A DNA stretch of 64,000 bases, from positions 159,340,001 to 159,404,000 of the forward strand of contig NC_091983.1 of the NCBI RefSeq assembly GCF_044704955.1. Direction: 5' to 3'. Every line of letters starts with the position of its first letter. The stretch's first letter is position 1. The stretch comes from Pristiophorus japonicus (Eukaryota). The translations under genes and the position numbers were made by a program. The notes beneath the pieces were generated by a model, which saw nothing but the letters and a program-made list of their open reading frames with translations, did not search any database and was not told the DNA's origin. Of this stretch, positions 1 through 64,000 are shown in pieces.

Positions 1-150
1 CTTGTGGCTGCACTAATAGAGATAAAAATAAATAAAAAGAGTAGACTTTTGATTTACAGCCACATCTCTTCCAGGAACATAGCCTTGATTGGTTCTGTTC
101 CAGTCTTCTTGAATTTGTTCGTCTCTTTCATCCTGTTCACTGCTAGTTCC

Positions 151-460
151 CATAAGAAGATAAGAACATAAGAACATAAGAAATAGGAGCAGGAGTAGCC
201 TTTTGGCCCCTTGAGTCTGCTCTGCCATTTAATAAGATCTTGGCTGATCTGATCATGGACTCAGCTCCACTTCCCTGCCCCTTTGTTCCCTTATCGCTCA
301 AAAATCTATCTCCACCTTAACTATATTCAATGACCCAGCCTCCACAGTTCTCTGGGGCAGAGAATTCCACAGATTTACAATCCTCTGAGAGAAGAAATTC
401 CTCCTCATCTCAGTTTCAAATGGGCGGCCCCTTATTCTGAGACTATGCTCCCTAGTTTTA
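151..460 (-). mobile_element. CR1 LINE 3' end fragment
   Basis: (CATAAGAA)n is the reverse complement of the TTCTTATG tail. The adjoining sequence matches the 3' ends at 9540-9823 and 48960-49280. Confidence 0.9.
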
Positions 461-513
461 GTTTCTCTTTGTTTATGACTGGTACTGAAAAAGGGTTACA
501 CACAAAACACTAT

Positions 514-1159
514 GGGCCCGAATTTGATGGACTCACCGCCCACTACTGCCGACTGCTGCCCACTGCCACTGACATTCCTCTTCGGGTTCCGCCCAGTGCC
601 ACTTTCGATGTGAGCTGGAGTGGGTGGGAGGGGAGAGCCGCTGGGAAGCGCCCACTGACGTCAGCGGACGGCCGAGTGGCGTAAGTGGATTCCTGCCCGC
701 CGAGATGCCAGATTCATGCGGGTGGGAGTCGATGGGAGTCGGCGCCAGAACAAGGGTGGACCACTGCGAGGAGCTTGGTCTGTCCCCAACGGTAGGTATG
801 AAGATCCTAATAAAATGGTAAGTAAACTTAAAAAACATTTTTTTTTTCACCGCGACTTACCTCAATGGTATCCCCTGAAGATCTTCCGATGGATTTTCTT
901 TTCAGGTCTTCAACCCTCCATGGGCCCGACTTCATCCTTGGTGGCACTTGGACGACAAGCGCCTCTGCCGTCGAGAATGAGAGCTCCCACCGGCTACCAC
1001 CCAGATTGGTGGCGTACGTCGCAAATTTGCCGCCCGCCAATCTTCGAGGGACCTGAGTGATGAAAACCCCGCCCAAAGAACTGTCAGGGATCTCGGCAGC
1101 CACTGGCGGTCCATTGGGCGGCACTTGGGCGGGTGGGGGCCTTCATCAATTTCGAGCCC
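514..1159. mobile_element. Non-autonomous PIF/Harbinger-type MITE
   Basis: Imperfect TIRs GGGCCCGAATTTGATG / CATCAATTTCGAGCCC, 3-bp TSD TAT (511-513, 1160-1162), GC-rich non-coding interior. Confidence 0.8.
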
Positions 1160-1479
1160 TATATCACTGGTGCGACTAATGACTTTGGCAGCAGACTTTA
1201 TTACTTACATCAAGCTATTTAATTACATTTTTTATACTGAACAACTTTTAATCCAAAATAAATTTGTTTACTTTCATGATGTATTCTGCTACATTAATGA
1301 ATCAAACTCTTCTTTACACTTTGTTGGTGATTGGGTGTTGGAGTGACCTCATGGCATTTGATGTGCAAGAATCATCCTTGGAGATTGAATGAATAGATTC
1401 AATATTAAATTTTAGATAAACTGTGGATTTTACTGTAAATATGATCTGGAAGACAGAGGCTAATAATTAATTTAGTTCA

Positions 1480-2059
1480 AGCCCAGCAAATGATAATGTA
1501 CACAAAGCATTTTACGTGAGATATTATTGACATGGCTATAATAGAAGGCTTTGCTTTTCCATGAAGGTGCGAAAATGTATCGAACAGCAAGAAGTTCCTG
1601 TATGTGCACTGAAGATATAAACTAAACTTGCCACAGAAAGTTCGAGTTTGTCCATTTTTAATGGAGTGATAAGTCTTAATTGCTGCCAAACAACCTCGTT
1701 GGTACTGAAAATTAACTTCTACAAGTGTGGAGTCTCATTCCTTCAGCTTTGAATTATTGCTGGAGATTTTTTTTAATTGAATTTTTAAAAAACTTTACTT
1801 TCTATCTCTTTTTTCTCTCTCTTTTCCTAATTTTGCTCTTATTTCACCTTCTGTGCCCGATTTGACATTGGATTCACTACTCTAACTTACACTTCCTGGT
1901 TCAGACTCTGCACTGTTTATTAACGATTCTTCAATCTGATTGGTTAAGGAAATACACAGTTGCCGCTAGAGGATGCGGTGCCATTTGATGCCCTGCTGAC
2001 AGCAACGCGCGATGCAAAAGCTCATAGAAAATAAATGGGCAAGGGCAAGTCTAACAAAC
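1480..2059. mobile_element. Probable old non-autonomous DNA transposon interrupted by the CR1 at 2060; right end at ~9824-9860
   Basis: Sequence after the CR1 tail ends in AAATTCTGGCCC, a Harbinger-like TIR end. The left TIR is not clearly seen. Confidence 0.3.
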
Positions 2060-2650
2060 ATGAAATATAAAAATGGATAGCAAGAGTTACTATAGGTATA
2101 TAAAAAGGAAAAGAATGGTTAAAGTAAATGTTGGTCCCTTAGAGGACGAGACCGGGGAATTAATGATGGGGATCATGGAGATGGCAGAAACTCTGAACAA
2201 ATATTTTGTATCAGTCTTTATGGTAGAGGAAACTAACAATATTCCAACAATGGATAGTCAAGGGGCTATGGGGGGGAGGGGGGAGGGAACTTAACACAAT
2301 CACAATCACTAAAGAGGTGGTACTCAGTAAGATAGTGGGACTAAAGGCGGATAAATCCGCTGGACCTGATGGATTGCATCCTAGGTTCTTAAGAGAAGTA
2401 GCGGCAGGGATAGTGGATGCATTGTTTGTAATTTACGAAAATTCCCTGGATTCTGGGAAGGTCCCAGCAGATTGGAAAACTGCAAATGTAACACCCCTAT
2501 TTAAAAAAGGAGGCAGACAAAAAGCAGGAAATTGTAGACCAGTTAGCCTGACATCTGTGGTTGGGAAAATGTTGGAGTCCATTATTAAAGAAGCAGGAGC
2601 AGGACATTTGGAAAAGCATAATTCAGTCAGGCAGAGTCAACATGGATTTA

Positions 2651-4242
2651 GAAGGAGGAACTGAGGGAAATCCTTATTGTCGGGAAATTGTGTTGGGGAA
2701 ATTGATGGGATTGAAGGCCGATAAATCCCCAGGGCCTGATGGTCTGCATCCCAGAGTACTTAAGGAGGTGGCCTTGGAAATAGCGGATGCATTGACAGTC
2801 ATTTTCCAACATTCCATAGACTCTGGATCAGTTCCTATGCAGTGGAGGGTAGCCAATGTAACCCCACTTTTTAAAAAAGGAGAGAGAGAGAAAACAGGGA
2901 ATTAAAGACCGGTCAGCCTGACATCGGTAGTGGGTAAAATGATAGAATCAATTATTAAGGATGTCATAGCAGCGCATTTGGAAAGAGGTGACATGATAGG
3001 TCCAAGTCAGCATGGATTTGTGAAAGGGAAATCATGCTTGACAAATCTTCTGGAATTTTTTGAGGATGTTTCCAGTAGAGTGGACAAGGGAGAACCAGTT
3101 GATGTGGTGTATTTGGCTTTCGACAAGGTCCCATTCAAGAGATTAATGTGCAAAGTTAAAGCACATGGGATTGGGGGTAGTGTGCTGACGTGGATTGAGA
3201 ACTGATTGGCAGACAGGAAGCAAAGAGTAGGAGTAAATGGGTACTTTTCAGAATGGCAGGCAGTGACTAGTGGGGTACCGCAAGGTTCTGTGCTGGGGCC
3301 CCAGCTGTTTACATTGTACATTAATGATTTAGACAAGGGGATTAAATTTAGTATCTCCAAATTTGCGGATGACACTAAGTTGGGTGGCAGTGTGAGCTGC
3401 GAGGAGGATGCTATTAGGCTGCAGAGTGACTTGGATAGGTTAGGTGAGTGGGCAAATGCATGGCAGATGAAGTATAATGTGGATAAATGTGAGGTTATCC
3501 ACTTTAGTGGTAAAAACAGAGAGACAGACTATTATCTGAATGGTGACAGATTAGGAAAAGGGAAGGCGCAACGAGACCTGGGTGTCATGGTACATCAGTC
3601 ATTGAAGGTTGGCATGCAGGTACAGCAGGCGGTTAAGAAAGCAAATGGCATGTTGGCCTTCATAGCGAGGGGATTTGAGTACAGGGGCAGGGAGATGTTA
3701 CTACAGTTGTACAGGGCCTTGGTGAGGCCACACCTGGAGTATTGTGTACAGTTTTGGTCTCCTAACTTGCGGAAGGACATTCTTGCTATTGAGGGAGTGC
3801 AGCGAAGGTTAACCAGACTGATTCCCGGGATGGCGGGACTGACATATCAAGAAAAACTGGATCAACTGGACATGTATTCAGAAGAATGAGAGGGGATCTC
3901 ATAGAAATGTTTAAAATTCTGACGGGTTTAGACAGGTTAGATGCAGGATGAGTGTTCCAAATGTTGGGAAAGTCCAGAACCAGGGGTCACAGTCTAAGGA
4001 TAAGGGGTAAGCCATTTAGAACCGAGATGAGAAGAAACTTCTTCACCCAGAGAGTGGTGAACCTATGGAATTCTCTACCACAGAAAGTTGTTGATTTAGA
4101 TATAGTCTTTACTACTAGGGGGATCAAGGGGTATGGCGAGAAAGCAGGATGGGGTACTGAAGTTGCATGTTCAGCCATGAACCCATTGAATGGCGGTGCA
4201 GGCCTACTCCTGCACCTATTTTCTATGTTTCTATGTTTCTAT
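2651..4242 (+). mobile_element. 5'-truncated CR1 LINE (subfamily B, TTTCTATG tail) nested in CR1-A
   Basis: RT motifs GVPQGSVLGP and FADD, a (TTTCTATG)n tail, and insertion at the QHGF codons of the host with GAAGG microhomology. Confidence 0.93.
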
Positions 4243-4476
4243 GAAGGGGTAGTCATATTTGACAAATTTGCTGGAATTCTTTGAGGATATAATGAACAGG
4301 GTGGATAAAGGGGAGCTCGTGGATGTGGTGTATTTGGACTTCCAGAAAGCATTTGACAAGGTACCACATAAAAGGTTACTGCACAAGAAAAAAGTTAATG
4401 GGGTTGGAGGTAATATATTAGCATGGATAGAGGATTGGCTAACTAACAGAAGACAGAGAGTCGGGATAAATGGTTC

Positions 4477-7400
4477 TGTCATGTTTGTAACCTTCACATA
4501 ACTGTAACCTTTATGTAACAACACTGTACACTGTATACACCTGAGTAATGCACCTTGACCACAGGGGGTGAACTTGTGGGAAACACTCCTCACCTGGTCA
4601 TCCAGGTATATAAAGGGAGGTCCCATGCAGGGTCAGCACTTCTTGATCCTGGGAATAAAGGTTCAGGTCACATAGTGACTTTGTCTGCAGTACACGCCTC
4701 ATGTGATTCCATAGTAAGGTGTAAGGACACTACAGTTGGCAACGAGAAACGGGAATCACCGACCCACGAGGATGGCCACTGGTAGCACAGAGGAACGGTA
4801 CTGTGTTGGTGAGGACTGGGACGATTTCGTTGAGAGACTCCAGCAGAGCTTTGTCACGAAGGACTGGCTAGGAGAGGAAGCGGCTGGCAAAAGGAAGGCA
4901 CATCTACTGACCAGCTATGGATCCAAGACGTATGCGTTGATGAAAGACCTGTTCGCAACCGAGAAGCCGGCGGTCAAGTCCTTTGAAGAGCTCAGCATTC
5001 TGATCGGTGAGCACCCCAAACCGGCGAGCAATATGCACATGGCCCAGCACCGGTTCTATACACACCGGCATCGGGAGGGACAAAGCATATCGGACTTCGT
5101 TGCGGACCTTCGGTGTTTGGCCAGCCTCTATAAGTTCACAGACGCCTGCAGGGGGGAGATGTTAAGGGATTTCTTCATTGAAGGCATTGGTCATGCCGGG
5201 ATTTTCAGGAAGCTTATTGAGACCAATGACTTGACCTTGGAAAGGGCAATGCTGATAGCTCAGACTTTCATGGCAGGGGAAGAGGAGACCAAGATAATTT
5301 ACGCACGCAGCCCTGGTTCCAATGTGGCGATGGACCAGGGAGTTAACATTGTAAATGAGACACAGAACTCTGCAGGTAGGCAAGGGTAATTTGACACCGC
5401 CCAGGCAGCAACAGGCTCTCGGGTGGTTCAGCAACAGAGACATTGGCAGGGGGATCGGCAATTCACGCCATCACAAGGGACAATGGGTCCCGGGATGGGA
5501 CCATTGACACTCAGCAACAGAGTGCTCAAGAGTAATCAACGAGACAATCAGAGAAGAATGCCTGTTAACAGTTCCTTTGCTCACAACAATCTCAGCTCAT
5601 GCTGGAGGTGCAGTGGAAGACATGCTGCGAAAACCTGTAGGTTTCAACAATTTATCTGTAGAAACTGTAACTTCAGTGGACATCTGGCCAGAATGTGCAG
5701 AAAGCCTGTAGCGAGGCTAGTTTATGAGGCAGAGGAACCAGACAAGGGTCTTCGAGGTAGGGTGATGCTTGGGGCAAAGCTAAGAACGCTGAAGTCCAGC
5801 GGGTTCATGTTGCAGACGTCCACAGCTCATACACCAAAACGCCACCTATGATGAAAGTTCTATTAAAGGCATCCCGGTACGCATGGAGATGGACACAGGA
5901 GCCAGCCAGTCTCTTATGAGTGCCCAACAATTTGAAAAACCATGGCCACTCAAAGCTAACAGGCCCAAACTGGAACACATTGACACGCAGCTACAGACGT
6001 ACACCAGAGAGATCATCCCAGTACTAGGCAGTGCAAACTTGGTGGTCACACCCAATGGATCGGAGAACCGGCTGCCACTCTGGAATGGTCCTGCGCTCTT
6101 GGGAAGGAGCTGGCTTGCCGAGATGAACTGGAAATGGGGGGATGTGCACGCCATTTCAACTGTGGAGCGAAGTTCATGCTCATAGGTCCTACGGAAATTC
6201 GAGCCACTTTTTCAACCAGGTGTCGGGACCTTTAAGGGCACCAAAGTAGTGATACGCATCACCCCGGACGCCAGACCAGTGCACCACAAAGCCAGAGCCG
6301 TGCCGTATGTGATGTGTGAGAGAATTGAGAGTGAGTTGGACAGGCTGCTAAGAAAGGGCATAATTTCGCCTGTTGAATTCAGTGACTGGGCAAGCCCCAT
6401 CGCTTCTGTCCTTAAAGCGGATGGCTCGGCCAGGATTTGTGGCGACTACAAGGCCACCATCAACTGAGTGTCACTACAGGACCAATACCCGCTTCCGAGA
6501 GTGGAGGATCTTTTTGCCACGCTGGCAGCTAGCAAGCTGTTCACCAAGTTGGACCTCACTTCAACCTACATGACTCAGGAACTGGCTGAAGAATCCAAGC
6601 TTCTGACCACCATCACTACGCACAAGGGGCTATTTGTTTGGCATTCGTTCAGCGGCCGCTATCTTCCAGAGGAACATGGAAAGCTTGCTTAAATCCATCC
6701 CTGGAACAATCGTATTCCAAGCTGACCTTGTACAACTCCTGTAAGAAACTGGTTTTAACGTGTGATGCATCATCCTATGGGGTTGGGTGTATGTTGCAGC
6801 AGAGTAATGATGACGGCCAACTCCAACCTGTGGCTTATGCCTCCAGGTCGCTCTCTCAGGCAGAACGAGGATATGGGATGGTTGAAAAGGAAGCACTCGC
6901 ATGTGTCTACGGGGTGAAAAAGATGCACCAGTACCTTTTCGGCAGAAGTTCGAGTTAGAAACGGACCACAAACCGTTAACATCCCTGTTGTGCATACCAA
7001 TGCGTCAGCTCGCATACAGCGGTGGGCCCTCACGCTGGCTGCGTATGACTACACCATACGGCACCGGCCAGGCACCGAAAATTGCGCTGACACGGTCAGC
7101 AGGTTCCCACTGGCGACTACCGAGGAGGCATCGGGACAAAGCGCGGCGACACCGCAGGCTCCCCCATCACAGCCCGCCAGATCAAAATCTGGACCAACAG
7201 AGATCCCCTCCTATCCCTGATAAAGAAATGTGTCTTGACTGGGGATTGGGCGCCCGCACACGGAGCGTGTCCCGAGGAGGTCAGGCCGTTTCACAGATGG
7301 ATGGACGAGCTCTCCATCCAAGCCGACTGCCTGCTATGGGGCAGCCAGGTAGTCAAGCCCCAGAAAGGAAGGGAAGCGTTCATCAGGGAACTCCACAGCG

Positions 7401-8766
7401 AGCACCCAGGCATCGTGCTAATGAAGGCCATTGCCCGGTCACATGTATGGTGGCCGGGAATTGACTCAGACCTGGAACACTGGGTTCGCTGGTGCACAAC
7501 GTGTTCTCAGCTGGGAAATGCCCCCAGGGAGGCCCCACTCAGCCCGTGGCCCTGGCACACCAGGCCATGGTCACGTATTCACATAGACTACGCGGACCAG
7601 TTCATGGGAAAAATGTTCCTGATTGTTGTCGATGCATACTCGAAATGGATTGAATGCATCATATTAAATTCGTGCATGACATTCACCACCGTGGAAAGTC
7701 TGCATATGGTCTTTGTGACCCATGGCTTGCCGGACATCCTGGTTAGCGATAATGGCCCGTGTTTCACTAGCTATTAATTCCAGGTGTTTATGTCGGGTAA
7801 TGGTATCAAACATGTCAGGACAGCACCGTTCAAGCCGGCTTCCAATGCCAGGTGGAACGTGCGGTTCAAATCATAAAACAGGGCATGCTCCGGATTCAAG
7901 AACCCTCCCTTCAGTACCGCCTATCGCGCCTCCTACTGGCCTATAGGTCCCGCCCGCATTTGCTTACGGGAGTCCCACCAGCGGAACTACTCATGAAACG
8001 CACGCATAAAACGCGGCTGTCCCTCATTCACCCAGACCCGTCAGACATTGTTGAGGGCAAGCGCCAGTCCCAAATCGAGTGCCATGATCGCAACTCAGTG
8101 GGGAGATGCATAGAAATTGATGACCCTGTATTTGTTCTCAATCATGCTTTGGGACCCAAGTGGCTTGAGGGTACTGTAATTGGCAAAGAGGGGAATAGGT
8201 CCACAGTAGTCAGACATAACAATGAACAGATATGCCGCAAACATCCGGACCAAGTAAAGAAAAGGTTCAGCATGGACACTGAGGAACCTGAGGAAGATCA
8301 TGAGATGTCACCCACACCACTGCCAGTGAATGAACAACAAGGACATTCAACAGCATGCACAGTCTCTGCGGCCAGCCCGGACAGGCTGGAATCACCTCAG
8401 GTGACAGAGACGCATGCCAAGGCCCAACCACCAGATCCCCAACTGTGGCGCTCCACGAGAGAGTGTCGACCGCCTGAAAGACTCAATCTTTGAACCAAAG
8501 ACGTTGGGGGGAGGTGATGTCATGTTTGTAACCTTCATATAACTGTAACCTTTATGTAACAACACTGTACACTGTATACACCTGAGTAATGCACAGGGGG
8601 TGAATTTGTGGGAGACACTCCTCACCTGGTCATCCAGGTATATAAAGGGAGGTCCCACGCAGGGTCAGCACTTCTTGGTCCTGGGAATAAAGGTTCAGGT
8701 CACGTAGTGACTTTGTCTGCAGTACATGCCTCATGTGATTACATAGTAAGGTGTAAGGACACTACA
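4477..8766 (+). mobile_element. Gypsy (Mag-like) LTR retrotransposon E1, decayed, RT internally deleted
   Basis: LTRs 4477-4734 and 8518-8766 (TG...CA), perfect TSD GGTTC, PBS TGGCAACGAG, PPT ~8504-8517. Remnants of gag (CCHC), protease (DTGA), RT, RNaseH (CDASSYG) and integrase (HPG, SDNG). Confidence 0.96.
4771..8493 (+). pseudogene. gag-pol pseudogene of E1
   Basis: Fragmented ORFs 4736-5389, 5423-5851, 5883-6185, 6249-6692, 7235-7777 and 7852-8493 in gag-PR-RT-RH-IN order, with stops and frameshifts. Confidence 0.9.
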
Positions 8767-10269
8767 GGTTCATTCTCGAATTGGCAACCAGTAACTAGTG
8801 AAGTGCCGCAGGGATCAGTGCTGCGACCCCAACTATTTACAATATATATTAACGACTTAGATGAAGGGAGCGAGTGTAAGGTAGCCAAGTTTGTTGATGG
8901 TACAAAGATGGGAGGAAAAGCAATATGTGAGGAGGACACAAAAAACCTGCAAAAAGACATAGACTGGCTAAGTGAGTGGGCAAAAATTTGGCAGATGGAG
9001 TATAATGTTGGAAAGTGTGAGATTATACACTTTTGCAGAAAAAATCGAAGAGCAAGTTATTATTTAAATGGAAACAAATTGCAAAGTGCTGCAGTACAGC
9101 GGGACCTGGGGGTGCTGGCGCATGAAACACAAAAGGTTAGTATGCAGGTACAGCAAGTAATCAGGAAGGCCAATGGAATCTTGGCCTTTATTGCAAAGGG
9201 GATGGAGTATAAAAGCAGGGAAGTCTTGCTACAGTTATACGGGGTATTGGTGAGGCCACACCTGGAATACTGTGTACAGTTTTGGTTTCCATATTTAAGG
9301 AAGGATCTATTTGCTTTGGAGGCAGTTCAGAGAAGGTTCACTAGGTTGATTCCGGAGATGAGGGGGTTGACTTATGAGGAAAGGTTGAGTAGGTTGAGCC
9401 TCTACTCATTGGAATTCAGAAGAATGAGAGGTGATCTTATCGAAACGTATAAGATTATGAGGGGGTTTGACAAGGTGGATGCAGAGAGGATGTTTCCACT
9501 GATAGGGGAGACTAGAACTTGGGGGGCATAATCTTAGAATAAGGGGCTGCCCATTTAAAACAGAGATGTGGAGGAATTTCAGTGGGTTGTGAATCTGTGG
9601 AATTCGCTGCCTCAGAGAGCTGTGGAAGCTGGGTCATTGAATAAATTTAAGACAGAAATAGAAAGTTCTGAACCGATAAGGGGATAAGGGGTTATGGGGA
9701 ATGGGCAGGGAAGTGGACTCAATTTCATGATCGGATCAGCCATGATTGTATTAAATGGCGGAGCAGGCTCGAGGGGCCGTAGGGCCTACTCCTGCTTCTA
9801 TTTCTTATGTACTTATGTTCTTAAACGATGGGCGCTGTTCGTTCACTCTAAATTCTGGCCCTCTGTTTATTGTCTAAAGTGCATCCGTGATTTACAATCT
9901 GAATATAGAGCCACAAATCATAAGTTTTGGTGGATTTAACTATGGCATCTAGCTTCTTTAAGCAGTCTTTGAATTCAGTACAATAAGAAAGAAAAGAAAG
10001 AAAGATAATACATAGAACTTGTACATCTAGGACCAGCAGTTAATGCAAAATAAACCGCCAAATGGTGCCTACTGCATAATAAGGGTCTCAGAAGTTACAA
10101 AGTCTGTGATACAACAATTAAAACAATTATTAAGAAACTCAGGTGCAGGGGAGTTAAATGTGCATGGATCCAAGAGACTGGTTTTAAGAGATAGATAGAG
10201 AAAAGGAAGGGGTAGATAGTAAAGAAATTCTGACAAACACTCCACAACATTGGAATGTTGTGCTCATGT

Positions 10270-10689
10270 TGAGCATGAGCTCCTGGTCCAGCAACACCTC
10301 AATTTTAAAATTCACATCCTTGTTTTCAGATCCCTCCATGGTCTCTTCCCTTCCTATCTCTGTAACTTCACCACCCCTGTAACCCGCTGAGATCTCTGTG
10401 CTCCTTCAATTCTGACCACTTGCCCGATTTTCTTTGCTCCACCGTTGGCGGCAGTGCCTTCAGCTGCCAAGAACCTAAGCTGTGGAATTACCTCCCTAAA
10501 CCTCTCCGCCTCTCTACCTCTCTTTACTCTTTAAGACGCTCCTTAAAATCTATCTGTGTCACCAAGCTTCTGGTCACCTGTCCTAATATTTGGCTCGGTG
10601 TCAAATGTTGTTTGATAATGGCTCCTATGAAGTGCTTTGGGATGTTTTACTCCATTAACATTGCATATAAATGCAAGTTGTTGTTGTTG
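10270..10689 (+). mobile_element. L2-clade LINE 3' fragment
   Basis: Degenerate ORF2 C-terminus (FKIHILVFRSLHGL...GGSAFSC..PKLWNYLP) and tail AAATGCAAG(TTG)n. Confidence 0.75.
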
Positions 10690-13600
10690 AGTACCCATGC
10701 CCCCATGGAATTTGATTGAGACACAACTTATTTTAATAAGGACCCTGACAGCAATCAGACAAAGAAAATGTTCCCTTTGTCAGCCTGGGCTGGATTTGAA
10801 TCCAGTTTCCATAGCACTCAGCTCTGGGGAAAGCTACCTCTTGAAATGGTACTCTGTGCTCCAAGAGGCACTAGTAGAACCTCACTTACATTACAGCAGT
10901 GCTGTGAAAATTGGTGCCGCTGTATGTAGACTGACTATAATATAAATGCGACACAAGAGGATTCAAGTGAAATTGTAAAAGCAGCATTCTAATTGTGTAC
11001 TAAGTGTTTAGAATGATGTTGTAATCATTCACAGCAATGATATTGATCTCACTGGAATCTAATGTACATTCATTTATGCATAAAAGTCACTTCATCAGAA
11101 TTTGTTGTGGGATTGTGAGTTACCACTTCAATTGGATTCAGCTCAAACTTCCCTGTGCGAACAAGTGCACTAAATGAGCCATTTGACCATGAAAAGTTCC
11201 AAGGTAACTGCAGCCATCCATGACTCCTCATTAATTCACTTTTACAATCGCAACGAGCAATCACACACTGTGATAAATGTAACACACGTTCGTATGGGAA
11301 AATATGCAAAAGGTGACAGCTGTAAAGGCAGGAATGGCGTTGTCTGATACACACAAAAAGTCCAGAAGAGCTGGTTTAACAGGGCGGAGTTAAAAGAAAT
11401 CTAAAATGAAAATAGCATACATGCATTAGCAGAGCTACTATTATGAGATAAACTATTTTATTGTCATATACAAGAATGGTTTGCGTGTCAGTTTAATTTG
11501 TGATCAGCAAACAATGGGTAAGTTTGGTTGCCCAAATCATAATTGACCTCCTGCAAGGATACCCTGTCATAATTTGGTAGCTTGAGTTAAATGTAATATA
11601 TTTTAGTTAAATATCCAAAAGTGCTCACCCAGAGCCCATTGCTAAATAAGCGGCTTTGAACAGCAGATAAATATGTGCTGTTTGCTTATAACTGAAAGAA
11701 GAAAGAGTTGGATAAATGTGCAATGTGGCCTTCTGTGATTTTTTTTTTACTGTACTTTCATCTATTTGCATTTAAGTGCTTGTGAACTCGCTTCATATGT
11801 TCACTGATGACAGGCAAAGCAACACAAAAGGTGTGAAATCGAAGCTGTCTGATAACTGGATGTGGCTGATTAATAGAAATTTCTCGGTGAGGCTCCTGCA
11901 GCTCAGAGGCTGAGCCTTGTGGGGGTCACTGGAATGGAGCAGCTGTAGAGACAGCAGGAGCAAGAAGGACAGCTTGACCAGCCTTTCCATGGTAAGCACA
12001 AGTAGAAGGACTAATAGGCTCTTTAGCTTACAGCATTAGCAAGAGTGACAGCGAACTGTGCTAATTGGTCTTTGGCGTACCAATAAAGCATCAGTGCCCT
12101 GTTCACTTTCACTTGTTTAGAAAATGGAGTGAAGAATGTTTACCAAATTCAATCAACTTTGCCTTCTTAGGATTTTATTCCTATCGGATTGGATAGCTTC
12201 CATATAGGTTTAAGGCTGTGACTAACAGAATCACTGTACACTGTTAAATCAGCTTTCAAACTAACTGTTAAAAGTTAAAATTGAATTGTCTCTCATTTAC
12301 TGGCCTAAACAAACTGCTATTAAATTCTCTAAAAATTATGAGGGAAAACAATTTCTAAATATATCTCAGCCTCTTTTTGACAAATTTCTCATTTCTGTAA
12401 ATAAAAATGCTGCTGGGTATTTCATCTAGACATTTTACATACCGGGACTGTGTAACCCGTAACTTGTAGCAAATAACTATCTTTTTTAGTTCAAATGCAA
12501 CAAGTTCTGTGGCACGTCTGACACAAGTTGGTGAGAATATTGCGAGAAGATATGGTTTGTTGTAATTTTATCGTTTGGGCCCAAGAGGATTGGTTTAAAG
12601 AGATGTTATCGCCACAGCTAGAAGCAATCTGCTGCACAATCTCTACCTCAGCACCACTGTGTTGGCCAACCTGGAAAAGCTGCACTATGATGGATGCTAT
12701 AACCACTGCACTGCTAACTGTCGCCATACAAGTTTGAATTTCCAGTTTAGATTTTATTGCAACTTAGATAAAATAAAATAGTACATTAATAGTGCCAGAT
12801 GCAATCTGCAATACTCTCCATTAACTAGGTAAATTTTCACATGAGATAATTAGCCAGAGGAGAGGCCACAATACTTTACTCTCACTTATCAACAGGTAAT
12901 ATTTTGCAGCTGATTAAAATTCTTTATGCTGTTCAATCCAACAAAACTACTGTGTGAAAATACCCTCTTTGCAATAACATCAGCTGTAGCTTAAATTATG
13001 CCATTATATATGGAGTCCCGATGACCACAGAATGACGCCATTTAAATTGCTTTAGTTTTAAATGTACCTAAAGGTGACAGGATGCCCAAAGTCAACACAC
13101 CCCAGGCTTGTGAGAAGAGAACAGACCAGGCCTGTGAAACAGCAAACGCTTGCTAAAAAAAAAGGCTGTCCGACTACAGGTCAGGCACAGGGGTATCTGC
13201 ATGTAAATACATTGCTTTAAACAGGTTCAAAGAAAAGCATCAAAGAAAGTGTTCTCAACCTGACATCAAGATAGAAATAATGGCGACCTAACAGTCAGAG
13301 GCAGACTTTTCCAACGCTGAAACTAAATCAAATCTTTCCCAACAATGGACAGCTCATGACATTGATGCATATTTGTAAAGCAAAAGGTGACAACATTAGT
13401 GGGGGACGTTCCTTCTCTCTGCAGAAGGACAACTTCCCTCAGTCCCGGAAAAGAATGGTGAGATCAGCACTGATACAGGGACCATAATGTAAGCCTGATA
13501 GCATATCTTTTCATAACATTAACAGCTTAAGGCATCAATACATCCAAGGATGCAGAAGGCACGTGGCAAAAAAAAATCTGAAGGGTGTGAAATTGGCATG

Positions 13601-15075
13601 ATTAATAATTAGAATTATTAGCACATATGCCAGCTGCTCATGTATGGGCTATTCTTTGATTTATGGCATCATAAAATTCTATATCAGTGGTAGTGCAGTG
13701 CCAGACTATAAAAATTCAAGCATTTCTCTCTCGGGCTCTCTATCTACCTTTCTAGCTTGGCCTCTGCTTCTTTTTGCTCTTAGCTTTAATAATCACTGTG
13801 ACAATTTTACCTTGGCTTATGCAACAGTGTAGGTTACTTGAACCAGGCCGTTTAACGACAGAGGATGGAAAGGGGATGGTGTTCAAGCTATGAAGGGGCT
13901 GGCAGACTCTCACTCTTACTTACAACTGTTGCCAGGCTGCAAACAAGCACTTCATGGGAGATAGAGGAGGTGTTAAAGGAAAGACCATTCACATTGACAA
14001 TAGAAATAATAGCTGATACCACAGGGGTTGTAAACAGGGGCATCTCTTTTCCAGCCTTAGTTTTGTGCATTTATTAAACTGTCACCATATATTTATGTAT
14101 CAAAGTACTTTTATATCAAAGTAGTTTTTCACCCTTAGAATAGACAGTATCACTTTATCACCCCTGAAGCACCCAGGCAACCCCTATAGGCCGTATTTCA
14201 AAAATTAACAACAAAGAAATCTATATGGCACGGTGTTTTCACTTCTGCTGCCATCTTTATTGGATTACATTTATTCAAATCAGTTGCTGAATATTTTAAA
14301 AAAAGAGTTTTATACCTTTACAGAAATTGCCATTAAAAAGACTGTTTCTCGTGCTGATTTTAAATGTGATTTACCATTAATGCTCGGCAAAATTGATGCT
14401 ATGAGGTGATATAAAATATCTGTGTCAACTGAGACTTGCAAAGGGAGCTCTTATTTAAGGCTTTATAAAATGTGAATCTTTACTATGCAGGCATTGCTGT
14501 CAAGAGACATTCTTGACAGCTGCATCACCAAGAGAGATAATTGTGGGTGATCATGCTACACATCTGCAATACACTAAATATTTCCTGCTGGCTTTGGTTT
14601 TCAGTTTTTATCACAGGATTAAAGTTGCACTGCTGTGCTTCTATACAGATTGTGTTTGCATTGCATTGATCAGTAATGTAACGTAGCACACCAGCATTGT
14701 TTGGCCCTGAACTTCTGCAGAGATTCTCCCTGTCTCCCTTCGTAAGTTCATTTAAGAGGTCAGTGGAATCCTTGGAGAAACAACGTAAATAGCTGAAAAG
14801 ATATCGGAGACCAGAAGAACCCTGCAGAATCTTAGGGCCGAGATCTTTTAATCTGATTTTCTGCACTCATTGATTGTAACCTGTTCTTTCTGGTTATGTA
14901 TTTAAGCAGAGTATATCGGAAACCTATGTAATAGGATGCAATGGATTCACAATATTCTTAAAGCAACATTACGAATATGAAGGACATTACAATACTTACC
15001 ACCAGTTCTAATGTCAGCTCACGCAGAGGTGTAGATCATGACTTTGTGAGATAGTGTAAAACAGGTTATAGTGAG

Positions 15076-15150
15076 TTGACCTGAAACGTTAACTCTGTTT
15101 TCTCTCCGCAGATGTTCTCTGACCCACTGAGATTTCCAGCATTTTATGTT
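15076..15150 (+). mobile_element. Fragment of Penelope-type pLTR repeat (3' half of hammerhead motif)
   Basis: GACCTGAAACGTTAACTCTG...TTTCCAGCATTTT is homologous to the reverse complement of 54619-54756. Confidence 0.7.
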
Positions 15151-15462
15151 AGAGCTTATATAATGGCTATTAAAAGTCTACATTTAACGTATCTAATAAA
15201 TTAAATATTTGAGTGAAACACAAATAATTTGTTGGTTGTACCTATTAAAAAACTTCAAACAATTATTTCTTGATGCCCTGACATAATTTTAATCCTGTGA
15301 GACTTACATCTAATCCAGGTCCTGCACCTTTAGTAACATCATATTTTGTAATTTGATGTTACTAATTCTAAGATGCTCAGTGATTGAATCAGCAATTACT
15401 GAACATACAATCAAGGAAAGACTTTGTTGTCTCATCATTTGGACCCATCTTAGAATCCTAAT

Positions 15463-15652
15463 GGGAGGGGTTATAATTTTAACCTAACTGGCGACGAACT
15501 GACAGGATTAATTTGGCCCCCCATTTTTTTCACCCCACCCAGATTCACTTTCAGCTGAGATTAATAGAAAGTAAAATGGGGCAGGGTTAAAACAGGTGGC
15601 CGAATTGATCCCATCTGTTTCTTGCTGGGAGGATTAGGTTAAAATGACCTCC
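15463..15652. mobile_element. Palindromic MITE
   Basis: Ends ATTTTAACCTAA / TTAGGTTAAAAT with further internal inverted symmetry. Same terminal family as 15771/20267. Confidence 0.65.
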
Positions 15653-16489
15653 TTGGGCTCACCCAGTGGCTAGTGGTTAAAGGCATCGCCTGGTGTAATG
15701 TTAAATCATTCAGATTCCAGATTTGTTTCCAGGGCTATGGTGAGTTAAGTGACCTAAGCCAGGACAGCGAGAGGGTGTAATTTTCACCTTCACCAATTGG
15801 GCGGTAAACCGGCAGAATTGATTGCCCGCCCATTAAAGAACTCGCCTGATTTTCATTTCCATTGAAATTATGAAAATCAGACAGGTGTTATAACAGGTAT
15901 AGGGCTGGATTTTCAGCTCCCTTGTGCCTCTGGTAGTGCCCTGGAGAGACAGTAAAGGGTGTTTTTAGGCGTAACGGCGGGCATCCAGCTTTTACTATCT
16001 GGTCAGCAAATTCAGCTCAGTGTTTGCGTGAGTGCAAAAACTAACCGTCCCGCTCTCTAGTTTCAGTGAAATCATGACGTCAACCATCATACAATGCTCC
16101 ACTAGTGCCCCAGATGCAAAATTAGGCCCTAACGCCTCATTATACGCCCGCCCCAGGAAACGCCTGAAAAACTAGGCGCTCCCGGGGTGCAGCAGGCGAC
16201 ATTTGCGGCGTATTTAAATGGAGGGAGGAGGATCCTACATCGCAGGTCACATTGACTGCAACAGTTGCGCACATCACGTTGCGTGAAGCTCCGACTTGAA
16301 AGCGGCAGTTTTATCTGCCATTACAGTGCCCTTACAAGGTGAGTGAGAAAATTTAACGTGGGGAATTACTATTTTGCCAGCCTAGCACGCTTCATGCAAT
16401 TGGCAGGCGGTGTCAAGCTAGAAGGGCTCTTGGCCATGTCGTTCCATGGATGAGGAAAAACTGAAGACATCTGGGGAGGAGGGCTTGCC

Positions 16490-17041
16490 CCCCCAAAGGT
16501 TTACAGGCAACAATGCTCAGACCTCGAGCTCTCTAAGGAGCAGTGTGTGAGAAGGCTGCGCTTCCAAAAAGAAGTGCTGATAGAGATATGCCGTCTCCTA
16601 CAAGCAGACTGCAATACTCCCATCAACAGGTTTCCAAAATCATTGTTGTGTGCTGCATGTTGCACAGCTTGGCCATCATGAAGGGCCAGGCATTGCCAGA
16701 AAGGATTGCAGGCCCACCTCAGGAGGAGGGGGACTGTTACGTATAGAAGAACTCCACGAGGCTGATTACTGTGAGCTAAACTTAGTGTGACCTTAGTCTT
16801 CTTTATTACAACTCCAGAGTGCCTAAACAATATGGCAGCCAACCTTTTATACTGGCCCTGCATGTGTGTGCAGGTGACCATTAGGACTCCAACAGTCGCG
16901 CCCTCTGGTGGCAAGTATTATATAATTACATACACAACAGGGACGACGAAGATGAGCCTGGCGAGGCCCCCATTGGATAGCCACACCATCCACGGGGGAA
17001 GAGTTGCACGTCGCCAGCTCATAATGGAATGGTTCTCCTAA
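16490..17041 (+). pseudogene. Harbinger (HARBI1-like) transposase remnant with its centre deleted
   Basis: PPKVYRQQCSDLELSKEQCVRRLRFQKEVLIEICRLLQAD is fused directly to LQYSHQQVSKIIVVCCMLHSLAIMKG and ends GRVARRQLIMEWFS*. It is interrupted by a solo LTR. Confidence 0.75.
16735..16939 (-). mobile_element. Solo LTR (Gypsy-type)
   Basis: TG...CA ends, perfect 5-bp TSD GGGAC (16730-16734, 16940-16944), minus-strand TATAAAAG and AATAAA. Confidence 0.9.
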
Positions 17042-17221
17042 ATGGAGGAAACTGAGGGATGGAGCTAATACTGGACACGCTATGTACCCCCATAAAGGCA
17101 CATCTCTGGTGAACGTTGCAAGGCTATACAAGACACCAATGGCAAAGGATCAAACAGACATTTTACTACAACAAACTAACAAAAACTCCCTCCCACCAAA
17201 GAAAACCATACAATAAACAAC

Positions 17222-19305
17222 ATTCATCATAGGCAGTCCCTCAAAATTGAGGAAGGCTTGCTTCCATTCTAAAAGTGAGTTCTCAGGTGACTGAACTGTC
17301 CAATACGGGAATTACAGTCTCTGTCACAGGTGGGACAGACAGTGGTTGAAGGAAAGGGTGGGTGGGGAGTCTGGTTTGCCGCACGCTCCTTCCGCTGCCT
17401 GCGCTTGCTTGCCCTCGGCGACGAGACTCGAGGTGTTCAACCTCCACTTAGGGGGGTCTTTGGCCAGGGACTCCCAGATGTCGATGTGGATGTTGCATTT
17501 TTATCAAGGAGGCTTTGAGGGTGTCCTTGAAACGTTTCCTCTACCCATCTGGGGCTCGCTTGCCGTGTAGGAGTTCTGAGTAGAGCGCTTGCTTTGGGAG
17601 TCTTGTGTCAGGCAGGCGAACAATGTGGCGCACCCAGTGGAGCTGGTCGAGTGTGGTCAGTGCTTCGATGCTGGGGATGTTGGCCTGATCGAAGACACTA
17701 ACGTTGGTATATCTGTCCTCCCAGGGGATTTGCAGGATCTTGCGGAGACATTGTTGGTGGTATTTCTCCAGCGATTTGAGGTGTCTACTGTATGTGGTCC
17801 ATGTCTCTGAGCCATACAGGAGGGCGGGTATCACTGCAGACCTGTAGCCCTTAAGCTTAGTGCCAGATTTGAAGGCCTGATCTTCGAACACTCTCTTCCT
17901 CAGGTGGTCGAAGGCTACGCTGACACACTGGAGGCAGTGTTGAACCTTGTTGTTGATGTGAATAGGCTCCCGATGTATGGAAAGTGGTCCATGTTGTCCA
18001 GGGCCACGCCATGGATCTTGATGACTGGGGGGCAGTGCTGAGTGGTGGGTCAGGTTTGTGGAGGACCTTTGTCTTACTGATGTTTAGTGTAAGGCCCATG
18101 CTTTTCTATGCCTCAGTGAAGATGTTGACTCTGACTTGGAGTTCAGCCTCTGAATTTGCGCAGGCGCAAGCATCGTCCGTGTACTATAGCTTGACGACAG
18201 AGGATAGGACAGTCTTGGATCTGGCCTGGAGGCGACGAAGGTTGAACAGGTTCTCACTGGTTCTGTAGTTTAGTTCCACTCCAGCGGGGAGCTTGTTGAG
18301 TGTGAGGTGGAGCACTGCAGCGACGAAGATCGAAAAGAGATTTGACACGATGACGCAGCCCTGCTTGACCCCGGTCCGGACGTGGATTGGGTCTGTGGTG
18401 GATCAGTGGGTCAGGATCACGGCCTGCATGTCGTCGTGGAGCAGGCGGAGGATGGCGACAAACTTTTGGGGGCAGCCAAAACGGACGCTCCATAGTCCCT
18501 CGCGATTAACAGTGTCAAAGGCCTTTGTAAAGTCAAAGAAGGCCATGTACAAGGGTTGGTGCTGTTCCTTGCATTTCTTTTGCAGTTGTCGCGCCATAAA
18601 GATCATGTCCGTTGTACCCCGTAGTGAACGGAATCTGCATTGTGACTCCGGGAGGAGCTCCTCAGCCACAGGGAGAAGACGGTCGAGGAGGATTCTAGCG
18701 ATGACTTTCCCAGTGGCTGATAACAGGGAGATTCCTCTGTAGTTGCCGCAGTCGGACTTGTCCCCCTTTTTAAAGATGGTCATGATTATTGCATCTCTGA
18801 GATCTCCCAGCATGCGCTCCTCCTTCCAGATGAGAGAGATGAGGTCATGTATTCGTGCTGATAGTGCTTCTCCGCTATGCTTTAGTGCCTCAGCGGGGAT
18901 TCCATCCGCTCCCGATGCCTTGTTGTTTTTGAGCTGACAGATGGCCTTTTCTACCTCATGCAGGGCTGGGGTTTTGCTGAGATGATGGCGGGTAGCATGC
19001 TGCGGGATGGAGTCGAGGACACTCATGTCAAAGGCAGAGTCTCGGGTTAAGGAGATCTTCGAAGTGCTCCTTCCAGTGGGTCCTGACTGCCTCAGTGGCC
19101 TTGATGAGTGTCTCCCCGTTCTTGGCCAGCAGTGGGGTGGGGCCTTGGGTGCTTGGGCCATAGGTGGACTTAACTGCAGTGAAGAATCTTCGCACATCAT
19201 GGCTGTTGGCCAGTGTAGCTCGATGACAGAGGATGGGACGGTCTTGGATCTGGCTTGGAGGCGACAAAGGTTGAACAGGTTCCCATTGGTTCTATAGTTT
19301 AATTA
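17222..19305 (-). mobile_element. RTE-clade LINE, 5'-truncated and decayed
   Basis: NYRGISLLS, RGTTDMIF.ARQLQ.KC.EQ, FFDFTKAFDTV.R, LLYGSETW, RLPKQALYSEL, and an (ATG)n-type 3' tail at ~17222-17230. Confidence 0.92.
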
Positions 19306-19704
19306 TGCACCAAGATGGTGGATAGGACAACAGCTCCCTAGGGAGCTCTCCCCGAACAAACCTTCCTCTGACCATCTGCTGCCATCCTTCACCTCTTTCT
19401 CCCTCAATCCTTCACCCCTCACTGTCTAAGTCCCCTCTGGCCTTAACTTCGACCCCCCCCAAAGTATTTTACCTACCCCTAAAACCCTAAAATCCCGTGC
19501 TGCAAGGGTCCACTGCCCATCCCCCAACCTCGGCTTACCTTCTAAGTCAACCTCCCTGCTGCCAAGTTCCTCCAGCTGAACCCTCACTTCTCGCTCCCCA
19601 CTGGCCGACTCAGCTACTCCAATGGACCCACGACGATCTCAACGGCGGTGAGCCTCTGACCAGCTTCAGATACAGGTTTGGGCCCTACCTCATGTGCGAG
19701 CCTT

Positions 19705-19780
19705 CCCTCTGGCGACGTCCTGGCCTTCATCCCACTGGTGACGTCCTGGCCTTCATCCCACTGGTGATGTCCTGGCCTCC
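19705..19780. repeat. 26-bp tandem repeat x3
   Basis: Units of CCCACTGGTGACGTCCTGGCCTTCAT. Confidence 0.85.
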
Positions 19781-20363
19781 CTTCCTGCAACCACAGTGTG
19801 GCCTCCTCCCGGCTGCTGGCCCCACTCAATGGCGGAGTCTCTGCTGAGCACGTGGTGTGCACAATGGCTGTGGTCACTGTGACCTATTTGACCTCTCCTT
19901 CCACAAAATGGTCCTCTAGATAACATTATGTAGCAGGGCACGGAACAACAATGAAGTGCATTAAATCAAAGAAACTATCTGCAAGCGTAATCAACAAAAA
20001 TCAGGGCGTGTGCACAACCTTGTCCTGCACATTATTCTGACGTATTTAACACTGCGATTTTCAGCTGTGCAATGCCTGATTTCGTGCCTCTGATCATGGA
20101 ACCTCATTTTTTGCCGAATTTTGCAGAAGAGTGCAACATTTTACCAGGCGATATCAGGACTGCCCTGCCACCATTACCGTCCCGAAATCGCAACAGCCAA
20201 AAATCCGGCATTTTATAATCTGCTCTGCCAATGCACCATCTGAACAGTGAAGGTTAAAATGACCTCCGTTGGATTTATAAATGCTTCACCCAGCTGGGCT
20301 GTTGAGGGAAAATCAGTCATAGTGCTGGGCCACCAAATGGGAGCAAGAGTGTCTGTCTGTATG

Positions 20364-23300
20364 TGTCATGTATGTACTTTTGGGATCACTAGCCACTAAA
20401 TGGCGTCACTGTTGGAGGCCATTGGGCTACACGCACATGTGTGCAGCCCAAGTATAAAAGGCCAGCCATTTTGTATATTAGTCACTTTGGGCCTTAACAA
20501 AGCAGAGCCAAGGTCATACCTCTTGGAGTTAAACAGTACTCAGTCTAACAGTTATTGCATACACAACATTTGGCGACAAGGCAACAAGAATCTTTGCATG
20601 CAAAAATGAGCACAATTGGATTGTTGGAGCGATTTGTGGAAGGAGAAGATTGGGCAGACTTTGTGCCATTTGAACCAATTCTTTGTGGCCAACAAAATGG
20701 AGGAGGTTGGCGACGCAGATCAGCGTCGGGCAGTGCTCCTCACAGTTTGTGGTCCAAAAATTTATGGTCTGATAAAGAATCTACTCCTGCCTGTGAGTCC
20801 AACAGAGAAGATGTATGAAAAATTGTGTACACTGGTACAGGACCACCTTAAGCCAGACGAAGGCATCATCATCTCAAGATACAGATTTTACACGCATGTT
20901 CAGAGGGCCAGAATGCGGCAGAATTCGTTGCCAACCTGAGACATCTAGCGGGACCGTGTAAGTTCGGTGCTGTGTTGGCGGACATACTGCGGGACTTCTT
21001 TGTAATCGGCATCAACTACTGGCGGTGGAGACGTTGGACTTGAATAGGGCCATCACAATCGTTCAGTCATGCATGACGACGGATAGAAGTCTAAAGCAGC
21101 TATCAGTGAAAAATCAAAACTCGGCAAGTACTGTAAATATGATTGATTCGGCGTTCGGCAGAGCCGCACATGGCAGGGCCTACCCGACTGCATATGCGAA
21201 ACGTGTGGCTGCCCAAAGTCCGCCAGCGGGAATGCATCTGATTTCTCTGTGTTGGCGTTGCGGGGGAAATCTCTAGCACCAGCAGTGCCTATTTAAGCAA
21301 TGTAGTTGCAAAGGCTGTCTGAGAGTGGGGCATCTCCAGCGCAAGTGTCCGCAGATGAGCAAATGTGCTGCTACACACCACGTGGAGGATGATGGTCAGA
21401 TCCGGATACGCAATCCGAGATACCAGAGGAGGAAGTGTATGGACTGTACTCGTTCCTAACTAAGAGCAAACTGATAATGATCAATGTGATTAGTCGGGAA
21501 ATTGTGTTGGGGAAATTGATGGGATTGAAGGCCGATAAATCCCCAGGGCCTGATGGACTGCATCCCAGAGTACTTAAGGAGGTGGCCTTGGAAATAGCGG
21601 ATGCATTGACAGTCATTTTCCAACATTCCATTGACTCTGGATCAGTTCCTATGGAGTGGAGGGTAGCCAATGTAACCCCACTTTTTAAAAAAGGAGGGAG
21701 AGAGAAAACAGGGAATTATAGACCGGTCAGCCTGACCTCAGTAGTGGGTAAAATGATGGAATCAATTATTAAGGATGTCATAGCAGTGCATCTGGAAAAT
21801 GGTGACATGATAGGTCCAAGTCAGCATGGATTTGTGAAAGGGAAATCATGCTTGACAAATCTTCTGGAATTTTTTGAGGATGTTTCCAGTAAAGTGGACA
21901 AAGGAGAACCAGTTGATGTGGTATATTTGGACTTTCAGAAGGCTTTCGACAAGGTCCCACACAAGTGATTAATGTGCAAAGTTAAAGCACATGGGATTGG
22001 GGGTAGTGTGCTGACGTGGATTGAGAACTGGTTGTCAGACAGGAAGCAAAGAGTAGGAGTAAATGGGTACTTTTCGGAATGGCAGGCAGTGACTAGTGGG
22101 GTGCCGCAAGGTTCTGTGCTGGGGCCCCAGCTGTTTACATTGTACATTAATGATTTAGACGAGGGGATTAAATGCAGTATCTCCAAATTTGCGGATGACA
22201 CTAAGTTGGGTGGCAGTGTGAGCTGCGAGGAGGATGCTATTAGGCTGCAGAGTGACTTGGATAGGTTAGGTGAGTGGGCAAATGCATGGCAGATGAAGTA
22301 TAATGTGGATAAATGTGAGGTTATCCACTTTGGTGGTAAAAACAGAGAGACAGACTATTATCTGAATGGTGACAGATTAGGAAAAGGGAAGGTGCAACGA
22401 GACCTGGGTGTCATGGTACATCAGTCATTGAAGGTTAGCATGCAGGTACAGCAGGCGGTTAAGAAAGCAAATGGCATGTTGGCCTTCATAGCGAGGGGAT
22501 TTGAATACAGGGGCAGGGAGGTGTTGCTACAGTTGTACAGGGCCTTGGTGAGGCCACACCTGGAGTATTGTGTACAGTTTTGGTCTCCTAACTTGAGGAA
22601 GGACATTCTTGCTATTGAGGGAGTGCAGCGAAGATTCACCAGACTGATTCCCGGGATGGTGGGACTGACCTATCAAGAAAGACTGGATCAACTGGGCTTG
22701 TATTCACTGGAGTTCAGAAGAATGAGAGGGGACCTCATGGAAACGTTTAAAATTCTGACGGGTTTAGACAGGTTAGATGCAGGAAGAATGTTCCCAATGT
22801 TGGGGAAGTCCAGAACCAGGGGTCACAGTCTGAGGATAAGGGGTAAGCCATTTAGGACCGAGATGAGGAGAAACTTCTTCACCCAGAGAGTGGTGAACCT
22901 GTGGAATTCTCTACCACAGAAAGTAGTTGAGGCCAATTCACTAAATATATTCAAAAGGGAGTTAGATGAAGTCCTTACTACTCAGGGGATCAAGGGTTAT
23001 GGCGATAAAGCAGGAAGTGGGTACTGAAGTTTAATGTTCAGCCATGAACTCATTGAATTGCGGTGCAGGCTAGAAGGGCTGAATGGCCTGCTCCTGCACC
23101 TATTTTCTATGTTTCTATGTTAATGGGGTGCCGGTATCAATGGAACTGGACACGGGGGTGAGTCAATCGATAAGAGCCAGAGGGCATTCGACAAGCTGTG
23201 GGATACTAAGGCTGTGAGGCCCAGGCTGAGTCCAGTCAATGCCAAGTTGCGCACGTACACCAAAGAACTCATAACGGTGATTGGCAGTGCCACAATTAAA

Positions 23301-24048
23301 GTGTCGTATGACGGTGCGGTTCACGAGTTACCGCTATGGATTGTCCCAGGCAATGGCCCAACGCTGTTCGGCAGGAACCGGCTTGAAAAATTCAGATGCA
23401 ATTGGAACGACATCAAGGCATTGTCGTCGGAGAAAGATACATGTGCCCAAGTACTGAGCAAGTTCCCTCGCTTGTTCAAACCAGGCATCGGCAACTTCAT
23501 GGGAGCCAAGGTGCAGATCCACGTGGACTCGGATGCAAGACCCATCCATCATAAAGCTCAGCCAGTTCTGTATATGATGAGGGAGAAGGTCAAAATCGAA
23601 CTGGACAGACTCCAGTGTGAAGGGATCATATCACCGGTTGAATTTAACGAATGGGCCAGCTCCATTGTTGCTGTGCTGAAAAGTGATGGCACAGTCAGAA
23701 TCTGTGGAGATTACAAGGCTACGATCAACAGGGTTTCGAAACAGGATCAGTACACATTACCGAAGGCTGAGGACTTGTTTGCAATGCTAGCCGGGGGGGA
23801 AGTCATTCACAAAACTAGACTTGACGTCGACCTACATGAAACAGAAGCTGGTCAAGACGTTGAAGAGACTTACATGCATTAAAACGCATAAAGGACTGTT
23901 TATATATCACAGGTGTCCTTTTGGAATTCGCTCAGCTCCAGCAATATTTCAGAGAAACATGGAGAGTCTACTGAAGTCCGTTTCCAGAACCGTCGTGTTC
24001 CAAGATGACATCCTGATCCTCAATCTAACAGTTATTGCATACACAACA
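20364..24048 (+). mobile_element. Gypsy (Mag-like) LTR element E2 with a large 3' internal deletion
   Basis: 5' LTR 20364-20568, PBS TGGCGACAAG, gag/PR/RT remnants up to FQDDIL, then only the last ~30 bp of the 3' LTR. Perfect TSD GTATG. Confidence 0.92.
21489..23119 (+). mobile_element. CR1 subfamily B, 5'-truncated, inserted in the E2 protease
   Basis: Near-intact RT (ORFs 21435-21968 and 21972-23027, with lesions only near the KVPHK* stop) and a TTTCTATG tail. The host resumes NGVPVSMELDTG. Confidence 0.95.
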
Positions 24049-24146
24049 GTATGGATGTTGGCTGAGAACAGGTTTACAATTGGGTTTGTTGCTTCCTGTA
24101 GCCAAATAGCCTGTCGATACTTACTGTCTCGGGTCAAACATGAAGA

Positions 24147-24600
24147 CCATGATTTCGCCTACCTGGTTGGGAGCGAGGCAGGTAACGCCTGGAGCAGGTT
24201 TCAACCTCGCTGGTATCTCCATGCTGGCTTCCCCCACAATTTTCCCCTGATTGGGCTTGTTAAGCCTGCCCTGCGATGATGTTCCCAGCCAATTAAAAAG
24301 AAGCTGGTCTGATGACGTCATTTTGATGACGTGTTATCAGTCAGTTTCCTTAAAGGGACCATGGCCAACTTTATTTTGACAATTGTGCTGTCAGTGTTGT
24401 GCAACATTGAGGTGTTGCAAACACTGACAAGGACTGCACAGAGGTGCATGGCAGCACCCAAGCTCTCCCATGACTCCCTCCATATGCTTAGTGCCAGGTC
24501 TGTGAAGCAGGCGGACCCAGCACTTGGGAAACTGACACGGAGACGGGTTCCCAGCAGGATCCCGCCCCGCTATCAATCTTTCAAATTTTGACAGCAGCCC
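24147..24600 (+). mobile_element. Probable Harbinger-derived non-autonomous remnant
   Basis: Contains AAPKLSHDSLHML, resembling the start of Harbinger Myb/SANT ORFs. Ends are not resolved. Confidence 0.35.
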
Positions 24601-25482
24601 CACCTCTGAACTCTCCCTTTGAGCACCAGCAAGATTCTGGCTGAAGAATCACCACTTGCGTGTGCTATTGAAGGGTTGCTCCCAGCTGTGGAAGCAAACT
24701 CCTGTAAGAATCAGTCTACATTTGGATGGACTGATGAAAGATCCTGGCTGCAGGATGTATTTGAGACTGAGTGTGACTACAAGAGAGCTGAAGTTTCAGT
24801 AAAGCAGTCGCAAGTCAAGGAATGATTCATCATTCGCAATACATGTTCAGTTAGCTTTCTCACATTGTTGAGTCAAATCACCGATTAAACAAAAATATTC
24901 CAGAAAATTTGACAGTGCTAATGTTTTTCATACTTATTTGTACAGTTTTTTTCTTTTAATGGAGTCTGATGATGAGACTCCTTTTTTAAGTTCTCAGACA
25001 ACTTCATGTTTGGTGTTGTGCTGTGCGTAGTGGTTGGAAACCATTTCCTGCTTAGAAAGATGCAAAGCCAGGGTTTTGAGGTTCCGCTCTCATTAGGTAA
25101 ACGTTTATATGTGCACATAGCTCTGCACACAGTAGTTAAATGATTTTGCATTGGCCATGAGATAATGGGATGATACTGCAGCATTTGGAAATGACTGAAA
25201 TTCAGTAATTGGATTCTCACTCTTCAGCTTAACTTTTGCCATGTTTTTGCTTTCATTTTACAGGCTAATCGTTGCATCATTACTCTGATGACAGTGTTGT
25301 TAAGAAAATTGTGACATGCTAGTGTCTGAAACATGCCTAAAAGTTGGGTTTGCTGGAGGCAGTAGGGCTTCTGGCAGGAAATATAAATACTGTTGCCAGA
25401 GAGACCACCATCTTTTGTGCCTACAGATTGACTGAGCTGATCTGATTCAGGTCGAGTCCTGGGTCCAAAATGCAAAAGGAAT

Positions 25483-25690
25483 AAACATAGAAACTAGGAG
25501 CAGTAGTAGGCCATTCGACCCTTCAAGTCTGCACCGCCATTCAATATGATCATGGCTGATCCTCTATCTCAACACCATATTCTTGCTTTTTCCCCATACC
25601 CCTTGACGCCTTTTGTTTCTAGAAATCTATCTATCTCCCTCTTAAATATATTCAGTGACTTGGCCTCCTCAGCCTTCTGTGGTAGAGAAT
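25483..25690 (-). mobile_element. CR1 3' end fragment
   Basis: AAACATAGAAA tail and 3' UTR matching the CR1-B ends. Confidence 0.85.
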
Positions 25691-27254
25691 AAGGTGGAGA
25701 TACAATAAAATGAAAGGAACTTTGAATTTAACATTAATATTTAATGGGTTTTATTGTTGCTGAACCTCTTCTAAAGATGGTTGCTAATAATGTGGTTGTT
25801 AAGTGTATATTTGTGAATCTGTATGTCTGACCATGTATTGTACAGGTAAGTAAATAGTAACATAACTGACAAATGCCATATTAGTTGGGGTAAAAAACCC
25901 CCGAATATTTTCTTAAGGATTGCGCAATGATTTATAAGGATAAATATTGTGAGGCTCTGTTCCATTTAGATCAGTGAATCGGGAGTAGTGGTCAGCAAGC
26001 CTAAATTGGGATGCCCCTGACCTTCTGGATATTAATTGTAATGTCCTCCACCACCAGAACAACCCATTAAGGGAGGAAGGATAGGATGGTGTGCGCATCT
26101 GACCATTCGCTTCCCCTATCGAATGTGTATGATTAGGTTTGAGCTTGTGCAGGACAGAACTGAATCTGCTCTTCCTGCCATTCCCCCCACGCCCCCACTC
26201 CAGACATGGAATACTCTACGACCCAAACTTCTCTAATGATGCAGACTTGACAGAACGTAGAGCTACAAAAAGGTCAACGTGAAACAAGTTTGAACTTTTT
26301 TCTACCGGAGCATAATAATTGTATCACCATTTGAAAAAAAATTAAGCTAATACAACAAAACAGATTGGAGACATGCATATTTATGAAATATTCCATAAAC
26401 ATTTTGATGTGAATAACTAGCATGTGCTTTGTGTCTAACACCTAAATCTTTAGGTTATTAATTTAGTTAAAATGTTGACCTAACAGGTCAGATTGATTAG
26501 GAATCAGACCCTCTTAAGTTACTCAAAGATAGTCTTGAAATCTTGGAGCAGTCACTATTAATTTGGAGGGCTGTTCAAATAGTATACGTTGGCTAAAGTA
26601 TGATGATAATATTAACAGCATATAACATATCCATATAGCATATAACATATGTGTTGCATCACTAATAATATGAATTAACAATACATTTTTGATTTTTTTG
26701 TAATTGAATAGTTCCTTCAACAATTTGCTTTATGTAACTCTTTTCTACTCTGGCTCAAAGTACTTAATCTTTCAGCCATTTAGAGCATTGAGGTAATCAA
26801 CCACACATACAGACATGGATAAAGCTACTGTTAAAACATTTCTCTACATCGCTCTACATAGCATAGTAACTATTACTGAGATTGAGAACAGCCATAATGT
26901 TATTAAGATCGATGAAAGTTGATGAACTATGAACAAACTATATATTTTTTAAGTATTTTGAATTCCAAATATTCTGATTTCAGGAAGTGTTAGAATTAGA
27001 TTTAATTTATTAAGGTAGACTTGCAATATTTTAACGGTAGTATGTAGAGGTAACTGGCTAATGTGACATTGCTAGCATTAATCAGATATGATCTATTTAC
27101 TTATTTGCACAGTGATTTTTTTAACAGCAACAAAACTGCACTTTTATAGAGATTGTTTCAGGGGGTGGAGGATCCAAACAGGAAGGAGAGACATTAGGAG
27201 GGGGTGGGGATGGGGGGGGGGGGGGGGGTGAGGGGGCTGTAGGGATGGCTAATG

Positions 27255-27640
27255 AGGTAAATTTTAAGGATGCTTTTAAAGATGACAGGAGAAGTAGCAA
27301 GGCAAAAGAGTTTAGGGTGAAATTTCCAAAGTACAAAACCATAGCTGAAACTTCTGCAACTGTTAGTGAACCAGAACTGGAAAGTTCATGCTGAGGCATT
27401 GGGTTAGATTACTGAGGATGGGAAGAGGTAAGTCTTAGAAGGAAATAAAAATGAGGCTGAGGATTTAAAGTTGATTCATTGTGGGATGAGGAACTAATGG
27501 AAGTTAGTGAAGATGGGGATTATAGAAGTGAGGGCACTTAGTTTGGGATAGGAGATGAATGGCAGACTTCAAAATGAGTTAAATTTGACATAAAATAGAA
27601 CTTGAAAAGTTGCAAGGGGAGTTTTGATGAATCAAATCTA
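27255..27640 (-). mobile_element. Old L2-like LINE remnant
   Basis: Purine-rich strand whose reverse complement resembles the L2 3' end at 10480-10550. Confidence 0.4.
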
Positions 27641-28548
27641 GAGATGTAGAAGGTGTTGGATATATTGCAAAGGTGTTCTTGGGGAGGGACTGGATATAGG
27701 GTTTTAGTTCAGCTCAATATCAAGCAGGACACAGAGATTCAGCCTTACCAAGCATCGGGGAAGGGGGGTGGAATCCGTACTAAAGTATACAGATATCTGA
27801 ACAAGTTGGCTTCAGTTTTGCTGGAGAAAGGTCTGCCTTATCCACAACCTGATGTTAGACAGTCAGACAGCACAGCTAAAGTCTGGCGATGTGCTCCCAA
27901 AGTGCGTGGAGCAGCTATGGCAGCTGCTTGCTGTGGGGTGCTGCAGTCCCATTGGGATAGTTATGGTATGAGACCTCTGGGTTCTGGGCAATACAACGTC
28001 CTTGTATCAGCTGGAGCCACATCTGACGATGCAAGGGCTACCCGTGGCTATATACTGTTTGAAACTTCCTCCATCCTTTGAGGTGCCTACCTGAAGTGGA
28101 AACTTGTAGCATCTTCTTGAGAGAGGAAACTGTGTTCTTGGACCCTTTTCTGCCATTGCCCTTGGTGCTGAGCTTCTCAGCTGCCTCCAATGTGGGTGAT
28201 GGCTGCTGTCACAGTTGTTTCCAATCGATCGCCTATGAAATCCAGCAGTGAAAGCCTCCCGTAACTTTGCCCATTGTCTCAATGATGTTAATCACAGCAT
28301 TTGTGAAATAACTCTGTTCTGTGTTTGTTTCTTTAGTGATTTGCACCTCCCCAACAGATGAAGCCATATCACTCTGTACATCAGCAAATCCCTGCGACAG
28401 CACTTCAGTGAGGTCAGAGGTACACTGCTGTATATTCTCTGACAGCAGCTGCTGGCTGCTCAAGGTGGACTCAGAGAAGGTTGCCGAACCCTTGTGCTCT
28501 TGAGAAACTCCTGTCTGAAGGCAAACTCAGTAGGATACTCATCCTCTG

Positions 28549-31500
28549 TGTTATGTCTTTAGATATTATGATAATGACTCCACGAGGCAATGTGTTGTAC
28601 TTGAACTGTAGTGACCTTAGTCCTTTATTGATAACTCCAGAGTGACGATCACACATGGTGGCCTGCCTTTTATACTAGGCCAGGCACACCTGTATAGGTA
28701 ACCTGCAAGTCTCCCACTGTGGTGCCCTCTGGTGGCAAACCTTGTAATAGTGCAAGCAGTAACCATGTAGGATACATGACATCACTCTCCCACAAGCCTT
28801 TAGTGCAAATTGCCTCTGCATTGACTGTTCTCTGGCTTAGTTCGATCTGGTTGACCCTTGGCGGGTCGTTTCTATTTTGGGTGAGTGGTTGGTGTTTCGT
28901 TGGCAGTAGAGTGCTGGTGGTTTCTGTTTGTGTGTGTCCATGACTACTCCATTCTCTCCCCCACCCCCCCCCCCCCCCCACCACATATAGATTATGCCAG
29001 AGACTCATTACATTCATATACATTCAAGTCCAGAAAAAAAAAGTTTGCATTACATTTGTGGTTCAGTAGTGAGACAAGTACATTCAACTGGTGAGATACA
29101 TTATTGATACATAGTGGGGATCGGTAACTGGTGCGTAAGGACAAGTTAGTTCCAGAACTGCTGGATGGTGTCCAGGCAGTCTGGTGATGATGTGGTGCCC
29201 AGTGCTGGCAGTGGGAACCCGGTTGGCTCAAGTTGCCTGCTCACGAGGCTGTTGCCGTTGCTCCTAGCCTCGGGCAGGTTCACAGATACCTGTGACCTCC
29301 CTGTCCTTTCTTTGCGCCCCGGGTCGCTGCTGCTCCCTGAGGAGCTGTTGTCTAGCAGGGCACAGGGAACTGCTGACTCACTTGCCTTGGCATTGTTTGG
29401 TTTGGGATCCTGGCTGGTCTTGTTCCCCTTTGGAAGAACTGTTGCAGGTGACCCTTTGTTCCCGGGTATGGCCTTGGTGGCGCTGGGGTCTGTGGGCTGT
29501 GCCTCAGCACAGTTTGCTCTTTCAGGCTTATGGCGGTTGGTGCCATCGGGTGCCTGAGAGGTGGAGTCAATCAGGGGCAGGGTATCGATACCGGTGACGT
29601 TGCCCTCCTGAGATCACTTGCTCTGCAGCTCATATGTATAGCTGCTTGTGGCCACACTCCATGGTGCATAACTTTGGTCCCAGGGACGCAGGCTACTACA
29701 TTGGGTAGCTTGCTGGGCCTGTGTGCTTTTGATGGGTGTCTGCCTGCTGCATTGACTGAGTGCAGTTGAAATCCTACATCGCACAATGTTTCATTACTCA
29801 TTGTAAATAACCTATGGCTCCGATAGCGATTGCGTGCCTTTTTTTTGCTTATTGCATGTACACAACGCTGATCATCAATTTCACATCTTACATCTGGCTC
29901 ACAATTGCTATTACATTGAGTCTCTTCTTTGCTTATTGCATGCATACAATTCTGATCATCAATTGCACATTTTACATCTAACTCACAGTTGCTCTTACAT
30001 TGTTTGAAAATGTGGAACTGTCCCTTTAAGTGTGGTGGGTTGCAGGCCTCCTTTAAGAGAGCCTTGCCATCTTTACCCCAATCCTCTTCTCCGTTTGGTG
30101 CCACGTGTTGCTCCATCAGCGCATCACCTCGTGGTTTGGGTACCATCTGTCCTCCATCCACGATGTTGACTGCGGTGATTCTCTTCTCCACGGATTCTGC
30201 CACCGAAGCTGGTTGTCGCCTTTGGATCCGATTTTCTTCATCCGGAGTCCTGCCACTGGAGCCTGGAAGGTGCATTCGGGTCGTCTCAGCTGGATCATCT
30301 CCACGCTGTCGTGCTGAGCAGTCTGTGCCTCGGATGGTGTGCTGGTCTGCTCTCTGGTGCTGGGTCCACCCTCAAGTGAGGGTTTGCTTTGCCTCCGAGC
30401 GCGGAGGACGTCGATCGCTAGAGGGATGAAGTCTTCCCAACTCCAATGGATCTTCTCCATCCACCTTCTTCCGAGTAGCGTTGGTCCATCACCTGCAACA
30501 ATCCACAGCGGTAACTTGTGCAACGTGCCATCATGGAGTAGCTTTACATCCGCACTACCAACGACTGGGATAAGTTCATTGGTGTAGGTGCGCAGCTTTG
30601 CCTGAACCGGGACTAACTTGGGTCGTTCAGCTTGATTGTCCCATAGCCTCTCAAAGGTTTCTTGATTGATTACTGACTGGCTTGCCCCCATGTCCACTTC
30701 CATGAAGACTAGAACACCATCTATCTCAACTTCCATCCTCAATGGGGAACACTCGGTGGTGCAGGTAAACATGCTATATACCTCATCATGGGGCTGAGCT
30801 GCCTCTCTGGATTCATGGCCAGCTGCAGACTCTTCATCAACTGAGTCATATTTCTCTTACACATTCACTGGAGGTGGCCCTTTGAGCTACAGCCTTTATG
30901 GTACTGGTGAGCCCTGTGATTCCCTCCACAACGCCAGCATGGAGCTACTCGACTAGCCCCCCTCGGCGAACTCTGAGTTAAGGGACTTGGGGGCCTGTTC
31001 TCTCTTCCCTGAGAAGATTCGCATTCTACAGTCCAGCCTCTAAAAGGCACCACTCTGTACACAGTACTTGCCGGGTTTGAGTCCTGAGGATGAGTCATCT
31101 GCCTAGAGCCGCAGGTCGAGGTCATGAATGCCTGGCTCACGGAGATGGCCTTCTGTAGTGACTGTGGTATCCGCAAACAGTAGCTTATGAAGAAGACCGT
31201 CATGGCCGATTCCAATGACAAAAATATCCCGCACTGCTTCGGTGAGGTGGTTGCCAAAGTCACATGGTGCTGCCAGCCTCCTGAGGTCTGCAGCATATTT
31301 CGCGATTTCCTGGCCTTCAGGCCGAAGGTGGGTGTAGAACCGGTGTCTGGCTGTGAGGATACTCTCCTTGGGCTTGAGTTGCTCTTGGATCAGCGTACGT
31401 CTTGGTCATTGTCTTTGCTGGTGCCAGCAAGTCCCTGACGAGGCCATAGACGGTGGGCCCACAACTGGTTAGCAAGATAGCTCAGCGCTTATCAGCCAGT

Positions 31501-31886
31501 GTGGCTGGGTTGTCGCCTGCCAGGTCGTTTGCTGTGAAGAAATGGTCAAGCCTCTCCACAAAGGCATTCCAATCATCACCATCGGCGAACTGCTGCAATG
31601 AACGTACCAAGGGTAGCCATTTTCGCGTGAAGGTCCGTAATCTCGTCGCCAATTGTTATGTCTTTAGATGCTCTGATAATGACTCCATGAAGCAATGTGT
31701 TGTACTTGAACTGTAGTAACCTTAGTCCTTTATTGATAACTCCAGAGTGAGGATCACGCATGGTGGCCTGCCTTTTATACTATGCCAGGCACACCTGTAC
31801 AGGTAACCTGCATATCTCCCACAGCGGTGCCCTCTGGTGGCACACCTTGTAATAGTGCAAGCAGTAACCATGTAGGATACATGACA
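28549..31886 (-). mobile_element. Non-autonomous gag-protease-only Gypsy LTR element E3
   Basis: 233-bp LTRs 31654-31886 and 28549-28781, perfect TSD CTCTG, PBS TGGCGACGAG (31642-31651), PPT GGGAGAGTGA. Has gag with CWRCGGNH and protease MEVDMGASQS...LLGRRW, but no RT, RNaseH or IN. Confidence 0.93.
29571..30275 (-). other. ORF of unknown function in E3 with a 29-aa Cys/His tandem repeat
   Basis: 234-aa ORF containing an 87-bp in-frame repeat (~29841-30002): QCKSNCELDVKCAIDDQNCMHAISKEET / QCNSNCEPDVRCEIDDQRCVHAISKKKA. Confidence 0.4.
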
Positions 31887-32094
31887 CTCTGCCCATGCCC
31901 CAAACAACATGGCTCGCAGCATTATCAGATCTCTCTGCTTTGTCTCCTGCCACCTTCATTTATTCCTCCCCTGACCTTTGTGTTCCACCTGATGCCCCTG
32001 CCTCAAACTCACTAACAACGCTCCAAGGTGTGAGTATGTGGGCTGGAGCTTGGGGCAGGTGAAGTGCTGGACACAACAAGGTGACAGATGCTTG

Positions 32095-32566
32095 AAAGAA
32101 AAAGAAAGACTTGCATTTATATAGCACCTTCCACAACCACCGGATGTCTCACAACGCTTTATAGCCAATTATGTATTTTTGGAGTATAATCACTGTTGTA
32201 ATGTGGGAAACGAGACAGTCAATTTGTACACACCAAGCTCCCACAAACAGCACTCTGATAATGACCAGATAATCTGTTTTTTGTTATGTTGATTGATGGA
32301 TAAATATTGGCCAGGACACCCTGGATAGCTCCCTTGCTCTTCTTCGAAATAGTGCCATTGGATCTTTTATATCCACTTGAGAGAGCAGACAGGGCCTTGG
32401 TTTAACATCTCATCCGAAAGATGGCACCACCAACAGTGCAGCACTCCCTCCATACTGCACTGCATAGTCAGCATAGATTTTTGTGCTCAAGTCCCTGGAG
32501 TGGGACTTGAAGCTGCAACTTTCTGACTCAGAGGCGACTGTGTGACCCATTGATCCAAGCTGACAC
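32095..32566 (-). mobile_element. DeuSINE (SacSINE1/AmnSINE-like) tRNA-derived SINE, near full length
   Basis: On the minus strand: tRNA-like head, Deu-type core (CTTTCGGATGAGATGTTAAACC...GGCACTATTTCGAAGAAGAGCA) and L2-like tail ATATAAATGCAAGTCTTTC. Confidence 0.8.
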
Positions 32567-33231
32567 TTGGGGATGAGCTGCCACTTCCTTTAGTTTCCTC
32601 ACCTTGCAAAAATAAAATGACTACATTTTACAATGTTTAAAAAAAATCATTTTGCTACAACACTTTTTATGTGTGATTTTCTCCTAAAGTTTATTTTGTT
32701 AAATAGAATTATTTCCATTCTTGCTTAGGGTGTCAGCCATGAGGCGTTCCATATTTTGTATTACTTTTGCTCAGTTTGACTCATGACATTTTTAAAATCA
32801 TAATTAGATATCCTTATCTGATTTATTTAATGTATATTTAAATGAATTGTGGACTGGTGCCTTCTTTGTCAATGATTTGTGCAAGGAAGAGAGCCTGTAG
32901 CATATAACTGTTGGATGTTGTTACTTAGAGGGCAACTGGCAATGCAATATAATTTGCTCAGCTTGAATTTCTTTAGCTTAATTTATCCAAAAATAGTCTG
33001 CTATGCCCAACCCAACTTACAATTATTTCTTAGTTAGAGTCAGGTCATTTATTTTGGACATTTAACCTGTTCCTTCTGGTGCTGAATTTGTCATTATCTT
33101 CTTCCTGGTGTGCTGCTCATGCTACATCTGATTTAAGCTAATGTTCTTTTATGAACATATTTATGGTGGTCTGGCATTATGAAGACCATCTTCAATATGT
33201 TGTAAATATTGGAATTTGTCACTGAAGCAAT

Positions 33232-33288
33232 ATATCCACCTGAGAGAGCAGACGGGGCTTTGGTAAAACGTCTCATCAGAAAGACGTT
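33232..33288 (-). mobile_element. DeuSINE fragment
   Basis: Matches 32368-32425. Confidence 0.7.
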
Positions 33289-33298
33289 AATTGCAAGG

Positions 33299-36200
33299 TG
33301 TTATATCTGTGGACTTGTATTTACTCTGTTAAGCCACCAGAGGGCTCTTCCCCTGGAGTCCCAAGGGATCCCATAATCCCTTGGGAGCACAGGTATTTAA
33401 GGAGGCTTCACAGGTTGGAGAGGCACTGTGGAGACCTGCACTAAAGGACTAAGGTCATACTTACTTTGAGCTCACAGTGTTCAGTCTGACTCTTTCTCCA
33501 TACATAACAACTGGCGATGAGATACAGATAGCGAACCCAAAGATGCATAGATACATGCAGTGGGCATCCTGGAGAAATTTTCGGAGGGAGATGATTGGGA
33601 AACTTTTGTGGAGTGACTTGACCAATACTTTGTGGCCAATGAGCTAGATGGGGAAGAGAGCGCTGCCAAACGAAGGGTGATCCTCCTCACCGTCTGTGGG
33701 ACACCAACGTATGGCCTCATGAAGAATCTGCTCACTCCAGCGAAACCCACGGAAAAATCTTATGACAATTTGTGTACACTGGTCCGAGAGCATTTGAACC
33801 TGAGGGAAAGCGATCTGATGGCGTTCTACAAAAGGTCTGAAGGCCAGGAAGTGGCGAGTTATGTCGCCGAGCTGAGACGCCTTGCAGGACATTGCGAATT
33901 TGAAGGACATTTGGAGCACATGCTCAGAGACTTTTTTGTACTTGGCATTGGCCACGAAACGATACTTCTCAAACTTTTGACTGTAGAGGCCCCAACCTTG
34001 AGTAGGGCAATAGCGATAGCCCAGGCGTTCATTGCCACCAGTGACAATACGAAGCAAATCTCTCAGCACACAAGTGCTGCTACAACTATTGTGAACAAAG
34101 TGATGTTGTTTTTGAATTGTAACGTGCAGGGCAGGTCACATATACCCGCAGCTGCACGTCCGCAGATGACTCAGAATCCACCATCAAGGGTGATAAATGC
34201 AAGGCCATTAACACCTTGTTGGCACTGCGGGGGTAATCATCGTTTCCATTCATGCCGTTTCAAAGAGTACGTTTGCAAGGGCTGTGGAACAATGGGACAC
34301 CTCCAACGAGTGTGCAGGTGAGCTGCTAAGCCTTCTAAACCTGCAAACCACCATGTTGCAGAGGAGGACAGATCCACGGAGAACCACGACGAACAAGAGC
34401 CTCAGATAGAGGAGGCAGAGGTACATGGGGTGCACACATTCACCATGAATTGTCCCCCGATAATGCTGAATATTGAACTAAACGGACTCCTGGTCTCAAT
34501 GGAGCTGGACACGGGTGCGAGCCAGTCCATCATGGGCAAAAAGACTTTTGAAAGGTTGTGGTGCAACAAGGCCTCAAGGCCAGTCTTAACTCCAGTTCGC
34601 ACGAAACTAAGAACTTACACGAAAGAACTAATTCCTGTAATCGGCAGTGCTACCGTAAAGGTCTCCTATGATGGAGCGGTGCACTCTGGGTGGTACCGGG
34701 TGATGGTCCCACACCGCTCGGCAGGAGCTGGCTGGGAAAGATACGCTGGAACTGGAATGACGTCCGAGCGCTATCGCCCGCTAACGACACTTCGTGTGCC
34801 CAGGTCTTAAACAAATTTCCTTTGCTGTTCGAACCAGGCATTGGGAAATTCCAAGGAGCAAAAGTGCAGATCCATCTAATCCCGTGAGTGCGACCCATCC
34901 ATCAAAGGGTGAGAGCAGTACCGTACATGATGAGAGAAAGGGTAGAGATCAAGCTAGACTGGCTGCAATGAGAGGGTATCATTTCACCGATCGAGTTCAG
35001 CGAGTGGGCCAATCCTATTGTCCCAGTCCTCAAGGGAGATGGCACCATCAGAATCTGTGGTGATTACAAAGTAACTATCAATCGTTTCTCCCTGCAGGAC
35101 CAATACCCACTACCAAAGACCGATGACCTCTTTGCAACGCTGGCGGGAGGAAAGACGTTCACGAAGCTGGATCTGACTTCAGCCTACATGACGCAGGAAC
35201 TGGAGGAATCATCGAACGCCCTCACTTGCATCAACACGTACAAGGGTCTTTTTGTTTATAACAGATGCCCATTTGGAAGCCGACCAGTGGTGGCGATATT
35301 CCAGAGAAACATGGAAAGTTTGATAAAGTCAGTCCCGCACAACGTGGTCTTCCAGGACGACATCTTGGTCACAGGTCGGAACACAGTCGAGCATCTGCAG
35401 AACTTGGAGGAGGTTCTTAGTCGACCCAACCGCGTGGGGCTCAGGTTAAAACACTTGAAGTGCATTTTCCTGGCACCTGAAGTGGAGTTCTTGGGAAGGA
35501 AGATTGCGGCGGATGGCATCAGGCCCACCAACGTGAAGACGGAGGCAATCGAGAACGCACCGAGGCACTGAACGTGACGGAGCTGCAGCCGTTTCTGGGA
35601 CTCCTCAACTACTTTGGTAACTTCTTACCGGGTCTCAGCACACTGCTAGAACCACTACATGTCTTACTATGAAAAGGAGGCGAATGGGTTTAGGGCAAAA
35701 GCCAAGAAAATGCCTTTGAAAATTGTTATGCTCAAACAAATTGCTTGTGTTGTATGATCCATGTAAACGTTTGGTACTAGCATGTGATGCATCGTCATAT
35801 GGCATCGAATATGTATTGCAACAAGCTAATGATTTCAGGAAACTGCAACCGGTTGCTTATGCATCCAGGAGTCTGTCTAAGGTTGAGAGAGCCTACAGCA
35901 TGATTGAAAAAGAAGCGTTAGCATGTGTCTGTGGGGTAAAGAAAATGCATCAATACCTGTTTGGGCTAAAATTCGAATTGGAAACTGACCATAAGCCACT
36001 TATATCCCTGTTTTCCGAGAGTAAAGGGATTAATACCAAAGCATCGGCCCGCAACCAGAGATGGGCGCTCACATTTTTTTTTTTTTTTTTTTTTAATTAA
36101 ATTCGTAGCCAATCGTTTCCAATTCTTTGTCAAGTCACAAACGCCAGAGGTCACCCTGCACCAGTCAAGGATCACTCTGCGCCAATGCTCTTAGCCAAAA

Positions 36201-38136
36201 GGCCTAGAGCCACTGCACCGTTCCTGGAAGTACTGCAATACCAGGTTCGTGCCATGGAGGTGGATGGGTCAGGTCCCCCACACACCTCCGTGGAGGTGGA
36301 TGGGTCAAGCCATCCCACCCACCTCCTGTTTACAAAAATGTAAGCATATACCTTCCTGACCAGGGAGAAACCACCCGGAAGTCATGGTGGCTGGTCAGGT
36401 TAGTTATGCAGATCTTAGCCAAAAGGCCTCACATTGTCCACATACAACTATGCCATCTGCCACAGGCCAGGCACAGAAAACTGCGCCGATGCTCTCAGTC
36501 GGCTTCCATTGCCCACCACTGGGGTGGAAATGGCACAGTCTGCAGATCTAGCCATGGTTATGGAAGCACTTGAGAGTGAGCAATCACCCGTCACTGCCCG
36601 GCAGATCAAAACCTGGACAAGCCAGGACCCCTTATTATGTCTAGTCAAAAGTTGTGTGCTTCACGGGAGCTGGTCCAGTGTCCCAGTGGAAATGCAGGAA
36701 GAGATAAAGCCGTTCCAGCGGTGCAAAGATGAAATGTCTATACAGGCAGACTGCCTTCTGTGCGGCAATCGAGTAGTGATCCCCAAGAAAGGCAGAGACA
36801 TCTTCATCAATGACCTCCACAGTACCCACCCAGACATCGTAATGATGAAAGCGATAGCCAGATCCCATGTGTGGTGGCCCGGTATCGATGCGGACTTAGA
36901 GTCCTGTGTTCACAGATGTAATACATGCTCGCAGTTAAGCAATGTACTCAGGGAGGCGCCGCTAAGTTTATGGTCTTGGCCCTCCAAACCGTGGTTTAGG
37001 GTACACGTCGACTGTGCAGGCCCGTTCTTGGGTAAAATGTTCCTTGTGGTTGTAGACGCGTACTCCAAGTGGATTGAATGTGAGAAAATGTTGGCTAGCA
37101 CGTCCGCTGCCACTACTGAAAGCCTGCGGGCTATGTTTGCCACACACGGCTTACCCGATGTCCTGGTGAGCGACAACGGGCCACGTTTTACCAGTACTCC
37201 AAGTGGATTGAGTGAGCTGAGTTCAAAGAATTCATGACCCGTAACAGGATCAAACATGACACATCTGGCCGGTTTAAACCAGCGTCCAAAGGTCAGGCAG
37301 AGAGAGCAGTACAAACCATCAAGCAAGGCTTGAAGAGGGTAACTAAAGGCTCACTGCAGACTCGCCTATCCCGAGTCCTGCTTAGCTACTACATGAGACC
37401 CCACTCACTCACTGGGATCCCACCTGCTGAACTGCTTATGAAAAGAGCACTTAAGACAAAGTTCTCGTTAGTCCACCCTGATCTACATGAACAGGTAGAG
37501 AGCAAGCGGCTTCAACAAAGTGCATACCATGACAACGCAAATGTATCACAAGATTGACCTGTATTTGTTTTATATTATGTCTTGGCCAAAGAGGGAAGCA
37601 GGCTATTTCAGGTCAAACTTTCAAATGGACTCATTCACCGGAAACACTTGGACCAAATCAAACTCAGATTTACGGACTACCCTGAGCAACCCACCTAGGA
37701 CCCTACCTTTTTTGATCCCCCAACATACACACCAGTGGCAACCGGCACCATGGTTGACCATGAAGAAGAACCCATCATCCACAGCAGCCCTGCAGGGCCC
37801 AACACACCAGGCAGCCCAGCAAGGCCAGCTGCACAGCAGCCCAGCGAGGGCCCACCAAATGATTCAACAACACCAGCTTTCACACCGAGACGATCAACCA
37901 GGGCAAGAAGGGCCCCAGGTCGACTCACATTGTAAATAGTTACACTATTGACTTTGGGAGGCAGTGTTGTTATATATATGGACTTGTATTTACTCTGTAT
38001 AGTCACTTGGGAACACAGGTATTTAAGGAGGCTTCACAGGTTGGAAAGGCACTCTGGTGACCTGCAATAAAAGACTATGGTCACATTTTACTTTGAGCTC
38101 ATAGTGTTCAGTCTGACTCTTTCTCCATACACAACA
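33299..38136 (+). mobile_element. Gypsy (Mag-like) LTR element E4, full length but decayed
   Basis: LTRs 33299-33509 and 37968-38136 (the latter with a ~40-bp deletion), PBS TGGCGATGAG, gag-PR-RT(FQDD)-RH-IN remnants, degenerate TSD CAAGG/CAGAG. Confidence 0.94.
36076..36428 (-). mobile_element. U2 snRNA-derived poly(A) retroposon (candidate SINEU)
   Basis: TSD CTCACATT (36068-36075, 36428-36435) and a 21-nt T run. Contains the U2 5' segment GGCCTTTTGGCTAAGATC, Sm site ATTTTTG, two SL-III-like hairpins, SL IV ACCTGGTATTGCAGTACTTCCAGGAACGGTGCA and a second U2 head. Absent from the paralogous site in E5 (~44620). Confidence 0.88.
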
Positions 38137-38215
38137 CAGAGCTATGGGGAAAGGGAGGTGAGTGGGACTAGCTGAGGTGCTCTTGCAGAGACTCGTCATG
38201 GGCTTGATGGGTCAC
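38137..38215 (+). mobile_element. CR1 3' UTR fragment (target of E4)
   Basis: GCTATGGGGAAAG...GAGTGGGACTA resembles CR1 ORF2 end (GYGE) and 3' UTR. Confidence 0.5.
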
Positions 38216-38911
38216 CTTTGGTTCTTTTGCCAATCACCTTAAATCCACTTAACCACCTCCAAACTTTAAGCTCAATTGTCTTTTCTTCCTTCTGACATTA
38301 AGTATTATACTGGCCATTGGTAATGAGCAGAAACTCTGAAATTGTGGTAAATGCTGGACATCCTTTGGGTATTTACTCCTAGTTGCTATCCACATGATAG
38401 AAATACATGATGGTGTGGATGCTTACATTGGGATTTTGCCGGCATTCAGAGGGCAGGTTTGGAGGTGGGTCCGTTGTCAAAATCACAGAGGATTGACAGC
38501 GAGGTGGTATCCCGGTCTGAACCTGCCTCCTTGTAAGCTACTGCCCGTTATTGCTCCGACCACAACCACCCAGTTTTAAAGTACTTACCTGAGTTGGGCC
38601 CAGCGTTATGCACGATTAAGTATTGCCAGCTGGGATACAAACTTCATTCAGAGTGGAGATTACTAGAAAATTTTCACCATCATAACAGGCTGGCTGATCA
38701 CTCCAGCTGTTCCATCTTCTCCAATTTATTTTACATCACAAAGCCAGAAACTTTAAAAGAGCAGTCAACTAGACACTAATCTTGCGTAAATGTTCACCAA
38801 CACCATGACCTGCAAAAGCGCAGCTTAAACAAGGCCCAGCTCCGGCAGGGAAACTTCAGATACTTTTGTGTTTTCCTACAATCTGCTATTGGCACTTGCA
38901 GGTCATTTCAA

Positions 38912-39045
38912 AATTAAGAGGGATTTTGATAAAGTAAAATAGGGAGAAGCCGTTTCCACTGGCAGAAGGGTCAGATTTAAGGTAATTGCCCAAAGAGCCA
39001 GAGGGGAGAGGGGAAGATTTAAAAAAATATATAAACACAGAGACT
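38912..39045 (+). mobile_element. Old CR1 fragment
   Basis: Degenerate GFDKV..EK.FPLAEGS..FKVI ORF2 C-terminus. Confidence 0.6.
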
Positions 39046-39074
39046 GGTTAATCAGTTAAAACAACTAGATCCGG

Positions 39075-39355
39075 TTTAATGCTCAGTTTGTGTCGAGTTA
39101 GCTAATCGAGGTGAAACTGATGTCTTTGGAATTGGCCTCGACGCCCCCAGTCTGGGAGAAGAGTATGAAAACCAGGGTTTGAGCTCCTGATCACTGTCCA
39201 ATGACCCCTGCTGGAAATTGCATGGCACACTGATGCATGGATGGGCACGCACACACTCTTCGGGTGGCAAGTGAGCAAGAGACGACATGAAGGCTTCGGG
39301 CACCCTCAAGGAATACAAGGTGATTGGACAGTCCCACCATGTCCAGGCTCACATC
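39075..39355 (+). mobile_element. LF-SINE-like SINE
   Basis: GAGTTAGCTAATC, AATTGGCCTC, CCAGGGTTTGAGCTCCTGATCACTGTCCAATGACCCCTGCTGGAAA and TGTCCAGGCTCACA match recalled LF-SINE blocks. Confidence 0.75.
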
Positions 39356-39359
39356 TGCC

Positions 39360-40742
39360 TGTCGTGCAGCGTTCCCACTTTGGCGGCTAAGCCGCCACGG
39401 ATTCACCATGGCGATCGGTGTGCGCCATTACATTCCGCTTGATCCCGCTTCATCGGGCTGGAATCCACTGACAAGGAACCGGTGGCCGCCGATAGAAAGG
39501 ACCCTTCAAGTCCTGCCATCCCTCCCTCCTCCTGTACCACCGTTAAACGCTTTGAGGAGCGTTCTCCTCCAGCTCCTCCAGCACCATCTCCTCCGTCTCT
39601 TCCACCATCTCTTCATTTGTTCTTCCCTGCAATGAATCCTCTCTGGGAGGGGCAGGCGGCTCCAGCTGTGCAACTATAAAAACATAACATTAATGGTTGG
39701 CGGCAGGGGAGGGGAGGGGTCAGAGGTAACATCAGAGCAATTCACTTTGCGCAGGCTTATGTGGGGAACAAACCTTTTTTACCAAGAATCATTTCATGAA
39801 ACCATCATAAGCAAAGTATAGAGAAAGTACATGACATAATAAAAGTTGAGTCCCAAACAGTTTACTTTCCAAGTGACAGAGTGTGATCTACCAATAAATC
39901 ATGTCACAACTAACAACATTTCTTGCTCCCAGCATTACATTACATTCTACATTATATTGCCATAAGATTGAATTACATGACCGCTGTATAGTCCAGGGAT
40001 TATGCAGACTTACCCTCCAGGAGAATTGGTTCGGCACCAACACACGTGGTGGTACGATCATACGCTCCCGTCAGGGCTGCAGCACGTTCTTTGAGGTCCA
40101 TCAGAGGAATAATCTTCGAAGGACTACCGCCTGTTTTGCGGAGTTCCGCCCTATTGCCGGCTAATTATATCTGCAAAGAAGACAAAAAATTTGTGTGAAC
40201 TAATTTGACAGCTACTAATACAGAACACACACACACATACATACATACACATACACATATATAGGTACACATCCCCAATTAACCGTCCCCAGTCTTTTCT
40301 TCAACGAGTGCACCATTTAAGTTCTGTTAGCATGCAAGTGTTGCATGATGAACACATGAAAATACAGAGGACTAACACATTAAGATTGATTATGGGCAAT
40401 AATGACACCAAGCTTTACAACATAATAAAATGTGGCACTACTTAAGAGTACTTCGTCAATACATGATAAAAGTTAGTACTTACTCTCGTAGATCCAACGA
40501 TGTCATTCCACCGTTTGCAGCACTGGTTCAGCCCCCGTATCACGGGCGCAATGGAGGACAACACCTCAGCAATCTCTTGCCATAACTGCTGACGGTGACG
40601 GCTTCCCTCATCCACCCCATGTTAACTGATTCCAACGGGCCTCCACGTCACCAATCAATGACTGCTGGGCTTCCTCTGAGAAACGAGTGGCCCTCTTCCT
40701 CCCACCGAACAGACCCTCCACTTCCATGGCTTGATGTTCCAT
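39360..40742 (-). pseudogene. Three-exon Harbinger Myb/SANT-like (trihelix) DNA-binding protein pseudogene
   Basis: Exon 1 40742-40484 (RKRATRFSEE...WQEIAE...QCCKRWND, donor GTAAGT). Exon 2 40170-40014 (NRAELRKTGGSP, acceptor TTTGCAG, donor GTAAGT). Exon 3 from 39673 (acidic). Intron phases are consistent; stops and a frameshift are present. Confidence 0.82.
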
Positions 40743-40744
40743 TT

Positions 40745-40915
40745 TCTTGATATTGATATTTATATATATATATTTGAAATTATTAATTAATTAATTTATT
40801 ATTATTATTAAATTATTTTTTAAGATCTATTATTATTATAATTATTACTAGTTATATTATCAATTATGTTATTTTATATTATGATATAATAGTCAATATA
40901 CTGAATATAATTAAT
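40745..40915. repeat. AT-rich low-complexity tract
   Basis: (TA)n and (TTA)n runs. Confidence 0.85.
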
Positions 40916-41004
40916 GTACTCCTCAAAAATCCTTTCACAGCTCCTCTCTCACTGACTTCAACCAACCTCTACAGTTTCAAAATGTCCAGTGCTGTCCTAG
41001 TCTT

Positions 41005-41090
41005 CTCTATGCATGCGCAGAGTCACCCTTGATCCTAAAATCGCGGGAGAATGACTGCGCATGCGCAGAGAAGTATTTCCGGATGTTTTT
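41005..41090. promoter_or_regulatory. Putative Harbinger promoter with NRF1 and ETS-like motifs
   Basis: TGCGCATGCGCA at 41056-41067, GCATGCGCA at ~41011 and TTTCCGGATG at ~41076, about 300 bp upstream of the Myb/SANT ATG. Confidence 0.45.
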
Positions 41091-41273
41091 GCAGTTGTTC
41101 TGCTTCTCTTACTAAAGGTAAGGAAATCACTGAGTTTCGCCGGTTTTTGCCACCCGCTCCAGTCCGCTATCGCTAGGTTTCACCACCGCCGACATCGAGA
41201 ACCCGAAAACCACGGGAGCGCGCACCAGCGGTAGTCCGGCGGTTCAAAAGACGCAACCATCGGAATACCGTTA

Positions 41274-44200
41274 AGGATGCAACGAACAGGGTGGATAAAG
41301 GGGAACTAGTGGATGTGGTGTATTTGGATTTCCAGAAGGCATTTGACAAGGTGCCACATAAAAGGTTACTGCACAAGATAAAAGTTCACTGGGTTGGGGG
41401 TAATATATTAGCATGGATAGAGGATTGGCTAACTAACAGAGAACAGAGAGTTGGGATAAATAGTTCATTCTCAGGTTGGCAACTAGTAAATAGTGGGGTG
41501 CCGCAGGGATCAGTGCTGGGACCCCAACAATTTACAATCTATATTAATGACTTGGAAGAAGGGACTGAGTGTAACATAGCCAAGTTTTCTGATGATACAA
41601 AGATGGGAGGAAAAGCAATGTGTAAGGAGGACACAAAAAATCAGCAAAAGGACAGAGAAAGGTTAAGTGAGTGGACAAAAATTTGGCAGATGGAGGATAA
41701 TGGCGGAAAGTGTGAGGTGATGCACTTTGGCAGAAAAAAAATCAAAGAGCAAGTTATTATTTAAATGGAGAAAGATTGCAAAGTGATGCAGTACAGAGGG
41801 ACCTGGGGGTATTTGTGTGTGAAACACAAAAGGGTAGTGTTATATATGTAAACTTGTATTTACTCTGTACAGTCACCAGAGGGCTCATCCCCCGGAGTCC
41901 CAAGGGATCCCATAAACCTTTGGGAGCATAGGTATTTAAGGAGGCCTCACAGGTTGGAGAGGCACTGTGGAGACCTGCACTAAAGGACTAAGGTCATACT
42001 TTACTTTGAGCTCACAGTGTTCAGTCTGACTCTTTTTCCATACATAACAACTGGCGATGAGATACAGATAAAAAACCAAAGATGCAGAGAACAGTGGGCA
42101 TCCTGGAAAAATTTTCGCTGGAAATGATTGGGAAACTTTTGTGGAGCGACACGACCAATACTTTGTGGCTAACGAGCTAGATGGGGAAGAGAACACAGCC
42201 AAATGAAGGGCGATCCTCCTCACCATCTGTGGGGCACCAAAGTATGGCCTCATGAAGAATCTGCTCACTCCAGCGAAACCCACCGCGAAATCGTACGATG
42301 ATTTGTGCACACTAGTCCGAGAGCATTTGAACCCGAAGGAAAGTGTTCTGATGGCAAGGTACCGGTTCTACACCTGCAAAAGGTTTGAAGGCCAGGAAGT
42401 GGTGAGTTATGTCGCTGAGCTAAGACGCCTTGCAGGACATTGCGAATTTGAAGGACATATGGAGCACATGTTCAGAGACTTTTTCATACTTGGCATTGGC
42501 CACGAAACGATACTTCGCAAACTTTTGAATGTAGAGACCCAAACCTTGAGTAAGGCCATAGCGATAGCCCAGCTGTTCATTGCCACCAGTGACAATACGA
42601 AGCAAATCTCTCGGCACACATCTGCTGCTACAAGTACTATGAACAAAGTGATGTTGTTTTCGAATCGCAACTTACAGGGCAGGTCACACATGTCTGCAGC
42701 TGCACGTCCACAGATGTCTCAGAGTCCACCATCAACAATGATAAATGCAAGGCCATTAACACCTTGTTGGCGCTGTGGGGGTGATCGTCATTTCCATTCA
42801 TGCCGATTCAAAGAGTACTTTTGCAAGGGCTGTGGAACAATGGGACACTTCCAGCGTATGTGCAGGTGAGCTGCAAACCCTGCTAAACCTGCAAACCACC
42901 ATGTTGCAGAGGAGGACAGGTCGACAGAGGATCACGATGAACCAGAGCCTCAGATCAAGGAGGCAGAGGTACATGGGGTGCACACATTCACCACGAATTG
43001 TCCCCCGATAATGCTGAATGTTGAACTAAATGGACTCCCAGTGTCAATGGAGCTGGACACGGGCGCGAGCCAGTCCACCATGGGCAAAAAGACTTTCGAA
43101 AGGTTGGGATGCAACAAGGCCTCAAGGCCAATCTTAACTCCAGTTCGCACGAAACTAACAACTTACACAAAAGAACTGATTCCCGTAATCGGCAGTGCTA
43201 CCGTAAAGGTCTCTTACGATGGAGCGGTGCACAAGCTACCACTCTGGGTGGTACCGGGAAATAGTCCCATGCTGCTCGGCAGGAGCTGGCTGGGAAAGAT
43301 ACGTTGGAACTGGGATGACGTCCGAGCGCTCTCGCCCGCTGACGACACTTCGTGTGCCCAGGTCTTAAACGAATTTCCTTCGCTGTTCGAACCAGACATC
43401 GGGAAATTGCAAGGAGAAAAAGTGCAGATCCATCTAATTCCGGGGACGCGACCCATCCATCACAAGGCGAGAGCAGTACCGTTCATGATGAGAGAAAGGA
43501 TAGAGATCGAGCTAGACTGGCTGCAAAGAGAGGGCATCATTTCACTGATCGAGTTCAACGAGTGGGCCAGTCCTATTGTCCCAGTCCTCAAGGGAGACGG
43601 CACCATCAGAATCTGTGGCGATTACAAAATAACTATCAATCATTTCTCCCTGCAGGACCAATACCCACTACCAAAGGCCGATGACCTCTTTGCAATGCTG
43701 GCAGGAGGAAAGACGTTCACAAAGCTGGATCTGACTTCAGCCTACATGATGCAGGAACTGGAGGAATCATCGAAGGGCCTCACCTGCATCAACACGCACA
43801 AAGGTCTTTTTATTTATAATAAATGCCCGTTTGGAATTCAATCAGCGATGGCGATATTCCAGAGAAACATGGAAAGCTTACTGAAGTCGGTCCCGCACAC
43901 CGTGGTCTTCCAGGACAACATCTTGGTCACAGGTCGGAACACAGTCGAGCATCTGAAGAACCTGGAGGAGGTTCTTAGTCGACTCAACCATGTGGGGCTC
44001 AGGTTAGAATGCTCGAAGTAAGTTTTCCTGGTGCCTGAAGTGGAGTTGTTGGGAAGAAGGATTGTGGCGGATGGCATCAGACCAACCAACGCGACGACAG
44101 AGGCAATCGAGAACGCACCGAGGCCACAGAATGTGACGAAGCTGCGGTTGTTTCTGGGACTCCTGAACTACTTTGGTAACTTCTTACCGGGTCTCAGCAC

Positions 44201-47069
44201 ACTGTTAGAACCACTTCATGTCTTACTATGAAAAGGGGATGAATGGGTTTGGGGCAAAAGCCAAGAAAATGTCTTTGTAAAAGCGAGAAAATTGTTATGC
44301 CCAAACAAATTGCTTGTGTTGTATGATCCACATAAGCATTTGGTACTAGCATGTGATGCGTTGTCATATGGCGCTGGGTGTGTATTGCAACAAACTAATG
44401 ATTTCGGGAAACTGCAACTGGTTGCTTATGCATCCAGAAGTCTGTCTAAGGCTGAGAAAGCCTACAGCATGATTGAGAAAGAAGGGGTAAAGAAAATGCA
44501 TCAATACTTGTTTGGGCTAAAATTCGAATTGGATCTGACCATAAGCCACTCATATCCCTGTTTTCCGAGAGCAAAGGAATCAATACTAACGCATCGGCCC
44601 GCATCCAGAGATGGGCGCTCACGTTGTCCGCATACAACTACGCCATCCGCCACAGGCCAGGTACAGAAAACTGCGCCGATGCTCTCAGTAGGCTGCCATT
44701 GCCACCATGGGTGTGGAAATGATGCAGCCCGCAGATTTAGCTATGGTTATGGAAGCATTTGAGAGTGAGCAATCACCCGTCACTGCCCGGCAGATCAAAA
44801 CCTGGACAAGCCAGGACCCCTTATTATCCCTAGTCTAAAGCTGTGTGCTTCACGGGATCTGGTCCAGTATCCCAGTGGAAATGCAGGAAGAGATAAAGCC
44901 GTTCCAGCGGCGTAAAGATGAAATGTCTATACAGGCAGACTGTCTTCTGTGAGGCAATCGAGTAGTGGTTCCCAAGAAGGGCAGAGACACCGTCATCAAT
45001 GACCTCCACAGTACCCACCCAGGCATCGTAATGATGAAAGCAATAGCCAGCTCCCACGTGTGGTGGCCCAGTATCGATGTGGACTTAGAGTCCTGCGTTC
45101 ACAGATGTAATACATGCTTGCAGTTAAGCAATGTACCCAGGGAGGCGCCGCTAAGTTTATGGTCTTGGCCCTCCAAACCGTGGTCTAGGGTACACGTCGC
45201 CTATGCAGGCCCGTTCTTGGGTAAAATGTTCCTTGTGGTTGCAGACGCGTACTCCAAGTGGATTGAATGTGAGATAATGTTGGTGAGCACGTCCGCTGCC
45301 ACTACTGAAAGCCTGCCGGCCATGTTTGCCACACACAGCTTACCCGATGTCCTGGTGAGCGACAACAGGCCACGTTTTACCAGTGCTGAGTTCAAAGAAT
45401 TCATGACCCGTAATGGGATCAAACATGTCAAATCTGCCCCGTTTAAACCAGCGTCCAATGGTCAGGCAGAGAGAACAGTGCAAACCATCAAGCAAGGCTT
45501 GAAGAGGGTAACTGAGGGCTCACTGCAGACTCGCCTATCCCGAGTCTGGCTTAGCTACCGCATGAGACCCCACTCGCTCACCTGGATCCCACCTGCTGAA
45601 CTGCTCATGAAAAGAGCACTCAAGACAAGGCTCTCGTTAGTTCACCCTTATCCACATGAACAGGTAGAGAGCAGGCGGCTTCAATAAAGTGCATACCATG
45701 ATAGCGCAAATGTGTCACGCGAGATTGAAATCAATGATCCTGTATTTGTGTTGGATTATGGACAAAGTCCCAAGTGGCCTCCCGGCACTGTCGTGGCCAA
45801 AGAGGGAAGCAGGGTGTTTCGGGTCAAACTTTCAAATGGACTCATTCACCGGAAACACTTGGACCAATCAAACTCAGATTCCCGGACTATCCTGAGCAAC
45901 CCACCTTGGACCCTATCTTTTTTGATCCCCCAACATACACACCAGTGACAACCGGCAGCACGGTTGACCACGAAGCAGAACCCATCATCCACAGCAGCCC
46001 AGCAGGATCCAACACACCAGGCAGCCCAGTAAGGCCAGCTGCACAGCAACTCAGCGAGGGCCCAACAAATGATCCAACAACACCAGCTTTCACACCGAGA
46101 TGATCAACCAGGGCAAGAAGGGCCCCAGATCGACTCACATTGTAAATAGTTACACTAGTGACTTTGGCGGGGCGGGGCAGGGGGGGGCGGGGGCGAGTGT
46201 TGTTATATATGTAAACTTGTATTTAATCTGTACAGCCACCAGAGGGCTCATCCCCTGGAGTCCCAAGGAATCTCATAATCCCTTGGGAGCACAGGTATTT
46301 AAGGAGGCCTCACAGGTTGGAGAGGCATTGTGGAGTAAAGGACTAAGGTCACACTTTACTTTGAGCTCACAGTATTCAGTCTGACTCTTTCTCCATACAT
46401 AACAGGTGGTATGCAGGTACAGCAAGTGATCAGGAAGGCCAATGGTTATTGCAAAGGGGATGGAGTATAAAAGCAGGGAAGTCTTGCTACAGCTATATAA
46501 GGTATTGGTGAGGCCACACCTGGAATACTGCTTGCAGTTTTGGTTTCCATATTTACAAAAGGATATACTTGCTTTGGAGGCAGTTCAGAGAAGGTTCATT
46601 GGGTTGATTCCAGGGATGGGGGGGTTGATTTATGAGGAAGGATTGAGTAGGTTGGGCCTCTACTCATTGGAATTCAGAAGAATGAGAGGTGATCTTATCG
46701 AAACATATAAGATTATGAGGGGGTTTATGACAAGGTGGATGCAGAGAGGTTGTTTCCACTGATGGGTGAGGCTAGAACTAGAGGACATGATCTTAGAATA
46801 AGGGGCCGCCCATTTAAAACAGAGATGATGAGAAATTACTTCTCTCAGAGGGTTGTAAATCTGTGGAATTCACTGTGGAAGCTGGGACATTGAATAACTT
46901 TAAGACAGAAATAGACAGTTTCTTAAACGATAAGGGGATAAAGGGTTATGGGGAGCGGGCGGGGAAGTGAAGCTGAGTCCATGATCAGATCAGCCATGAC
47001 CTTATTGAATGACGGAGCAGGCTCAAGGGGCCATATGGCCTACTCCTGATCCTATTTCTTATGTTCTTA
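41274..47069 (+). mobile_element. CR1 subfamily A, 5'-truncated, split by E5
   Basis: Pieces 41274-41837 and 46405-47069, with RT motifs and a TTCTTATG tail. Confidence 0.93.
41838..46404 (+). mobile_element. Gypsy (Mag-like) LTR element E5, same family as E4
   Basis: LTRs 41838-42049 and 46201-46404, TSD GGTAG/GGTGG, PBS TGGCGATGAG, ORF remnants 42252-42869, 42978-44021 and 44965-45687. Confidence 0.95.
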
Positions 47070-47194
47070 AGTGCAGCCTACAATGAGGCTGTACAGGTAG
47101 TCACAAGTTATTAATATTTTGACATCGTACTTTTTATATTCATCTCCAGATAGCCACACCTCTGTAATCAACCTCTCTCTTACATTACAGCAAA

Positions 47195-50100
47195 ATTCTA
47201 AAGGGACAAACCTGAAGGCTCTGTGCCTCAATGTGAGGGGTATTCGGAATAAGGTGGACGAATTAACTGCGCAGATAACAGTTAAGGGGTATAATGTAAT
47301 GCATCACGGAGACATGGCTGGGAACTCAACATCCAGGGGTATTCAGTATTTAGGAAGGATAGACAGAAAGGAAAAGGAGGCGGGGGTGGCGTTGCTGGTT
47401 AAAGAGGAAATGAATGCAATAGTAAGGAGGGACATTAGCCTGGATGATGTGGAATCGGTATGGGTGGAGCTGCGGAATTCCAAAGGGCGGAAAACGCTAG
47501 TGGGAGTTGTGCACAGACCACCAAACAGTAGTAGTGAGGTTGGGGACAGCATCAAACAAGAAATAAGGGATGTGGGCAATAAAGATGCAGCAGTTATCAT
47601 GGGCGACTTTAATCTACATATTGATTGGGCTAACCAAACTGGTAGCAATGCGGTGGAGGAGGATTTCCTGGAGTGTATTAGGGATGGTTTTCTAGACCAA
47701 TATGTTGAGGAACCAACTAGAGAGCTGGCCATCCTAGACTGGGTGATGTGTAATGAGAAGGGACTAATTAGCAAACTTGTTGTGCGAGGCCCCTTGGGGA
47801 AGAGTGACCATAATATGGTAGAATTCTTTATTAAGATGGAGAGTGACATAGTTAATTCGGAAACTAGGGTCCTGAACTTAAGGAAAGGTAACTTCAACGG
47901 TATGAGGCATGAATTGGCTAGAATAGACTGGCAAAGGATATTTAAAGGGTTGACGGTGGATAGGCAATGGCAGACATTTAAAGATCACATGGATGAACTT
48001 CATCAATTGTACATCCCTGCCTGGAGTAAAAATAAAACGGGGAAGGTGGCTCAACCATGGCTAACAAGGGAAATTAAGGATAGTGTTAAAGCCAAGGAAG
48101 AGGCATATAATTTGGCTAGAAAAAGCAACAAACCTGAGGACTGGGAGAAATTTAGAATTCAACAGAGGAAGACTAAGGGTTTAATTAAGAGGGGGAAAAT
48201 AGAGTACGAGAGGAAGCTTGCAGGGAACATAAAAACTGACTGCAAAAGCTTCTATAGATATGTGAAGAGAAAAAGATTAGTGAAGGCAAACGTAGGTCCC
48301 TTGCAGTCGGACTCAGATGAATTTATAATGGGGAACAAATTAAATGGCAGACCAGTTGAACAAATACTTTGGTTCTGTCTTCACGAAAGAAGATGCAAAT
48401 AACCTATCGATTGTACTAGGGGACAGTAGGTCTAGTGAGAAGGGGAACTGAAGGATATCCTTATTAGGCAGGAAATTGTGTTAGGGAAATTGATGGGATT
48501 GAAGGCCAATAAATCCCCGGGGCCTGATAGTCTGCATCCCAGAATACTTAAGGAAGTGGCCCTAGAAATAGTGGATGCATTGGTGATCATTTTCCAACAG
48601 TCTATCGACTCTGGATCAGTTCCCATGGACTGGAGAGTAGCTAATGTAACACCATTTTTTTAAAAAGGAGGGAGAGAGAAAACGGGGAATTATAGACCGG
48701 TTAGCCTGACATCAGTAGTGGGGAAAATGTTGGAATCAATCAATAAGGATGAAATAGCAGTGCATTTGGAAAGCAGTGACAGGTTTTGACTAAGTCAGCA
48801 TGGATTTATGAAAGGTAAATCATGCTTGACGAATCTTGTGGGATTTTTTGAGGATGTAATTAGCAGAGTGGACAAGGGAGAACCAGTTGGTGTGGTGTAT
48901 TTGGACTTTCAAAAGGCTTTTGATAAGGTCCTGCACAAGAGATTGGTGTGCAAAATCAAGAACATAAGAACATAAGAACATAAGAATTAGGAACAGGAGT
49001 AGGCCATCTAGCCCCTCGAGCCTGCTCCGCCATTCAAAAAGGTCATGGCTGATCTGGCCGTGGACTCAGCTCCACTTAGCCGCCCACTCCCCATAACCCT
49101 TAATTTCCTTATTGGTTAAAAATTTATCTATCTGTGATTTGAATATATTCAATGAGCTAGCCTCAACTGCTTCCCTGGGCAGAGAATTCCACAGATTCAC
49201 AACCCTCTGGGAGAAGAAATTTCTTCTCAACTCGGTTTTAAATTGGCTCCCCCGTATTTTGAGACTGTGCCCCCTAGTTCTAGTCTCCCCGACTAGTGGA
49301 AACAACCTCTCTGCCTCTATCTTGTCTATCCCTTTCATTATTTTAAATGTTTCTATAAGATCACCCCTCATCCTTCTGAACTCCAACGAGTAAAGACCCA
49401 GTCTACTCAATCTATCATCATAAGGTAACCCCCTCATATCTGGAATCGGCCTAGTGAATCGTCTCTGTACCCCCTCCAAAGCTAGTATATCCTTCCTTAA
49501 GTAAGGTGACCAAAACTGCACGCAGTACTCCAGGTGCAGCCTCACCAATACCCTGTACAGTTGCAATAGGACCTCCCTGCTTTTGTGCTCCATCCCTCTT
49601 GCAATGAAGGCCATGGTATTGGGGGTAATGTACTGACATGGATAGAGAACTGGTTGGCAGACAGGAAGCAGAGAGTCGGGATAAACGGGTTCTTTTCAGA
49701 ATGGCAGGCAGTGACTAGTGGAGTGCCGCAGGGCTCAGTGCTGGGACCCCAGCTCTTTACAATATACATTAATGATTTAGATGAAGGAATTGAGTGTAAT
49801 ATCTCCAAGTTTGCGAATGACATTAAACAGGGTGGCGGTGTGAGCTGTGAGGAGGACGCTAAGAGGCTGCAGGGTGACTTGGACAGGTTAGGTGAGTGGG
49901 CAAATGCACGGCAGATGCAGTATAATGTGGATAAATGTGAGGTTATCCATTTTGGGAGCAAAAACACGAAGGCAGAATATTATCTGGATGGCGGCAGATT
50001 AGGAAAAGGCGGGATGCAACGAGACCTGGGTGTCATGATTCATCAGTCACTGAAAGTGGGCATGCAGGTACAGCAGGTGGTGAAGAAGGCAAATGGTATG

Positions 50101-50745
50101 TTGGCCTTCATAGCTAGTGGATTTGAGTATAGGAGCAGGGAGGTCTTACTGCAGTTGTACAGGGCCTTAGTGAGGCCTCACCTGGAATATTGTGTTCAGT
50201 TTTGGTCTCCTAATCTGAGGAAGGACGTTCTTGCTATTGAGGGATTGCAGCGAAGGTTCACCAGATTGGTTCCAGGGATGGCTGGACTGTCACATGAGGA
50301 GAGAATGGATCAACTGGGCCTTTATTCGCTGAAGTTTAGAAGGATGCAAGGGGATTTCATAGAAACGTATAAGATTCTGACAGGACTGGACAGGTTAGAT
50401 GCGGAAAGAATGTTCCTGATGTTGGGGAAGTCCAGAACCAGGGGACATAGTCTAAGGATAAGGGGTAGGCTATTTGGGACTGAGATGAGGAGAAACTTCT
50501 TCTCTCAGAGAGTTGTTAACCTATGGAATTGCCTGCTGCAGAGAGTTGTTGATGCCATTTCATTGGATATATTCAAGAGGGAGTTAGATATGGCACTTAC
50601 GGCTAAGGGAATCAAGGGGTATGGAAAGAAAGCAGGAAAGGGGTACTGAGGGAATGATCAGCCATGATCTTATTGAATGGCGGTGCAGGCTCGAAGGGCC
50701 GAATGGTCTACTCCTGCACCTATTTTCTATGTTTCTATGTTTCTA
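47195..50745 (+). mobile_element. CR1 subfamily B-like LINE with near-complete ORF2 (APE endonuclease + RT)
   Basis: CLNVRGIRNK, GDFN, LDWV and SDH endonuclease motifs, RT motifs, and a TTTCTATG tail at ~50724-50744. Confidence 0.95.
48960..49612 (-). mobile_element. CR1 3' fragment inserted antisense in the CR1 above
   Basis: (AACATAAG)n tail and ORF 49066-49614; it interrupts the host KIK|AHGIGG. Confidence 0.93.
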
Positions 50746-51267
50746 GTGTGTACTTTGCAATAATCACTCTTGATATAGCAACACAAGGCTTTTACTGATA
50801 AGAGAAGTTATGATTTTCCCCATTTTTGCTGCAGATGGTGGATTGTTTGTGTGTGAAGGCCAAAGAAAGGATAACAGTTAGGTTGCATAATATGGAAGAA
50901 ACATAAGACAACTGACATGAAAAAGTCAGCATCTAGGTACCCTAAATGGAATGAAACCAAAATTCTATAACATGTGTATTCCTCTTAGCCATCATTAGTC
51001 TGCAGCTTTTAAAATAGAAGCTATGCAGCAATCCTCTGTAATACAATAGGCCACTTAAAATGGTATAGAATGTAACAGGATTCCTGCAATTAACACCATT
51101 TTCCCATACAGCTCACATTATATAATCAGGCCCTAATGGAAAATTTCAAATATTTCTTTGAGGGTATTTTGTGTATTTTTTGATGAGGGAGTGGAGGATA
51201 TAGTTGGTGAGTGATCGGGGAGGGTGGGGGCGGGCGGGGGGGGGGGATGTGGGGGAGGAGGGGGGAG

Positions 51268-52187
51268 GGTTGTAATGGTGAATGGCTGTTCGGGGCGATT
51301 GTAATGGTGAATGGCTGTTCGAGATGATTGTAATGGTGAATGGCTGTTCGGGGCGATTGTAATGGTGAATGGCTGTTCGGGGCGATTGTAATGGTGAATG
51401 GCTGTTCGGGGCGATTGTAATGGTGAATGGCTGTTCGGGGTGATTGTAATGGTGAATGGCTGTTCGGGGCGATTGTAATGGTGAATGGCTGTTCGGAGCG
51501 ATTGTAATGGTGAATGGCTGTTCGGGGCGATTGTAATGGTGAATGGCTGTTCGGGGCGATTGTAATGGTGAATGGCTGTTCGGGGTGATTGTAATGGTGA
51601 ATGGCTGCTCGGGGCGATTGTAATGGTGAATGGCTGCTCGGGGCGATTGTAATGGTGAATGGCTGCTCGGGGCGATTGTAATGGTGAATGGCTGTTCGGG
51701 GCGATTGTAATGGTGAATGGCTGCTTGGGGCGATTGTAATGGTGAATGGCTGCTCGGGGCGATTGTAATGGTGAATGGCTGTTCGGGGCGATTGTAATGG
51801 TGAATGGCTGCTCGGGGCGATTGTAATGGTGAATGGCTGTTCGGGGCGATTGTAATGGTGAATGGCTGCTCGGGGCCATTGTAATGGTGAATGGCTGTTC
51901 GGGGTATTTGTAATGGTGAATGGCTGCTCGGGGCAATTGTAATGGTGAATGGCTGTTCGGGGCGATTGTAATGGTGAATGGCTGTTCGGGGCGATTGTAA
52001 TGATGAATGGCTACTCGGGGTGATTGTAATGGTGAATGGCTGTTTGGGGTGATTGTAATGGTGAATGGCTGCTCGGGGTGATTGTAATGGTGAATGGCTG
52101 CTCGGGGCGATTGTAATGGTGAATGGCTGTTCGGGGTGATTGTAATGGTGAATGGCTGTTCGGGGTGATTGTAATGGTGAATGGCTG
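51268..52187. repeat. 29-bp minisatellite, ~32 copies
   Basis: Unit GATTGTAATGGTGAATGGCTG(T/C)TCGGGG(C/T), with no spacers. Confidence 0.97.
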
Positions 52188-54618
52188 GGCACACTAATAC
52201 AGCACTACTGCTTCATTTCAAAATCCACTTTTAATATCAGCAGCTGTAGCACCAGAATAACAGTATCAGCCGTGTCATCACAGAGCTATCAGGCAAGCCT
52301 CCTTTATTGAGGAAATATGAACAAGTATGGACAGATGTAGATGAGCAGAGTGTAGTGTCGATCATTTCAGAAATAAACAATAAATTAATGGGTCCATTAA
52401 TCACCATCAAAACTGTATCTGTGGTGATGATAGCCAAAGAGAGCTTATCTGACTTTGACTGGCCATAAACCTGTCCTGAATGTAATGCAATTACCATCCT
52501 GTCTGCATCTGGGGCACTTCTGGGGTGATTTTTGATGAAATTAAGTAGACAAGTCATTCAAGCGTATAATGGATACCTAAATCATAACAAACGTGCAAAA
52601 ACAAAACATTACTAAAATGAGACAATTTAAAAGAAACTGGCAATGGAAGGAATGAAACTGCTTCTGTTATTCTTTAATTTTCACTTTTTGTAAAATCCAA
52701 CACATTTATTTACTTGCAGTATTTAGATTTGCTATTGGTTGTTTTACTAATCGAATAAATATGATACTGTGTAGATTTAAATGAACTATTATACATGTGT
52801 CTTGACTCATCAGAAATCAAATCAGCCCTCCCTCCAGCAATGCAGCTGAGGACTGGACTATATATTAAATATTGTGGTATGTTTTGTTTAATCAACCGAA
52901 CTTTATCAGGCAACACAGTGCAGCACAACCCTCTACCTGTAATTGCATCACCTCTGTGATTGTCTTACCTGTTACAGATTTATGAGCTGTACACTTTAAC
53001 AGTGACAAGTGAAAGTAAAATTATTTTAATAGCAACCATTTTATTTTTGCTCTTAAATGTTTCCATTAAATTATATTCTTAAATGAGCTTGAGCAGCAAC
53101 TATATATCCCAGCTACTCACTGTTTGGTTCACTCAGCTTTAAAATCCCCACGAATTACACAATGTTCCTGGCAAATGTGTACTTGTGAACACACTATTAA
53201 AAAAAGCTAGCATGAAGACAAAACAGCCAATAAACAAAATATAGTATTATGATGTTGGCAATTTAATTATTTATTAAGGACTTAAAGAAGCCAATAATGA
53301 CATGTATACTGGCCACTAAAACCAATAATTTTAAGGGCCGAGTGCCAGTACCATTATGTTCTCCTGACTATTATGACCACATCACTGTCCTTCTGCCGGT
53401 ACTAAGGAGCTTGGCCCTGTTTACAAAATGCCTCAGGGTGAAGAAAGCTGCCATTCAGGGGACTGTGCCTGCAGGCTGCCTCATTCTACCTGACATCCGT
53501 TTGCAGATGGGCCGTTCCCCAGGTAGGCCTGGCAAAGCTCTTTCCATTAATCATTGCTTAAACCATTCTCAAAGGAAAGACCTCAGGTTAGTCATCATTT
53601 GAAAGCAAATTGGGTGAAAAATAGTGCTGGCAATCAGGAGGTTGTGTTGTAATCCCCTGTGAGACCAGTGCAAATGCAAAAACCAGACTCTTCCTTGCAA
53701 GCAAGTAATCTGTCAGTCACTGAACGACATCATAATCCAGTTTAATATAATAACAAACAATACAAATTACAACTTGTTTGACTTCCCTTGTCCTTTGATT
53801 TATTTTGCTTTGAAATGTAGTGAGCCAAGGGACTATATAAAAGAGAAAAAAGTGATTTATACAAATTTATAGAATTGAGAAACACTACTTAATGAAGCCA
53901 ATATGATTAAATCTGGAACGTTTGGATTTCTGGTATTTGTATTGAGAAGACTGTTTGGTTTGATTATAATCAGTCAGAATTCTTAATCAGAAAATTATAG
54001 CTCATTTACTGCATCCTTTTTGTCAATAGAAGCTCCAACTAGTTAGCAGGCAGGTTAAAAATCAAGGAGCAAAACCTCTAGGAATAAAGTTATAATAGTA
54101 ATGACATTTACCCTTTAAGGACTGTAATAGGATTATTGTACCTTGATACCCAAGATATTACAAGTTCAGACCCTTCATTTGTTTCTTCCAAATCTGTTCC
54201 ATGTCATTCATAGTTTGTTGTCCAGAAACCATTGCCATTTTTATTCTATTCTTTTAGAAATTAATCATTGGAAAATGTTTGATCTTCGCACATTAAATAA
54301 GATCTTCCTTAAATGCTACTGATTGGGTTATAGATGACTGTTGTTGATTTGCATTGCAGTCTCAAAGGAAAGACCTCAGTTTGTACTATTGAACAACAGG
54401 ACAATGTTGTAAAACATCATGGTTTTGAATGGTAATAGAATCCTGGGATGTGTCAAATGTATGTTAATTATTTGTAATATATAAGGCTAGAAATGACAAT
54501 TGGTGATATTAGCAGATGAATGGTTAATGCATTCCGATGCCATTGTTTAACAGGTGCTAACACATTTTTTTAATTGGGTTCATGCCTTTGCAAAAATACC
54601 AGGAGAGGAATATCATAT

Positions 54619-54763
54619 ATAAAAGCAAAATACTGTGGATACTGGAAATCGGAAATAAAAACAGATAGATAATGGTGGAAATACTCAGCAGGTCAGGCAG
54701 CATCTAGGGAGAGAGAAATAGAGTTAACATTTCAGGTCGATGACCTTTCATCAGAATCCATAT
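54619..54763 (-). mobile_element. Penelope-type pLTR repeat with minimal hammerhead ribozyme motif
   Basis: Minus strand reads CTGATGA-A-AGGTC-ATC-GACCT-GAAA-TGTT-AACTC and is flanked by the 14-bp direct repeat GAGGAATATCATAT (54605-54618, 54764-54777). Confidence 0.75.
54720..54756 (-). ncRNA. Minimal type I hammerhead ribozyme motif (degenerate)
   Basis: CUGAUGA core, 5-bp stem II, GAAA and a UH site. The 5' strand of stem I is truncated and stem III carries a C>T change relative to the 15076 copy. Confidence 0.6.
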
Positions 54764-54892
54764 GAGGAATATCATATGATGCATTAAACATCATTCATTA
54801 ATATTGGCAGCAATAATTTCCAGCTATAGGTTATTGTATAAAAATCTGTTACAAGCTGAGCTTGATAGAAGTAGCATGACAGATAAAAAGAC

Positions 54893-54941
54893 AATAAAAA
54901 CAGATAATGGTGGAAATACTCAGCAGGTCAGGCAGCATCTA
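54893..54941 (-). repeat. Local partial duplicate of the 54619 repeat
   Basis: Shares AGATAATGGTGGAAATACTCAGCAGGTCAGGCAGCATCTA with 54667-54706. Confidence 0.8.
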
Positions 54942-57900
54942 TGAAGTAGGAGCTGAACATTACATGTAACATCATACAATGAGCACATGGTAATACAATT
55001 CTTGCAGAATACAGGACAATATATTACACACAACATAATATATAGAGGTCACTGGACACAAGACAGCAATGCAAGCTAAGTCTTCTGATGAACGAGAATA
55101 TGGATCCTATCACATCAGACCTCAGGGTATGCAACTTTCATGAGGTAGGACAATGTATAGTATGAGGAAACCATTTGTGCAGTGTTACTTTGTCTTTTTT
55201 GGTACAGTGGGTTACAGAAAAGATTACCATGCAGTAGATATTATATAACAGATAATTGACAAATTGACATTTGAAGGGATTAAAATGGCATCATGAATGT
55301 CAGTTGATGCCCTTGACTAGATTGCTAGCTGTCATTGGATTACTAATATTTTTATATTATACACTATTTTTAGTTTTTTATTGCCAATGTTATTTTAAAG
55401 ATTGATGGTGATTGGCTAAGGAATATGCAAGAAATCAGGTTATTTTAGATGACAAAATTTAGCTCTTCACTGTTCTCTATGATATATAGAAGATGCTGGA
55501 TGGGCAGAAGTGGAATACCAGCAATCATATTTTTCAGATCATATCATAAACTATGAAAGTGAAGCTTAAACAGTTTGTCAGTCATAAGAATTCTGAGATT
55601 CAATTACTGCCTATGATCGTCTCCCACACACCCAGTATTGTGACATTACATGGAATCATGTTGACCTTTGCTGGAGCTGCTAATGGTGCTGGATGATGAT
55701 GTAAAATGATGTAGGGTCTCACAGAATGCCAGTTCTTTTTCCTCATGGTGAATTATGAAGGAACGCACCAATCTCCATATAATATATGCCAATATTTTCT
55801 CTCCCCTTGCTAAACAAAAGAGAGTATTTGTCTCAGCAGGAATGTTTCACAATAAATGGCAATGATTGACGTTTATGTTTCCTCTTATAAGAAATCAAAA
55901 TCACTGTTGGAATGTATATAATGAACATAACTGCAAAGAGTAAGAGCTGCTGAGTCAAGTTACTATGAATCTGCCATTTCTATTTCTCTTCATTTCTAAC
56001 TCTGTATTGGAGGATCCAGTGTTTTTAATATAAAGGCATCTGGAAATTTTAATTTGTATAGATGACTGTCATTTCTGATTGAACAGAAAAATATTTTGTA
56101 AGAAGGGATATGAAAATATTTTATAATCTTATGTAGTCTATTGATATTTACTTTGTTTTTGGTCCCAAATGTGTTACTGACACATATGACTCAGCAGCAT
56201 GTAAAACGTTCACAGAATAGATGCTAGAAAATATGAAAATTGGTCACCAGGGGTTTAGAAAACAACAAATTCATCTTAAAGATATCAAATCAGTTTTGTC
56301 ATATTACTATGGCAAAAATAGCACTCCTACCTCAACTTGATTATCACTTTAAGTGGGGGTCAAAATGTAGTTAAGGTAACAAACATTCATCTCAAACTAT
56401 GAAATGTAATAATATATCACATATATCACATATAGCATAACAATTTTTCGGAAAATTTACCCCAAAAAATTGATTGATTATTCCGAAACATTTCTCACAA
56501 ATCCAAAATATCAATTCTCTTCTCAACATGGTTTCTCCTTAGGTTGGATCAAAAATAAATGGAATGAAAAGAGATATTGTACATCCTAACCTATATTTAT
56601 CACACATAGATTACAATTGGTAACATCTTTACTTTTGCATACGATCTTCGATTAGTTTAAGTGAATTTGTTTTTATCTAAAAGTAATGTCAGAACATATT
56701 GGACGTGTTTCTTCCTAAATCATAAAGGGAAAATAGCCCATAAAATGCAAAAGTTCATTGTCTTGCTGCCTCTTCTGCATGTACATGTGCATAAATTGAA
56801 GTTAAAAACAGCAACATTCGAACAAAATTATCCTTTTGTTCTGCTTCAGTGTGGCCCTGCCCATTCAGAACAAAGCTGGCAGAGCTCTGGTTCTGTTTTA
56901 CAATATGTATGATGCACATATTTAAGTCCTGGTTTTCAATCATTGCAGTGACATCTGGTTCGAGTTGCAAACAGTGGCTATTGAAAACACACATCCATAA
57001 ACAATATGGATAATTGTAAACGACATCTGCGCTGCCACATTAATGAACGTTTCATACAATAAAGCTGAAATAAGGTACATAAGGTGGGTATCGCCTAATA
57101 CTGGACTGCAAATTAAAAAAAAATCTAACCTCATTAAAGCATTCAAGATGCTTTACTAGATACTCGAATGTCCAAAGTGCACGGTACAAACCTGCACCTC
57201 CCACGTGCCAGCTTCCTTTCATGTGATCTGAAGGTAACTTGTCCCTGATTTCGCAGATTCAGAAAAATCAGTTTTTCCTCATTTTTGAGGTATTTTAATC
57301 TATTCAATTACAAATAGCACTGGTGAGTTAGGAAAGCAATTCCCACGAGATGTAACATTATTGCGGATTGTAGAGTATAAATACATATCCAAAAATAAAT
57401 AGACTACAATGAAAAATTGGAATTTTATTGCCCTGTAAACTCGTTATGACAAAAAAACGCCAAATCCAAAATCTAGCGTATCTTTCAGAATGGGGAAGAC
57501 AAAAAAAAGTTGTTGTTTGGACATGTTTTCCTTAAAATAAATGATCAGAAAGGTTTAGTTTCTCGTCAAGATATCGGATCACATTTGCTTAACTGCTTTC
57601 CGGAGCTTGTTATCACCTTACATCACTTGCCTGAACCGAGTGCTTAAGTCTCATTAGGAAATTGTACAATAACACTTGAAATTGGCTGGGACTGAGAAGT
57701 TTTCATTCATTTAACGCAGGGATTTCATCCGATGCTCCCTGCGATTTGAAAATAAAATCTCAATAGAACAAGCGAATGAAAGACAGCTCCGTCTTCCTTT
57801 TCAAAGGCATGAATTTAAATCTCAACATTTTAAAAAAACAATCTTGTGGTTGTTATTTTAGAATAGACGTGAAACTTTTCTGCATGCAACAGATTTTACT

Positions 57901-60900
57901 GTACCAATTTATTGCGGGCATCACACTTTTTGCATTGCTGCCAAAAATTAAGTGAAAGGATAACATTAACGAGAAATTGAACAAGAAATTAGAGGCCCAA
58001 GTGAACACAGGATTAATAAGTTTAAAAAAAATATTCGTCCACCTCATTTCACAATGTTTTTTTAAAAAAAGGATTGTGTCTGAGTATGCTTTATTTTTGA
58101 AAGATGTTTCCAAAGTGTTGTAGATCCTTAAAGTACCTGAGCTAAGCAGTCAGCCACCCATCTGATTAGCAGCGTTTAGATGGCATATTGCTGTCAGATT
58201 TCCCTTGGTCATGCCAATCAGAGGGGTAAGGTGTTGAGTTAGCATGGCTGCTGTAGCAATCATACGGCCTCAATATGTTTGTCCCTCCCTGCAGACCCCC
58301 AGAGATAACCTGCAGCCTGCCTCAACCATCATACAGGATTATTAGGTTGACTGCACCGGCATGGCAACCCAGAACAGCAGCTATCAGCGGCAAGATTTAT
58401 TGCTTCATTTGACAAACAGAGATTGGCAAACCAAGCATGACACTTCGGGGACTGAGATTTAGCACCATGACACAACCAAGTTTGCTATTTAAAAAAACTC
58501 CTCCAGTCTTTAGCCCGGCTGCATTAGCATAGAATGGCATCTGGCTTCCACTGTAAGCTCTATGTAATAATTCAAAAAGCAGCTTTGATCGCTCTCATAC
58601 GTTTCCTTAGGCACTGCAAGGAGAGAAAGTAGCCAGTGAGACTCTATGGAGAGAAAAAAAAGACAGGACTCCCGGTGTAAGTGTGTCCAATATGGTTTTC
58701 TTTTCCATTCTCCACAGTCAAGGGCACAACATGGGGCTCTCATCTGTCACAGAGGCACAGCTCTACCTGCCTCCTCTCTGAATCTCTCAGCTGCCAGCTC
58801 AGGATGAGACCCTCTGTCTGTCTCCACATAAAATATTACACTGTCATCTGCTGACCTGATTGTGGTCCTACTTCAGGAATCAAAGGATCGACACTAAACA
58901 AGATGTCAAAGATAAAAGCATAAGACAGTAATTGTTCCCTATTGTCTACTTAGGATTCAGTCCTCTTTTAAGAAGGATTATGCATAATAGATCATAGATC
59001 TCGTTTTGATATTTGCTTAAAGCTGTAGTGTCCGTTTTTTAAAGCATTCGGTGGCTACTCAGTTTTCTATCTTTGGACATAAAATATAGAGTATGTATTC
59101 GGATTTAAAGTACTTCCATTCGAGAATAAATGAAAGAAAGAGAGTGAAAGAAAGAAAATGAGAAAGAAAGAAAACATTAAAGGAAAACATCTACATTATT
59201 CGAAGTAAAATAATGAATAGTTGGGGTCGATCTAATGACAGTGACTGAGAGACGTCAATATGTGCTTTCCCCCTTGTTGCTTGTTGAAAATATCGCCGAG
59301 TTAATGTTTAAGGGAGAGGAACAGTGCATTAAACTGGCTTGTTGGTCACAGTGTCGAAGGTGGACAGTAAACGCCATGCTGTGCCACAAGTGTCCTCAAT
59401 AATGACAGTCCGAGTGCGATAGCTGCTCCCTGGTATATGGCAGTGCCTCTACGAAGTAAATATTTCGATTGAAATGATAGTTGGCAAATTTATAAGAAAA
59501 GATGGAAAATTATTATTGTGCTTGTTCATAACGAGAATGTGATCAAATGTAACCAGATGGGTTGAGGGTATTGGGACAGCAATTCAGTGATTCTATGTTG
59601 GGAAAGCGAGAGAAATAAGTAAAGGAGGAAAGAGAAAATGCAGAGAAGAGGGTTAGTGGGGGAGTCTCGTGAAGTATTGGTTTGATTTTGTTACTGAGTA
59701 ACGTTTATTTCGATTTCTCGGTTAAATTCTAATTGCTATTTTCTATTCTTCCAATTTACAGGAATTTCCAGAGAGCACACCCTGAGATTCCTATCGGCGG
59801 TAGAGCGCTGGCACTGCATAGGTAGGAAACAGATTTCAGTTTGTTTTAAATGCATCGATAGACTTGGACTTAAAACGAATTGAATATAATTGTCCGTTTG
59901 ATTAGCTCCTGGAATCTTTCATTCCTATAATGGTTTAGCACAAGAAGGCGATTTTCACATCTCGCTTTAGAAAGTAGAAATTAAACGAAAAGGCGAACCA
60001 TGGACACCCTGCCTGAATTGTTTGGGTGTGAGGAAGTTCTCTGCTGATGGACTGTAGCGGTTCAGTGCGGGCAGTGAGCCTGGCGGCGAGTTACTGATTA
60101 CACCGGCCAGTGTAATTGTAATTAGAGTTTCAAGTGTTTTCTCTGAACCATTTCAATGCCACTTTGGTGCTTTTTTAAACGCCGCATTCTTACAGTCACA
60201 AAGCTAAAGTTAAAATTAACAGCTCGCCTTTCGTTCCGCCTTCCCCCGGATAAAAGCGAAATATTTTCAGGTTGACTGAAAGTTTGTTAAACTATTTATT
60301 TTGCAGAAAATTCACCGTGACGTGGCACGCGCTGCAAGAAAGAAATCCCCCTCGCTATTTAACAAATTACTTGTTTTTTTTGGAGGAGGGGAAAATGCGA
60401 CAATCCTTCCTTTTTGTTGGGTTTCTTCATTTGTGTGAAATTAGCAATGTCGGTAAAGCTGGCTGAAAGGGTGAGATTAGTTTGTCTTTTGTGCGGCGGG
60501 GACAGTCTTTGTAAAAACTTCACCCAGCCCATTGAACAAGATCCAGCGAACAGAGGATTAAAAACCACCTCTAGACATTTATTAAAGTAAGAATAATTAC
60601 GTGGAAAACCCTTACAGCAGGCACAGCAAATAGCAGCCGGTGGGCTTGCAAATATTGTCAATAATATCACGTATCGATAAGATAAGATATTTGTGTTCAT
60701 TACAGAAAGTTAGTTTAGAAAGCGCTAACAGTGCTTTCTTATATTTAAAAAAATACAAAAGTCGCAATTACATATATCGATAGGAAAAATAACTTTTGTT
60801 GAATATTTCGGTCGTAGATAAACCAGAACGAGTGTTTTACGGTAACTGTATATAAATATATTTTAAATGGGTAGAAAAATGAAAGTGCAACCCAGAGTTA

Positions 60901-63454
60901 GCTGATCGCGGTTGTTTTATAAACTAAAGGTATTAATAATATTAGTTACAGTTAATAGCGTAGGCACGCTTATTAGACGGATCCGGTGACAATGGTCAGT
61001 TTGACTCTCGGAGTAAGCGGCTCTTTATGTGGTTGATGTCAGTACAAGTTATATATTTAACTCGGTGACGAGGCATGTCAGACCACGGAGAAAAGGAGTG
61101 TTCAGGGCTGATATGAAAATGAAGTGATTCCCCCCTATAAATGTCATTTATTTATGTCGGGACTCTCACCCCAACAATGCCGTTATTTATAGCTCCTTTT
61201 CTTGGCCACGTTAATGTTTTCCAGTTGGCCTGAGCTGGTTTGCTCGGTTCCTGGAGAGCCGGGTGCCTCGCCGAGTCGCTGTCTGTTTTTTTGCAGGTGT
61301 TAAATCATGTAGCAACTTCAGTCCTAGTTTTAATCACAACAATCGGATGTCAGGAGAGAATTTAAACATCAGAATAAAATTAAATCATGAAAAAGGAATC
61401 AGAAACACACGAAAAAACGTTCAAGTTTAATGTATTATGCCAGTTGTAACATAGGTACATTTATATTCCCCATCACCGTAACTTGCGGGATGACCAGCTC
61501 CAACTTCAGTACTTTGTTAGATCTCAAAATAAACAGCAAAAAGAGATCAAAATCCGACCACAGTTAAAACTTTATTTCTTAAAGAAATAAGGAGAGAAAA
61601 GGCATCGGGAGCAACTGCTGAAGTGTGTGCGTTTGGTTGTTCCCTTGACTGGACTGTTTGTTTCCATCAAACGTTTCCCAGGTGTCGAATTTCTTCTCAC
61701 ACTCAACCTTGCCCATCTAACTATCTGGGAGAGGCTCAGTGTGAGAAGATATGTGACCCCTGCACTTATATTTATATACTGATAAATTGCAAAGTGTTTT
61801 CTGTTTTCGCAGGTCAGTGACCCCATCCACACCAGGCTTGGTCCAGCTCGGCTCTGCCGCTTCCCCGGGGCAGGCGGGACGCTTTCTTTCATATCCTTCG
61901 CATTCTAAAGTAAAGGTAGCGTTTGAGCCTGGTCTTTTCTCTCGTCCTTACTGAGGTGACAGCCACTCCGGGTAATGGATTGCTGTCCCGAGACTGAACT
62001 CACTGGGCAGCCGTACATCAGTTCTACAAACCCCAGCAATTCCCCGCCGTATTCCACACCAACTCGGAAAAAAAAAACACTCGGAATGCCTCCTTTGACC
62101 GTTTTAACTCACTTGTTTATTTATGTATCTGAATGTTGTGATTGGAATGAATCCCAACTCTACTTGACCATGTAACTCTCAATATTTTTTTTAAATGAAT
62201 GTCTATGTGTGTGTGTGTGTGTTAGATATCTCCAATGACACCTAGTATGGGGCATTTCACACTGTCCGAGTGTGGGAGCTCAGTCTTGCAGTTTATTGAT
62301 ATGAGCAAAGTGTAGCTGGGATTGAAATTCTGCGGCTGAATTCTGGACCTTTGGGAATTCCAAGAATTGAACCGACATCAATAAGCACGTCAACCGAATG
62401 TTTAATTTTGTTTTTTTTAAATGCAATAAGTTTGAAACGCTCACCGATACGGTGCATTGGCTCCACCTCCGTGGCCTCTCCCCGGTAGAATCAGCGAGGT
62501 TTCTCCTTTTGCAGATGGATAGTTTTCGGTGATTTTTTTGTCAGTTTTTGTTTCATATTTTTGGGTGAAGTTGTTACATCTGAATTCAAAAATTCAAAGA
62601 CTCCCCAGCGTCATGAACCAATAGCAACTGTTATCAACTACGTAAACGATTGGCAGAATAAGTCAGCGACAAATACATCTTACCGAACGCTCCTCTGCTA
62701 AAATCAATCTCGCTCGCTCGTATTGAGGTTCATTTGTTTAACCTTTTAATGGCAGCCTTCGAATATTGAATATTATTTTTGCATGTGTCTAATTAAAATA
62801 GGTCAGTTCTAAGTCTGTTTTCGTGATTGAATTTGATTTGGTTACAAGTGATTCATCCTGGCAAAGACCCGCCAACTCTTTGCTGACACAAACACGTCGC
62901 TTGTTTAAAGTCTGGAATTACAACATACCGAACAAAAGTCACACACGGTAAAGAACCCCCATCATGGCTCCAACTTTTGGAAGCTGGCCCATAAACCTGT
63001 TACTGGCCCTAAAAAAATCACAGCGTTGGGAAAAGTTTGACATTTCCAAATCACATTCTTGGAATATCCTGTACCTCCCTCATAGATGTGGTTACAGTTT
63101 AACCTTAAACTGACCAACTTCAATAGGATCTGAACATATATCTTAAAAGGTGATTTCAAGGTTCATGCAGAGGAAGCCCAGTTATCTTCAAAATCTCCTA
63201 CAATCTGGGGCGTCTGCAAAATCAAGAATGACCCTCAGAACTTCTCCAATCATATGTTCAGCTTCCGAGCTTCTTTGATTGTATTTAAGGGATGTCACAG
63301 GACGCTGCACAGCAAAACAATACAGGAAATAAAGGCAGGGAATGCCGGAACTACACAACATTTGTAAGGAGAAAAGATGGAGGAATGATCTGGGTGTAGT
63401 GTAGACTCTTAGTCAGAAATCAGAGTTCTTCCCAAGGGTTACACCTGAACCATT

Positions 63455-63710
63455 ACATACATACTTAGGATTACATAGGATATACGGCACAGAAACAGGC
63501 CATTCGTCCCAACCAGTTCATTGGCGTTTATGCTCCACTCCTTCCTTCTTCCCTTATCTAAATCTATCAGCATGACCCCCTATTCCCTTCTCCCTCATAT
63601 GCTTATCTAGCCTCCTCTTAAATGCATCTATACCATGTGCCTCAACTACTCCCTGTGATAGCGAGTTCCATTTTTTCACCACCCTCTGGTTAAAAACGCT
63701 TCTTCTATTT
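63455..63710 (-). mobile_element. Old CR1 3' end
   Basis: ACAGAAACAGGCCATTCG...GAGTTCCA..CACCACCCTCTGG.AAAA is the typical CR1 3' end in reverse. Confidence 0.75.
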
Positions 63711-63744
63711 GATTTGTTAGCGACTATATTAATTTAAGTTGCCT

Positions 63745-63825
63745 TTGTAGAGATGCTGATGGACCTGCTACATATTTCCAAATTGTTGTTGGTTTTCTTT
63801 CCGATTTCCAGCATTTCCAATTTCC
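63745..63825 (+). mobile_element. Degenerate Penelope-type pLTR fragment
   Basis: AGATGCTG..GGACCTGCT...TATTTCCA...TTTCCGATTTCCAGCAT is homologous to the reverse complement of 54630-54705. Confidence 0.6.
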
Positions 63826-64000
63826 TTCGCGTTATCCTTACACAATAATAAAGGATGCGTTGGCAACATGATCTGCATGCAGGAGGTCTGCATATATCCT
63901 GGTCAACCTGCTAGCTTCCTTTAAAGATTAACCACCTCCTTACATAAGGCTGTTAGAAAGCTTATGGTGCTTTTAAGCGCTTTCCAGCTGATACTAATTT

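What the first reader, a model, noticed from the sequence alone, without database searches (positions are those of the whole stretch)
36068..36435. Retroposon built from rearranged U2 snRNA modules: candidate chondrichthyan SINEU or variant snRNA
Seen: a ~350-bp insert in the E4 pol, absent from sister element E5, with 8-bp TSD CTCACATT and a poly(A) tail. On the minus strand it reads in this order: U2 5' segment GGCCUUUUGGCUAAGAUC (36428-36411); a non-U2 domain; Sm site AUUUUUG (36339-36333); two SL-III-like hairpins (36326-36292, 36289-36256); U2 stem-loop IV with loop AUUGCAGU (36246-36214); a second head GGCCUUUUGGCUAAGAG (36204-36188); a unique hairpin-forming tail; then A21. Established: these are the U2 stem-loop I/U6-pairing, Sm-binding and U2B''-binding modules, and snRNA-headed SINEs (SINEU) are known from crocodilians. 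Inference: this is not a plain U2 pseudogene. It looks like a restructured, dimeric, structure-preserving RNA mobilised by an L1/Tx1-type LINE, possibly using snRNP assembly for stability or trafficking.
Basis: partly seen in the sequence, partly recalled or inferred. Interest (0 to 1): 0.92.

Follow-up and report, generated by a model that had tools for sequence, protein, structure and literature searches.

The report
Cartilaginous-fish SINE hijacking U2 gene promoters
This insert is one of thousands of copies of a jumping element stitched from pieces of the splicing RNAs U2 and U1 in what is likely a shark or ray; some copies sit inside real U2 genes directly behind the U2 promoter, at the very base where an intact LINE retrotransposon also inserts, so the element is likely copied by that LINE and likely transcribed from borrowed U2 promoters, which would answer an open question about how such elements are expressed.

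Summary
Observation confirmed. The insert is a 5'-truncated copy of a young retroposon family: at least 5,713 copies share an exact tail 21-mer, and many are 99-100% identical. Full-length copies start at the U2 +1. The branch-point-pairing region is deleted, so it is not a working U2.

All 37 poly(A) insertions at U2 nt 38/39 lie in U2 gene clusters: 22 are this family and 15 are a Keno-type Tx1 LINE or its sister. Eighteen copies lie flush behind U2 promoters. Two dispersed copies are identical to the array variant. 5' truncations cluster just 3' of the Sm site.

Verdict: a SINEU-type element outside crocodilians, likely Keno-mobilised and likely transcribed from captured U2 promoters. Expression and snRNP binding are untested. 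No promoter-linked copy of the window's own subfamily was found. Repbase and Dfam could not be checked.

The parts
36068..36075 (+). Target-site duplication, left copy (last bases overlap the poly(A))
36074..36094 (-). Poly(A) tail, 21 A
36095..36185 (-). Family-specific 3' tail, origin unknown; no significant match to the partner LINE 3' UTR; fold no better than shuffles (z -0.21)
36186..36208 (-). Second U2 head (U2 nt 7-29, 21 of 23 identical)
36213..36251 (-). U2 stem-loop IV with loop AUUGCAGU (the U2B''-binding label is recalled)
36256..36289 (-). Second, duplicated copy of the U2 stem-loop III derivative
36292..36326 (-). U2 stem-loop III derivative, 13-bp stem
36333..36339 (-). Sm-site core AUUUUUG from U2; 5' ends of truncated family members cluster just 3' of it
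36355..36404 (-). U1 snRNA nt 3-57 derivative (5' end plus stem-loop I), refolded into a longer hairpin, loop altered
36411..36428 (-). U2 head, U2 nt 11-28 (this copy lacks nt 1-10)
36428..36435 (+). Target-site duplication, right copy
34972..37237 (+). Host gypsy-type LTR retrotransposon pol (RT ... integrase); the insertion point is a genome-wide hotspot for this family

Best explanation
The insert is a copy of a young, multi-subfamily retroposon made of U2 and U1 snRNA pieces, some copies of which lie inside U2 genes flush behind the U2 promoter; it is likely copied by a Keno-type Tx1 LINE and likely transcribed from those captured U2 promoters. Shown: the family, its anatomy, its TSDs and poly(A), the U2-gene copies, and an intact LINE with the same 3' junction at U2 nt 38/39. 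Inferred cycle: (1) the LINE nicks a U2 gene at nt 38/39 and reverse-transcribes the element's RNA from its poly(A). (2) The U2 1-28 head of the cDNA anneals to the gene's own 5' end, giving a seamless junction that places the element at the U2 +1. (3) Pol II from the external U2 promoter then makes an RNA of about 520-560 nt (element, poly(A), U2 38-191, intact downstream 3' signal) that again starts with the U2 head. (4) Most new copies land off target (a gypsy pol hotspot, other repeats, the poly(A) of earlier copies) and have no promoter; the few that hit U2 genes renew the source pool. The Sm site and hairpins likely help the RNA pass as an snRNA; this step is the least supported.
For: Family: 462 exact head 24-mers and 5,713 exact tail 21-mers, reversed-pattern controls 0; the 40 scored best hits are 99-100% identical. 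All 65 head-bearing copies start within nt 1-16, 17 of them at nt 1, and 32 of 65 have an abutting exact TSD of 6 bp or more. U2-gene copies: 17 behind the tandem-array promoter, with 199-200 of 200 upstream bases identical to an intact gene, and 1 behind a second U2 promoter type. In the array stretches read, 17 of 192 promoter-headed units carry the element and 12 carry the LINE. All 37 poly(A) insertions at U2 nt 38/39 are in U2 clusters: 20 subfamily B, 1 subfamily D, 1 older U2-full relative, 13 LINE, 2 sister LINE. The LINE has ORF1 581 aa (CCHC knuckle) and ORF2 1147 aa (APE endonuclease, RT), open in several copies, with Tx1-type named relatives; PMC4640811 gives the same 3' flank for Keno and Utopia. 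The array-specific variant occurs 18 times: 16 in arrays and 2 dispersed copies with no mismatch, one with a clear 12-bp TSD. The gypsy hotspot holds 41 poly(A) insertions; of 30 read, 29 are this family and 1 is a Keno-related 3' end; their flanks are at most 95% alike, so they are separate insertions. No A or B box and three T4-T5 runs argue against Pol III. A subfamily whose U2 head runs to nt 38, the insertion site itself, fits head renewal at U2 genes.
Against: There are no transcript data, so promoter use is inferred from position alone. No promoter-linked copy of the window's own subfamily A was found: all 18 are subfamily B, about 95% identical; arrays may be collapsed in the assembly or source copies lost. 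The direction between array copies and the 2 identical dispersed copies cannot be read from identity. The 16 array copies may come from one or a few insertions spread by array recombination. No tail homology ties the element to this LINE (734 of 1000 shuffles reach the score), and sister Tx1 families exist, so the exact partner is open. In position-ordered samples the first base after the poly(A) is T in 25 of 29 element copies but in only 13 of 30 LINE copies, which does not match neatly. Older subfamilies carry a non-canonical Sm site with C before the U-run (32 of 119 copies read).
Confidence: 0.72

Rival explanations
1. Same retroposon family and same kind of partner LINE, but the source copies are transcribed from other flanking promoters or as read-through from LINE or host transcripts, as Kojima proposed for crocodilian SINEU-2. 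The copies in U2 genes would be silent by-products of the LINE's target preference.
For: The youngest subfamily A has no promoter-linked copy in this assembly. Copies often sit right behind LINE poly(A) tails (2 of 30 LINE ends) and in tandem runs (at least 12 of 30 loci). PMC4494074 reports 5' extensions from flanks.
Against: 5' ends pile at the exact U2 +1 and none of 65 copies starts beyond nt 16; no shared upstream extension was evident in the flanks printed (read by eye). Two dispersed copies are identical to the array variant.
Confidence: 0.15
2. The element is moved by a different poly(A)-recognising L1/Tx1 family rather than the U2-targeting LINE, and reaches U2 genes through its U2 homology or by gene conversion.
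For: No shared tail; about 20 of more than 5,700 copies are in U2 genes; the first target base differs between samples; sister Tx1 3' ends exist.
Against: The 3' junction is at the same base as the LINE's in all 22 U2-site copies, 10 nt beyond the end of the U2 homology of the head; conversion would not pick that base. Insertions at the same site also occur inside older U2-containing copies. The only non-family insert among 30 at the gypsy hotspot is Keno-related.
Confidence: 0.09
3. A host-used variant snRNA gene (a restructured U2/U1 hybrid) whose processed pseudogenes make up the dispersed copies.
For: Promoter-linked copies with an intact downstream 3' signal exist; Sm core, SL III and SL IV are kept and stems vary less than loops.
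Against: The promoter-linked copies are themselves insertions that split a U2 gene at the LINE's site and carry an internal poly(A) of about 17 to over 70 nt. The branch-point-pairing region is deleted and the U1 5' end and loop are altered. Subfamilies turn over quickly.
Confidence: 0.03
4. Independent chimeric retrocopies made each time by template switching between U2, U1 and another RNA, with no source element.
For: Template jumps to snRNAs are known (PMC4494074; PMC3414825 abstract).
Against: Copies share identical junctions, the SL III duplication and the tail.
Confidence: 0.01

Closest known systems
SINEU-1/-2/-3 of crocodilians (Kojima 2015, PMC4494074)
   Same: U1- and U2-derived head pieces added in series, under 500 bp, poly(A), oligo-T inside, no internal promoter, TSD or no TSD, tandem insertions, Tx1-type partner inferred from a shared target, no LINE-derived tail found. 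The order U2-U1-U2 recalls SINEU-1C/H as described in the text; internally deleted U2 recalls SINEU-3.
   Different: Host is likely a cartilaginous fish, whereas the paper found none outside crocodilians. Targets are U2 genes and a gypsy pol site, not Mariner-N4. Candidate source copies sit behind real U2 promoters and the candidate partner LINE is intact; the paper left transcription open. Sequence homology to the crocodilian families was not testable, so independent origin is inferred.
Keno (Tx1 clade) and Utopia, U2-gene-targeting LINEs (PMC4640811, PMC4494074)
   Same: Same 3' junction in U2 (flank starts at nt 38/39). The LINE found here has an APE endonuclease like Keno and also carries a U2 head merged with the gene's 5' end.
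   Different: The element encodes nothing and shares no tail with the LINE; it is the passenger, not a LINE fragment.
R2 and R2 SIDEs in 28S rDNA (PMC3774820, PMC3414825; abstracts)
   Same: [quoted passage not shown]
   Different: R2 SIDEs are internal deletions of the LINE with a ribozyme and stay in rDNA. This element is built from snRNA modules, shows no match to its LINE, would use a Pol II snRNA promoter and is mostly dispersed.
HE1 and other tRNA-headed shark SINEs (listed in the table of PMC3747384)
   Same: Short multicopy retroposons of sharks and rays.
   Different: Those have tRNA heads and CR1-type partners with shared tails; no tRNA head or A/B box here.

Membership tests
SINEU (class) | 5' head derived from U1 or U2 snRNA | tested here: met
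   28 of 28 identical to host U2 nt 1-28, followed by a U1 3-57 derivative
SINEU (class) | Short (<500 bp) non-coding retroposon with poly(A) and target-site alterations | tested here: met
   About 310-350 nt; TSD of 6 bp or more in 32 of 65
SINEU (class) | A family with shared internal junctions, not independent retrocopies | tested here: met
   462 exact head 24-mers, 5,713 exact tail 21-mers; shared junctions
SINEU (class) | No internal Pol III promoter; oligo-T inside | tested here: met
   No A/B box by a simple pattern; T4, T5, T4 runs
SINEU (class) | Shares target preference with a Tx1-type LINE | tested here: met
   22 family and 15 LINE insertions at the same U2 base; mobilisation itself not assayed
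Crocodilian SINEU-1/-2/-3 (families) | Sequence homology of body and tail to those families | not testable with these tools
   Figures and supplements not held; no Repbase access
Crocodilian SINEU-1/-2/-3 (families) | Preference for Mariner-N4_AMi | not testable with these tools
   No Mariner-N4 sequence available; the recurrent targets seen are U2 genes and a gypsy site
Functional or variant U2 snRNA | Branch-point-pairing sequence and stem-loop IIa present (labels recalled) | tested here: not met
   U2 nt 29 to about 95 absent
U2 processed pseudogene | Collinear copy of U2 only | tested here: not met
   U1 module, SL III duplication, second head and unique tail
3' UTR or fragment of the U2-targeting LINE | Homology to the LINE | tested here: not met
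   3' UTR: 734 of 1000 shuffles; whole LINE: 55 of 200; 5' UTR weak, 20-33 of 2000, not accepted
Classical Pol III SINE | tRNA/7SL/5S head with internal promoter | tested here: not met
Keno (for the partner LINE) | APE endonuclease plus RT | tested here: met
   Pfam Exo_endo_phos and RVT_1
Keno (for the partner LINE) | 3' flank begins at U2 nt 38/39 | tested here: met
   13 copies; site per PMC4640811 section 6
Keno (for the partner LINE) | Groups with described Keno elements in an RT tree | not tested
   Only nearest named hits seen: Tx1-type RTs at 39-49%
Sm-class RNP | Sm ring and trimethyl cap on the RNA | not testable with these tools
   Sequence only: AU5G core in 87 of 119 copies read, C before the U-run in 32

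The most novel reading that the evidence does not exclude
A SINE that runs its life cycle through the snRNA pathway: it has no promoter of its own, renews its source genes by re-inserting into U2 genes with a U2-targeting LINE, is transcribed and capped as an snRNA, is loaded with an Sm ring, and leaves the ring's footprint in the genome as a class of copies cut off just 3' of the Sm site.
Probability: 0.3. Interest if true: 0.85.

Novelty: new variant of a known kind. Interest (0 to 1): 0.66.

Why it matters
Kojima 2015 described snRNA-headed SINEs only in crocodilians and left open how an element with no internal promoter is transcribed. This genome holds a very young family, intact candidate partner LINEs and candidate source copies sitting exactly at the U2 start site, so that question becomes directly testable. 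If the cycle holds, it is a way for a SINE to persist without an internal promoter: promoter capture through a site-specific LINE. It also explains why such elements carry precise U2 heads, and suggests snRNA-headed SINEs arise repeatedly where Keno-type LINEs are active. About 9% of the array U2 units read are occupied by the element, a load on an essential gene family. The truncation pile-up at the Sm site may be a genomic record of what is bound to the RNA during reverse transcription.

Tried and rejected
No reads were laid, so expression and insertion polymorphism are untested. Rfam did not detect the U1 module on its own; it was shown with the host's U1 gene instead. Tail from the LINE's 3' UTR, a sister LINE's 3' UTR or the whole LINE: rejected. 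Weak likeness of second head and tail to the LINE's 5' UTR (20-33 of 2000 shuffles among several tests): not accepted. Idea that replacing U2 29-95 makes the element immune to the LINE: rejected, since a LINE copy sits in an array copy at element nt 38-40 (L264). Hitch-hiking of one insertion on an amplifying gypsy element: rejected; none of the 378 flank pairs aligned over 100 nt or more (of 435) reaches 97%. The identity figures for these flanks were an artefact of short end overlaps and are discarded. 3' carry-over of U2 38-62 into dispersed copies: none, as all 37 such junctions are in U2 clusters. Source copy for subfamily A: none under either promoter or at an intact U2 site. The 'SL IV whole' table was out of register and is not used. 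The Rfam candidate counts for U2 and U1 (224,200 and 128,409) are rough and not used as copy numbers. The prion-pseudoknot hit is below its gathering score and taken as a chance match to the GC-rich duplicated hairpin. Earlier scan findings: none.
Full report
OBSERVATION. Against the sister LTR-element copy in the window it is a single 360-nt gap, in the RNase H-to-integrase part of a gypsy-type pol. It has a 6-8 bp TSD and A21. Rfam sees U2 over 36208-36437(-) at E=0.0012, below the gathering score.

IT IS A YOUNG FAMILY. A search of the window's own genome (5.92 Gb, 4,318 contigs) gave 1,851 candidates; the 40 scored are 99-100% identical over about 331 nt on many chromosomes. Exact counts: 462 copies of a 24-mer from the head region and 5,713 of a 21-mer from the tail shared by all subfamilies, with reversed-pattern controls of 0; both are lower bounds. 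Of 65 head-bearing copies, all start within nt 1-16 of the full-length form and 17 at nt 1, the U2 +1. 32 of the 65 have an exact abutting TSD of 6-20 bp; the others show none by this strict test. The window copy lacks nt 1-10. At least 12 of the first 30 loci carry further copies in tandem, often separated by the same TSD. The host is likely a cartilaginous fish: the best named matches of an RT in the window are shark and ray proteins at 74-85% identity, against about 44-55% for birds and turtles.

ANATOMY. Using the host's own U2 and U1 genes, the full-length element is: U2 1-28 (28 of 28 identical); a U1 3-57 derivative; U2 Sm site, SL III, a duplicate SL III and SL IV; a second U2 head; an 88-nt tail; poly(A). 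I first recognised the U1 likeness from memory and then tested it: 2 of 2000 shuffles reach the score for the window's subfamily, 0 of 5000 for two older copies (44 of 55 columns identical in one). U2 nt 29 to about 95, which holds the branch-point-pairing sequence (label recalled), is absent, so this cannot work as U2. Subfamilies read from 111 head-bearing copies and their alignment: A (window), B (different tail end), C (U2 head running to nt 38), D (closest to U1). An older relative consists of nearly full U2, a second head and a related tail. The likely history, inferred, is full U2 added in front of a U2-headed tail, then replacement of the U2 middle by U1 SL I, then duplication of SL III. 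The U1-derived hairpin folds in all subfamilies tested (z -4.5 to -6.7 against base shuffles) although its pairing was rebuilt, and the Sm-to-SL IV block folds at z -3.2 to -6.7. For SL III, 143 of 152 copy contexts matched the search pattern, and recurring changes fall mostly in the loop while the 13-bp stem stays paired. The pattern fixed part of the stem, 20 of the matches were the second hairpin with one mismatch, and copies are related, so this suggests but does not prove selection on RNA structure. The tail folds no better than shuffles (z -0.21).

COPIES INSIDE U2 GENES. The first U2 gene locus fetched held a copy exactly where the next U2 gene of a tandem array should be: U2 upstream region, then the element starting at +1, poly(A), then U2 from nt 38 on. 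Genome-wide, 17 copies lie behind the array promoter (199-200 of 200 upstream bases identical to an intact gene) and 1 behind a second U2 promoter type; one more sits at a contig edge. In the array stretches read, 17 of 192 promoter-headed units carry the element, 12 a LINE and 163 an uninterrupted U2. The downstream 40 bases are unchanged in the 5 of 17 checked, giving a predicted RNA of 516-556 nt. All 37 poly(A) junctions to U2 nt 38-62 lie in U2 clusters: 20 B, 1 D, 1 older relative, 13 LINE, 2 sister LINE. Random insertion of about 6,000 copies into 5.9 Gb would give far fewer than one hit at this base (inference), and at least four distinct variants are there. Four further copies sit at the same site inside older U2-containing relatives.

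THE PARTNER. The same arrays hold a 5.7-kb LINE with open ORF1 (581 aa, CCHC knuckle) and ORF2 (1147 aa, APE endonuclease and RT) in several copies. Its nearest named relatives are amphibian and fish RTs at 39-49%, one labelled TX1. PMC4640811 states that Keno (APE) and Utopia share the same 3' U2 flank, starting at nt 39; I call the LINE Keno-type on that basis, without a tree. It too has a U2 head that merges with the gene's 5' end, and most of its 375 exact 3' ends are dispersed. The window's own site is a shared hotspot: 41 poly(A) insertions at this gypsy position, 29 of the 30 read from this family and one a Keno-related 3' end, in flanks of median 88% and at most 95% identity. No tail homology links element and LINE, so recognition is likely through poly(A), the relaxed mode described for L1 (PMC3747384). 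Against a neat fit: the first base after the poly(A) is T in 25 of 29 element copies but 13 of 30 LINE copies, and sister Tx1 families exist.

MECHANISM. The element has no A or B box and three T4-T5 runs, so Pol III is unlikely, as Kojima noted for SINEU while leaving transcription open (PMC4494074). The simplest source of RNAs starting at the U2 +1 is the set of copies behind U2 promoters. Their seamless 5' junctions match what is postulated for R2 elements that carry target sequence at the 5' end (PMC3774820, abstract). The array variant occurs in 16 array and 2 dispersed copies with no mismatch, which fits the arrays being sources but does not fix the direction. The main gap is that all promoter-linked copies are subfamily B; none of the window's subfamily A was found. 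No RNA evidence was obtained.

AN UNEXPLAINED SIGNAL. In 60 loci not chosen for length, 56 copies were scored (the script's tail pattern left out the older relative and variant tails): 37 start at nt 1-18, 16 start 4-28 nt after the first U of the Sm-site U-run, 2 at +34 (one at a window edge), 1 in between, and none in the 110 nt further 3'. The 10 truncated entries among 93 in other loci start at +7 to +39. The stronger SL III and SL IV hairpins and the U4 run in the second head cause no such pile-up. An unstable rU:dA hybrid at the U-run, or the U1 hairpin just upstream, are alternatives, and D-type copies with a non-canonical site show the same cut-off.

COMPARISON AND NOVELTY. By its testable features it is a SINEU-class element. 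It is not a crocodilian family member by any test I could run, not a variant snRNA, not a U2 pseudogene and not a LINE fragment. Eight literature searches found no report of an snRNA-headed SINE in cartilaginous fish or of SINE copies behind U2 promoters. The library lacks most subscription journals, and Repbase and Dfam could not be searched, so a catalogue entry may exist. What I saw of each paper: PMC4494074, parts 1-4 of 5 of the text (no figures; supplements not available, and they bear on homology to the crocodilian families); PMC4640811, passages and section 6; PMC3774820 and PMC3414825, abstracts; PMC3747384, passages; PMC5499810, a term search with no hits; all others, search listings only. 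Functional labels of snRNA modules are recalled textbook knowledge.

VERDICT. New variant of a known kind, interest 0.66. The family, its U1/U2 make-up, the shared LINE target and the promoter-flush copies are shown. LINE mobilisation and promoter capture are inferred (0.72). snRNP packaging is a lead (0.3).

Noticed in passing
G000:C19:69620001-69730000 (L068-L071, L214-L220, L290): End of a U2 tandem array almost saturated with insertions: of 17 promoter-headed units read, 11 carry the Keno-type LINE, 5 the element and 1 is intact; LINE copies also insert into the U2-like head of earlier LINE copies.
   Followed up: partly
G000:C1003:17628-23458: Intact Keno-type LINE in a U2 array, preceded by U2 1-53 and a short unrelated stretch before its own U2 1-44 head.
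   Followed up: partly
G000:C9:111016087-111016600; L078, L114, L123, L135, L260: Older relative of about 240 nt: nearly full diverged U2, second U2 head, short related tail and poly(A); stacks in tandem at the U2 site and is invaded by younger subfamilies.
   Followed up: partly
G000:C9:113549256 and 113669932 (L261, L262); L115, L161, L162: 3' ends of at least one sister Tx1 family, two of them at the U2 site of internally deleted U2 copies.
   Followed up: no
L008, L022, L023; L083, L111: Other recurrent insertion sites: three copies at one position in a common repeat tail (resembling the shark HE1/HER1 tail, recalled) and two at one position in another repeat.
   Followed up: no
window 36399-36405 (-): The altered U1 5' end in the young subfamilies reads like a branch-point consensus (recalled motif) and lies where U2's branch-point-pairing sequence was lost; probably chance, but it could pair with U2.
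   Followed up: no
G000:C1003 and C9 clusters: Two U2 gene types with different promoters: about 760-bp tandem units with a microsatellite spacer, and genes spaced about 20 kb apart in larger repeats.
   Followed up: no
window 51118-52300: Tandem array of a 29-bp unit, about 40 copies, 92-96% alike.
   Followed up: no
L081:1290-1360: A subfamily D copy in which the 3' arm of SL III has expanded into a short hexamer-like repeat run.
   Followed up: no
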